From positions 1,550,001 through 1,614,000 of the forward strand of contig JADEYG010000009.1 in the NCBI GenBank assembly GCA_016906335.1: 64,000 bases of DNA, given 5' to 3'. Shown one piece after another: positions 1 through 64,000 of this stretch. Numbering within the stretch: the stretch's first letter is position 1; every line of letters begins with the position of its first letter. The notes under the pieces were generated by a model. That model searched no databases, was not told the DNA's origin, and saw only the letters and a program-made list of their open reading frames with translations. Source of the stretch: Novakomyces olei. Lineage: Eukaryota. The position numbers and the translations under genes were made by a program.

Positions 1-1860
1 GGATCAGCCGGTGGAGCATTGAAATTCCTCTTTTTTTTCGGCCTAGGGCTCTCCGTTTACCCTGCTTTTTCACTGCTTTACCCGAGTGCCGAGCGTGCTA
101 GGCTTGTGAAGGCACTGCAATTTTCAAACGGGGTTAAACCTGTTTCCCTTTGGCTCGCACATTTAATATGGGAACTGCCCACAATTACGCTCGTTTCCAC
201 CGTGCTTGTTATTGTTTACGCGGCAACGCGTCCGGACGCGTTTGGCAGCCTTGGCCATTTCTGGCTCATTTTGGAAACTTATGGAATCGCCAGTACTATT
301 ATGGCGTTTGGTGTTTCCCTGTTTATTAGCAACTCCTTGGCTGCTTTTGCCCTTTTTGCCGGGTTTCAAGTCGTTTATTTCATACTTTACGTGGCAGGAA
401 TCCTGATCAATTGGACTTATGCGCCCACGCAAAACGCGACGCGTAACGAACGCGTTATTTACTTTACAATGGCTCTATTATCGCCCATTGTCAGTGCAAC
501 GAGAGCGTTTCTCGTATCCCTAAACGTGTTTGGCATTTCTTGCATTGGGCCCAGTATGTCTCTTGCCACTTTTTGGGGCGATATACTAGCGTACGGTGGG
601 CCTATCTTGTACATAATCACACAAATCGCGGTCTTTGCCCTGTGCCTCGTTTGCTGGGACTCTGGTGTGTTTAATAAGGCAAAAATAAGGGCAGTTGAAC
701 ACTTTTTTGCTCGAGCTTTTAGCTCATTCACCGGCACTAGTACCGAAAGCGATGCAGATCAAAAAGCTGGCGAGAAGCAGCGAGAGGCCACGGACGAGGA
801 GTCATCGCTTGATGGGCCGCTCAGTGATGACGTCATGGCTGAGCGAAGACGGGTAGCCGGTGGAGGCCGAGTTGCGTGCATCGACGATCTGCGGGTGGTT
901 GATTTGGTGAAAAAATTTAATGGACAAATTGCCGTTGAAAACGTCTCCTTTGGCGTCCGCCGAGGGGAATGTTTTGCATTGCTCGGCCCTAATGGAGCCG
1001 GCAAAACGACCACCTTTAACCTTTTGCGTGGAGAATTAAGTGCAGATAGTGGAACTGCCTTTGTTCATGGTGTAAACATTTTCCAAAACAAAAGCCTGGC
1101 GCGATCAAGCCTTGGCGTTTGTCCGCAGTTTGATGCGTTTGACGATTTAACGGTTGCCCAGCATTTACAGTATTACGCGGCTATCAAGGGTGTTCCCACA
1201 GCGGCGGCTAAACAGGATGTTGACACTGTTATGCAGCAGGTCGGCATTCACACATTTGCCGATCGCATAGCCGCCACCTTATCCGGCGGCAATAAGCGCA
1301 AACTGTCTCTCGCTATCGCCATGCTTGGTAATCCTGCAGTATTGCTTGTTGATGAAGCCTCAAGTGGGGTCGACGCTGCTGCAAAGAGGTTTATCTGGAA
1401 AACCCTGACAAAGATAATTCCAGACAGAGCGGTTGTCCTGACAACGCATTCCATGGAGGAAGCGGACGCGCTCGCGTCGCGTATCGGGATTCTAGCGCGT
1501 CGTTTCCTGGCGATGGGGACGATTTCCGAGTTGCGGCAAAGGTACTTTGACGGGTACCAAGTGCAAATGGAGCTGGGCAGCTCTACAGACGCGTCTGAGC
1601 GGATGCGTTCTCTGACGGCTCTGGACGCGTTTATGAGTGCCAATTTTAAAAATTGTCACCGTGAAGCCTCGCGTAGTTTTGGCGTTGTTCATTACACTGT
1701 TCCGTCTGATTCTCATATGCAAAGCGTTGCTGGGCTTTTTAGAATATTAGATGCTGCCCCAGAGTCGGTGGGCCTAAAGAACTTTTCCGTTTCTGAAGCG
1801 ACTCTTGAAGATTTGTTTTTGCGCATTGTCAGACCTAATTTTGGTACGAGCGATATTTGA
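1..1860 (+). CDS. ABCA-subfamily ABC transporter, 3' part (gene starts before the window)
   Basis: TM helices then NBD with Walker A GPNGAGKTT, GVCPQFDA, signature LSGGNKRKLS, Walker B LLVDE, H-loop LTTHSMEEADAL and C-terminal TLEDLF, all typical of the second half of ABCA. Frame is open from base 1. Confidence 0.93.
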   Translation, partial: GSAGGALKFLFFFGLGLSVYPAFSLLYPSAERARLVKALQFSNGVKPVSLWLAHLIWELPTITLVSTVLVIVYAATRPDAFGSLGHFWLILETYGIASTIMAFGVSLFISNSLAAFALFAGFQVVYFILYVAGILINWTYAPTQNATRNERVIYFTMALLSPIVSATRAFLVSLNVFGISCIGPSMSLATFWGDILAYGGPILYIITQIAVFALCLVCWDSGVFNKAKIRAVEHFFARAFSSFTGTSTESDADQKAGEKQREATDEESSLDGPLSDDVMAERRRVAGGGRVACIDDLRVVDLVKKFNGQIAVENVSFGVRRGECFALLGPNGAGKTTTFNLLRGELSADSGTAFVHGVNIFQNKSLARSSLGVCPQFDAFDDLTVAQHLQYYAAIKGVPTAAAKQDVDTVMQQVGIHTFADRIAATLSGGNKRKLSLAIAMLGNPAVLLVDEASSGVDAAAKRFIWKTLTKIIPDRAVVLTTHSMEEADALASRIGILARRFLAMGTISELRQRYFDGYQVQMELGSSTDASERMRSLTALDAFMSANFKNCHREASRSFGVVHYTVPSDSHMQSVAGLFRILDAAPESVGLKNFSVSEATLEDLFLRIVRPNFGTSDI

Positions 1861-2351
1861 GCAGGTCAATGTATCTGTCTGTATCCACTTTTTATTCATT
1901 CATTCATTCTTTTGTTGTTTGTTGGTCATTTATTTGTTTATATCAAGCTTTGGCGTTTGTGCATTTAAACGGCTGAGAAATATTGTTGTTTATATTTGTG
2001 TTTGTTGTTTTCATCGGTCGATCACGGCGTTTATTGGTCTGCAGTTGCATGATGCATCATGATTTAAACGTTTTACTGTTGTTCGTTTCGCAATCAAGAT
2101 TCGATGTTGTTGTATGTTCGCGATCGGTTTGTTGTGATATAGCATGGTTATTTTTCAAAATTTATGAATGAATCTAGTGTACATAAATGTTGTATAATAA
2201 GATGGGATTTAATAATTTGGAAAGTTTATAAAATATAAAAATTTGAAGAAAATCAAATATCGAATTCTATATTTCGATTGCTTATTTATACATCCCCATA
2301 TTCATGCATATCCTTGTATCATTATAATTATTATTATCTCTAATTTAAAAC

Positions 2352-4503
2352 TTAATACAAAGAACTACCAAACCCTAACCCTGGGAGGCCCTGGTCAATG
2401 CCATTTGCCACTCCATTAGTCGCTTTTTGCTGGCCAGACAAGAAATTCAGGCCGGGCAAGGCTTCCTCACGTCTAGCACCTGCAATCGGCACCGGCATTT
2501 GCTCACTAGCCGACTGCGAATAATTATTTGCGTCCTGTACAAACGGGGGCAGTTGCATACTCGGAGCAAGACCCGGCAAATCCAGTGCTCCAGGATCTTC
2601 TTCAGGCCGCAGAAGAGAAGGCGGCAGCTGCTGCTGTAATTGGCTCTGCGCATTAGCTTCATCATCCGCTTCCTGAGCTTCTTCTGCCCTTCGGTACCTT
2701 TGTGAAGGCTGAAAGGCTGAATTTTCTCCCATATGAAATCGATCCTCAAACTGAGCCTCATCGCCTGGTCGGGCACGTGACCAGAACCGGACAGTTTTAT
2801 CATTGGAACCAGAGGCTAAAAGGTGACCGGACGGATGGTACTGGACAGACCAGACTGCCAATTCATGAGCAAAAGGCACAGACATGGCTGGGTATAGAGT
2901 ATTGAAAGTGTGCGAAATTCCTGAGCTCTGACGTTGAGGACCTGCCCTATTTCCGCCCGGTTTTTGCTGCTGTTGCTGCTGTTTTTTTTGCTGTAAGTCA
3001 TATAGAAAACTACGGGAAAAGGCATTTTGGCTTGCCTTTGCCAAATCAGTGAGGCAGTAATGATTCAACGAACCATCACTACCTCCCGTAGTAATGACAT
3101 CACGGTGCACAGGATGCCAAGTAAGGCTGGTGACATCTTCCTCGTGTCCACGCAGGGTAAACAAGTCACGCATCTGCCGTAAATCAAAGACAATCGCTGT
3201 GGAGTCACGAGAGCAGGTGGCAAACAAATTGCTGCCGAGAAAGGGGTGAAAAGCACACTGCATTATCGTATTCTTGTGGTCGTGCAAGGTGGCCACACAG
3301 TTTACTGTACGAGGGTCCCAGAGCTTTACCAGATTGTCTTTGGATCCAGACATTACGAGGCCCTTTGAGGGGTGCCAATCGACACAGCGAACGTCCCATC
3401 CGTGGCCAGTACATACCCTCTCTTCCCGGCCTTCATTGAAGCTCCAGACTCTGAGTGTGCTGTCATCCGATACAGATACAAATTTGTTCCCCGTGGGCGA
3501 AAATCTGGATGTCAGACAAATGAAGAAGGCAATTGTTTTAATGCTGTATAAATTATGTAGAGACTCAACATTGATTGGGTTTGGAGTGATGTGTGTATTG
3601 GTAATAGCAAAATTATTTGTTCAGAATAAAATTGTCTTAGTTTTTTATTATTCTTGTGTTATTTCGTGCTGTAGTTTGCATATTCATTAAATATTCTTCT
3701 TTCCTTCTTCTCCTCTTTTCTTTTCTTATCTGCAATTATATTCAAGCACGATTGTCTTGCTTCATTGTCTTTTTCTCCTCCTTCAGGGCTGCCAGTCTCT
3801 GTATACCTACAACAATTTTGCCTCATCTTCATGGCATATGATCCAGCACAATTAAATTAAAGAATGAATAAATTAATTAATAAAGAAGTACATAAAACTT
3901 ACGCCAAATCACGGCACTCCATGTCGTGAGCCTGTATCATTTTGACATTATTCAAATTAGTCTGCCAGTACTTTACTTGTCCACTCCCGTCTCCGCTAAT
4001 AAGCCATTCGCCGTCCGGACTCCATTCCATGCATCGTACAGCAGAGTCATGAGCTTGATTAAGCAATTCAAAATTAAACGTCGACCCGTTCCACAACGTA
4101 AATTCGCCTGTGCTTGATCCCGTAAGCAGTCGCCTTCCCTGTGGTGTGAACCGCACCACGTTTATTACTCTTCGAGCTTTATTCGCAGACAAATGCACAT
4201 GTTTAACGGCATAACCCATTGAAGCATTTGACTTGTACGCTAACGCCGGATACAACTAGACACGTAAGAGTCGGATTGCTACAAAGCTAAAGACAAAAGC
4301 ACAAAAAGACAAAAGCACAAAAAGACAAAAGCGCATACGTTTATGATCTCGTTTGGCTCGTTTCTCATCCTTTTCAAGGTCCCCGAGCTAGAAGAACGGT
4401 CCAACATCCACCGCGCATAGGGGCAGGTATAGTCGACCGTCCGACGGACCATTGGCCGCTTTTCAGAGCGATCATCATAGCCGGCTGAAGGCTGCTGGAA
4501 CAT
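2352..4503 (-). CDS. PFS2: Polyadenylation factor subunit Pfs2/WDR33 (WD40); exons 4503-4339, 4255-3903, 3504-2352
   Basis: RRTVDY, FTPQGRRLLTGSSTGEFTLWNG, QAHDSAVR, GHGWDVRCVDWHP and TVRFWSRARPG motifs. Introns GTATGC..TAG (83 nt) and GTAAGT..CTGACATCCAG (398 nt) join in frame. Confidence 0.95.
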
Positions 4504-4647
4504 GATGAGCAGCTAGCGCATTAGACCTGTCATAGTATAATAATTATATGGTTAAATTATGAACGCGGTAAAATATTATTTACATGAATATTGGACTGCT
4601 CTACGATATGATTTAATTTATTTATTAAATTATCAATTTATTTATTA

Positions 4648-4750
4648 ATCAATTAATTTTATCAATTAATTTTATCAATTAATTTTATCAATTAATTTTA
4701 TCAATTAATTTTATCAATTAATTTTATCAATTAATTTTATTAATTAATTT
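4648..4750. repeat. Tandem repeat, 13-bp unit (TTAATTTTATCAA)n
   Basis: Directly visible, about 8 copies upstream of PFS2. Confidence 0.9.
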
Positions 4751-4935
4751 TCTTTCTTTCTGTCTTTCTTTGCTAAACAAGAACTGTCGAGAGTCGTCAT
4801 ATAGCGTTTGTAGGGAAGCCTTCAATCTATTATTTATGTATATTAAATAGCATTAAAGCCAGCAGCCAAGGCCCTCAAATCATAGCATCAATAGTCCTCT
4901 CCCATTTCCAAAGGTATCACAAACGAAATTAAAAA

Positions 4936-5355
4936 TCACCGGCCGGCCTTTATATCTGTTTTTATTTTTTGCAGCATAGCCTCAATACGGCCCTTCATTA
5001 CGGGCTGTCCACGCGCTGTCGTCTTTTCGTACGCCCGTTTGATACGGTCCCGATTTCGCTGGCGCCGCTCTCTATCAAGTGCACGCTGCTGATTCAACTC
5101 CTTTGGCGTGAGTTTCTTTTCTTTTTCTTGTATTTTTGGCTTTTCCGGCTTAGCAATTTTTTGCTCAGCAGATTCGGCCAGTGCCTTTGACCTTTTTTGG
5201 CCAGCAGACTCGACTGGCGCCCTTGTCTCTCCTCTGTCATTAAACCCTTCCTTTTCCAATTCCTTGCGATAAGCCCGCGATAGCCGCGCTCTTTCAATCC
5301 TGGCCAGTTTAATGCGTTCGCGTTTTAGCGCGTCTGGCGCCTTGTTGACGCCCAT
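4936..5355 (-). CDS. FYV7: rRNA-processing protein Fyv7-like
   Basis: Small basic coiled-coil protein with N-terminal ARLSRAYRKELEKEG and C-terminal KTTARGQPVMKGRIEAMLQKI, matching the Fyv7 GQP-M motif. Confidence 0.8.
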   Translation of the reverse strand: MGVNKAPDALKRERIKLARIERARLSRAYRKELEKEGFNDRGETRAPVESAGQKRSKALAESAEQKIAKPEKPKIQEKEKKLTPKELNQQRALDRERRQRNRDRIKRAYEKTTARGQPVMKGRIEAMLQKIKTDIKAGR

Positions 5356-5887
5356 CGTAGATTCGTTTGGCAGACAAAGACTCGCTTAAACAGAAACAAT
5401 ATTGGTCTTGCGAGGTCTTTAAGCTCTTTTCCTCATTAAATACAGTACCTGTAAAATACATAAAAAAAAACCTTGAAATCTCTAGTACGTTACTTGAAAT
5501 CTGCAGAGGACTAATAGGTACCATAAATTATTTTTATTATTATTTTTATTGTTATTATACAGGCGAAATATTATCCTGCAGACAATTTTGGTCGACGTAA
5601 AAGCTCGATTGATAAAATGCCGGCCGATTAGTCGTCGTCCAACTGGAAAACTGATCGCGCTCTTTTCCGTGTGAACGATGAAAATGCTGATGATTACTCT
5701 GATTTATTTTTCAATACAAGTGTGCGCCCTACTCAGCAATTAGCCCGGGCACTAGGTTAGACTTTTGGTCGTTTTATTTTTTTAATATTTTTTTTAATTT
5801 TCTTATTATTAATTAATTTAAATTGGATGGTTTCTCGTTCAGTCGCTCGATCGCGGTTTCAGTACGCGTGCTAACAATGGTATGCAG

Positions 5888-8800
5888 ATGCTGGAAAAAA
5901 GCAGGCCCGGAGCCATCAGGCTATTATACTTTAAGCGCCAGTTTTCCACGAATAAAGTCTCGGCCATTCACACGTCAATAATCAGTAAAAACGAGACTGC
6001 TGCTCGAGGTCAAAAGGCCTTCCAAGAAGCAAGCAAAGAGGATGAAAAGGCACGGTGTCAGTCTGAAAGTTCTGGGCCTGGAGAATACTGCTACAATAAA
6101 AATAGATCATTGCCCGGCACGAAACGGGGCACAAGGCATTATGATCTCATATCGACCCAGGAAGGTCAGGCTGGTGTACTGCATCAATCTGTGTCGCGAG
6201 ACCGTGTGACTTATTTGCTGAACCAGCTCGATACGCAGCACGGATCAACTGAAGCGGAAAAGTTATGGCAAAATCTACTCTTTATATCGGGGAAAAGCGT
6301 CGCTGCTTCAGAGGCAATAGTGGAACGTTTACGTAAGGCGGCTGACTCCGACTGGTCGCGTATACTGGCCGTTGTTGACAATATATTCGTGCAGCACTTT
6401 CAGAGTGTGACGCTGATTGAGGCACGAATATCTGCGCTTTGCGAGCTGGGAGATCTGCCTAGCCTCCTTGACTACTACGAGAATGTTCAAGGCCAAAAGC
6501 TTACGGCCTGCCGTGTTTGCTTGGGCAATACACAGCTGGGAAAGCAAGTGATTGAGCGAGTAGTGGCCTTGGTGGATTCGACAGCGTGGAGGCAGACTGG
6601 TAAAGTTGAAAATGATAGCCATGTCGGCAGTAGTAAAATCAACAGATTTGATGAGAATGGCAAAATTAATCAAAAGAATCCAATTTGCGTCAACAACAAG
6701 TACGAAGGCTCTGTGCAGCGTATACTGCTGCCTTTGCTCCGGATTGTATGGAACAGCTGCCCTGTCAAAACTGTACTCAGAGACGTTCTACGAACTGAGC
6801 TTATACAGGAATCTTCAAGCCAAATGCTGGCTACTATTTTCCACTCAGTTGCGAGTGGCGCTACAGATCTTTGGAGCCAGGAATTAACGGTTTTCCTGTT
6901 ACAAGGAATATTTCGGAAGCGATTAGGCGACATTGATTTCTCTGTAAAAGACGTGGAAGCGATGCTGGGCTATTGTTTCCACTCTGGAAGCTCAGCGAGT
7001 AGCATTTCCAGCGGCTCAGTTGATTTAGCAGATCCGTTAGTGACGCAGTTCGGCAGTACTGTGCATTTCCTGGAGCTGGCTTTACACTTTTTATTACGGA
7101 AAAAGGATTATATTGGCGTCGTTACTGCTTATCGGGCGGCCTCTTCCTCGCCGGGCTACAGGGATTCGCGTCGTGCCTTGCGCTATGCCATATTGGCTCA
7201 TGCTCGCAGCAATGACTTGAAAGGTTTGAAATGGCTGTTTGAAAGGATGCATTCACCCAACCAGGCCCCGGACACGGAGATGTATGAGCTAGTAATGCGG
7301 GCCTTTGCAAAAGCCGGGCAGCCCTTTTACGTTGAGACGCTTTTCAATGAATTTTTATTATTAGGCGGAGCACCAACGGAAAGGCAATTTTTATCCCTCC
7401 TGACTGCCCGTGGCCGAAGGCTTAATTTGCACAGTTTTAGACGGCACTGGCGTAGTATGGACCTGTTTAAAATGCAGCCTAACATTCACCATTATAATCA
7501 ACTGCTGCGGCTATTTCAAAGGTACAGGCTGGACAAGCAGGCGCTGAAAACGTTTGCCCGTCTGAATACTCTGGGCATCGCTCCGGACGCTGATACGATT
7601 ACGCAAATGCTGTGTGTCTATAGAAACTTGAAGGACTCGGAATCAGCTTTGGCGCTGCTAAATACTGCCAAGCAACTGTCGATTCCCCTTGACGTGCATC
7701 ATATAGTAACAATGATGTCATTGTGCCGATCAGAGGGTCGGTACAAGGAGGCAGAACGGTTTGGAACCGTTGTGCTAAACGAGCATAATTTGGAGGCAAA
7801 TATCGTAGTGTACAATACGCTATTGCACGTTTACGCGCTGTCCAAGCAATGGCATAAGTTTACACATTTAAAGGCGTTTTTAAAGGCAAACAGCGTCGCA
7901 TGGAACGACCATACAAGAAGCATTTGTATGCTACCTTTCCTCCACAATGCGGCGCTGGGCCCGAAAGCCAAAATGGATATTTTCAACAAGACTCTGGGCC
8001 AAATGGACTCTGCGCAATCCCGTTCTTTTGTATGGGGCACTGGTGCCAAAACCGGGATTTTCCGTACATTTACAATGAAAAAGGTGTTGGATTCCTTTGC
8101 GAGCAATCACGCCGGCCTCTATCGACCCTCCCACGTGGCTGAATCAGCTTTACTGCAGGAAGCAGCCTCCAGAGCTCGTGGCAATCCGAAGCTTTTGTGG
8201 CAAATACTGAAGCATTTTGATAACAATACTTTGGGCTTTGACTCTACTCAGCAGGGAGCCTCTCAGAGTCTTGTTTCCCCGCGTCGTTATGGTGGCATCG
8301 TTCGAGGCCTTTGTAAGCTGGCGGCTACTCAAAAACTGGGCAAAGGCGATAGTGGAGCAATGGATGAAAGCCTTTTACTCGACGATGTAGTAAAAGCTTA
8401 CAACCATTACCGCGCAAAGCTCAAATCCAGGCAGTCTGCCCATGTTGACGAGGGGACATTGTTGAATTTGATGAGAGCCTTTGCCGTCTTGGGAGAGCGA
8501 AGGCGGGTATGGAACTTGTGGTACATGATCCGGTCAAATGTGTACTACAGATCCCGGCGGAGACCGCAAGGGGGGACCCTTACGTCTGAAATAGTTCCAG
8601 GAATGCGTACAGCATTGGCACGGGCGATGACCGTTTTCACCCGGTCGCTTTGCCGCCGTAACGATAGCGATGCGCTTGAAGTGCAATGGAGAATCTCAGA
8701 GCGGCTCGGCTTCGTTTTTGACCTGCACAACTACACTCTGCGTGTGAAGTTTCAGGCACAAGTCGGTAATTATCAGGCGGCAATTGTGGCAATGAGCAGG

Positions 8801-9481
8801 CTTGTTGAGCTCATGGACAAGCGAATATTCACCAGTAGCTTTCCAGTCAAGAATATAAAGGCAATTGAAGGCAGTACCGATGGAGTTGATAATAATGTTG
8901 GCAGCGAAAATAGAGCTATTAGAAACAGCAAAATGGACGACAACAATACCGCCAGCGCTGTTGTTGATGAACGAAAAATAATTGAAAATAAAAGCAATGA
9001 CCGTCGGTATTCGCAACAAGGCACAATCGAATTACTACAAACAATTTGGGTTATGTGCCAAGTAGTGGACCGCTGCTCAACTGCTTTTGCTCCCGATTCA
9101 AGGACGGGAAGAATACTTTGTTATCATTTACGGAAAAGGCCGCGAATGTCGGCCTTTTTGGACGAAAACAGGGCAAAAGCAGAAGCAGAAGCAGCCAAAC
9201 AGAAATGGCCCACTCTGCCACTGTTAGACCCGCTTGCACGGTGGATTGCTTACCGGTGGAGATACCCAGATACTATTGCACAGCCTTATCCTGGCCTGCT
9301 CAGCACTTTTGAGCGGCAACGGATACTGTACGAATTGGAGAAAAGATCAGGCTACCGTCGACTCACGAAGCCAACGGCCAGCATAGAGGCAAAATTAAAG
9401 GAGAATTTCAGGGGCAAGCACCTGACTCGCCGTGAAATGCTGTCCCGGAGATTGGATAGGAGAGCTGACTCTTTGGTGTAA
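5888..9481 (+). CDS. Pentatricopeptide-repeat protein, probably a mitochondrial RNA-binding or translation factor
   Basis: 35-aa PPR units (PDTEMYELVMRAFAKAG, PNIHHYNQLLRLFQ, PDADTITQMLCVY, ANIVVYNTLLHVYA) and a basic N-terminus. Start placed at ATG 5888 after an apparent 5'-UTR intron 5756-5887; the ORF-track start is 5882. Confidence 0.85.
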   Translation: MLEKSRPGAIRLLYFKRQFSTNKVSAIHTSIISKNETAARGQKAFQEASKEDEKARCQSESSGPGEYCYNKNRSLPGTKRGTRHYDLISTQEGQAGVLHQSVSRDRVTYLLNQLDTQHGSTEAEKLWQNLLFISGKSVAASEAIVERLRKAADSDWSRILAVVDNIFVQHFQSVTLIEARISALCELGDLPSLLDYYENVQGQKLTACRVCLGNTQLGKQVIERVVALVDSTAWRQTGKVENDSHVGSSKINRFDENGKINQKNPICVNNKYEGSVQRILLPLLRIVWNSCPVKTVLRDVLRTELIQESSSQMLATIFHSVASGATDLWSQELTVFLLQGIFRKRLGDIDFSVKDVEAMLGYCFHSGSSASSISSGSVDLADPLVTQFGSTVHFLELALHFLLRKKDYIGVVTAYRAASSSPGYRDSRRALRYAILAHARSNDLKGLKWLFERMHSPNQAPDTEMYELVMRAFAKAGQPFYVETLFNEFLLLGGAPTERQFLSLLTARGRRLNLHSFRRHWRSMDLFKMQPNIHHYNQLLRLFQRYRLDKQALKTFARLNTLGIAPDADTITQMLCVYRNLKDSESALALLNTAKQLSIPLDVHHIVTMMSLCRSEGRYKEAERFGTVVLNEHNLEANIVVYNTLLHVYALSKQWHKFTHLKAFLKANSVAWNDHTRSICMLPFLHNAALGPKAKMDIFNKTLGQMDSAQSRSFVWGTGAKTGIFRTFTMKKVLDSFASNHAGLYRPSHVAESALLQEAASRARGNPKLLWQILKHFDNNTLGFDSTQQGASQSLVSPRRYGGIVRGLCKLAATQKLGKGDSGAMDESLLLDDVVKAYNHYRAKLKSRQSAHVDEGTLLNLMRAFAVLGERRRVWNLWYMIRSNVYYRSRRRPQGGTLTSEIVPGMRTALARAMTVFTRSLCRRNDSDALEVQWRISERLGFVFDLHNYTLRVKFQAQVGNYQAAIVAMSRLVELMDKRIFTSSFPVKNIKAIEGSTDGVDNNVGSENRAIRNSKMDDNNTASAVVDERKIIENKSNDRRYSQQGTIELLQTIWVMCQVVDRCSTAFAPDSRTGRILCYHLRKRPRMSAFLDENRAKAEAEAAKQKWPTLPLLDPLARWIAYRWRYPDTIAQPYPGLLSTFERQRILYELEKRSGYRRLTKPTASIEAKLKENFRGKHLTRREMLSRRLDRRADSLV

Positions 9482-9808
9482 AAATAAATAGATTATACCC
9501 TGTATGAATAAGGCATTGACAGAACACATAATATTATGAGCACAATATAATTTTTTGTGAAAAATAATAGTAGATTTATTATGTATTAAATATAATTTCT
9601 TCATGAATATCATGAAAAATCATGAAATATCGTGAAATATCATGAAATAATCGTAAGGTAATCGTAAAATAATTAATTGTCAAAATTAATTGTAAAATAA
9701 ATATATATAATTATCATTTATAAAAGTAATTATACAAGATAATATGGATAACGAGCCTGTACTTCCGCGAATAAGACTGCAATAATTGCACTGCATTATC
9801 CAACGGAA

Positions 9809-10897
9809 ATGGCCAATCGAAACTACGAGGCCATTATTGAGGCTGACGAGGCAAATGTACGAGGAATGCTTATGCTGACCTGCGTTAATTAACCAATTCA
9901 CAGCCGAGCGTAGGCGGGACGGATCTCGATCTCGAGTTTCAAGGTAGGGACCTTAATCATCATTGTTTTTACACGAATATATTCCTGATTACAGATTTCC
10001 AGCACTCGCAATCGGCTCCGCTGGGAGCTCCGCAGGGTAAGAGGCAGATTAGAATTGCTGCTCAGTCAAACAGACGCGTCTTCGAGTCAAGGCAATTTAA
10101 ATGGCGGCGGCATTTCGGGCAAAGTGGACGTGGCCCGTGTATATTTTGATGTCAACACGGATCAGGTCGTGAGACGGTGTGTGAGCGCATTATTTCCGCG
10201 TGAGAATTTTCTGGATGTAATCGACAGTGCGCCGGATATGTATGGGCCCTTTTGGATCTGCAGTACAGTCGTTCTCGTCCTGTTTTTCGCGTCCACGATT
10301 GCGGGATATATCGCGTCGCACTTGAAAGAAACGCCTTTTTACTATGATTTTAGCAAATTGAGCGTCGCTGCTACATTAATGTACGGGTTTACTGGAATTG
10401 TGCCCGTGCTTTTATGGGCAGTGCTCCGGTGGTTCAAATGTGAACCCAGTTTGATGGAGTGTGTCTGCCTGTACGGGTACTCGTCTACCATCTGGATTCT
10501 AGTCGCCGTATGATTTGTCTGCCTGCTTGTTTTTTTTTAATTATGATTATTGTTCTTTTTATTTTAATTTTCTTTCCCGCTCTCTTATGTGCCTTTGTCT
10601 CTTCTTTGTTTCATGGCTAATTGTAGCTGGTGAGTATTGCTCCCTTTGAAATCTTCCAATTTACGCTTGTGGCAAACATAATCCGCTGGGTCGCAGTTGG
10701 CGTCGGTCTAGCTGTTTCCCTAACGTTTCTTATGCGCAATTTGTGGCCCGTAATCAAACGCGCGGACGCGCAAACGAGCAAGCTTATCTTGGTGGGCGTC
10801 GTATCCGCTCAAGCAGGCTTGGCTGTTGCTTTTAAACTGCTCTTCTTCCGGTACGTGAGTGATAAGAGTATAGTCTTTTGACCCTTGTAGGTATTGA
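9809..10897 (+). CDS. YIP1-family Golgi membrane protein (YIPF1/2, Yip5-like); about 6 exons
   Basis: YFDVNTDQVVRRC, PDMYGPFWIC and VCLYGYS motifs. Probable introns 9857-9903, 9944-9994, about 10037-10073, 10508-10626 and 10851-10890; 5' and last exon boundaries are less certain. Confidence 0.85.
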
Positions 10898-11260
10898 ACG
10901 CGGTTTGGGTGTATGAAGAGGCAATTTTTGTATCCGCAAACATCAAGATTGGGATAAAGGGCAGAGCAATGTCGCAATGATAGAACCGCATGGCATTGCC
11001 AGCATTGCCAGTCTTTTGAAGAGATTAAAAATGGTATTGTCATGGTCTATAACGAATAAAGCACGTACGCCAAAGGCTCATGGGCATGAGCAGAAGCTTT
11101 ATTTATTTTTGGTCATTTAATTAAACATTTACATTCCCAAAATTGTAATTCTAAATACATCTTTAGGCATCTTTCTACACCCTTAATTCCAACTTTTCCC
11201 AGTAAATAGGGTAGATAAAACCACAAAGCCGTTGTACAATTCCTGTTTATAATACACTTT

Positions 11261-11680
11261 TTATTCGTTCTGGTCGAGATCAATGTTTTCCGGGAACCAT
11301 CCATACTGCGAAAGCTGGACAGTGCCACCGTTGCCATTAAACTCTGCATCCATCGCGGGTTCACTCACGACTACACCTTCTTGCCGTAAAAGTTGCGCTT
11401 GCAGTATAAGAGAATTTCGTGGATCTCTCAGGGAAATTTGGCCGCGATGGTTGCAGACACGGTGCCAGGGCACAGCGGGATCACGTAGAACTTTTAGAGC
11501 GGCGCCCACGAGCCGCGAGTTTCTCGGCCGACCGATTAGTTTGGCAATGTGACCTAAGAGTTACGACGCTTTATCAAAAGCCAATGCTTTACCATATGTC
11601 GTGACTCGGCCGGGAGGAATTCGATACACTACAGAGTACACATCTTCATTGAACTGCACGCGGTCTTGCGCGGCCGACAT
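11261..11680 (-). CDS. ATL1: Alkyltransferase-like protein (MGMT fold, Trp replaces the catalytic Cys); exons 11680-11593, 11553-11261
   Basis: IPPGRVTTYGHIAKLIGRPRNSRLVGAAL is restored across a 39-nt intron; PWHRV motif. Confidence 0.92.
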
Positions 11681-11717
11681 TGAGCGCGATTTGGCGCAGT
11701 TGCGTAAAGCGCAATAG

Positions 11718-11992
11718 TCATTTATTCATTAATTCATTTATTCATTTATTCATTTATTCATTTATTCATTTATTCATTTATTCATTTATTCATTTATTCA
11801 TTTATTCATTTATTCATTTATTCATTTATTCATTTATTCATTTATTCATTTATTCATTTATTCATTTATTCATTTATTCATTTATTCATTTATTCATTTA
11901 TTCATTTATTCATTTATTCATTTATTCATTTATTCATTTATTCATTTATTCATTTATTCATTTATTCATTTATTCATTTATTCATTTATTCA
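11718..11992. repeat. Microsatellite (TTCATTTA)n, about 34 copies
   Basis: Near-perfect 8-bp array starting about 40 bp upstream of the ATL1 ATG. Confidence 0.97.
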
Positions 11993-12146
11993 TATTGCGA
12001 AAGCCGACCTGGCATATTATGCGAATAATAAACCTGAATGTTCCTTTGTAATGCCGACAGCACAAATTCTCAAATATCCAACGATGTAGCAACAGATTAG
12101 ATAGTATATTGCTGATATATCTAATCGCTGCGTGTGTGTGTATATT

Positions 12147-12728
12147 TCACGTGCCAATTCCAAGCGCTTCAAGGCAGCAAAGCAAAACAGATTGGCTGTA
12201 TCTGACGCCGGTATCGCTAACTTTTCTAGCGCAATTGAGCAGCAGTCTATCCGTTGAAATATTTTCGTGTCGACGATTGCGCTTAAAGTCACTGTCAAGT
12301 GTATAATTTCTATTGTAAAAAGTCGCCAGCCACATGCAGCTTCTCCGCGTGGCCGATTTTAAGCATCGCTTCGGTGACATGTTGAATCGCTTCTGAGTAC
12401 AGTAGTTGTATGACGAATTATGTAGCCTGTTAAACGGGTCGCTTAATGTGGCCATAGCAAAAGCTTGAGTTTCAAAATCAGCCTGGCCAATGCTCTCTGC
12501 GGTTGTTCGTTTGTCTTTGCGAGTGAGGGCTATAGAAGGTGTATTAGTGTGAGAGGCTATGCTTTGAATCTTCACAGATGGCTCTCCAGTCAGTACTGGC
12601 TGATTAAAGGTCCTTTCAAGAGACACAGCAGACGCGGCTGCGCCTTGAACCTGGCGTGCAGAAATGCTATTTAGCGATTGCGTGAAAAGAACGAAGAATA
12701 ATGGTATGAAATGTGTGAAAGGACACAT
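12147..12728 (-). CDS. Possible orphan 193-aa ORF with hydrophobic N-terminus
   Basis: ATG start with A at -3 and 582 nt open; no recognisable family. Confidence 0.25.
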   Translation of the reverse strand: MCPFTHFIPLFFVLFTQSLNSISARQVQGAAASAVSLERTFNQPVLTGEPSVKIQSIASHTNTPSIALTRKDKRTTAESIGQADFETQAFAMATLSDPFNRLHNSSYNYCTQKRFNMSPKRCLKSATRRSCMWLATFYNRNYTLDSDFKRNRRHENISTDRLLLNCARKVSDTGVRYSQSVLLCCLEALGIGT

Positions 12729-14616
12729 TTATTGGCTCCAAAGGAAAAACAAATAGTCAAAGATAATATGGATTGATAGCTTGTGGATGATTGTTTAGTC
12801 GGACGAGACAGGACGAAGAAAATTAAAATACTGTGGCCACAGTCCGTCTATTTAATGCTCTATGCTTGGCCGCAATTTGCTCTTGTATTTTCTAGGTTTG
12901 ACAGATTGATTAGATAATTTTGTTTTATTTATACCATTTCTTGAGACACACGCCCTGACAAAGGCACAAAAGAAGTACTAGAGTATAATTTAAAAGACCC
13001 TGTAGTTACATTGTGTAACTGGTAAGATGAAACTTTTACGTGCGCGAGCGAATAAGAGACCGTACGATAAGAATGAGTCAGCCGTTGAAACGCATGTTTC
13101 AGATTAATGTTTTTGAGCAAATTAATATTGCGTAAGCAGATCAGCTAAAGACCAATCAGTATCGATTTATATTCATGTTTGTCAGTAGCGATAGTCGGCA
13201 AGCCTCGGTATATGCAAGGGACATGAGAATACAACAAATTTTTTATGCTTTCTGATGACGAATTCTTCTGCTAAAATTTCCTTGCAATTATCGTCGCCAT
13301 GAAGAATTAATCTACTACGGCCAGGCTTCTTGTCCAAGTGTACGACGACTGCGAGGATGCATCAATATTGTATATGCTCCGCGCGGCTCTCGCTTTTATA
13401 TTCTTCAAGTATACATCTCGTCCACAGTCGTCAGTAATTGAAGACCTCTATTTTCATTTTCTTATAATACGTAACTGTTGCTGTCTACTGGCATGGGCAT
13501 TTCTGCGCATGCATTTTGAGGAGTTTTTACAAGTTTTTACAATCGTAGAACACATTAGCTTCACCAGCATTTCACTATACAGATTTCACTGTAGCCAAGA
13601 ATAAGTTTTTCCGTGCACCACACCACTTTTGCTGGAAAAGTAATGAATGAATGCTTCGAGAGTGCGTCTACTAATTGCCCATTATTCTTGGGATCAAATA
13701 GCGGGGCAAAAACGCCGAATCAAAAAATCGTGTGGTTTTTCCCCTACTATTCTAAGAATATCGTATATATTCCGATAAAGTTTCGATAACGATTACATAA
13801 TCGGAGGATAGATATACGAATAAATAAATAGACCGAGTGCTCGAATACAGTAACTCCGCAGAAGAATGGAAAACGATACACAAGTCATACTTCTCGTGTT
13901 TACTTTATCTGCGTACGCGGGGACCTTTTGATTACGCAAGCGAATAAAAGCATTGTTCCAATCCTACATTATCGGCGTTTTTAAGTAATAAAAGGCAACT
14001 ATAACCGGGGAATATTTAATTTCCGGTGACGTCACCTCGTCAATTGATGCCAGGGAAGGGAGATGGGATGACTCGAGTCAGCAAATGGTGGGAAACTCGA
14101 AATAGTCCTGCCACGAACTCGGTCATCGAAGTGTGGAGATCGACGAATAAGGAAGGCTGCAGAACGTTCCGTGTTCCACATGGAAGGGTCTTGCGAAGAA
14201 GCCGACATGTGGCTTGGCAAGGTTTGTATCCTATAGTATTGTAATCGAATCGAAATATGGACTTATCTGTTGAATTAGACTCTATGTGGGCTGGCTGAAT
14301 ATTATGCGATACAATACTAGTCGGCCCCAAGACAATTAGACGAAAACCCCCGCTCTTATTTTCATAAATATACAAAGAATTATACTTTATATAGGATAAT
14401 TTTTGTTGCATAATTCGGATTGTTCTCCAATAGGAATGTTCTATTATAAGCGCACACCCTCGGTAGATCATCCATTTGGTCGCGAAATGGTAACCGTAAA
14501 GTTGGAGCGTCCGACGCCTCTGATTGGTGGAGGCGTTTGCTGCCCAGCAAAATATAAATACCCTTGTTTTTGCCACAAGTCAAACAATCGCTTTGGAAAA
14601 ACAAACAGTAGGAATC

Positions 14617-16360
14617 ATGGCACCTTGGAGCAATTGGTGGGGAGCGCGCGGTGTGCGCTTGAATATTCTCATTCTGCTGTTGGCGTCTAATGACTTTTTA
14701 TTGTTTGGTTATGACCAAGGAGTGATGGGCAGTTTGCTCATCAACGATAGCTTTCTGCGCCATTTCCCACAAGTAGACACGAGTAATACGGACATCTCTG
14801 TTTCGGAGCAAAATCACAATGCTATCATTCAGGGAGCCGCTATCGGCTCTTATACTCTTGGCTGCTTTGCGGGCGCACTGGCTATTCTCAAAATCGGTGA
14901 TCTCTTAGGCCGACGTCGCGTTATTTTCGTCGGCTCTATGTTCATGATTGTAGGCGCAGTGATTCAGTCTTCTTCCTTCAAACTTGGTCAGCTCATCGTT
15001 GGCCGAATCATTTCGGGAATAGGTAACGGTATGGATACTTCAACAGCTGGCGTTTGGCTCGGAGAGACGGCCCGTGCAAATGTCCGAGGAAAGCTTGTAA
15101 TGGTTGAAGGCGCTCTTATAACCGGAGGTATTTGCTTGTCGTATTGGATAGACTTTGGCTTTTATTTCACCTCTGGAGATATGCAATGGCGCTTTCCTAT
15201 TGCTTTCCAACTGCTTTTTGCCGTTATTCAATTCACATTTGTCCTTACTCTACCGGAGTCTCCACGTTGGCTGGTCAAGAAGGGAAGACATGAAGAGGCA
15301 TCAGCCATAATGGGCGCCCTTTTGGACTTGCCCGTCGATAGCAAAGAAGTCGAGAGTGAAATCACGTCTATTAGCGACACTCTTTCACAGACAACCGATT
15401 CGCTTAAATACTTATTTCACAATGGCCCTAATAAGCATTTCCATCGCGTTGCTCTGGCTTACATTATTCAAATGTTCCAGCAAATTTCCGGTATCAATCT
15501 CATCACTTATTATGCCGGAACAATATACAAGCAGTCAATTGGACTTGGTGACATCCAGTCTCGTGTTCTTGCTGCCTGTAATGGTACAGAGTACTTTATG
15601 GCTTCTTGGATTGCTTTCTTCACAATTGAGCGCTATGGCCGTCGGCCGCTCATGCTGTTTGGCGCTATCGGCATGTCTCTGTCCATGGCGGTACTCGCTG
15701 GAACAACTTCCCCTGGATTTGCGAACCCGGGTAGCGATGTTGCCAATAAAGCAGGCATAGGTGCCTCTGTGTTTTTGTTTGTGGTATGATGCCTTTTTAT
15801 TAATTTGTTATTTTTATCAATTTGCTCATTTTTATAATTTGTTTTTCGACGAAGCTAATCCACAGTTCAACACGTTTTTTGCGATTGGTTGGCTCGGGAT
15901 GACATGGCTTTACCCCGCAGAAGTTGTCTCATTGCAGATTCGAGCGCCGGCAAACGGTCTCTCGACTTCGGCAAACTGGATTTTCAACTGGCTGATCGTG
16001 TTTGTTACACCAATCATGTTTAACAATATTCACGAGTATACTTACGTCGTGTTTGCTGTCATTAACGGTCTCATTATTCTTCCGATTACTTATTGGTTCT
16101 TCCCGGAAACAAAAGGCCGCAGCCTCGAGGAAATTGATCTCATTTTCGCTCAGTCACGTGGTCTGCATGACGTCGTTCGTGTTGCAAACAGTATGCCCAA
16201 ACAGTCCCAAGCTGAGCTCGATCGGGCCTTCCATGAGATTGGTCTTGGAGGACCCAAGGATCCCAATAACATGGGCAATGGTGCCGCGATGCATATCGAA
16301 GACACTACTGCTTCGTCCAACGGAAGCAATCAGGAGGAAAAGGCTGATCGTATGCCGTAA
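14617..16360 (+). CDS. MFS sugar porter, STL1-like (glycerol or polyol/H+ symporter); exons 14617-15783, 15866-16360
   Basis: LFGYDQGVMG, GRRR, PESPRWL, QQISGINLITYY, FNTFFAIGWLGMTWLYPAE and PETKGRSLEEID motifs. Intron GTATGA..CTAATCCACAG. Confidence 0.93.
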
Positions 16361-17058
16361 TCTGATGTTTAGTATCGTGTATTTTATTTAATCTCGATTG
16401 TTTTTGCCTTTTGCGACGGACGGTTCATGAATGGGATTACCTTGTGGTTACGCTGTACACACAATTTGCTAGAATTAGGTGTAAATAATACACAAATGTT
16501 TGATTAAAGCTGAGTGGCCTTGTTAATTGTACTATTGTAATAGTCGGTGATTGTATTTATAGTCGAGAGCCAAAGCTGCGACCCTTTGTTCGTCTTTTGG
16601 GGATCTGGAGACTACACGTCCTGTCTAACGCTCTGCGATCCGCCAAGCAGCAATCTTGCATTTTGGGTCCCAAGTCGATATCAGTATATCGTTGATTGCC
16701 TTGGAAATTGGACCTAAATCAGAAATTGCTCAATCTTGACAGTTTTTATTTATTTACTCCTGATAGTATTTTTTACTGTTGACAGTATTAATTTAGGGTC
16801 AGTCAAGTCTACTGCTTGATTGCACTGAAGTTAGAATATGTTTTCCCCAATTTGGTACGATCTTATCGTGCGAAATATTCCCTCTGGCAGCCTAGAAAAC
16901 CCTGCCTATAATAGCCACGCATATATGCACTAGTATGCATATTTTCCGCAGTCTGAGCACATAATGACATAATAGGTACATCATTTGCATGTACGCGATA
17001 TAAAAGACGCGAGATCCAACTCGACAGCTAAAACTAGATTTGAGTCTACGCAATCAAT

Positions 17059-17316
17059 ATGAGTGGCAAGGCAACTTCAGAGGGCACAAAAGTTACGACA
17101 GATCCGGAATCGTCTACGACTAAAGGACAAAGCACAGGGCCTGTCGCTCCCGAGTCTTTGGCGGGGCAATCGCTGGCAACTGGAGGCAAGTTCAACGACG
17201 GTCAGGCGCCAAATAGCACGTCAGTAGGCAACTTGCCTGACCCGAATAACCTTCAAAAGGTTAGCCAGCTGCCGTTGGAGGATATATCTGCATTTGGGAA
17301 AGAAGGCAACAAGTAA
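17059..17316 (+). CDS. Small hydrophilic Gly/Ser/Thr-rich fungal protein of unknown function
   Basis: TATAAAAG at about 16999 and good ATG context. GPVAPESLAGQSLATGGKF resembles a recurring fungal hypothetical-protein motif (recalled, not searched). Confidence 0.6.
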   Translation: MSGKATSEGTKVTTDPESSTTKGQSTGPVAPESLAGQSLATGGKFNDGQAPNSTSVGNLPDPNNLQKVSQLPLEDISAFGKEGNK

Positions 17317-18397
17317 ATTGCAAATTGCAAATTGCCCGGCCAATGTTATGTATACAGCATCTTTTGTTTAGACACGTCCAAGGTGCTTGTGGTCGTGAAG
17401 ACAATTTAAACAAAGTTTTTTACGATTGAACTTTCAGAATAGCACAGTTGACCAAGCCGCTTTTTTATGGTGTACCTGACGATGTAATTATAATGGAAAT
17501 CATGAATTTCATGAATTTGGTGCCTTGCATGCTTTGTGCAGCACATTTCACGAGATTGGGCCTGTTGCGAGACAACGATTCGCCATTAAAATAAAGACTC
17601 GTGCCTGCTTTTATATTCAATTTAAATAATAAGATTGTTATTGGTTTTCGATAGATTTAGTCAGTGGACATTCAATGGACACATTGTTGTACTGTCGACT
17701 AATGCATCAACGTGACACCAAATGCCTTCTGCCGAACGTTAGTTCGCAGAGCGGTCCATCAAACAAAGACAATAGGTTTAAGTGGGTAAAGAAATAATAC
17801 GGTAGTCACTATTCTTGCACTGCAATTATTCTGACGTACGACTAACTACTGGCAAATATGGTGAATACGATAGATGTTCTTTATCAATCTCGCACCAGAG
17901 CAATTGTAGAAATGATGTGCATTAATGGTGAGCAAATTAGAATCAACAATTCAGAACCAGCTAGACGGTGTAAACTATAAAGTAAATTGAATTTATAATA
18001 TAAAACATCGTAATAATACAACTATATCGGTCTAATGATATTAATAAATACTAGTACCTTTGAATTTTTGCTCTTGTAAAGTTGACCTTCGAGGGGCATC
18101 TTTTGTCTCGTCCGTAGCCTATAAAGTAATACAAGGCGTGTTCAACAAAATTGGTTTTGTTCTATAATTCCACTCGGTGGACAAGCAAATAAATCAAAAC
18201 CTGAAAATATATAATATGCACTCCGTTTAGTTTTCTTACATGTAGAATAGTTAGGGATAAATATGATATATGTACTACGTTAATTATAGAGGATATTTCG
18301 ATAAAAGCGCCGCCATTAGACAGCCAAAACAGCCACTTTCCTAGCCCCTCATCACCATTACAACCCTATTCTTGTAAAAACTCACATCTTCTCTCCA

Positions 18398-20117
18398 TTA
18401 ACTCGCCAAAATTTCGTCAAGAACATTAGCCAGTTCCACTCTTTCGTTCCAATAAGCATCGTCCTTGCCATTGTTCTCGTATATATTGTACAATTGCTCA
18501 TGCTGCTGATCATTTTGTGTAGTAATATTATTCTGGTCAGCACGCTGAATCGAATACACATCCGTATCATGGCTCAAGGCAGAACGAGAAAGGCCTTGGC
18601 TCGGTTCAGCAGAGCCCGCTTCATCAATCGAATCCAGTTGCGAATCAAAATATTCATTCGCCATTGACAATTCCAGTCTTTTCTGCGCTGGTTGCGCCTC
18701 AACAAGCCGGTGTGGCTGGATCGTCCAACCCACGTCCAATTCTGTTGGAGTGAGAGAGTTTTGTTCAATAGGCCTATCTTTCCGAGAGGCATCATTCGAA
18801 GAGTCTTGCCCTCCTTCCAAATCGTCATCCATGCCTTGCATGCTCTCGTCCGAGTATCCCCGTGCATTTTGGATAACAGCAGAGAGATTGTTTTTTAAGT
18901 GGTTTTCAAGACCCGCCATAACGATCTCTAAAACATCCTCCGTAATGCCACCCAAGAGTCCGTGCTCAAGAGCAATGGACAACATGCGTTCTCGTAAAAC
19001 TTCGTTGTCAGGAAGTAGCCGGCTTTCGCTAGCCAAAGGCACCAAATATCCTTTCTGAACATCATTCGCATAGACTGCTGTTAGAAATGGTAAAATCAAA
19101 ATTATATATATTTATGTATCAGTCTTACCAGAGTTTGATCGATCCTTGGTGACGGGAATTTTAGGCAACCGTACAATACGTGTTTCGATAAGGACGCCGG
19201 GTTGTGGAGGCGGCCGCTTCTTTGGATCCTGAAAATACTATGAGTACATGCAAATATTATGTATCACTTACCCGAATCATGCTCTTGATCCGTTTCCTTT
19301 CTCGGTAAGATAGGGCCATCACATCGGCCTTTAATTTTTTTGCCCGCAGTGAGGCAGGCTTGCGCTTGTGCACAGCATCTTTACGCTTCCGTTTGCTCCA
19401 TCCCGGCGCTATAACACTGCCCTGTGGAGGATTTCGAAACGTGTTGGCCAGAATTCCCAGAACGGCTTCATTATGAAGCGTAGCTTTATTGATTAGAGTT
19501 GATTTCAGTGGAAAAGAAGATATAAAGAACGAATACAAAAAAGGACAAATGCACAAAAGGACAAATGCAAAAAACAAATGCAGAAAGAACAATGAAAAGA
19601 ATAACAAACATCAAACATTAAACATGAAACATGAAACACCGAAACAAATTGTGAAATGAATATTTAAAGAAGAATATTTAAAGAAAAATTAAAAAACAAT
19701 CGAATAAAGAAAATTGTAGTAATGAGATAGTATACCAAATCTAGGATACGCGGAAACAAAAGGAGCAAACTGCTCATCCAACTCTTGTCGAGCCAATTTC
19801 CCTGTCATAAATTCATAGACAATATCTTGGTAAGCCGGCCAATCCTGCTGCAGCATAGATCGTAGTTGGTTCAATGGCGCTTCAACATTAACCCTCATGT
19901 TTCCACGTCCAGACTGCACAGGTCGCGATTTTGATGGTGTCGCGCTTGCCGAAGAAGCCGGTGCCAGCGTTGCGGCTTCCATCGCGCTCGATGATTTTGG
20001 TGTTCCATTAGTCAACACGGTATCTGCGCTGGTGTCGATTTCACCGTCTACGCTCGATGTAGTCGAGGGTTTAGGCTCTTCTAGCTGTAATAGATCTGTG
20101 CCATTTGTTGATCGCAT
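18398..20117 (-). CDS. HFI1: SAGA subunit Hfi1/Ada1; exons 20117-19736, 19483-19272, 19228-19129, about 19074-18398
   Basis: Y..IVYEFMTGKLARQEL, LHNEAVLGILAN, ERKRIK and PLASESRLLPD..LRERMLSIALEHGLLGGI motifs; three in-frame introns. Confidence 0.9.
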
Positions 20118-20340
20118 TCTTCACTAAAAGACAGCAGATCAAAGGCAGTTCGCACAGGCCGGCCACTGAAAAGTCTTGAATTTCTAAAGCGGCCTCGTCC
20201 CCAGTGTATAGAGTAAATAGGACATTTGCTTTGTCGATAGAGGCCCTGCCTCTTGTCTGCCCTTGTGATTGTGATAACTATTCTGTACCAATTAATGGAT
20301 ATTATTTATTCAATTGTTTTGGAGATGTGTATTGATGATT

Positions 20341-20500
20341 ATATTTATTATATTTATTATATTTATTATATTTATTATATTTATTATATTTATTATATTT
20401 ATTATATTTATTATATTTATTATATTTATTATATTTATTATATTTATTATATTTATTATATTTATTATATTTATTATATTTATTATATTTATTATATTTA
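20341..20500. repeat. Microsatellite (ATATTTATT)n, about 17 copies
   Basis: 9-bp array in the HFI1/RPS5 divergent promoter. Confidence 0.97.
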
Positions 20501-20774
20501 TTTATTAACTATTATTCATTTGCTCTTATTTATAGAGAGTGCATTTAAAGTTACTTTATAATAGTGATAACCCGCCCGCGCCCTAATTCATACTATAATA
20601 AACAACAGTAATTATTTGGCTGACTTGTATCGCCGTACGCTTTTAGCATTACTTTGCAAAACATCAGTATACAGTCCATCTACAAACTATGTAATAATCA
20701 TTATTACTGTTCAGTATGCACATGTACATCATGTTGATTTCATGAATATTTTATAGTGCAGAATTTGGGTTCAT

Positions 20775-20799
20775 CTAGGGCTAACCCTAAGCAGTCACA
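20775..20799 (+). promoter_or_regulatory. Ribosomal-protein promoter: inverted Tbf1-type site CTAGGGCTAACCCTAA plus Homol-D box CAGTCACA
   Basis: Both motifs are adjacent, about 60-85 bp upstream of the RPS5 5'-UTR intron. Confidence 0.75.
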
Positions 20800-20915
20800 C
20801 ACACTTGCTTGCTATCTAAACATAGACCGAGTATACACAAGGTCCAAAGCAAATACGAGGTAGGTCTGAATCGCGATTAGAGCGTGGCAGTATTGCGAGG
20901 AACTAACGTGAATAG

Positions 20916-21545
20916 ATGGCGGCAGAAGTTTTCAACCACCAGGCGCAACTGCCGGCGGAGATCAAGGAGGGCACTGGCCTGCGCCTCTTCAACAAATGGT
21001 CATACGACGATATTGAGGTCAAAGATATTTCATTGCAGGATTATATCTCTCTTGGAAATGCTGCGGGCCAACCGTTGCCTCACACTTTGGGTCGATTCCA
21101 GACGAAGCGTTTCCGGAAGGCTCGCATGTTTATCGTTGAGCGTTTGACCAACTCGCTCATGATGAATGGACGCAACAACGGCAAGAAGCTACTGGCAAAC
21201 CGTATCGTCAAGCACGCTTTCGATATTATCAACTTGTTGACGGATCAGAACCCGATCCAAGTAACCGTTGATGCCGTTGTTAACTGCGGTGTCCGTGAAG
21301 ACTCTACCCGTATTGGTTCAGCTGGTACTGTTCGTCGCCAGGCTGTTGATGTTTCCCCTCTGCGCCGTGTGAACCAGGCTATTTCTCTCATCACTATCGG
21401 TGCCCGTGAGGCTTCTTTCCGCAACATCAAGACTATCTCTGAGTGCCTTGCTGAGGAGCTTATTAACGCTGCAAAGGGCTCTTCGAACTCTTATGCTATC
21501 AAGAAGAAGGACGAGCTTGAGCGTGTGGCCAAGTCTAACCGATAA
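20916..21545 (+). CDS. RPS5: 40S ribosomal protein S5 (uS7); 5'-UTR intron 20860-20915
   Basis: Highly conserved sequence, including [25 protein letters not shown] and [14 protein letters not shown]. Confidence 0.98.
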
Positions 21546-21998
21546 TTGCATACCATATATGTATTTTCAAACAATAAAGACAAATTACATATTCTAAAGT
21601 TGGTTTGTGTTCGAATACACGAGTAGAAATTTGCCAGTAGGACACGGGGTAGTGAGTAGAGAAAGCGGGCTTTACGTCCTACACTGCGGAGTGTAACAGA
21701 GTACATTTATATTAGGAATGGAGAGGTTTGTCTTGTAATAAATTTATTATTTACAAACACGAATAAACGTATATAATAATAACCGTCGGCTTATTATAAC
21801 TAGACCAATTAATGCCGTCGGATCGAAAAGAGCGAATATACATGCCAGAGATAAGTGAATCTTGAAAATTTCCTGTCAAACCCAAATTTTACCAAACCAT
21901 TGACTAAATTATATCTCGATTACGAAATTGCCCGTTGCAAGATCGGACTTGCCCGTCAGTAAATCAACTGATAAACCCTAGTGTTACCGAATGGCATC

Positions 21999-23427
21999 TC
22001 AAGTCGACTTTCCGTCCAGCTTTGAAACTTGCTCTGGTGGATCGTACAAGATCATAGTGTCAAAGACTCCGTCCCAGAATTTGCTTGTGACCCCGAAACC
22101 CTGCTCGTAGTTCCGGTAGTGATGATCCATGTGGTACGCTTTCATTTTCACCAAGTGGTCCACAAAGAGTCTGTTTATATTAGTACAGAGTTTGTAAACC
22201 GCGGAAGGGTAACCGAGTATAAACGTGTAAATACATAAAATAAAGAGCAAATAATTAGATATTATAAATACCTCTTGTGGTGTAAGAAATAGTGGCAGCA
22301 ATCGTAGCAGATATAGCCCAGGATCCCACCGCAGTAGATAGGCAGAGCAAACTTGTAGGGGAAAATAAAAGTAGCCAGTCGCCACCAAGGGTAGGCAAAA
22401 GCCAAGAACAATGTTGGCGGCATGACTAGACGCATACGATCCATGGGCAGGTAATGGTGCACACCATGGAATAAAAAGTGCATAGTAATAGCAAATCGAT
22501 TATCCGGGAGATAGTCGTCCAAGTGAAATAAGAATCGATGCATAATGTACTCCACCAGTGTCCAAACGCACAGTCCAACAAAAAAGAGTGTGGCTACGAC
22601 GTTGAGCGGAAGCTCTCGTAGAGCCAGGGAGACGCCATAGCACACACAAGGCAGCCAGACTGACGGGACAACATACCACGGTGTCAGTGAAAGAGGCTCC
22701 AGGAAATTGCCAAACAAAGGTGCAGAGCCACCGACGTAATGGCGTGGCCGGTGTACTTGATCGAGGTAGAACTCCTTGGAAAAGTTACCGAAAAATACTT
22801 GTTTCAAGAGCGGCCGTGACAGATCAAGAAACTTGTTTTTCTTGAAATCATCCGTGATATCAGTCGAGCGTTGGCGGTCATCCTCGCCGATATTGAGCTG
22901 CGTAATATGTCGGAAAACGGGTACATTCACAACTTCGTTGGGGACAACTTTACTGTAGTCAATCTCAATCTCGTCCACTTTAATTGCCTCGTCTTTAAGG
23001 GATACTTGAGGCTCTGCTGCCACGCGTCCAATAGCAAACTCGCTCAAAATCTCGTAAGCAGACTCTGTGTGCTCGTGAGAAAGGCCGTCTCGCATTATAT
23101 GCGAAACGTTTCGGCCCGCATACTCCAGAATCAAGTCTGCCCCGCCGGGCTAAATATTATTAGCGTCTGTAAAGGACAAGAAAACTGTCTAGTTTTTCAT
23201 AGACAGCGGCCACTGCCATCAAAAGAGCGCTACCAGATCTAACAGATCCTTGACGACGGCGATTTTGTCTTTTGCCAGGAGCAATAAAGCAAACTTACGT
23301 GGTCTTCGAGGAACGGTGTAATATCGTAAACAGTGCCCTCGTCGTCAAACACCCAGCATGAAGACGAGGCTGAGTGCGCAGAAACTTCGGCGGGCGAGAA
23401 AACTGCTGAGGGCGCTGAGGGCGCCAT
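21999..23427 (-). CDS. SCS7: Ceramide/fatty-acid 2-hydroxylase; exons 23427-23299, 23149-22272, 22170-21999
   Basis: Cytochrome b5 HPGG is rebuilt across intron 1; His boxes HRFLFH, HGVHH, HYFLHH and YHMDHHY; GFGVTSKFWD. Confidence 0.95.
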
Positions 23428-23639
23428 TTCAGACACAAACAAAGAAGGTTTCTGACGACTGAAAAAGCAAACAAATCACGATAAACCAAATTTATCGGAC
23501 GATCGTTGCAGACAGAGGCAGATAAGTCTACACCGAAAATGGTGTTTTCCCGTTGTAATATAAAACGCGAGATTTTTAATTATACATATCTCATTTTGTA
23601 TGTATGAACCCATTTGTACACGAGCAAGCAAGTATACAA

Positions 23640-23733
23640 GTAAGAAAAGTAAGAACTTAAGAAAGTAGGAGAGTAAGAAAGTAAGAAAGTAAGAAAGTAG
23701 GAGAGTAAGAAAGTAAGAAGGTAAACAGTATAC

Positions 23734-23787
<54 letters not shown>
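23640..23787. repeat. (AAGTAAGA)n-like array followed by an uninterrupted poly(A) of about 53 nt (23735-23787)
   Basis: Directly visible, upstream of SCS7. Confidence 0.9.
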
Positions 23788-23788
<1 letters not shown>

Positions 23789-24727
23789 AAGTATTACAGT
23801 ACGTCGTACTCCAAAAATTCCGAGGTACGATAAAGTGTAACACGATAACGACTAAAAATAATGCCATATAAAAATGGACCGATAATAGAGAAAATCGTGC
23901 CATACACGGCCATCCATCCATCCATTCCTTTACGGTCGGTAGTAATGGAGTTTCGGCATTGTTTTATTGGGCGAGAAATGAGCTGATAGACAGTTTAGAG
24001 TATTTAATTTGTTTATTGGCAGCATAAAAGAGCGACTATACAGACTGAGGTATGATCTAAATGGAGAAGATGCTTTGCGGAATAAGCATACTTGAGTATA
24101 TAATAATACAGCACACGTATATATATATAGTTATTATGATTGTATGGTTGGTTGGTTGCCTTTGGCTTTGAAACGGATATTGCCTGATCTAGATTCTGGA
24201 TTGATGGCTGACCGCTCGAGTCGATATATAAAAGTACCATTTGTGAAAAGCATTGATTTACTAAATGTGTAAAAGAGATCAAAAACTCGAGGGACGCGCG
24301 TATGCGATGCTATGAACAACAAAACCTGTACCTTTGGCGCTGTTAGTTGATTAGGAATTAAAAAGGAGGAAAAAGGAAGGAAAAAGGAAGGAAAAAGGAA
24401 GGAAAAAGGGAGCACATGAAAAAAGTTGAAGAAAAAAACGTAATAGAACCACGTCTAGTGTCCACGCGCTGTCGCATACAGCTCTTGAGTTGATGACAAG
24501 TAATCTAAAGAAAACAAGCATCCATGCCATCCAATAGAAAACCCTGCGCAAAACCCAATTTGAATAGATTAAACGCTTGAATATTCTACTGCATATACTA
24601 TCGATCGAAAGAGCTCAAGGCCGTATCGTCTCTGTCATTAGGCACAGACTTGTAAGCCTAAAGTTTGAAACGGCCCTGCGCCTGAGCCGCGGCGTATATC
24701 TTTACTTTGGGTAGTGTCTAATCCACT

Positions 24728-27258
24728 ATGAATATCGATATTGAGGCTTTAGCAGAAGCACCGTATCAGCAACACGAGGTAAGGAGCATTTACTGGATTT
24801 CTTTATAAAGACTCTTCAAACTGCCACCTTTTTACCAGGTGCGTTTTGTCTTTTTGTTTCCGTTTCATATGCGATCAGGCTATGATTCAGTGTACCGAAC
24901 CCAGAATGTCGGGGGTTTCTTTTATCCCTTCGCGTCTGTTTGTCGGAATCGAATTCTAAAGTCATCGTTTAGTATTTGATTGCCGGCCGTCATTTGTCTA
25001 AACGACACAATGGAAATACTGGGCTCATTATTGCGCTTATTTAAATGCTATTTTTGTTTAAGTTTATACAACTTTTGCGATCCGTTCTAATATCTCAGAT
25101 CCCGAATGGACCAAAGTCCAGAGATGAACAAAGTACTCGTGAGTTGGCCTCGTTAAGCGCATCTGCCCGCGGCGCAAGCCGCTCTCGTGAGAAAAACGGT
25201 GATGATTTGAGGCACAGATCCCCATCACGTTCGCCACCGCGTCATCGATCGCGGTCCAGAGATAGTCGGTATCGGCCTTCTCGTGAACTTGACCGTGACG
25301 ATCGTCACGCACGCCGTCCACGTCGACGGAGCCGCTCAACTGATCGTGATTCTAGGCCAAGTCGGAGGGATAGAGAGAGGGACAGAGAGAGGAACAGAGA
25401 GAGGGACAGAGAGAGGGACAGAGACCGGGATAGGTACCGTGGTCGAGACCGAGACCGGGACCGATCCCGTGATCGGTACCGTGATCGAGAGAGCGATCGG
25501 GATAGAGGCCGGGAGCGGTACCGTGACCGGGAGACTGGAAGAGATCGCCAAGATCGTCGTCCACGGGACAGAGGTGAGCGCGAAGCTTCTTTAAAAATAC
25601 GAACAGATGAAGAAAGAGACTATCTCACCATATTTGTCCAACAGCTGGCGGCACGGCTACGTACTCGCGAGCTCAGAGAGTTTTTTGAGAAAGCCGGGCG
25701 TGTGCGTGAAGCGCAAATAGTCAAAGACCGTGTCAGCGGACGGTCTAAAGGGTAAGTTGGCATATGGAGAAGATAAATGGAAGAATAGTAGTAGATTCAA
25801 AAAGAGAGAAAGATGTATTTTTCTACATGTATTTTCTGTATTCTGTTCCAACGGGACAGCGGGCCTGGTTTTCGTACTCTTCTAACTTGTAGTATTGGAT
25901 ATGTGGAGTTCGATGATGAAGAGGGGATTAATAGAGCGCTTGAAATGACGGGAACAAAACTACTAGGCATACCCGTAATCGTGCAGCGAACAGAGGCCGA
26001 GAAAAATAAACAGGCAAGAGAAGCAGTCGCCAAGTATGTTGATTATAGGATTTTCTATTTAAATTATTTTTTTTTTTGTTTCCTGATAATCATTTACAAT
26101 TGATTTCAATTCGTGATTTGTATTATGCCACCGAATAATCTATATTGGCTTTCCTTAAATCCTCCTTTTCACTCCTTACTGCATCATTCCCCTTCTATTT
26201 GGTTCCCTCTATATCCTTTCCCAAGTATTCAGTGGATCTCTATCGTTGGCCACATTCTAACTTTTAGGGCGCATAGAGAGGCCTCCAGTACCAAAGTACA
26301 AGTGGGAAACGTCTATTTCCGACTGACCGAGGACGACGTTCGCCAGGTCTTTGAATCGTTTGGTAAAATTGAGCATGTTCATTTGCAGCGTGATCAACAA
26401 GGCCGCAGCCGTGGATTTGGTGTTGTCCAGTACTCGGACGATACCTCGGCCCGACAGGCGGCTGCAAAGCTTCATGGCTTCGTTCTGGCCAATCGGCCTC
26501 TGCGTGTTAACATGGTAGGAGAGGAACCGCCATCACGTCCGAGCGGACTGGCTCAAGAAGACGCCGATGGATTCCGCGACGGAAACGACGGTGATATGAC
26601 TGGAACAGGCGATTCTGCTTCACGTATTTCTAGAGACGAACTCATGCATCGGCTGGCTCGGGCCGAAGAGGAGTCGCCGACTCTTTCTCGGACTCAATCA
26701 GCGTCGCCACGGCGTCAAGAGGCTGATACTGTTTCTCCGACTATGTTTTTGATGCTTACTAATTGCTTTGATCCTAAAGAGTAAGATATCTTTTTCTTTG
26801 TATTTAACTATTCAATTCGTCATATTTTATATTTAACGTTTATATTTATATTTTATTATATCATTTAAATGCTATTGGCGATATGACGATATATTCTTGT
26901 ACTCTTCTCTTTAGACCTTCAAAATTCTTCATTTAAACATCTTCACTGATGCATACGTGCTTTTGTAATCAACATATCTTTGCTAACAAGCAGGGAATCG
27001 GGCACCGAATGGGTCCAAGAACTAAACGAGGACGTTAAACTTGAATGTGAGGAGAAATATGGCAAAGTTGACTATATAACAGTCGACGGTAACAGTTCAC
27101 AGGGACATATTTATATCAAATTTGAAGATGTGCGAGATTCCAAGCGTGCTTTTGACGGGTTGAACGGCCGATGGTTTGGGGGAAGAACGATTTCTGCCGA
27201 ATTTATTTCGCCCCAAGAGTTTTCGCGGTATTGTCCTGATGCTAAAGTTGAGGCATAA
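24728..27258 (+). CDS. RBM39/CAPER-type splicing factor (Rsd1/Pad-1-like); exons 24728-24778, 25099-25751, 25893-26033, 26268-26780, 26994-27258
   Basis: N-terminal [14 protein letters not shown] domain, two RRMs ([18 protein letters not shown]) and a UHM with NGRWFGGR; all four introns canonical and in frame. Confidence 0.93.
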
Positions 27259-27643
27259 TGACGCCGGGAAAGTGGAATGATACGCTGATGCGTATAGAAG
27301 AAATACGTATAAAAAGATACACTGTCCAACTAAGTGTCCGCTATGCTCTGTGTTTATGCTTTACTCTGCTGATTGTCGATTTACTTACTGCTCAAGACTG
27401 TGTGCAATGCTCTTGCATTTAAATGTCTAATTTCTAGATAATTCATTATGATACACGCCAACGTGCCTGTACATATTTACCGACCCCAAAACAATATAGA
27501 TTTGAATCCAATAAAGCCTTCTAAAGAGAATAAAGTGAAACAAAAACGAAACAAAAAATAAGAGAAAGGTTCATATATGCTTTGTACATATATACAAGAA
27601 TTGTACAATTAGACAGGCACCAAAGCTTCAAGATTTCTCGTTT

Positions 27644-30346
27644 CTAAATCTTGAAGGTGTACGCCATTTGGGAAAATTTATCGATTTCGGACATCACTTC
27701 TCGACTAGCTTCTCCATTTTCCATTAATTTAATGGCCTTGTGAAGCTCAGACATTTGTGTATTACGAGAGCTATTGCTCAAACTTCGTTTAATATCGGGC
27801 CTTGATAGGCCTTTTTCGCCAAAGGCAGTCGCCATTCCAGAGCAGTTTGGCCAGTTTGGCCCTGTTGTACCCGAAAAATTGCTCCACTGATCGGTTTCGT
27901 CCTCGTCCCTCATAAACCCGATATTTTTCGCATTACTTCCGCCCTCAAAATGTACATAAACGTCGTTGTTATTTTGTGATTTTACGCATAATGGATCTCT
28001 TTTGAGCGGGGCATCGCCGTTGTTTGCGTGAGCTTTCATATCTGCAGAATTTGTATATTCGTTTAAAAGGGTATAATACCGATTCCCAAGCGACGAATTG
28101 AGTGGATCCGTCTCGTAAACTGTGATTGGCCTTAAATCTCCGAGATCCCATTCGGCCCAAATATCTCTTCGGCTGGCTGCTGAATGCCTTTGCCGGTGTA
28201 GTGAGGGCGACGAGGCAGAAGGCGCTATTGAAGATTGTGCGAATGAAGGCTGATCGACCCGTGATTTATCTGCGAATTTTCCCTGTTTTCGTTTAGGTGA
28301 AAGCTGTACAACTGCCGCTTGCAAGTTGTTTGAAGACTTTTCCTTTAGCCGAGTCCAAACTTCGTTCAAGTTTTTACGGTTTGCAGCAGAGCAAGTATCG
28401 GCAATAGAGGATTTGCCTCCAATACTATTGCTCTGCCAACCGAACTCTGACATGTCGAAATCGTGGCTGGCAAAGGATTGAGTAGAGCCCTTTTTCACAA
28501 CGCCCGTTCGATGACCCAAATTTTGTTTGATTTTTATGAGCCTCGTGGGTGAAAAATTGGGATTCGTGTCGCCTGCCGTGGCTTGCCTGGAAAATATTTG
28601 CCTAAATTGCTCAGCCGGTTTTTTGCGTGGTGAAGAAAACGCTGCAGGATCAGATCTATTTTCTTTTGCACTCTGACTATGCCGATCTGCCTTTGCAGGC
28701 TTGTGCTCGTGCATCTCAAAATGATCTGGAGAAAATGACGCGCCATCCATTGTAGACAGTGAGGGAGAAGAGGCAGCTTGATCCGCCTTTACGCTTCTGC
28801 CAAGGCTCCCAGTCGTTTGTGGCTGCGGAACTTTGCCAGTATCCGTCGAGGCTCGTTTAGGTGAATGATCCATCGCTTTCAGGCTGTTGCAAGCAAGAGC
28901 AAAAGAATCATGTCTTTGAGACAAGGGCAAAGAGCACTGAGAGCCTCCGGAATAGATTGTTTCAAAGCCAGAAAGCGTTAGACTGCTGTCCGACTGACTG
29001 CTGCCCGACTGACTTCTGCCCAGCGGGGATGAGTGAAGAGAGTTTGAAGAGGACGGCAGTTTTGGACTGTTCGCTTTGCTCCCAAAAGCGCCTTTACCAA
29101 GCCCCGGTTTTTCCCCATTTTTGTAACTTAATCTCATATTTCTATCATTCTTTTCCTGTGGGGTAATACCCAGGCTCGTGATGAGTCTAGCCGTTTCGTT
29201 AAGCCCACGCGTCCCTTGTTCGATGGTCGGCAGACGTTTGGGGTAACAAAACTTGTGGTTTTGAGGCATTTTTGACTTGGCGGTCGAATTTGTAGGGAAA
29301 GAGGATGTGGAGAAATCCGATCCAAGACCCGAATGAAGACCCGAGTCGAGACCAGAATCAAGCTGCGAATCGAATTGCAGGTCGAGTCCAGAGTTGAGCT
29401 TATAATTTTCGGGTTTAAAATGGTGTTGGGTAGAATCGACAGGGGCAAAGAAAGCGGCTTGTCGATGATTACCAGCAGAGCTGCTGTTTGAAGGGTACCG
29501 AAGCCGTTGGTCAGTGGAGGAAAAAGCTGCGGGAGAACGGTTAGGAAACACAAAGGGAGGCAGACTGCTCTTATTGCTTAAGGATGATTCTTCATCCACA
29601 TCCGGCTGCCATTTAGCCCTTCGACGGTTCTTTACAAAAGCACAGTAACAAGCCAAGACTGTTTGCAAAATGAGGAAAAGCGCTAAAAGCACCCAACCTA
29701 CAATAAGAGCAATCTGTGGAGTGTAGCGTTGAAGGCAGTGCTGATTAGATCCACAAACTGCGAGCGCAAGGTCTTGTGTGCTATTGCCTACAAAAGCACG
29801 AGACAAAAATACAAGAGTGAGGATAAACGCAATAAAAGGAACGAGGAAAAAGGCGGCAACCAAGGCAGAGATACTGAAAATACCCAGCCTTGAACTCGTT
29901 CGTGACGTAGCACGGAATAATGGAAGAGGAACTCTTATCTGCATCCACAGAATTAGCGCGTCAATAACGACCGTGCAAATGTAGGCAACAACAAGAGCAC
30001 ACGCCATTCCATTCAGGTACGAAACGGGGCAGTCTGGAATGCTCGGGCTCGCGTCTCCGTCTTGTCGACGGGTATGAGGAGCCGAAGCATTGCTGCTCGA
30101 CGAGGCAGATTTAGCCGCTGCTGCTGCTGCCGTACAGATACGGCCAGTGTGGGCGGCGACAAGGGCGTAATATACGGCGGATAGCAGACCAGGGATCTAG
30201 TAGCGTATTAGTCGAACTGCTAGAGCGGTACCAGATTGGTACAAGGGATAAAATTATGGAAATAAAGGACATAAAATTAAGCAAACAAAGAGTATTACCA
30301 TCGCAAAGGCCGCAGAAACGGAGAGGCCAGTATCGGAATCAAGCAT
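27644..30346 (-). CDS. Uncharacterised membrane protein with N-terminal TM helices and a long Ser-rich disordered tail; exons 30346-30299, 30196-27644
   Basis: Long ORF extended in frame to ATG 30346 through intron GTAATA..CTAATACGCTACTAG; 3-4 hydrophobic segments. Confidence 0.75.
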
Positions 30347-32065
30347 TTTGATGTATATGGTGTCCGTTCAAATTCGTTCCCATATGCGGCCTTTTTCTAC
30401 CTCTCTTCCTGTTCACTTTTGTTCCTGTTTTCTTTTGCTAGTTTCCTCCTCGTTAAGCCGCCGTTCGTCGTCACGTGAAACGAAAACCCAGGTACGAAAA
30501 AAACCAAGGAAATATACGGAGAGATCCTGTAGTCTGTAGTAGATTTGTCTAGCGCATTATCGACGACTGTCTGTTTAATACAGGAATTGTAAAAGGCCTC
30601 AAAGGGCGCAAAAGGTCAGGTGACGTGCACGATGAATTTTAAGATACACGTGTGCCGGGCAAAGCGGAGTATTTTATGCGCTGATTCACTGACTGCAGTG
30701 GCAACTGATAGTGCCAGCAGTTAGGTGAAACAAGACTTTAGCCGTCTGTGCGACAGTGCCAAAACTAGTACCGAAACCGCGGCGCTCACTGTGTTGACAC
30801 TATAAACAGTATTTAGTGCCATAATACGGGGATACGTTGCCCTGGCAACCACGGCTCAATAGGGAATTCTGAAGGTCAGGGTTTTCTACCTGTCAGCAGG
30901 GTTTTTTGTTTGGTCAGGGTGTTCTCTTTAGAAATTCCATTGCGTTTAGACGTGTTTTACGCCTATAATAATCGCAAAGGAATCTAGTACTGCGCTGTTC
31001 ACGTAATATTCGTTCCCGAAGTTTAAGCGTGGCACAAACGGTATCGGGGATCAGGAGGAGCAGCAAGATTAGCGTTGCGCTTATCGGTCTCAGCATTAGA
31101 TAAAGAAAGCAAAGCCGACTCATACTGACTATTACCGTCTGTCTCGAGACACATCAAGACACAGTCTCTGCCAAAGGTTTACCGAAGAAGGCCATTGCCA
31201 CATCGTACTCGAACGGGTCTGACTCGAACGGTTCTGAATCCACAGCATTCTCCCTCGATAGTGTGACTCCTTGGCTGTTTGTTGTTTACGCGAGACAAAA
31301 AGGCACGAGGCCTTAAACTCTTTGGTGCAGGCCAGCACGGCGCGTCTGTTAGACTTGAAGATCTGTTTATCGTTTACAAAGCCCAAATTGTGATCAAACT
31401 GATTTGCCACCGATCTTTCTTGTCCGACACCAAACACAGTGCCGCCAACCCGTATTTGCGTTGTGTAGCACAACGCAGGCAATTTGAAAGTTTCCTTGAC
31501 GTGCTCATTGCATGTGTATGAACTTTTAAGCTGTCCCTGTTTGTGTTTGCCGCGTCAATAATGTTGGCATAGCATCGCTAGTCTCCCGGCTTGTCTGTGT
31601 ATGTGTGTGTTTGGTGCCAACTCTCTCTAGTTGCGAATCCTGTATGAGACCCGACTCTTTTGTCTCTCGGACTTTTTCTACAATTTTTTACTCTGGTTTG
31701 CCGCGTGGGATCGAATGATCTGTGCTGTCTCTCCTCTCTGTTTTGAAAAGACTATTTCCTCCAGTAACCCGACCCCCAGTTTCTTGTCTACGCCAACACT
31801 GGTTTCTGATTGAATTATTGTTGACGTACTGTTAGAGGAAAGCATCGTTTCTGGGTTGCTTTGCTCTGCTCTATATATATATATTTTTTTTTAATCTAGC
31901 TCCTTTTATTTGGATAAACATTTGCGATCTGCGTGGAAGCTGGCTTGTCTGTCAAGTTGCCTCTGTGTGGCAGGTCTTTTATCATTGCCAGTGAGAGGGA
32001 CGATTTCCTAAGAAAGAATAAAAAACATTGAAAATCACAAAAAACGAAAAGCGAGCAAATCAGCA

Positions 32066-34093
32066 ATGAGTATGAGCGTCGCCGGACATGGCTCGATGAA
32101 GACTCTGACAAAGTCGGCTTCCGGCAACGAAGGCAATGACGAGTCCAAGATCAATGCTGACCGAATCCGGCCCGGATCCAAGATTGGTAGGTTTGTGGTA
32201 AAGCAGCAGCTCAACCATGGCTCGTACGGGACCGTTGTCCTGGCAACCAAAGCAAACCCTAAAGACAGCCCACACATTCCCAACACTGTGGCTATCAAAT
32301 GCGTGGCACGCGCAATAAATCCTAATCTCAACGACAACGATATGGAGCTCGTTATACTGAACAAGGTCAAAACTGCTCAGGCGGAGGAAAAGCGCTCTGC
32401 TGATCCCAGTCTGCCAGGGTATCAAAATGTTGTTGAATACTATGAGCATTTTTGCGACGACTACCACGTGTACATAGTGCTCGACTATTGCTCTTTGGGC
32501 GACGTTTATGAGGCGCTAATGCTGGGCAGATTGCCTTCGCCTGTCTCTGCGCCAGAAGCAATTCGTGCTCTTGTTCTCCAGATCATTGATGGCCTGGAAT
32601 TCTTGCACTCTATCGGTATTTATCATCGGGACTTGAAGCCAGAGAACCTTTTGCTTCAGCAGGACGGAGATAACGTGCTTTGCAAGATATCAGATTTCGG
32701 ACTTGCCTGTAACACTGCTCGAGCTCGTGACTTTGGAACGGGCAGTGAGCGGTACATGTCCCCCGAACAGTACGGAGAATCTTACGCTTCTACCGTCTTT
32801 GATGACAGTGACGCAGAGGCCTCTAGAAGCGTGGGTTACGATGCTGAAAAGGTGGATATATGGGCACTGGGAATTTGCATTCTGAACTTTTTGTTTCAAA
32901 AGAATCCCTTTAAAACCCCGAGCGAGCAAGATCCTATCTTTTCTGATTATTTGCGGGACCAAATGAGCCTGTTTGACGTTTTCCCCATAATGTCGACTGA
33001 CTCCTTTCGGGTTTTACAAGCCTGTTTGGCCATTGACCCGGGCAAAAGGTCACTGCAGGCTGCTCGAGAAGCAGTACTCGCTGTGCAGGAGTGGACAACA
33101 GACGGGGAAGTGTTGGAGGACGAGAGCGGCCCCTTGGACCAGCAAGCTCAGCTCTGTCTCGGCGACTTTTCTGAGGATGGACAAGTTCCTGGAACGACTG
33201 CCAATCGACAGCCTATTCGTACGCCGAGTATATCTGTTGCGACTTCGCCAGTGGCCTCTTCCACATTTAAATGGGCACAGACACAGGCACAGGCACAGGC
33301 GGCCGGTTTGGATATCTGTTCGCCAAAGCCTAATGGCAAAGCCAACGGAGCTTTGGGAGCTCTCTTGGAGGAAGAAGATGCTGCGTCTGATGGCGATGGT
33401 GAGGGCGATGGCGATTGCGCTATAATATTCCATACAACGCCATCAAAGAAAACCCTAAAAGGTTCCCTAAAAGGTTCCCTAAAAGGTTCCCTAAAAGGTT
33501 CGAGTGCCGATACAGGTTTGCAGGGCCAGAAACCGGTTTTCATTGCTCAAGGCGGCAACAACAGCAGCTCCTCTTCCGACTCGGGCCTGGGAACCAGCGT
33601 GGCCAGTCTGCCGTACAAGTATTCTCTGCCTCGAGCAAGTAACGCTACTGCAGCAGGAACAGACTACTTTTCCTTCCGGTCCGGTGTGGATGCTTCCCGA
33701 ACTCCACAGCCGATTCCGACAAATATGCACCGTCGCAATGCGTCAAACAGGGACTCGGCCACAGGCATAATGGCCAGTGCTCCAGCTGCGCATATAGATT
33801 TCCCTACTAGCGTGAAGGGCAACAAGGACCATTTGAAATTTGGACGGAGCTGGTGCGACTTGAGTGATAGTGACGATGACGATGACTTTGATAGCGTCGT
33901 TGGGCAGCATTCAATCTTTGAGCGCAGAGCCAATACTCCTCTTGGATTTAGGGAAAAGAGTATTGCCGGGCATGAAGGAGTCCGTGCAGAGTCTGGTGCC
34001 GTCGGGAACAAGACTCCGGGAGCGGAAAGCTCTGCTGCTGCCGGAGCAGGCTACGGCGATTGGGACGAGGAGGTTTTTACACAGGTGCTGTAG
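32066..34093 (+). CDS. KSP1: Ser/Thr protein kinase, Ksp1-like
   Basis: GSYGTV, VAIK, YHRDLKPEN, DFG, GSERYMSPEQ, DIWALGIC; family-like SLFDVFP and NRQPIRTPS segments. Confidence 0.82.
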   Translation: MSMSVAGHGSMKTLTKSASGNEGNDESKINADRIRPGSKIGRFVVKQQLNHGSYGTVVLATKANPKDSPHIPNTVAIKCVARAINPNLNDNDMELVILNKVKTAQAEEKRSADPSLPGYQNVVEYYEHFCDDYHVYIVLDYCSLGDVYEALMLGRLPSPVSAPEAIRALVLQIIDGLEFLHSIGIYHRDLKPENLLLQQDGDNVLCKISDFGLACNTARARDFGTGSERYMSPEQYGESYASTVFDDSDAEASRSVGYDAEKVDIWALGICILNFLFQKNPFKTPSEQDPIFSDYLRDQMSLFDVFPIMSTDSFRVLQACLAIDPGKRSLQAAREAVLAVQEWTTDGEVLEDESGPLDQQAQLCLGDFSEDGQVPGTTANRQPIRTPSISVATSPVASSTFKWAQTQAQAQAAGLDICSPKPNGKANGALGALLEEEDAASDGDGEGDGDCAIIFHTTPSKKTLKGSLKGSLKGSLKGSSADTGLQGQKPVFIAQGGNNSSSSSDSGLGTSVASLPYKYSLPRASNATAAGTDYFSFRSGVDASRTPQPIPTNMHRRNASNRDSATGIMASAPAAHIDFPTSVKGNKDHLKFGRSWCDLSDSDDDDDFDSVVGQHSIFERRANTPLGFREKSIAGHEGVRAESGAVGNKTPGAESSAAAGAGYGDWDEEVFTQVL

Positions 34094-34410
34094 GCCTGGA
34101 ATTTTACAGATATATAGTAAATAAATACTTTGGTTGGGTGGATGACTGGACACGTAAGCCATAGTCAATAGTCAATAAAGGTCTAGTTTGCTAATAGGAC
34201 TGCTCGTAAATAATAATTAAACAAAATGGTTGCTGTTTGCTGTAAATTGTATATGGCTCTGACAAGAGACGATCATAAACATATAAACTTATTAAATTCT
34301 TAAAAGACAAGAATTTTAGAAAAAAGGGTAAAGTGAAGCGATGCCAGATTCGCGGGCTGTACCTCAGCCTAAAAGTGTCCATGATAAAGCATTTTCTACA
34401 AGGCACTTTT

Positions 34411-34496
34411 TATAAAGCGCATTTTCTACAAAGCGCATTTTCTACAAAGCGCATTTTCTATAAAGCGCATTTTCTATAAAGCGCATTTCCTACAAA
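34411..34496. repeat. Tandem repeat, 16-bp unit (AAAGCGCATTTTCTAY)n
   Basis: About 5 copies visible. Confidence 0.85.
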
Positions 34497-35157
34497 AGCC
34501 AAGTATACGATTAGCAAAACCTGACCATGTAACCTTACGAGCACACTTTTATTTTTTCGCTACTTTTATTTCTTTTACTTTATTTCAGCTATGTAATAAT
34601 GGGTGCACTATGCATCCCAAACGCTTATACTTTCGGCTGCTTGCCGGCCGGCCCTTTACTAGAAAACCCTAACTCCAAATTTCAGCCAATAAGAATTACG
34701 CTAACGGTGATCAATACAGGCTCGACGTTGGTACGCACGCACGCACGAATAAATATATATATTAATATAAAAATAAATACGCACACACACATTAAAAACA
34801 TCAATCTGGAGTAGACGGATCGTTAATAGGTCGAAACGGAAACGCACGGCCGTTGAGACAGACGCTCATTCAACTGTCAGGGAGACTCCGGAATTTACCG
34901 ACTGTTTCCTTAAAATTCCCCCTCTCCGTCTGTACTCGTGCTCCCTGTTTCTGTACTTTGTGATTCGTAAGGAGGGGACCTTTCGAGTTTTTATACAATT
35001 TTTTCCAGTCCGTTTTTGCAGTACGTTTTGTCAGTACTCTACGTTGTATTTCACTCAGTCTACTGCAGTTTGTCGTGTGCTCTTTAAGTAATTGCAACGG
35101 CGGCGACGGGTTTTAAACAACATTTATTTCTACTAATTGTTTGCCGACAAGACTGCT

Positions 35158-35208
35158 CTAAAAAGCTCCTAAAAGCTCCTAAAAGCTCCTAAAAGCTCCT
35201 AAAAGCTC
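35158..35208. repeat. Tandem repeat, 10-bp unit (AAAAGCTCCT)n
   Basis: About 5 copies just upstream of the KGD1 ATG. Confidence 0.9.
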
Positions 35209-35241
35209 AAGCTTTACAACTGCCAAAAAAAATTTGACGCA

Positions 35242-38200
35242 ATGCTGAGATCGGCTCTTATCGGCACACGCACGGGCCGAGCCTCGGCGGCTCGGGCGCT
35301 CGGCCGAGCGAATTCGCTCGGGCTTACTGGCCGGCAGAGGCCAGTAAAAATGACGCAATTAGCGTCTCGACTGTACGCTACGTCATCGAGCGACTCGCTG
35401 GCGTCGGACGGCTTTTTGCAGGGCAATTCTGCGAGCTATGTGGACGCGATGTATGCCGCGTGGAAACGGGACCCCTCTTCTGTCCATGTTTCGTGGCAGG
35501 CGTACTTTAGCAATATGGAAAACGGAGTCCCAGCGTCTCGGGCGTTTACGGCTCCGCCCACACTCGTCCCTACTCCGACAGGCGGAATCCCCTCACTTAC
35601 GCCCGGCGCCAGTATCGGGTCTGATGACGTCACAGACCATTTGAAAGTGCAGTTGCTGGTACGAGCGTACCAGGTGAGGGGCCACCATAGGGCCCACTTG
35701 GACCCGCTCGGGATCAAGAGCGAGGCTGATTTGGAGGCAGGAACGCCCAAGGAACTGACGCTGGAGCATTACGGGTTCACAGACAAGGATCTGGACACAG
35801 AGTATACGCTTGGACCTGGAATACTGAAACGGTTTGCTGTTGACGGCCGTCAAAAGATGACTCTGCGAGAGATTGTGCAGGCGTGTGAGCGGCTGTACTG
35901 TGGATCTTATGGCGTAGAGTACGTCCACATCCCGGACAGAAACCAGTGCGACTGGCTGCGTGACCGGTTGGAAATCCCTACACCTTTTGCTTATTCGCTC
36001 GATGAAAAGCGTAGAATCCTGGACCGGCTTATCTGGGCGGATTCGTTTGAACGGTTCCTGTCCACAAAGTACCCCAACGACAAACGCTTCGGTTTAGAGG
36101 GCGGAGAGTCTCTTGTCCCAGGGCTCAAGGCGCTTATTGACGACTCTGTTGAGCGAGGCATAGAGTCTGTCGTTATCGGAATGCCTCACAGAGGCCGATT
36201 GAATGTGTTGTCAAACGTTGTACGTAAACCCAACGAAGCCATCTTCTCCGAGTTTGCCGGGACACAGGACCCGAACGACGAGGGCTCAGGGGACGTAAAG
36301 TACCACTTGGGAATGAACTATGAACGGCCTACACCCTCTGGCAAACGTGTCAATCTCTCTCTCGTAGCCAACCCTTCACACTTGGAGTCAGAGGATCCTG
36401 TTGTGCTGGGCAAAACGAGGGCAATTCAGCACTATTGCAAGGACGAAAACACACACGAAAGGGCAATGGGACTGCTGTTGCACGGTGACGCTGCTTTTGC
36501 TGCTCAGGGGATTGTGTATGAGACAATGGGGTTCCATTCGCTGCCGGGTTACTCAACTGGGGGAACAGTACACGTAATCGTAAACAACCAGATCGGGTTC
36601 ACTACGGACCCGAGGTTTGCCCGCTCAACGCCCTACCCTTCCGATATTGCCAAATCAATTAATGCTCCAATCTTCCATGTAAATGCCGAGGATGTGGAGG
36701 CTCTAACGTTTATCTTTCAGCTGGCCTCCGAGTGGCGGCATGTATGGAAGCACGATGTAGTGATTGATCTGGTGTGCTACAGAAAGTACGGCCACAACGA
36801 GACTGACCAGCCGGCTTTTACACAGCCACGAATGTACCAGGCTATTGCTAAAAAGAAGTCTATCCTGCAACTCTACCTGGCCAAGCTCAAGGAAGAGGGC
36901 ACTTTTACAGACAAGGAGATTGAAGAGCACCAGAAATGGGTGTGGGGACTGCTGGAGGAGTCCTTTGCCAACGCTAAAAACTATGAGCCAACTGCTCGTG
37001 AATGGCTCACCTCTGCCTGGACAGGGTTTGCTACGCCCAAGGACATTGCCACCAAGATTATCCCTCACCTGCCCACGGCTGTGCCGGAAGCGACACTGAA
37101 AAAAGTCGGAGAGGTTGTTTCTACTGCCCCGGCTGGATTCCATGTGCACCGTAACCTTAAACGAATCCTCAACAATCGTGGCAAAACGGTAGAGTCCGGT
37201 GAGGGCATTGATATGCCCACCGGAGAGGCATTGGCCTTTGGCAGCCTCCTCCTGGAGGGCCACCATATCCGTGTCTCTGGCCAGGACGTGGAGCGTGGCA
37301 CTTTCTCCCAACGGCATGCTGTCCTGCACGATCAGGAGAACGAGAGCACTTTTGTCCCGCTCAACAATATCAGCAAAGACCAGGCCAGTTTTGTCATACA
37401 AAACTCGTCACTCTCCGAGTTTGGTGTCCTCGGCTTCGAGTACGGGTACAGCCTTTCCTCCCCTAATGCTCTCGTCATGTGGGAGGCACAGTTTGGCGAT
37501 TTTGCCAATAATGCTCAGTGCATTATCGACCAGTACATTAGCTCGGCAGAGACGAAATGGCTGCAGCGTAGCGGCCTTGTCATGTCCCTCCCTCACGGGT
37601 ACGACGGCCAGGGCCCAGAGCACAGCAATGGCCATATAGAACGGTACCTGCAGCTGTGCAATGAACCCCCACACGAGTACCCGAGCCGGGAAAAGCTGCA
37701 GAGGCAGCACCAGGACTGTAATATGCAAGTAATCTACCCAACAACGCCGGCAAACCTGTTCCATTTCCTGCGCAGACAGATCCATTCCGAGATTAGAAAA
37801 CCCTTGATATACTTTTTCTCAAAGTCCCTGCTCCGCCATCCGCTGGCCAGGTCGAGACTGGAAGATTTCAGTGAGGAGAATGGGTTTGCGTGGATCCTCA
37901 AGGACCATTTGTACCAACAGGCACCAGAAAAATTGGACCCCGTAGACAAGATCAAGAGACTCGTAATCTGCTCGGGACAGGTATGGGCCAAATTTAACCA
38001 TTTCCGTGAAGAGCACAGTATTACCGACACCGCTGTCATCCGTATCGAGCAGCTACACCCGTGGCCCTACGCTCAGCTGGGCAAAGCGCTGGACGAGTTT
38101 GAGAGTCTGGAGGATATCGTCTACCTCGCAGAAGAGCCGTACAATATGTCGCCGGCTCAGTTTGTTGAGCCCCGGCTCGCAACTACATTGGCACACAGTA

Positions 38201-38328
38201 CAAAGAGCGGGTTAACGCCTCGCGTTGTTACGCGTCCAGCTAGTGCCTCGCCGGCTACAGGCAACAAGATCCAGAACGCGAATGAGGAGAGGAACTTGAT
38301 GACTGAAACGTTCCAAGTCTCTGACTAG
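35242..38328 (+). CDS. KGD1: 2-oxoglutarate dehydrogenase E1, mitochondrial, intronless
   Basis: Presequence, [35 protein letters not shown] (ThDP motif), [14 protein letters not shown] and [10 protein letters not shown]. Confidence 0.98.
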
Positions 38329-38468
38329 ACTGGCAGTCTCTGAATAGACTGGCAGTCTCTGACTAGGCTGGCAGTCTCTGACTAGACTGGCAGTCTCTGA
38401 CTAGACTGGCAGTCTCTGACTAGACTGGCAGTCTCTGACTAGGCTGGCAGTCTGACTAGACTAGCAGT
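38316..38468. repeat. Tandem repeat, 19-bp unit (AGTCTCTGACTAGACTGGC)n overlapping the KGD1 stop codon
   Basis: About 8 copies; the first contains the last codons and the TAG. Confidence 0.92.
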
Positions 38469-39386
38469 ATAGTAATATTTGCTCTCTTGAATAAAATTAT
38501 GGGTTTAATTCAACGTGTGTGCCCTGCCTACCCGTACGCCACTCAAACTAGTCAAAACTAGTCTGCCGGGGTTTAGTTTTATTTTGCAACGATTTGTTTT
38601 TGACATTTTCCTTACCGATCTACTCTACAATGAATGGAAAAGATTAGACTCTACATTTCATGTTTGTATTGAGGGGGTAATATTGACTCGTTTATTAACG
38701 AGCGCCAATTGAGAATTGCAGGGTAGACCGACGGACGGATGCGTAAAAAGATTGAAATGCTGTGTGCAATACACGAATGAAAAGGAGGGCCATCGTCTGC
38801 GCAAATTTGCCAGTCAAATATGAGCTGTTGGCTGACTGACCTCTTTGCTTTTGTCGACAGATTTCGACGAGTAGAAAAGTAGAAGCAATTTTATGTGTTT
38901 TATTACTTGTGACAGTGTAAAGTAAGAGTACCAGACAAAAAGTCAAGTACATAAAGTACAAGTACATAGAGTACAAGTACAAGTACATAAAGCACAAGTA
39001 CATTAAAGTACAAGTATGTTGAATTATTTTAAGTTGAGTTGAAGTTCGAACGGTTGATACTAACTATTTGACTTTGAAAAGAATGTTAAAGGTCCCCCAA
39101 GGCTCAGAGGCGCTGTCAGGGATATATATATATTATTCAATAATAGATCTGGTAAAGACAGAATGTAGGAATTGAATTAGAGGAGATTCCAGTAAGTAAA
39201 GTAGAGACAGAATTATTCATGTAAAGACAGTGATTATTTCAAATAATAGAGTTAAATATAAGTTATATAGAGTCAACAGAGTACATAAAGTACAAGTATA
39301 TAAAGTACCAAGTATATAATGTAGAAAGGACCAAAAGTGAGAAAGACCAATAATAAGAAAGACCAAAAGTAAGAAAGACCGGATCA

Positions 39387-39554
39387 CACGAAATCAAACG
39401 GTCTCATTACTCGCGAAAGTTAAGCAATATTGCGAGCAATTCCGATTCGCACAAACCAATCTAACACGAGAATTAATTAGTTACTACGGAAAACCCTTTG
39501 TGAAGGGATAAGTAACGCGTATTTACGCGTTACGCGTTGTATTTTACGACGCGT
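39387..39554 (+). promoter_or_regulatory. G1/S element cluster: four MCB (ACGCGT) and two SCB-type (CRCGAAA) sites
   Basis: ACGCGT at 39515, 39525, 39532 and 39549; CACGAAA at 39387; CGCGAAA at 39412. Confidence 0.7.
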
Positions 39555-39936
39555 TACCGCATTTGGGAGATGCGCAGAGGAGACCGGCGACAAGAATTGG
39601 GCACGTTTTATTTTGCATCCAAACCAACACGCAAAAGAGCATTCGCTCAAAAGTCTCTTGGCAGGACGGAAGAGCATATATTGTTCACGTTCGGCACAAG
39701 ACATTCTCTTTTTCTCTGTTCAAAAAGGCCGTTGTCTCTACGGCAGAAGCCCGATTCCCTGGCTGTCTCGGTTTTTTTAACCTTTTTCATCGAGCTTGAA
39801 AATTCGGCCACACTGGACCTTTGAGTCAGTGCGGGACAGTTCGCCTTCAGCGCTACAACGTCAGACTCGCTCTGCGTGAACCGTCTTTGGCTTTATCCTT
39901 TCTTATTTGAGTGGAGCGTTGGCGCTTACTTTCAAT

Positions 39937-42900
39937 ATGACGGCATCGCCGCGGATTCCTTCTACTGTATGTGTAAGCTGCCGATTTTTTGTTTAGCCCT
40001 TCAACTCGACCTGAAAGTTGCACACTGGTTTTATTCTACTCGTTTCTATATTTCTTCACTTGTTTAATTATTCTATTTAATTCCTTTTATTTGATTTGAT
40101 TGATTTGATTTGATTGATTTGATTGATTTGATTGATTTGATTGATTTGATTGATTTGATTGATTTGATTGATTTGATTGATTTGATTGATTTGATTGATT
40201 TGATTGATTTGATTGATTTGATTGATTTGATTGATTTGATTGATTTGATTGATTTGATTGATTTGATTGATTTGATTGATTTGATTGATTTGATTGATTT
40301 GATTGATTTGATTGATTTGATTGATTTGATTGATTTGATTGATTTGATTTGATTTGATTTGATTGATTTGATTGATTTGATTGATTTGATTGATTTGATT
40401 GATTTGATTGATTTGATTGATTTGATTGATTTGATTGATTTGATTTGATTTGATTTGATTTGATTGATTGATTTGATTTGATTATTTGAGTTATTTGAGT
40501 TATTTGATTTGATTTGATTTATTTGATTTGATTTGATCTGGTTGATTTGATTTGGTTGATTTGATTTGGTTTATTTGATTTATTTGATTTAATTTATTTG
40601 ACTTATTGATTTGATTTAATTACATTAATTTCATTAAATTATATTTAATTTCCATTGGAGCTGACAGGCAGGGCCCCACACGGCCGCTATTTTCCCGTGC
40701 CCGGCCCGTGAGGCTGGCGGAAGAGACTCCCGACACCCCCGACAGCGGCAGCGGCAGCGGAGACGATCCCGCTGGCCGACCAGAAGGAGCAGTCGGGGCG
40801 GCAGCGCCGTATACAAACTGGTCGTACCCTTACCAGAAAACCCCTGTCCCCCGTCGGCCGAAGCCGGCAGCGGCAGCGGGACTTTTACTGCCAATTGCCG
40901 CTCAGAATGCGCCACCGCCGACAGTTTTGCCCGATCTTTTGGCCGACGTGGAAACGGACGAAGGCAATTCGTCGTCGTCCAGTTCAATAATGCACAAGGC
41001 AAGTTTGTCTGTCGCATCGAGCAGTACAAATTCGTATAAAAATACGAATACAAACACAAATTCGTATAAAAATACCAGTACAAATAGCGGAGCAGACGGC
41101 AGCGGTCCGCCGCCTGATTTTGCGCCTCCGCCACCGCCATTGCCGATGAGCGGCAATCGCCCTTCTTTCCTTGTGAGTCCGTCAGAGCTGAGGTCAGTTT
41201 ACGCAGACTCTGAGGCGCCAATGAGCCCCTTTGGCCCAATTTCGCCACTCGCACGAGGCGATATTGCCTACTCGCTGGAGCAGATAAGCGACGAGTACAT
41301 TGCCGGCGAGTCTGTATACTGTGCGTACCTGCAAACAGCCATTTCTGCAGTGGCCGAGTGTCCTGTTCCTCTTCTCGCAGAGGGAACAATGCACTGCCTT
41401 TTGCGAATGCACCGAATCTCAGAGACGATGCTTAAAGCCGTCACTGCCGATACCAATCATTTGAACCTTCTCGCGTCTTTTATCGTGTTTCCTGAGCTCG
41501 CACGGTCACTGTACGTGGAGTACGTGACAATGTTTCGACTCGGGTGGGACGTTTATCCCTACGAGAAAGAAATGGGAAAAAATTGGGAAGAAAAGGGAAG
41601 AAATGGGGAAGAAATGGGAAGAAATGGGGAAGAAATGGACCAAAATGGGGAAGAAATGGACAAAAATGGAGAAAAAAAGGACAAAAATCAGGAAAAAAAT
41701 GACAAAAATCAGGACAAAAAAGAGACAAACGAGACAACCAGCAACGAGGCAGGAGCAGTAGCGCATATTAGAGCAGTGCTTTCTACACTGCCGCCAGTCG
41801 AGCAGTCGCTCGATTGGCTGCTTAAACGGCCGCTCGCCCGGCTTCGTTCGTACACGTGTATATACAAAAAACTGCTTCAGCTCGGACTGCAGAACGACAC
41901 AGCCTACCGCGCCGAGGCAGAGCGGCTGCAAGTGGCACACGATAAAGTGTACAGCCTTTTGAGGCTCGCAAGAGCCAAATTTAGTGAGGAGAGGAGGCGA
42001 TTGAGTGGCTCAAGGCGGAGCGGCCTCTGTATCCGCTCCGGACTGTGGTCTGAGCAGATGCGTTTGGCCGCGAGAGCTCTGCCCTCAGAGCTGGACGCGT
42101 CACGTACACGTGACGCGTTGTCTTTAGAACCTGTAGAAAATTACGCGTTGGATAATATTTACGCGTCAGAAAATTACGCGTCAGAGAGGCAGATTGTAGC
42201 GCGACGCGTTTTTGCCTTTAGTATGATGCACACTGCCTCGGCGACTCTGACGCAGTGCGCACGCGTCGAGTGCATTGTCCTCACTGACGCGCTCGTCGTG
42301 GCCGCGCGCCCACGCGTCGGAAAGCTGAGGCTCATGTTCCCACCTATCCCACACTCGGCGTGGGCTGTCAGTAAAGAGGACAAGAGTGGCGTCGAGATTG
42401 CCGTTTATGGCCAAGAGCGGATGCAGTTTGCGGAAGAGCAAAAGAGCAGTGGAAATGACGAGGCGATTAGGAGCGAATCGCTGCCAATTCTCGATCTACG
42501 CGAGTTTGTAGACGTTTTGCACGGAGTACACGTGCAAACTGCCAAAGGCAGTGCCAAAGGCACTGCCGAAGGCAGTTTTTTAGGCAATTTTGGAGGCAAT
42601 TTTGGAGGCAGTTTTGTACACAATTCTACTTCCAATTCTACAGCCAATTCTATACACAATTCTGGTGCCGGCGGAATTGCCGGCGGAATTGCCGGTCTGT
42701 CGCTGAGCCAAAGCCAGGCGAGTCTGGCTACAGACTCGCTGCATTCAGTGCGCAGTTCAGCAATAAGCGGCAGCGGCAATTTGTACCTTTATCAGACCAG
42801 CGGCAGCTCTAACGGCAGCTCTGGCCGGCGGACCAGTAGAGCAGCAGCAGTCCCGAGTCCTATTGTGGAAGAGTTTGGAGGAGAGGAGCAGTCAGAGAGA

Positions 42901-44130
42901 GAGAGGGCAGAGAGAAATACGGCAGAAAGAGAGAAATCAGAAAGGTTGGACATAGCAAAAACCGGCAAAGGCAGTGAGCCTGTGCCTCTTGACGAAGCGT
43001 CGCCAAGTGCGAGCGAAAAGTCGTGGAAACCGCTGCGCCTGTCCCTTTCGTCCCGCAGCGGTTTTACCAGCTCGTCAGGGTTTTCCAGCAGCCGAACGAT
43101 TGACAGGATCGAGGAAGAGGAGGAGGAGGAGAATGAGAAGGGAGAGAGGACAAAAGAGAGGACAATAGAGAGAGAAGAAAGAGGAGAAAGAGAAGAGAGT
43201 CAAAGAGAAAGAGGAGAAAGACAAGCGACTCTGGAAAAGACAGCCGGTGGCAGAACGGGGACAGTACGGCCGGCAGAGTTAAAGGAAAATGCCTCCAAAG
43301 TAAACGAGCTGAGCGAGACGGGAGACGGGCAGGAAAACAGAGGTCTAAAGGCAAAAGGCCAAGAGAGAGAGGCAGAAACCAGTGGTAAAAAAGCCAGTAC
43401 TCGCCCGCCCGAGCCTGGCGAATCGCAAGGTCCCTCCCTTAGCCCTGAGCCGTGTGGGTTCGAGTGCGGTCTGCCTGGGATAAACTCTTCGCCGCTGGTA
43501 GCCTCACCGAGAAAATGGGCTCGAGCCTCGATCCTGCTGGGCGGTAAACCCGGCCAGGAGAACCAGGGTCTCTTGTTTGCAAGCAGACGGCTTTCTTATG
43601 GCAAAAGAAAGGGGCCAATGACAAAAGGCAGTAGTGACTGGGCCGAGTCTTGCAGCAACAGTATTTCTGCCATTGAGTGCTCTCCGAAACGCGACCATTC
43701 ACAGATGAGTGCCTCTTCAGCTTCTGCTGCTTTTGCTTCTGCTATTGACGCTTCTCCCTCTAAAAAACCGGCAATGCTGAGCCGAAACTGTGGTGAAAGG
43801 CACCTCGACAGGTTCCCGCGGCCGCCAATGTCTATTTTACAGGATTTTACAGTGGGAGAAAAGGCCTCTACAGTGGCAGAGCAGGCAGAAATGCCTGCAG
43901 TATATGGACCTGTGCCGTGGAGGCCAAACGGGTCTGGCGCCAGCAGCGAGAGCCGTTGGCCTGGTGCAGCAGATACTGCGGCTTCGAATCCCCGTGGCCA
44001 CGGCCCTCAAATACGGAGGTCGGGGTCTGTACGTAAAGCTAATTATACAGCTACGGGGGCACCAGCGCGGAGGACGCGGATGTTTTCACGGTTTATTGGT
44101 GGCTTTTCACGCCGGAAGAATCGCGATTGA
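39937..44130 (+). CDS. DH (RhoGEF)-like domain protein with long disordered regions; exons 39937-39966, 40672-44130
   Basis: EYIAGESVYCAYL and SLDWLLKRPLARLRSY resemble DH conserved regions 1 and 3. Intron GTATGT..CTGACAGGCAG gives an in-frame ATG exon. Confidence 0.7.
40090..40620. repeat. Intronic microsatellite (TTGATTGAT)n decaying to (TTGAT)n
   Basis: About 530 bp inside the 705-nt intron of the DH-like gene. Confidence 0.97.
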
Positions 44131-44827
44131 AGCGGCAGTTATGATTTTGTTTTCATCTAGTTGATTTTGTTTGTTTAATTGCTGTTGTTTAATTGCTGTT
44201 GTTTAATTGCTGTTGTTTAATTGCTGTTTGTCTGTTTGTTATTTGTCTAATTGCTGTTTGTCTATTTGTAGTTTGTCTTATTTTATTATTTATTTATTAA
44301 TCAATTTTGGCTAAACAGAATGGTTCTTTAAAGGACACATGATTCTTTTCTTTTAATCAGTTTTTGGCTCATTTTTCTGTTGATTGGTGCTTGTAACCTT
44401 TTGACATGCGGCTTTGGGGTTGTTTGTTGTAGTGCACGGCTGTTGTTTATAGAGCTCGTCGATAGCCGGGATACATTCGTATAGTATAATTCACTATTGG
44501 CTTTAAATGACCGCCGTTTGTCAGGCATTGTAATGAAACTAGCGGCGTTTGCTTTGTGATACTGCTAATAAACCCATAAACCCATAAACGCATAAACCCT
44601 AACCCTACAAAACCTACAAACTTTGGTCTTCCTTTAGTCACAGGAACAGGCTGATTAGTCATACTGATTAGTCACAACGACTTGCTATATAAGTAGAGTA
44701 GTAATAATGTACGCTAATATATTCATAAACGGGACTAATAAAGTCGCGTGGCCATCAACACGGCCATCACCGCGGCCATCCGACTCGGCAATAAACAGAC
44801 TAACCAGAAAACCCTTTACAACGAGCA

Positions 44828-46030
44828 ATGGCGGACAGGGCGCCGCTTATCGATCTAATGCGGGGCACTTGTGTCTTTGCTATGATTATGGCGAATTCGA
44901 GCGGCAAAGATGACGCCAGTTTCTCCCAATTGCAGCACCATAAAGGCCTCGTTACGGACCGCATAACGTTTGCCGACACGATTTCCCCGCATTTCTTATT
45001 CCTCTCGGGAATGTCGATCGGTGCACGTGACTTGGGTCACGTGCACAGACGCGTCGGCTATACGCGAGCTGCGGTGCAGCGCTGTGCAAAGCTGTTTGCC
45101 ATTGGCGTCGCGTTTAACGCGTGCACAAACGCGTTAAAGGGCGAAAAGTTACGCGTACGCGTTCCCGGCGTTCTACAGAGGAGTGCGTTAGCTGGCGCGG
45201 CAGTTTTGCTGCTGCCAAGCTCTGGTCCGGCTCAGTACGCGACGCCAGTCTTGCTTGGAACTGCCTGGTTTTCCGCTAATTATCTGCTCGTGGAGGCGGC
45301 CAAGGCTCGAGGCAGCGAGACAGGAGAGGAGAGAGAAGGAAGGGAGAGAGAAGAAGAGAGAGAAAAAGAGAAAGAAAAAGAAGAAAAAGAAGGAGGCAGA
45401 TTCAATGCGCAGGCAGTCATCGACAAGAGACTACTGCCAAAATCTTGTCTTTACAGTCCACAGGGAGACGATCCCGAAGGCCTTTTAGGCTCAGTGACCA
45501 CTGCTGTCGTTAATGTATGGGCCGGCCGCTTAGTAGCCCATTTTATTGCTCGCGGACACCTTTTTGGCTACAATTTAACTGCTAATTCTGTGGCTGTTGC
45601 TCTTGCCTCGTGCGGCTGTTTTCTAGCTCTACCGGCAACTGCCGTTTTGAAACGATCTGCTCCCCTAAGCAAACCGCTTTTTACGCCTACTTTTTCCGCT
45701 CATACAGTCGGTATAAGCTGCGTTTATACGGCGGCCAGTATTTTGCTCTTGCAGTGTCTCCCGACTCGCTACTGCGAGGGCCTTTTATGCCTCGGAGCTG
45801 AATCTCTTCCTGTTTTTTTGGCCTCTGATCTCTTGCGCGCTTTGCTCAGGAGACCTTTGAGCAGCGGCTCCAGCTTATGGGACCAGGCTGTGAAATTTGT
45901 AAGCAAATTCGTGCCCAATCGGCGGTGGAGGGACGCAATTGCTGGGTTTGCTGTTTCCTTGCTCTGGGCCATTATGTGGAAGGATGTGGCAAAGTGTTTG
46001 GTGCGGAACGGCATTAAACTGCGCCTGTGA
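44828..46030 (+). CDS. HGSNAT-like (heparan-alpha-glucosaminide N-acetyltransferase family) membrane acyltransferase, intronless
   Basis: IDLMRG..MIMAN, LQH..TFADTISPHFLFLSGMS, RVPGVLQR, DPEGLLG and PLSKPLFTPTF follow the family motif order. Confidence 0.85.
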   Translation: MADRAPLIDLMRGTCVFAMIMANSSGKDDASFSQLQHHKGLVTDRITFADTISPHFLFLSGMSIGARDLGHVHRRVGYTRAAVQRCAKLFAIGVAFNACTNALKGEKLRVRVPGVLQRSALAGAAVLLLPSSGPAQYATPVLLGTAWFSANYLLVEAAKARGSETGEEREGREREEEREKEKEKEEKEGGRFNAQAVIDKRLLPKSCLYSPQGDDPEGLLGSVTTAVVNVWAGRLVAHFIARGHLFGYNLTANSVAVALASCGCFLALPATAVLKRSAPLSKPLFTPTFSAHTVGISCVYTAASILLLQCLPTRYCEGLLCLGAESLPVFLASDLLRALLRRPLSSGSSLWDQAVKFVSKFVPNRRWRDAIAGFAVSLLWAIMWKDVAKCLVRNGIKLRL

Positions 46031-46612
46031 TTGGCTCTTGTACGAATATTTAACGTGGATGACTGAAATGTTTAGTGTGAATAAAAGGTCAATGATACCG
46101 TGGACCGAGAATCGAGAAGACTACAAATCCAGGGAATAGAGAATTATACGCCTAGTGCAATAAGTGCATTCGTATTTGTGCTCAAAAGTGTTGCAAGTTG
46201 CTTCGGCAGTACAAGACTCGCAGGATAAATAGACTCTAAACGTTTATATTGCAAGGCCGTTTGTGTGTAATTATGAGTATTATCAGAGACAACAAAATAT
46301 ATCAGCAGTATTTTATACAGTATAAAGCAGTGAGCGTGGTATACGGTTAACACATAACGGTAAACAAATATGACCGACCATACACGAATCTGGACGTACT
46401 CGAACAAAACTTTGGATTGCATTGAGCCTGGAATGCTTTATATATTCAATATATGTTCACGTATAACCTTGTGTTTAATATCCGACATGGAATCGATTCG
46501 TAGACTGGTCCCTGCTGGAATAATTAGAAATCATCATACACTTTGTAATGCAAAACAGTAGCGAGTGCCGCACTTGAGCACGTTAAACGACAGTTGGGCG
46601 AAGCATTATGGC

Positions 46613-46938
46613 CTACAACAGACTGTGAATCCGTGATAACGCATCAACGATAGCAGAGGGCTCATCACGGGCAAACTCGACAGTTTCCAGTCCCAAAATG
46701 ACCAGCAAGATGGTCGAGGGAGTAGCGAAAATGAGCTAAACTGTTAGTAATGGTAAATAGATAAATAAATAAATAGATAAATAGATAAATAGATAAATAG
46801 ATAAATAGATAAATAGATAAATAGATAAATAGATAAATAGATAAATAAATAAATAGATAAATAGATAAATAGATAAATAGATAAATAGATAAATAAATAA
46901 ATAAACAAATAAACAAATAAATTAAATAAACAAATAAA

Positions 46939-47010
<72 letters not shown>

Positions 47011-48886
47011 ATTAAATAAATTAAATAAATAAACGAAAAAATTATTTGGTACATACATAATCCCACCAGAGAACCATTGCGCATTCGCGCTCAAATACAC
47101 GGTTCAATTGGCAAATCTGTGTCAGCTGGATGGCAGTGGGAGATCCCACCAAGAGAAACATGACGATGACGAAAATAGGATCGTCAATAGCTCCAACATC
47201 ACAAAACTTTGCCAGCAAAACGAAAAGCGGAAGCAGTATTGCCGGCACCAAAACCATTCGCCCCACAATACAGGCATAAACGACTCGTTTTGATTGCTGA
47301 CGGACATCCGCAGACTGTTCCTCGCCCATATCTGTACAAAAACTGCCGCCTAAAACGAGTAAAATCATGGGAATAGCCACATTTGCCAATGCCTCAATAG
47401 CTCTGATCAAACTTCCGTTCAAAAAAGTGCCCTCTCTGAACAAGTAATCTTGCAAAGGACCAATCAGGGCGACGATAATGCCCGCCAGCATTGCCCACAG
47501 TGGGAAATTCATCTGTTCCCACACGCGTAAGCCAAAGTTTTGTAGCCGCGTCCGCCACCAGGGCCATTCGCGAGGCGAAGAGCCTCCGTCCTGTTCCGAC
47601 CCGGAATCAGCCGGCTCAACAGTGGGAAAAGACGTTATCCTCGCTTGATTTAATGGGCTTATTCTGGGCTCTGCGAGCCTTGTCTCTGAAGCACTCGGCC
47701 TGACTAATGAATCGTGCTCTCTTGCCTCCTCGTCCAAGTTTTGCTCAAGCTGGGAATCGTCCTCTTCTTCAAGGCCAGCTCCGTCCGGAGAGTGCCTGCT
47801 CTTGTTGCTATTGGCGGATGGAATTTCACGGTCAGTACTGCTGTTTGAACCCTCGCTTGCTATGAGCAGCTCCTGTTCTGTATACGGAGCCAGCAGGGAA
47901 GAATAGCCCCAAGACCAGCGGAGCATCTGGCCGAGCTGAGCAAATATCATCAGATATAAAATGCCCCGTGAAGCGATACCCGACTTTGTATCGTTCGGCT
48001 CCCTGTCCCACTGCAGGCCGTCGAGGGAGTAAGCCAGGGTGGTTACGAGTGCAACGGGGAGAGAATTGGCATTTTGAAATATTACACAAGCGCTCACAAA
48101 GTTTTGCTGCCGACGGTTGAATCGGAGCAGACGGCTAATCGTGACGGAGACGGTCCAGGAAACGAGGGTCAAAATGACAAAGATCACGGGGAGCAGCCAA
48201 ATATCGCCAAAGCCTTCCGGGTCAAGTGATTTTGCTACTTTGGAAAAGACTAGAGCCGGCGTGAATAGGTACATATTGAGGTGGGCCAGCGCCTGTTGTG
48301 CTGATTAGTATACATCCAGCTTGACGGAGCCCATGGCAATGAAAAAGGCCGGTACGGAATAGGGAGATAGTGGAGATGAAACGGTAATGAAAATGGCAAT
48401 AAAATGGCAATAAAATGGCAATAAAATGGCAATAAAATGGCAATAAAATGGCAATAAAATGGCAATAAAATGGCAATAAAATGGCAATATAATGGCAATA
48501 AAATGGCAATAAAATGGCAATAGAATGGCAATAAAATGGCAATAAAATGGCAATAAAATGGCAATACAATAGTAATTAAAATAGAAATTAAAATGAAATG
48601 GCAATGACGATGATGACAATAAAGAAAACAACGATAACCAGGATTAAACGATGGCGGATCGCTGCTGAAAATTAAACAATAAAAACCAAAAGTAATGCGA
48701 ATTAGCCCGATCATATTTGCCAGAGTAAATACTGCAGTAATTCAGTCCAAGAGAACTTACCTTTTGTGTCTGCTTTGTAAGAAAGCCATTTCTAGCGAGT
48801 AAAAAGCCGCCCGTTGCAATAACAAAAACTTCCAAGACTGCTTTTAGAGTTTGTGTGAATAGCGACAGCAATGGAGCATGCGCCAT
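46613..48886 (-). CDS. Auxin efflux carrier family membrane transporter (YBR287W-like); exons 48886-48761, 48292-47057, 46735-46613
   Basis: AVLEVF, LFTPALVFSK, FQNANSLPVAL, RGILYLMIFAQLGQMLRWSWGY, DDPIF and SPTAIQL motifs; introns in frame. Confidence 0.92.
46755..47032. repeat. Intronic (ATAAATAG)n/(ATAA)n microsatellite
   Basis: Fills almost all of intron 46736-47056. Confidence 0.95.
48390..48566. repeat. Intronic 11-bp tandem repeat (AAATGGCAATA)n, about 16 copies
   Basis: Inside intron 48293-48760. Confidence 0.95.
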
Positions 48887-49345
48887 ACGTAATTCAGCAA
48901 ACGTATATGAGAAACAGTGAGGGTTTGAGGTTGTAAATTACGATCGCCGCTAACGAGGAGACGCGATACAGAGTCGACCAGTTCACTTGTGCCTCCAGAA
49001 AAAAAGAAGAAAAAATGCTTGTCAGATTGGCAGCAGCAGCTGCTGTTCAAGGTATAATCGTGGCCTTAAAACGCCGCGTTCTAATGCTCTTGTCGGCCTG
49101 TTTCGACGTCGACGCTGCTGTCCAATGACGTGTGATTGACAGCTTCAGAACACCCTAAGAAAAACGAGACTATTGAAAGGATTTGTTGTGTATTATCCAA
49201 GTAATATAGTGACTCGTGGAAAATGGAAAAATATTGGATTGTTCATATATTGTCAATTTATTATTAATTTATTGTTAATTTATTGTTAAAGCTTACAAAA
49301 ATAGCCATCTATTGAGTGTCTAGAGTCTATTAATCTATTAATCTA

Positions 49346-49428
49346 ATTGATCTATTGATCTATTGATCTATTGATCTATTGATCTATTGATCTATTGATC
49401 TATTGATCTATTGATCTATTAATCTATA
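49346..49428. repeat. Microsatellite (TCTATTGA)n
   Basis: About 10 copies in the divergent promoter upstream of LSC1. Confidence 0.92.
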
Positions 49429-49820
49429 GAGTCCATTGACTGGTAAGTTGACGTCTGACGCAGTCGGCAGATTATTGTATGCTATAGTGGTATAATAGTC
49501 GGCTCAGCCTGAATGACTAATCAATAGTCCAGCGAGCGCATGTAGCATTACATAGCACGCAGCCAAGATTATCTTGCCGCCCGCCGTACGCCTTCTACTC
49601 CAAGATGGAAGAAAACCCTGACCAGAACACGTACATTACACGAACACTGTATGCACACTATTGTGGGAGAAGATTAATAGGCCCACTTGAAAAAAATAAT
49701 ATAGCGTAAATAAGGGTGAGAAGCGACCAAACTTGCCGTCACGCTACAGCGAACAGCGTGTTGCAGACAGTCTAAAGGGGACGAGTCCGATCAGTAAAAG
49801 TCCTTAAAAAATAGCCAAAA

Positions 49821-51336
49821 ATGCGTTCATCCGCAGCAATGGCGACACGATCTCTGCGCTTGGCGGTACGGTCGTTTTCTGCTTCCGCACGTAAGCACAA
49901 CAGCGGCGATGATCTGTACGCTCAGACGCTAAAGAACCTTAAAATCAACGACAAGACAAAAGTCTTGTACCAGGTATGGCTTTGCGAAGCAAATATGGCT
50001 GAGCTGACGCTTTGATATAGGGCTTTACCGGCAGACAGGGCACTTTTCACGCACAGCAAGGTATGTATTGGGCAACACGTCTTTTTTCTATTTTATAGAG
50101 ATTTTTGGTCGAACGTGATTCGGTTATGGCAATTTTATACAGAAGGCAATTTGTATAGAAAGCAATCTGTACAGAAGGCAATTTGTACAGAAAACAATTT
50201 ATACAGAAGGCAATTTGTACAGAAACATGTTTAAGCAGAAAGCAATTTGTACAGAAAACAATTTTATGCAGAAAACAATAACAATTTTGTACAGAAAACA
50301 AAAACAATTTTGTATAGAAAACAATTTTAAACAAAAACAATTTGTACAGAAAACAATTTTAAACGAAAACAATTTGTACAGAAAACAAGAGCTGCAGTTT
50401 TCTAGACTACACTTTGCCAAAGCATTGCTACTTTATTGCCATTCGTGTCTATGCAAAGAATTTTCTTTCTATTTATCACAACTTTCCCCTATTGAACAGC
50501 CCTTTTAACTATCAGCATTGGAATATAACACGAAAATCGTTGGAGGCACAAACCCCAAAAAAGCGGGCGAGCTGCATTTAGGTCTCCCCGTGTTTGGGAC
50601 AATTGCGGACGCGATGAAGGAAACAAAAGCCGACGCGTCTGCAGTATTCGTACCCCCGCCGCTTGCTGCGGGAGCCATAATGGAGGCAATTGAAGCTCAA
50701 GTTCCTCTTGTTGTCGCAATCACAGAAGGAATTCCTCAGCACGATATGCTGCGAGTGACATCGGCCTTGCGAACTCAAAACAAGACGCGTCTCGTGGGCC
50801 CAAACTGCCCTGGTGTGATTGCACCAGAGCAGTGTAAGATTGGCATTATGCCCTCGCATATTCACAAACGTGGCAAAGTGGGCATTGTCTCCCGCAGCGG
50901 GACGCTTACTTATGAGGCAGTTAATCAGACTACGCAGGTTGGATTAGGGCAGTCGCTGGTTATCGGGATGGGCGGTGATCCCTTCCCAGGGACAATGTTT
51001 CTCGATGCGCTGAGAATATTCTTGGACGATCCAGAGACGGAGGGTATTATACTGATTGGAGAAATTGGTGGGACTGCAGAGGAAGACGCTGCAGAGTTCT
51101 TGCGCCAGGAGAACTTGAAACTAGACTCGCCCAAGCCAGTTGTCGCTTTTATTGCTGGCGTGACTGCTCCACCGGGCCGCCGTATGGGCCATGCTGGTGC
51201 TATCGTGTCGGGTGGTAAGGGCACAGCTGCGTCCAAGCAGCAGGCGCTTTCTGCCGCTGGAGTAGTGGTGGAAAGAAGCCCGGCTCGACTTGGTGCAGCA
51301 CTGTATAATGAGTTTGTCAAGCGCGATCTTTTGTAG
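49821..51336 (+). CDS. LSC1: Succinyl-CoA ligase alpha subunit; exons 49821-49973, 50021-50060, 50516-51336
   Basis: [28 protein letters not shown] and [10 protein letters not shown] (phospho-His). Confidence 0.97.
50128..50388. repeat. Intronic degenerate repeat of about 17 bp (GCAATTTGTACAGAAAA)n
   Basis: In LSC1 intron 2. Confidence 0.85.
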
Positions 51337-51403
51337 GCAGGGGGTCGAGTATGTCGGCAGCATTGCTTTTGTTTTGATAATATAAAAGGAATATAGATGA
51401 TTA

Positions 51404-51815
51404 GAGTTTGTTTGAGTGTAGATTGAGCGTAGATTGAGTGTGTTTGAGTGTAGTTTGAGCGCATTTTGTAGTTTGAGTGTAGTTTGAGTGTAGTTTGAGT
51501 GTAGAATTGTGAGTGTATATACTGTGGAATGCCAAGGACAGGCGTGTACGCTGTGCAACACCGTACGCTTTACAACAACACCGTTCGGTACAGTGTACGC
51601 TGTACAACACCGTACGCACCGTACGCTGTACAACACTGTACGGTACGCTGTACAACACCGTACGCACCGTACGCTGTACAACAACACTGTACGATACGCT
51701 GTACAACAACGCCGTTCGGTAAAGTGTACGCTGTACAACGCCGTAAGGCACGGTACGCTGTACAACAACACCGTTCGGTACGGTGTACAACAACACCGTC
51801 CGGTCGGTGTACGGT
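51404..51815. repeat. Two arrays between the convergent LSC1 and UTR4 stops: (GTTTGAGTGTA)n at 51404-51504 and a complex GTACGCTGTACAACAC array at 51545-51815
   Basis: Directly visible. Confidence 0.88.
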
Positions 51816-51817
51816 AA

Positions 51818-52569
51818 CTAATCCCTTACAGTATCAAACACTCCCTCAAACGAAGACCGCCAAGGGTCTTTAACCGTGCCCGGCTGCCGCAAAGCCAGAT
51901 TGTCCTCGCGGACAATCTGGCAGGCGTGCATGCCTGCGGCACGTGCCGCCTCTACTTCAGCCAGAACGTCTGATAAAAACAGCCATTCATCAGCGCCCGC
52001 TGCTTGCGCCGAGTCTACAATAGCGCTGTAGCTTGATTTTTCCTGCTTTGTGCCCACGCGCGTATCAAAGTAACCGGCGAAAAAAGGCCGTAGATCGCCC
52101 TGATCAGTGTGCGCAAACAGCAATTGCTGTGCGGGAACCGAACCCGAACTGTACACCCAAACGCGCTGGTTCGGTGTGTTCGTAAACGACGAGAGCGTGG
52201 GGACAACGTCCGCGTATATTGGCGCCTTGACGCGTCCAGACGCGTACGCGTCTCTCCATATTAACCCCTGTAGAGCCTTGAAAGGGCCGTACTTTGCATT
52301 CTGCGAGTGCAGCTCTTCTACTCGCGCGATCAGTGCGTTCGCTGACGCGCGAGTACGCTCGTCAGCGAACGCAGAGACCACGTTCTCCTGAAACTCAGAG
52401 TCGGACCAGTGCTCTGTGATGTAGTGCCGATACTCGCGCGCAGCGTACGGGAACAGTACGTCTGTGACAAAGGACACGGGCGTTACCGTACCCTCTTTGC
52501 CTGTGTCAGCCTTGACTTGAATTTGAGCTTACCAATGTCGAGCAGCAGGTGCTTTATACGGGACGCCAT
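51818..52569 (-). CDS. UTR4: Enolase-phosphatase E1 (methionine salvage, HAD family); exons 52569-52533, 52494-51818
   Basis: LLDIEGTVTPVSFVTDVLFPYA, KALQGLIW, YSSGSVPAQQLLF and WLFLSD..EV.AA. Confidence 0.95.
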
Positions 52570-52929
52570 TGCCGTACAATGGCACTGACAGAGCGGGCGA
52601 ACGTTGTGCCGTTTACTATAGCGAATTCGCGCTGACAGTGTGCTGTTTGCTGTGCTGTCGCTCTATGGGAGCATTTAAGTATAGCCAAATGTTTACAGTG
52701 CTCATATAAATTTTTATTACATCCTCCTGTTTGCAGTAGCGTACAGTTAATTATAGCGAATTGTCACTTGTTCGTACACATCTAATACGCTCCTGTTTGC
52801 AGTAAAACAGGTTCGCAGTAGCGTATAATTAATTATAACGAAATGCCACATTGTACGTATACATTTGCAGTACATTTGCAGCAACAACTCGTGTAATTGT
52901 ATCATACTTGTATGTAATTTTATCTAAAA

Positions 52930-53531
52930 TTACATACTCGTGCTGGGTTCGATTCGTGTGCGATCTTTGTCGTATAACAAACACATTACGTGTGCGATAC
53001 ACCGTACGCTCGTTTTTGCGATCGATGATTATATACGTATTTTATATTAATACGTGCAAAACAAGACGAACAGTACAACGGGCCGTGGTCGCCTTTTATT
53101 GCTTTTGAGATCTGACGAGGGCAATATAGGCGGGCGACAAAGTGTTACGGGTTCCGTGCCGCTCATCCATTGACGCGCTGCCTCTTTACTGAGCTTCGGG
53201 GGTTTGGTTGGGGTTTGAAAGCCTTTTATACTGCTCTTCCAGCCGCGCTCGCCTTTGAGGGATTCTGTCAAAGGGGAGGTAAGCAGGCGTGGCAGACCCG
53301 ACTCGAGGATCCGTGGTTCGTTCTATATAAATATAAAGGGGTTCTCTTGCAATTGCCTCCGTTTGAGTACGGATCCGCGTGAGTACGGCCGTATTATTCG
53401 CTGGGATTAACGTGCCTGGACAAGTATCAGGCACTGGCTGAGCAAAGCGCTGCCTCTCTTGCGGTTTTGAGCGGCCATTGTACCTATCGTCATATCGTTA
53501 AAGGCGGTGCTGATATTCCAGCTGTACATTT
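52930..53531 (+). ncRNA. Candidate structured non-coding RNA, identity unknown; boundaries approximate
   Basis: Many complementary stems with G-U pairs on the + strand in a GC-rich island with no credible ORF (see findings). Confidence 0.4.
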
Positions 53532-53846
53532 ATTTGTCCTTTACTGCTCTAATTGATATTTGTTAATTAATTAATTAATTAATAATTTATTTATTAATTT
53601 ATTAATTTATTAATTTATTATTTATTATTTATTTATTAATTTATTATTTATTTATTAATTTATTTATTTATTAATTTATTATTAATTTATTTATTCATTC
53701 ATTCTCTTTCTGTTTTGCCTCGTCAAAAAGACAGAGTCTCTGCTTTCTTTCCACTTTGTCTAGTGCGATTTATTGCCTTGTACTCTACAGGCTCACTGCC
53801 TCGTTATCAATTCGTGGCAACTTTTTGTGTTTAATCACGCTTCAAT

Positions 53847-55778
53847 ATGGCAGACGAGCTGAACGGCCCATCGGCAGTCCGAGCACCGTCTCCGCCTGCA
53901 GCGGCGTCTCAAGAAAAACCGGAGACGCTCAGATCCGTGTCCCAGCCAACACTCTCGGACCAGTTACAAAGGGTAGAAATATCGACAGAAACAGAAGCTG
54001 GAGACACGAAACCAGTGTCGCCTGACCCCCGGACTTGCTCGACTTTTGCCTACAATCGAAGCAAAGACCTTGCTTTAAGCAATGTAAATGCTGCTCGAAG
54101 GCCGCCTAATGCCCCTCTTTTCCCAGCCGGATCCGAGGATCGCCGGACGCCGTCTCCGGCCTCGAGCTTCTCCACAACTGGACCAAACAAGACAAGGCCT
54201 TCACCGGGAATAAGCGGGCTCCATACGAGCGCACAGGAACGGTTCCGGGCCTTTCAGCAGCAGCGAATGCGATCAAAGTCCGATGCGAGTATTGCAAACA
54301 GCAACAGCAATAATAATATTACCAACAAACCTAATGACAGCAACAATGCAAACAATAATGTAAACAATAATAATGAGAGCAGCAGCCCTTTCAACACCAA
54401 ACCTGTTGACCAAAGGACGCTAGTTGCCCAGGAAATGGCAGCAGCGAGCCCTGCTCCAGCAGCCTCTACACAGTCTCCAAAACTGCCTTCGCCAGCAATA
54501 GGGATGGGTGGAGGACTGGCAGCGAGGAGAAATGCGCCCGGCAGACTGCCTGGTCCACCTGGAGCCAATGCGCCCAAGCCTGCAGTCGGCGGCATGGCAG
54601 CCCGTCGAGGCCTTTTGCTCAACGGCAATCCGACACTAAACAGCCGTGGCAGAGCAAATCCTGCTTCTTCAGCCGTCTCTGGAAGCCAGTTTGGACAGTT
54701 TTCTGATATTGTTGATGCCAGCACGGGGACACTGAATTTTAAAAACAAGGCGGTTGTGAATGCAGACGGAGTCAATTTCTCTTCAGGCAAAAAGTTCCGT
54801 ATAAACCTGGGCGAGTTTGAAAAACTGGACGAGCTGGGCAAAGGCAATTATGGTGTAGTGTACCGCGTTCTGCATAAGCCGAGTGGTGTGCAGATGGCGT
54901 TGAAGGAAGTCCGGCTGAGTCTCGACGAAACGACGTTTCGCCAAATAATAATGGAGCTCGATGTCCTCCACAAGGCAACCAGCCCGAATATTGTCGAGTT
55001 TTATGGGGCCTTTTTCGTAGAGGGATGCGTCTTTATCTGCCTCGAGTACATGGACGCTGGATCCGTGGATAAACTGTACCAGCATGGCGTTGAAGAACCC
55101 TATCTCGCTCGGATAACAGAGGCAGTTGTACGAGGCCTGCTGAGTCTCAAACAGGACCACAACATTATCCACCGGGATGTTAAGCCCACAAACGTGCTTG
55201 TAAATACAAAGGGCCAAATCAAGATTTGCGATTTCGGAGTATCCGGCAATTTAGTGGCCTCGATTGCCAAAACGAATATTGGCTGCCAGTCTTACTATGC
55301 GCCTGAGCGGATTCAGAGCTCCTCGGGCGAGGCGAATACGTATAACGTGCAGGCAGACATTTGGTCTTTGGGCCTGAGCATTGTGGAAATGGCTGTCGGG
55401 GGGTACCCTTACCCAGCAGAGACTTATTCCAGTATCTTTGCACAGCTAAATGCAATCTGCGAGGGAGAACCGCCCGCTCTACCCGCCGAAAGGTACTCCC
55501 AAGAAGCCTGTGATTTTGTCAAACAGTGCCTGCAAAAGAACGCTGCTCGACGGCCTGGGTACCACGAGCTGCTAGAGCATCCCTGGCTCAAGCGGTACCG
55601 TGACGACAGCTCTATCGATCTCGCTGCTTGGGTCAAGAACCGATCAGAGACTGCTCAGGCAGCAAAGAACGCACGACCGGCTCCGGCTCTGCATAAAGTC
55701 AATCTGGACGAAGCAGGACAGCATTCGCCTTTACTCCAACAGCAGCCCGCTGCTTCTACTGCTCAGCATGAAGGCTGA
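53847..55778 (+). CDS. PBS2: HOG-pathway MAP kinase kinase Pbs2/Wis1
   Basis: GLAARR motifs, GKGNYGVV, HRDVKPTN, activation loop GNLVASIAKTNIGCQSY and YPYPAETYSSIFAQLNAI. Confidence 0.96.
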   Translation: MADELNGPSAVRAPSPPAAASQEKPETLRSVSQPTLSDQLQRVEISTETEAGDTKPVSPDPRTCSTFAYNRSKDLALSNVNAARRPPNAPLFPAGSEDRRTPSPASSFSTTGPNKTRPSPGISGLHTSAQERFRAFQQQRMRSKSDASIANSNSNNNITNKPNDSNNANNNVNNNNESSSPFNTKPVDQRTLVAQEMAAASPAPAASTQSPKLPSPAIGMGGGLAARRNAPGRLPGPPGANAPKPAVGGMAARRGLLLNGNPTLNSRGRANPASSAVSGSQFGQFSDIVDASTGTLNFKNKAVVNADGVNFSSGKKFRINLGEFEKLDELGKGNYGVVYRVLHKPSGVQMALKEVRLSLDETTFRQIIMELDVLHKATSPNIVEFYGAFFVEGCVFICLEYMDAGSVDKLYQHGVEEPYLARITEAVVRGLLSLKQDHNIIHRDVKPTNVLVNTKGQIKICDFGVSGNLVASIAKTNIGCQSYYAPERIQSSSGEANTYNVQADIWSLGLSIVEMAVGGYPYPAETYSSIFAQLNAICEGEPPALPAERYSQEACDFVKQCLQKNAARRPGYHELLEHPWLKRYRDDSSIDLAAWVKNRSETAQAAKNARPAPALHKVNLDEAGQHSPLLQQQPAASTAQHEG

Positions 55779-56470
55779 GCACTGCGTGGCGCTTTTGCCG
55801 CTGGCAAACGCTCAGAGTGCTCTATGATATACATATACTATTTGAATTGTGCTTTTTATTTTCCCTTTTTCAGGTTGCCACTATTGTCTTTGTTCATATG
55901 TCTGGTTTCTGCAAACAGGTTCTTGTTGCCCATTTTCTTTTCCGTTTTCTCCTTTTGTATTTCTCTATTGTATCTGCTTCATGACTTTTATTCATTAAGC
56001 AGCTTCACATAAATCATGCTACTTTTGGAAAGAATCAATTCTTTTTTTTTTTTTCTTGGAAAATGTCTCACCTCCTGTCAACACGTTTTGTTACAGCCTT
56101 TTATACATCTGATGATTTTTCTTTTCTTTTCTTTTCCTTGATTTCTTTTTTCTTCCTTTTTTCCCCACTTTTCTTTGTTCAAAGGATTATTCAAAGGATT
56201 GTTTTTAATAAAATTTAATTTAATGGCAGGAAACATCAAGTAATTTGGACATAGTAGCCGGAATAAACGACACTTTTTTGCCAAAGCTGTTTTGTAAAGA
56301 ATATTATTAATAAAGTTATTTATAGAGAAAATTAACTGATTTCAACAAATCTGAATTGCGTAGGGTAATTACAAGTTTGATATACATGCCGTGTCGCTAA
56401 AACCTAAAAAATCAAGACGCTACAAGAACCAGACTGCCACCAATAATAAAGGGGATCAATGAACGTTCCT

Positions 56471-58537
56471 TCAAGCGGCATTTTCAACATGAGAAAAATG
56501 GGGAGCGTCCATTTGTTTCTCAAAATTAGTGACCACTCCTTCGTCGATTTCACGGCCAAAGACGTCGACTTGCGTCTTTGCAAAATTGCGAGCACTCACG
56601 CCTTGCTCAAACAGCATATCGAGCTCCGCAAAAGTACGACCAGTCGGTTCAGGCACACGGAAATAGGTATAGACTATGCAGCAAAAGCAGATACCAGCCT
56701 GAATGTTAAAACATTAAAAAAAAAACAAATTAAATATATATAAATAAATATAAACATACCCAGAAAAAGCCAGCAAAATTACGCCAGTTCCAAGCACCCG
56801 GGTTGAGCATATAAGGCGTCAGTACACTGCAAACGATTCCCACAACAATACTGTTCGTTAGCGAATAATGTAGTTATTATAGACTTACTAGGACATGCGG
56901 CCAAGCACGACAGTCTTGATTTGCAGCCGTCTCGTAGAAATCTCACTGACTAGCGAGTAGCACACGGTGCCAACAGTGATCTGATAAGTAAAAGCCCAGC
57001 CCAGCATAATACTGCCAGTGGCAATTGACGCCTCGCGGCGATGGGCGTCGGGCACAAGGCCTAAGAATCCCATTACGAAAAGCATAACAAACAGTCCGCA
57101 CAGGCCATACAGGTAGAGAGACCGGCGGCCAATACCAAACGTCATAAGAGCCCAGGCGCCAAAGACACCGACGATATTCATGCTGTACTGACCGAGGGCA
57201 AAAGAGTACGAGTCTGAGCTGCTCAGCCCGGCTTGCTCGAGGAAGTAAGTCGAGTAGTTGGAGAAAGAATTGCCGCTCAGGTTCTGGATTGCCCAGACCA
57301 TACATACAATTTCTGTGCGGCGCAGATTATGGCCTCTAAAGCAGTCGAGGTACGAGGCCCCTTTTGTCTCTGACTTTTCCAGTGCAGTCGTATGAGCCAT
57401 CATGGCAATCGTCTCCTCTGCGTCAAAATCCGTCTCGCGATTTGTGCTCGTCAGACGCAACAGAGCTTTTTTTGCATCGTCCATTCTACCCTTACGCACG
57501 AGCCACCACGGAGACTCCGGAGCTGCCAAAAGAGCAATAATCAGGGGGACTGGCCAAATCCATTGTAGAGCGTAGGGGATACGGTAAGCCCATTCGTCAG
57601 TACGGCCAATCATGGACTTGATAACGCCGATACCGATTACCTGTCCGATTCCCCAGCAGCAGTTCACGTACGTTGTAAGGTAACCGCGCATTGCAACGGG
57701 GCAGACCTCTGAGGCATACGTGACCGTCAGTGTTTGGAAGACACCCCATGGCTGGGATTAGTATTCAGCAGGGCAAGAAAAAGAAGAAAATTAAAAAGAA
57801 GTTAAAGAGAGATTAAAAAGAAAAAGCGAATACTATGAAGAATTATACTTTTGGAAATAAAAGCAAGAGAGTATCAAGTATTCTAAACTCAAAAATATAT
57901 AAAATGTAAAAAGAAAAGAGGTAAGAATTGATAAAACAAAGTCACTTTGCTTGCTCTCGGCAATCTTTACGTACAATTCCACAAAGAATCTCGGCAACAA
58001 GGAGCGCGTACACGTGCTGAGCGGTAAAGAAAATCGTAATAAACCCAGTAAGAAGCGTGAGACAGGCAATAACTGTGTAGCGGTAGCCGAATCGTTCAGA
58101 AACCCATCCGTTCAATAAAAGACCGATAAACTCTCCCACATTGGCACCCTGATGGTAAGTACACGCACAAGTCTTTTTTGTTTCGGATAAAAAAAAACAA
58201 TTGTTACTGCTAATCAGCTCTCACTTACATTGCTAAGTCCCGACTGCCAGGCGGCAGAGATCTGATAATCGCCATTCGGCAATCGCGTTCCGTACTTGCG
58301 ATTGAACGGATCAAAAGCATAAAAGTTGTTGATCAGACAAACATCGTAGCCTTCCATAATAATACAGGTAGAAATAATCAAACTCCAGGCGATGGCTTTC
58401 GGGTATAGGCGAATGCCCTGCATGAGCGTCATGCTATGCTCCTTTTCCGTAGCATTTTTGGCCTCGAGAACGATACGGCCGTGTCCATGGTCGTTTTTTT
58501 CAGACTCCAAGTGCTCAGTAGCCCCGACTTTCTCCAT
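56471..58537 (-). CDS. Alpha-glucoside/maltose permease (MAL11/MAL31 family); exons 58537-58229, 58148-57975, 57751-56889, 56850-56760, 56698-56471
   Basis: YPKAIAWS..IMEGYD, GIPWGVFQTL, APESPWWLVRKG, SYLDCF.G.NLRRT and PEPTGRTFAELD; four in-frame introns. Confidence 0.94.
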
Positions 58538-60878
58538 CTATTGCCCACGTAATTGATCGCTTGTGCTTAGTCTCTTTTCCCGTCACCTTTGGGATTAAAC
58601 GTGTTTGGTTCCTTTGCGTTTACAGCTCTTTACGCGAGCAATTGGACGCGTATATATATTAATATCCCGCGCGCTAAACAAAGCGTTCCCGGCAGTCAGC
58701 TCCGTACACAATCCAGCCAATAGCCAACGTCGAAATATAAATGATCTAGACCCTTGGTACGGCATGCCACCGGCGAGCCTAATTGGGAAGGAGCGTCGAA
58801 CACTTTACCCCGCAGATAAATATATATGATCGGCACCTTGAACAAAATGCGCACCTCAATTTGTGTAATGTTCCTGTCAAACGAGTCCCTGAATGTGATT
58901 TTTGTTCAGTGCGTTGGCAAGTCTGCTGGCGGGATGGATGAAATTGCTAGGTTTTCCGGATTCCACTGTCCCACAATGATCGGGGCAAGACGATGCTTTT
59001 CTATAGTATTTCTTTACATACACGGCTAAATTATGGGTTTGCCAGTACATTTTTACAAGTATTTAGCCATTTACAATTGTGTCTGTTTTGCTAATACACT
59101 ATTTTTACACCTTTCTTTTCTGCACGGCTCCAACGTCCTATAATAATTAAGAATAAATAGAATTATGCCCCCTATATTATTCTATAGCATTCGATAAACC
59201 AATAATATTAATTTTCACGCATAGAAAATCGCTGTTGCATATCCACCAGACACGTGGCTGAATTACAAATATAAATTACTGTTGAGAATGTCGTCAAAAA
59301 TCTGCAATATGTACTATTGCTGCACATATTGCCGCAAGACTACCCTGATCGAGAGAAGTTATGATGACATTTTCAATCAATGTCTTGCTGATAAAATGCG
59401 CGGGAGGTACCCACCTTTTGGTAAAAGACTTGTTTTATTGAAAAATTTCGTATCTTGTTTGGGTCCTGCGTGGGACGCGATTTAATTGGGCATGAATTTG
59501 GTTGGGATAAACGTATCGAGCCGATGTCGCAGTAAGGAAAGGCCTGAGGTCCAAATTAGGATGGATTTACATATTGACATAGATTTGATTTATGAAGGAT
59601 CCTTGCAGCCAGGATTTTAATATTGTATGTGAACCAAATTGCATTTGAAGAATATTTTAATCTTGGAACCCGTGATGAAGTTCGTAGTCTGCATATCTGG
59701 TGGCTCATCCATTCACGTTGGTTTGCCTTCTCATATATAGTGCTCACTTAGAGCCTAGCCGAGTACATTTTATAATCTTATCAAGGGTTTAGTATATAAC
59801 GTGGTTTATCATATCGCAAATATAGTTTATCCGAGTTGATCATATCTTGAGTGGGATGTTCAGAGAATTGTGCGTTGTGCCTCAATTCCTGTGATTGCGG
59901 GGTGAATTTCGGATAACGCGGGTCTCGGAGGTGTTCGGGTATCAATTGAAATCAAACATTTTTATCTTTTTCAACACAGAACGGCCATTCATACAGAATG
60001 ATCGTTTACAATTTCAGCGGACTCTGAAGTGAGTTGTCTGGACAACCTGCTGAGGCCTGCAGACAAATCGTATTGGCTGTGCTAGCTTTTAGAATGGTTC
60101 TATAAAAGAAAACCTATTTGCAAAATGACCGCATTTAAAAGAACTGTTGACTTGCAAGATGCTGATAGCTATATACTTTAATGCACACTAATTTGTTTTG
60201 TTGGATTTATTTGTTCTGGTCTGCTGCTTATACGAATACTATAACTGACCATGAGAAGAATGTTTTATCAGCTATTTTCAATATCTATAATCATTGCTTA
60301 ATTCAATTTTTCTCACAAAAAAAAGGCTTCTTTTTTTTTTGTCTGACAAGCAAATTGAAATAGCTGCAAATGAACCTTTTTTTCAAATACTAATACTTAC
60401 TTCGGATCTGGCCGGAAAGTGGAAGAAGAATCAGTCGTACAAACAAAAATATCCATTATAGATACGCTCTAATCAAAAACTTTAAAGGCGATAATTTTTA
60501 TTACTGTCTAAAAGAATCGAACAAATGTTTTAAAAATAGTACCAATAAAGAGATCATTTATGCTTTTGAGTCATTAAAACCTGGTGTGTCGAATATGATG
60601 CTTGAATTGCCGTTAGAGGAAACATAAACTTCTTATGAACCGCATAATAAATTAAAGTTGAAGAATAGAAAAATGAAATGGTTGTTTAATCGAAACCACC
60701 TGGGATTAAACATTAAAAAAGATAAGGATACAGGAAAACAGGAAACTGAAAAGCGGATCTAAAAGAAAGAAAAAACAGGACGATAGATTTGTGAAGGACA
60801 ACCAAATGGCTAGAATAGGACAACTGTAAAGAACCAATGATATAAGATGAAATCAGACCATTATGTATATATATTTAA

Positions 60879-63762
60879 TCATTCTGTGCTGTGTTTGCTT
60901 TCCATGACTAGCTCCCCGTTATACTTTAAAGGCCGACCGCGGCCACGCTTGTCCGAAGCAGCAATTTCATCAGGCTGCTTTGCTTTTGGAGTTGCATTAT
61001 TATACGAAAATGTTGTCTGTAGCGGCAGAGCACTGTCAAACCTAGCTGGAATATCATTGCCATCAGAATTTTTGCTATAGGAAGAAGAACCTTCCGTTCG
61101 ATTTGCTAGACCCGGCTTTGAATCACCGCCCTTTGTCTGCCTTGAAATACTGTAACAAGTCGGATCAACCTTGTTCTGCTGAAATGGGCCTTTTGGTTTA
61201 AAGTATCGGAAAGTAAAAGCTTTTTGATCGGTTTTATTAGCTGATGAAGCCGAAAATGCAATTGACCGATTCTTCACGTTCTTTTTATTAGCAACTGACT
61301 GATTAGACGGAAGCATATTAGCATGATCCAGTGACAAGTCACTGCTGCTTAAATGCTCATTGGAGCCGTTTAACGGATTAGAATAATTAAGCGACGGTAA
61401 TTGACCTGGACTAGTCTTAGTTAATTCTCGGCCTAAATCATCGCTAAAATTATTGTTCACATCGGCCTTGCTCAAAGCAAAGGTAGAATGTTCAAGTTCT
61501 TTAGAGCGGCTTTCATTACTGAATTCAGTTCTCGATAAACTTTGTCTTTTATTAGACATAGAGCGTTTCGCCATTACGCCTTTAGTGCCCGGATCCTTTC
61601 GGTTTATATGTGGATCCAGATTCAATCCTGATAATTCATCAGCAGAGTTTGCAATACTCCGAGCCTGCAAATTGTAATCGAGTACATTTTGACGTGAACC
61701 CGTTGGCGAATGCTTTGAGTTTGATCGTCGTTTTGCGACTCGACCGGTTTTAGGTTGCGAGGCAAAATTGGATGATTTCTCTGCTCTTGCAGATATAGAA
61801 GAAGAAGAAGAAGAAGAACCAAGCTTTCGATCTTTTGATAGGTTAAGGGAGGACCGGTTCAAATGCTGCTTTTTCTTTTGCTTTGCTTTAGGTTTTTGGG
61901 AAACAGACTTGTCCTTAATACTTGATTTATTAGCACTTGCTTTTCCAGCAGACGATGCAGCGGAAGCAATGTCCGCTGCATCATCGTAATCTTGCGCAAA
62001 ATTGTCTGGCCTCTCGTGCTTCACATTAACGTCATTCGAGGAACCAATCCGATTGCAATCAGTGAAGTGTGAAAGGTTTATATCAAATAGCCTTTGCCCG
62101 CTGAAAGCTAAAGCAGCCAGTTCATTTGAGTTTAAATTAGAAGCATGAATGTCGTTCGCCAATCTCATATTGAAAAGACTGGCTAGAGCTCGATTTTCTA
62201 GTTCGGCCATCGATTTATCATTCTTCGAGTTGGTATTTGCTCCCAAAGACGATGCAACGGCATTCCGTGCAATCTGATCGTTTCCATGATCCAGAATCGA
62301 ACCTGCTACTTCGAGCAAGCCGGGATCAATCGCACTATGGCTAGGCCAAACAGCTTTTGAGTCTTGCTTTGTTTCCATATTGTTGGCCCGAGCAAAGGAG
62401 TTGTAATTGGTGTCGGGCAGCGCCACCCGTCCCTGTTCAGCCACAGTTTGGCGAATCAAGCCTAAATCTTGGTCTATTTCCCAATTGCTCAAGTGGAAAA
62501 TGTTGAGCGGCACGCAATATTTAGGGAATGGTGATTTCTCAGACAATTTTGGGTATATTTCACGTAATTTGACGTTACGGTATCTTTCAACAATTGCATA
62601 ACGTTTACGAGAATTGTCTCTCAAAAGCTTTCCAAAAAGTTGCTGCTTTTGCCACTAGAGATACTGATTAGCGACGCAATCCAATATAAAGTGGCATTAA
62701 AAGACAAGATCGATCTCGAGATACAAAACAAATAGCACGAGTCAACAGAGATATAAAAAAAAGAAATTCAAATAAAGAAAATTAACATTAAAGTACCAAA
62801 TATGTCTGTAGGCATTGCTGTGTCATTGAACGCTGAACTCTTCTCGACATTTTTTTCTTCATCGCCATTTCCGAATGCGCCCTTTGAATACGTCGGTCAC
62901 GAGCAGCCGCCAGCTGCTGGATATCATCTGCAAACATTGAGCTCTTTCCTAGTCGTACATTTGTCTCCTCCGCCCGCAAAGATGCTTCTTTAAGATTGCA
63001 CAACGTAGTAGCTATGGCCCTGTAAAAGTTTGCGAGTATATTTTGTAAGGAATCCTCATCGCGACTTTGACTATTCTCCGATACTTCTAGCATACTTGCA
63101 ACTTGAGACTGTTGCTCTTGTTTTAGCGGCACCGAATTGATCTCTGGGTTTGAATAAATATTAGGGTTTAATCATAAAATTTATAAATTGAATACCCTTT
63201 GAATGATATAGCTTTCGTCTCTTGACAGGCGTAAACGATTCCATCTCTACATTTTCTTGTGACGGTTGTAAGCTTTCATTTTCCTGAGAAAGTCTGTCCG
63301 CCTCTTCATCCGTTTGTGCCATACGATTCTCTCGTTTAATTATTTCCCCGTTTGAAGAATGATTGCCATTTCTGAATGATAACGGCGAGGAAGCGTTTTC
63401 AGATTGCTTTTCTCTTGCAACAGGCGTCTCTGAGGTATTTCTTGTTGCGCTCGGCTCACCGCTTGATGCATCGACTTGCTTTCCTGTATATTCTTTTGCA
63501 AATGCAGTTAGTATCCACTCTGTAATGATTGCGTATATCGAAGAATAGACTTTTAAAAGAGAAACGAGCAACGAGAACCAAGATTCTTTGTATTTAGTAT
63601 ACTTGAAAAGGGCGACCATATAAAGGCCGAAGATTCTTCCGTCGGAGCGGAATTAGACCCCGCCGGAATAGTTTCCGGCTGTGGATTTTTCTTGAAAAAG
63701 GCGCGCTTTATTGCATTAGATCGATTATTGCCTATCCCCTGGCTAAATAGCCCAAAGGGCAT
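60879..63762 (-). CDS. Sds3-like (Rpd3/Sin3 complex subunit family) protein with C-terminal AT-hook; exons 63762-63603, about 63492-63196, 63143-62797, 62654-60879
   Basis: Coiled-coil segment LKEASLRAEE..G...F..DIQQLAAARDRRIQRA resembles the Sds3-like pattern; KRGRGRP AT-hook; splice model keeps frame. Confidence 0.6.
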
Positions 63763-64000
63763 TTTTCATCCCCAAACTTAGACGCAGTGCAACGATAAAA
63801 ATAGGCGAACAAGGCAATCAAACCGAACAAAAAGTATCAACGGGGCTGCTAAACAAATCTGCAGCTTTTAGTTTAATCTTGGTCTAAAAAGTGACAAGGC
63901 CAAGACACAAAAGTGCGAGATTTAGTGGTGTATAATAATAATGTATGACTACTACATTGAGTTATAGCAATGTTTCTAATATAATAATTATGTAATTTGC

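Follow-up and report, generated by a model that had tools for sequence, protein, structure and literature searches.

A GC-rich block upstream of a PBS2-type kinase gene, most likely part of a long 5′ leader free of start codons

The GC-rich, non-coding block that lies upstream of a PBS2-type MAP kinase kinase gene is most likely, judging from its base sequence, part of a long 5′ leader of that gene from which start codons are absent, and not a new structured RNA gene. Precisely, we hold with moderate confidence that the block is the upstream, GC-rich part of a PBS2 leader that lacks upstream AUGs and that possibly holds an intron. All positions given below refer to the window, that is, the whole 64-kb stretch of DNA that was analysed.

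The locus and its GC-rich block

The block and the two genes on either side of it are the following:

51818-52569, minus strand: HAD-type hydrolase gene (UTR4 in the earlier note), from its ORF and Pfam, divergent from PBS2
53064-53490, plus strand: GC-rich core, non-coding, 427 bp at 0.53 GC, from GC segmentation and the composition profile
53847-55778, plus strand: PBS2-type MAP kinase kinase CDS, 643 aa on translation, with a Pfam Pkinase match at E 1.1e-58

The divergent intergenic region between the hydrolase gene (minus strand) and PBS2 (plus strand) measures 1277 bp, and the GC-rich block is inside it. The earlier note had named the two flanking genes, and its label for PBS2 stands: the plus-strand gene encodes a MAP kinase kinase, the N-terminal part of which matches, by sequence search, proteins named MAP kinase kinase PBS2 in their sources; that search brought up distant relatives only. 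The label UTR4 is right only approximately. The minus-strand gene does encode a HAD-type hydrolase, but the name is unconfirmed because the score of the Pfam Hydrolase match (E 4.8e-5, 24.3 bits) is just below the cut-off of 26.4. In the model of this gene that we read by eye, the start codon is at 52569-52567, exon 1 is 37 nt long, exon 2 extends to 51818 and the intron between them has 32 nt (52532-52501, GTAAGC...CTGACACAG). Introns occur in the genes of the window, and LSC1 was modelled with two of them, at 49974-50020 and 50061-50515. The second LSC1 intron, which ends in TTTAACTATCAG, is AT-rich and packed with microsatellites.

The organism is a distant ascomycete, neither a Candida nor a well-annotated budding yeast. 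Among the best 120 of 8000 scored matches, the KGD1 protein of the window had 67-69% identity to its best named relatives (Saitoella, Savitreella and Protomyces) and 86% identity to one protein in public read assemblies.

A GC-rich block set in AT-rich flanks, as the earlier note had described it, is present: the region 53064-53490 stands at 0.53 GC, against 0.12-0.40 in the flanks. This value equals the level of the coding regions and exons of the window; the 100 nt that precede other start codons mostly range from 0.23 to 0.52 GC, and this comparison counts against a leader. We also agree that the block has no credible ORF. The only ATG-started ORF of at least 40 aa in it is at 53407-53529 on the minus strand, and among the stop-to-stop frames the longest are two of 103 and 91 aa on the minus strand, those of the plus strand not exceeding 88-89 aa.

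Absence of ATG on the plus strand and the proposed leader

The argument for a leader concerns the zone between the last plus-strand ATG upstream of PBS2 and the PBS2 start codon, together with a microsatellite that occupies part of it:

53027-53846, plus strand: 820 nt without ATG, reaching to the PBS2 start codon, proposed as the 5′ leader of PBS2
53550-53703: AT-only microsatellite made of tandem TTAT and TAATTTATTTATT units, GC 0.01-0.19

On the plus strand the last ATG is at 53025 and the first one after it is the PBS2 start codon at 53847. The gap between them is the third-longest ATG gap on this strand in the window. For the whole zone, 12.5 ± 2.8 ATGs were expected and none was found, a value reached in 0/1000 shuffles. 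The AT microsatellite is trivially without ATG, because there is almost no G in it, whereas the region 53027-53540 has 514 nt at 0.50 GC and hence allows a non-trivial test. On the plus strand of this region ATG is the sole absent trinucleotide of the 64; its count was zero against 7.65 ± 2.13 in one run of dinucleotide shuffles (0/2000 as low) and against 7.85 ± 2.13 in a second shuffle run (0/1000). The narrower region 53064-53500 likewise has none, against 5.6 expected (p 0.0005), and three sub-segments, each devoid of ATG, gave p values of 0.015, 0.046 and 0.054. The minus strand of 53027-53540 is normal in this respect, with 5 ATGs for 6.5 expected.

We considered how often such a loss occurs elsewhere in the 64 kb. 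Out of 657 GC-matched windows of 511 nt, 16 are ATG-free on one strand, and they fall into four clusters: two in a low-complexity coding repeat (42501-43650), one that is the PBS2 island itself and one at 30677-31511, a similar ORF-less island upstream of another plus-strand kinase gene (at 32066). When the ORF starts listed in the window are ranked by the length of the ATG-free stretch upstream of them, PBS2 comes first with 822 nt, followed by 632 (KGD1), 509, 467 and 351 nt (the kinase gene), most of the others having 4-260 nt. The entry of 509 nt belongs to an 86-aa minus-strand ORF (41766-41506) that is likely spurious, being inside the plus-strand coding repeat. The island at 30677-31511 has no adjoining start codon, and ATGs return 555 nt before the next ORF start. 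Since this island does not abut a start codon, ATG-free islands may arise in other ways than by scanning, unless an intron removes the intervening stretch. Either the kinase gene at 32066 may have a leader with an intron, or the island cautions us that another cause can exist.

Scanning ribosomes initiate at the first AUG. A pattern in which one strand alone is wholly devoid of AUG, as far as a start codon, characterises mRNA leaders that are scanned by ribosomes; the leader reading predicts it, and none of the others that we considered does. The position of the block agrees with the leader reading too: it is directly upstream of the PBS2 CDS and on the same strand, with no gene between them. 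The TATA-like elements at the upstream edge of the zone, the lack of a coding signal and of a known RNA family, and stems that are stabler on the plus strand also count in favour of a leader. The earlier note had offered a structured PBS2 leader as one of its options. The leader part of that proposal is supported by the strand-specific absence of ATG up to the start codon, whereas the structural part does not go beyond chance, as detailed in the next section.

The elements from which a leader transcript could be drawn are:

53030-53036 and 53040-53052, plus strand: TATA-like elements TATATAC and TTTTATATTAATA, read by eye, candidate core promoter
53088-53134, plus strand: strongest local hairpin, -20.3 kcal/mol on the plus strand and -11.7 on the minus strand
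53279-53284, plus strand: 5′ splice-site-like gag/GTAAGC from a regex scan, a candidate, the same hexamer as in the intron of the hydrolase (UTR4) gene
53324-53339: TATATAAATATAAAGG, a further TATA-like element within the island that forms one arm of inverted repeat I1, alternative start region
53379, plus strand: second 5′ splice-site candidate, cgc/GTGAGT, from the regex scan
53407-53430, plus strand: branch-point-like TTAAC, then AAG at 53424 and TATCAG at 53430, candidate 3′ intron end

The upstream TATA-like elements come directly after the last ATG, and the GC block begins about 15-35 nt further on. From the positions of the TATA-like elements we would place the transcription start between 53028 and ~53450, either downstream of 53030-53052 or, for part of the transcripts, in the region of 53324-53339. 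The transcript would include the island, then the AT microsatellite and then a pyrimidine-rich stretch, and would meet its AUG at 53847, with a leader of ~400-780 nt unless part of it were spliced out. In this scheme, selection would have removed every plus-strand ATG from the zone, and a transcript starting anywhere within an ATG-free zone would still translate PBS2. One would expect the translation of PBS2 to be reduced or adjusted by the length of the leader, by its G-U-stabilised hairpins (notably that at 53088-53134) and by the repeated motif GCGCUGCCUCU. If the upstream TATA-like elements were used, the hairpin at 53088-53134 would be near the cap and, from general knowledge of scanning, could hinder the loading of ribosomes.

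Part of the leader may be intronic. The end formed by TTAAC and TATCAG resembles the end of the second LSC1 intron, and a candidate leader intron of 146-152 nt can be drawn that ends at AAG 53424 or at TATCAG 53430. The AT microsatellite, which lies between the island and the proximal leader, may be intronic as well: after it come a pyrimidine tract and, at 53730, the first AG, and TTAAT at 53682 is a further splice-like signal. If the candidate introns were used, a part of the ATG depletion would be intronic and outside the selection exerted by scanning, so that the argument would be weaker there. The microsatellite, being upstream of the proximal 150 nt, could also be the promoter itself, in which case the leader would be short. 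A leader of the length proposed here would be unusual for a yeast-like fungus, and a search of the literature for a precedent in the 5′ UTR of the orthologue wis1 returned nothing useful.

Pairing, RNA families and the other readings of the block

The earlier note had regarded the block as highly structured. All nine of the pairings and motifs on which it relied can be read in the sequence where it had placed them, and our listing of inverted repeats independently gave three of them (I3, 53248/53268; I4, 53304/53369; I6, 53158/53468). Its observation that G-U pairs favour the plus strand also holds, because two hairpins are more stable on the plus than on the minus strand, namely the one at 53088-53134 and the one at 53248-53278 (-15.8 kcal/mol against -9.5). 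On the plus strand the former gave z -4.72 with 0/200 shuffles as good, for boundaries that were picked by eye. In general, the hairpins selected by eye had z values of -3 to -4.7, and these low values are due to selection bias.

The stretches that were folded as a whole gave values closer to those of shuffled sequences. For the 602-nt block, z was -1.87 on the plus strand (1/20 shuffles as good) and -2.09 on the minus strand (0/20), and for the core (53064-53531) it was -1.54 on the plus strand (15/200) and -1.80 on the minus strand (6/200). The 120-nt windows that start at 53060-53420 ranged on the plus strand from +1.35 to -1.37, against a background of 140 windows over the 64 kb with mean -0.39, sd 1.30 and a 5th percentile of -2.84. 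The lowest 120-nt window that touches the GC core (53020-53139, plus strand) had z -2.61, and the AT-rich 120-nt windows downstream of the core went down to -3.82. Exact inverted repeats followed the same pattern, with 16 inverted 7-mers for 9.8 ± 4.1 expected (a count reached by 8% of 500 shuffles), 4 inverted 8-mers for 2.5 expected (28% of shuffles) and no inverted 9-mer for 0.63 expected. The pairing of the island is not clearly beyond chance. The description of the block as highly structured is thus not upheld, both fold z values and inverted repeats being near chance, and the shuffle test that the earlier note had itself proposed went against it.

The comparison with the Rfam covariance models, which had been suggested as a check, was run with 4227 families on the whole 64 kb and returned no match at the gathering score. 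At E ≤ 10, four matches were obtained in 52500-53900 (E 2-9), all of them at 52504-53022 and hence outside the GC core, and all far below threshold (14.7-18.5 bits against gathering scores of 52-90). ARAGORN predicted no tRNA gene, and so the B-box-like GGTTCGATTC at 52946-52955 stands alone. Neither an Sm-like site (R-A-U3-6-G-R) nor a C box (RUGAUGA) is present on either strand of 52600-53850. A U1-like GCUUACCU on the minus strand (53290-53283) was considered and discarded, as it is the complement of the plus-strand splice-donor-like GGTAAGC and no U1 model matched it. The divergent long non-coding RNA that the earlier note had put forward (a telomerase RNA, a large H/ACA RNA or a novel one) is unsupported by these data, there being no Rfam match, folding at chance level and neither an Sm-like site nor a C box.

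One form of that idea is a separate plus-strand non-coding RNA, for instance a lncRNA transcribed upstream of PBS2 or a structured RNA of a new type, that would run from ~53070 to the AT/T-rich stretch after 53531 and would either have a function of its own or influence the PBS2 promoter by being transcribed across it. We consider it unlikely. Such a gene would be in keeping with a GC-rich block that stands by itself amid AT-rich DNA, with the TATA-like elements upstream of it, with stems that are stabler on the plus strand and with short direct repeats beyond chance. Yet a non-coding RNA has no reason to be without AUG, the fold z values are at chance level and the RNA would be one with no Rfam match, no Sm-like site and no C box.

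The direct repeats bear also on a reading of the island at the level of DNA. The most prominent of them is present in two copies:

53175-53185, plus strand: direct repeat GCGCTGCCTCT, copy 1, exact, 11 nt (repeat family D4)
53447-53457, plus strand: direct repeat GCGCTGCCTCT, copy 2, exact, 11 nt

These two copies are the only ones in the 64-kb window, and CTGCCTC occurs for a third time at 53796. Exact direct repeats are enriched in comparison with shuffles, both for k=9 (7 against 0.82, p 0.006) and for k=10 (3 against 0.20). An internal duplication of the island was tried as a candidate and rejected, since local alignment found only the 11-mer (middle-shuffle p 0.94). Such repeats could be transcription-factor sites, and the island, inside a 1277-bp divergent intergenic region, could serve the divergent UTR4/PBS2 promoter as an upstream activating region or as one that positions nucleosomes. 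We think this improbable, because it leaves the strand-specific loss of ATG unexplained and because the clear promoter-like repeats (CGTGTGCGAT, twice; 52720-52850) sit outside the island, in the AT-rich part.

The exon-like GC of the island (0.53, equal to that of coding regions) might also have been kept from a decayed coding exon or from the end of a mobile element such as a solo LTR. Scored for codon usage with 12 coding regions of the window as the training set, the best of the six frames of the island had -1.2 to +2.1, against 4.18 ± 2.70 for true frames. The minus-strand frame that is open for 103 codons scored -3.3 to +1.8, and at the top of this range it comes up to roughly the bottom tenth of true frames (0.60). 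Pfam, however, had no match at E ≤ 1 for five ORF translations of the island. A phmmer search of the 103-aa minus-strand frame against 1.84 billion representatives returned two matches (E 7.6e-7 and 1.7e-4), which we judged spurious: both are tandem DUF5979 repeats of bacterial-type surface proteins, at ~30% identity. No second copy of the island and no similar stretch was found elsewhere in the 64-kb window, and the loss of ATG on the opposite strand would again have no explanation. We regard a decayed exon or LTR as very unlikely.

The last reading is that of a discrete and stable non-coding RNA from a family outside Rfam, in its most provocative form a minus-strand telomerase RNA that writes the 11-nt repeat GGGGTTTGGTT. 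The telomerase form starts from the following sequence:

53199-53217, minus strand: telomerase-template look-alike CAAACCCCAACCAAACCCC, a 19-mer with 1.7 copies of an 11-nt unit

The compact telomerase RNA envisaged here would use CAAACCCCAACCAAACCCC as the template for the telomere repeat GGGGTTTGGTT, the pairing 53340-53332/53230-53222 as the template boundary helix and the pairing 53475-53468/53165-53158 as the enclosing helix. Several observations fit. No second copy of CAAACCCCAACCAAACCCC exists in the window even when up to 3 mismatches are allowed, and of the 261 short repeats of 1-2 copies found there it alone consists of nothing but G and T. One helix ends 3 nt upstream of it, a long-range helix of 8 bp encloses it and the fold on the minus strand has z values of -1.80 to -2.09.

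The evidence against the telomerase reading is nevertheless stronger. Short repeats of 1-2 copies are common, the 64 kb having 261, of which 21 contain a GGG or CCC run. On the minus strand the boundary helix, as read by eye, includes a mismatched C-A pair, and the depletion of ATG points to the plus strand, not the minus strand, as the one under constraint. No Sm-like site is available on either strand of 52600-53850, the island has ~450 nt where the RNAs of the Yarrowia clade have ~950 nt, and no telomerase model of Rfam matched it, whether at the gathering score or with the limit relaxed to E ≤ 10. Scanned for 2.4 copies, metagenomes yielded three loci, two of which are coding repeats and one an internal microsatellite, and no telomeric array of the CAAACCCCAACCAAACCCC unit was present among the matching metagenome contigs. 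In the window itself the only telomere-like motif is AAACCCTAACCCTA (44590-44608), in a promoter. As for the literature, the yeast telomere motifs tabulated in PMC7857110 do not include GGGGTTTGGTT, the hypothetical telomere-repeat strings are absent from the main texts of PMC7857110 and PMC12449055 (the supplement of the latter may list more species), and string matches to the hypothetical telomere repeat led to unrelated papers only. Overall, we give hardly any credence to a discrete RNA of a non-Rfam family at this locus, and even less to a minus-strand RNA of which a compact telomerase RNA would be the most pointed example.

Meaning and comparison with known systems

Read as a PBS2 leader, the locus becomes a fairly ordinary one, and the result is modest, at the level of annotation, with no new kind of element. 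If the leader reading is true, the stress-pathway gene PBS2 of a little-studied ascomycete has a leader of several hundred nucleotides that is kept free of AUG, which would hint at a translational control of PBS2 like that of a few Candida regulators. It would also mean that the strand-specific depletion of ATG can flag long leaders in genomes for which transcript data are lacking; in the same window, a second such ATG-free island precedes another kinase gene.

We compared the block with three known systems. It shares with H/ACA RNAs of the snR30/U17 type an ACA (53526-53528) near its end and several hairpins on the plus strand. It differs from them in that no H/ACA family of Rfam matched it and its predicted fold has no evident hairpin-hinge-hairpin layout. 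The AUAUUCC beside the ACA does not lie on the side that the m1/m2 arrangement of snR30 would call for.

The second system is that of the telomerase RNAs. As described in the portions of PMC6746865 used here, those of the Yarrowia clade were found by a search for 1.5 repeats, are ~950 nt long and have near the 3′ end an Sm site that they need. As far as these portions go, our locus is like theirs in being intergenic and ORF-less and in having ~1.5 antisense copies of a G/T-type repeat with an adjoining helix. It is unlike theirs in that the island has no Sm site, is about half the size and has no match to the telomerase models of Rfam. Moreover, and unlike what is seen in fungal telomerase RNA, neither a pseudoknot nor a three-way junction could be recognised by eye in the island.

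The closest parallels to the leader that we propose for PBS2 are the long 5′ UTRs of Candida albicans, in a group of regulators that includes UME6. In the parts of PMC4552353 on which we draw, the 5′ UTR of WOR1 is given as 1997 nt long, without AUG-started uORFs, and as lowering translational efficiency, and those of EFG1 and CZF1 as 1139 and 1662 nt long. Like WOR1, so far as those parts describe it, PBS2 would have hundreds of nucleotides of leader before a signalling or regulatory gene and no AUG-started uORF. Some differences are to be noted: the Candida leaders were mapped by transcript data and that of PBS2 was deduced from sequence alone, the gene encodes a MAP kinase kinase where the Candida genes encode transcription factors, the organism itself lies outside Candida, and the PBS2 leader would contain a GC-rich block, an AT microsatellite and possibly an intron. 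With these differences, the locus would be a further case of the long AUG-free leader of the Candida type, in the MAP kinase kinase gene of a distant ascomycete.

Other GC-rich and ATG-free upstream regions

The window contains a second GC-rich stretch without an ORF, at 30590-31797 (GC 0.48-0.49); none of four ORF translations from it gave a Pfam match. This stretch lies in a divergent intergenic region, upstream of a protein kinase gene on the + strand (ATG 32066), and in all these respects, namely GC richness, lack of an ORF, divergent intergenic setting and position upstream of a + strand kinase gene, it is like the island that precedes PBS2, the MAP kinase kinase gene. Precisely, the + strand carries no ATG from 30677 to 31511, where 10.4 +/- 2.5 were expected (0 of 1000 dinucleotide shuffles), and the first ATG after this gap, at 31512, is overlapped by a splice-donor-like sequence, GTGTAT/GTATGA.

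Long leaders may be common in the Novakomyces olei genome, as suggested by the 631 nt upstream of the start codon of KGD1 (2-oxoglutarate dehydrogenase E1), which likewise hold no sense-strand ATG (34611-35241; 0 vs 5.2 expected, p 0.003).

Base composition, tandem repeats and telomere-like motifs

Intergenic DNA and introns throughout the window are highly AT-rich and dense in micro- and minisatellites, for which Tandem Repeats Finder returned 117 rows in 64 kb; the GC content of coding regions is 0.50-0.57. The last repeat listed here fills the space in which the 3′ ends of LSC1 and of the minus-strand HAD-type hydrolase gene converge.

Tandem repeats in the window
11718-11993: (TCATTTAT)x34, Tandem Repeats Finder example
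40089-40621: (ATTTGATTG)x59, Tandem Repeats Finder example
51595-51812: GTACGCTGTACAACACCGTACGCACC, GC-rich, period ~25-26, ~7-8 copies

An (ATAAACCC)x4 array running into AAACCCTAACCCTAC (44568-44608) precedes the ATG at 44828 by ~220 nt and is a telomere-like, or telo-box, motif within a promoter. As for the 11-nt G/T unit resembling a telomerase template, the metagenome contig L001 holds an internal microsatellite made of 3.6 copies of AACCAAACCCC (1480-1546), which shows that ordinary repeats can be built from this unit. The same contig also carries a eukaryote-like phosphatase exon.

Motifs between the hydrolase gene and PBS2

Repeated motifs were found at 52720-52998, in the AT-rich part adjoining the hydrolase gene, and probably serve the divergent promoter as transcription-factor sites. 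One further element lies closer to PBS2.

Motifs in the divergent intergenic region
52724-52845: CCTGTTTGCAGTA...TTAATTATA(G/A)CGAA, 2 copies, each ~40 nt, AT-rich part
52860-52881: TACATTTGCAG, 2 copies, AT-rich part
52955 and 52989: CGTGTGCGAT, 2 copies, AT-rich part
53697-53718: TTCATTCATTCTCTTTCT, PBS2 AUG ~130-150 nt downstream

A CNYUCNYU-type motif has been reported in 5′ UTRs for the yeast RNA-binding protein Ssd1, and we take the PBS2-proximal element to be similar to it.
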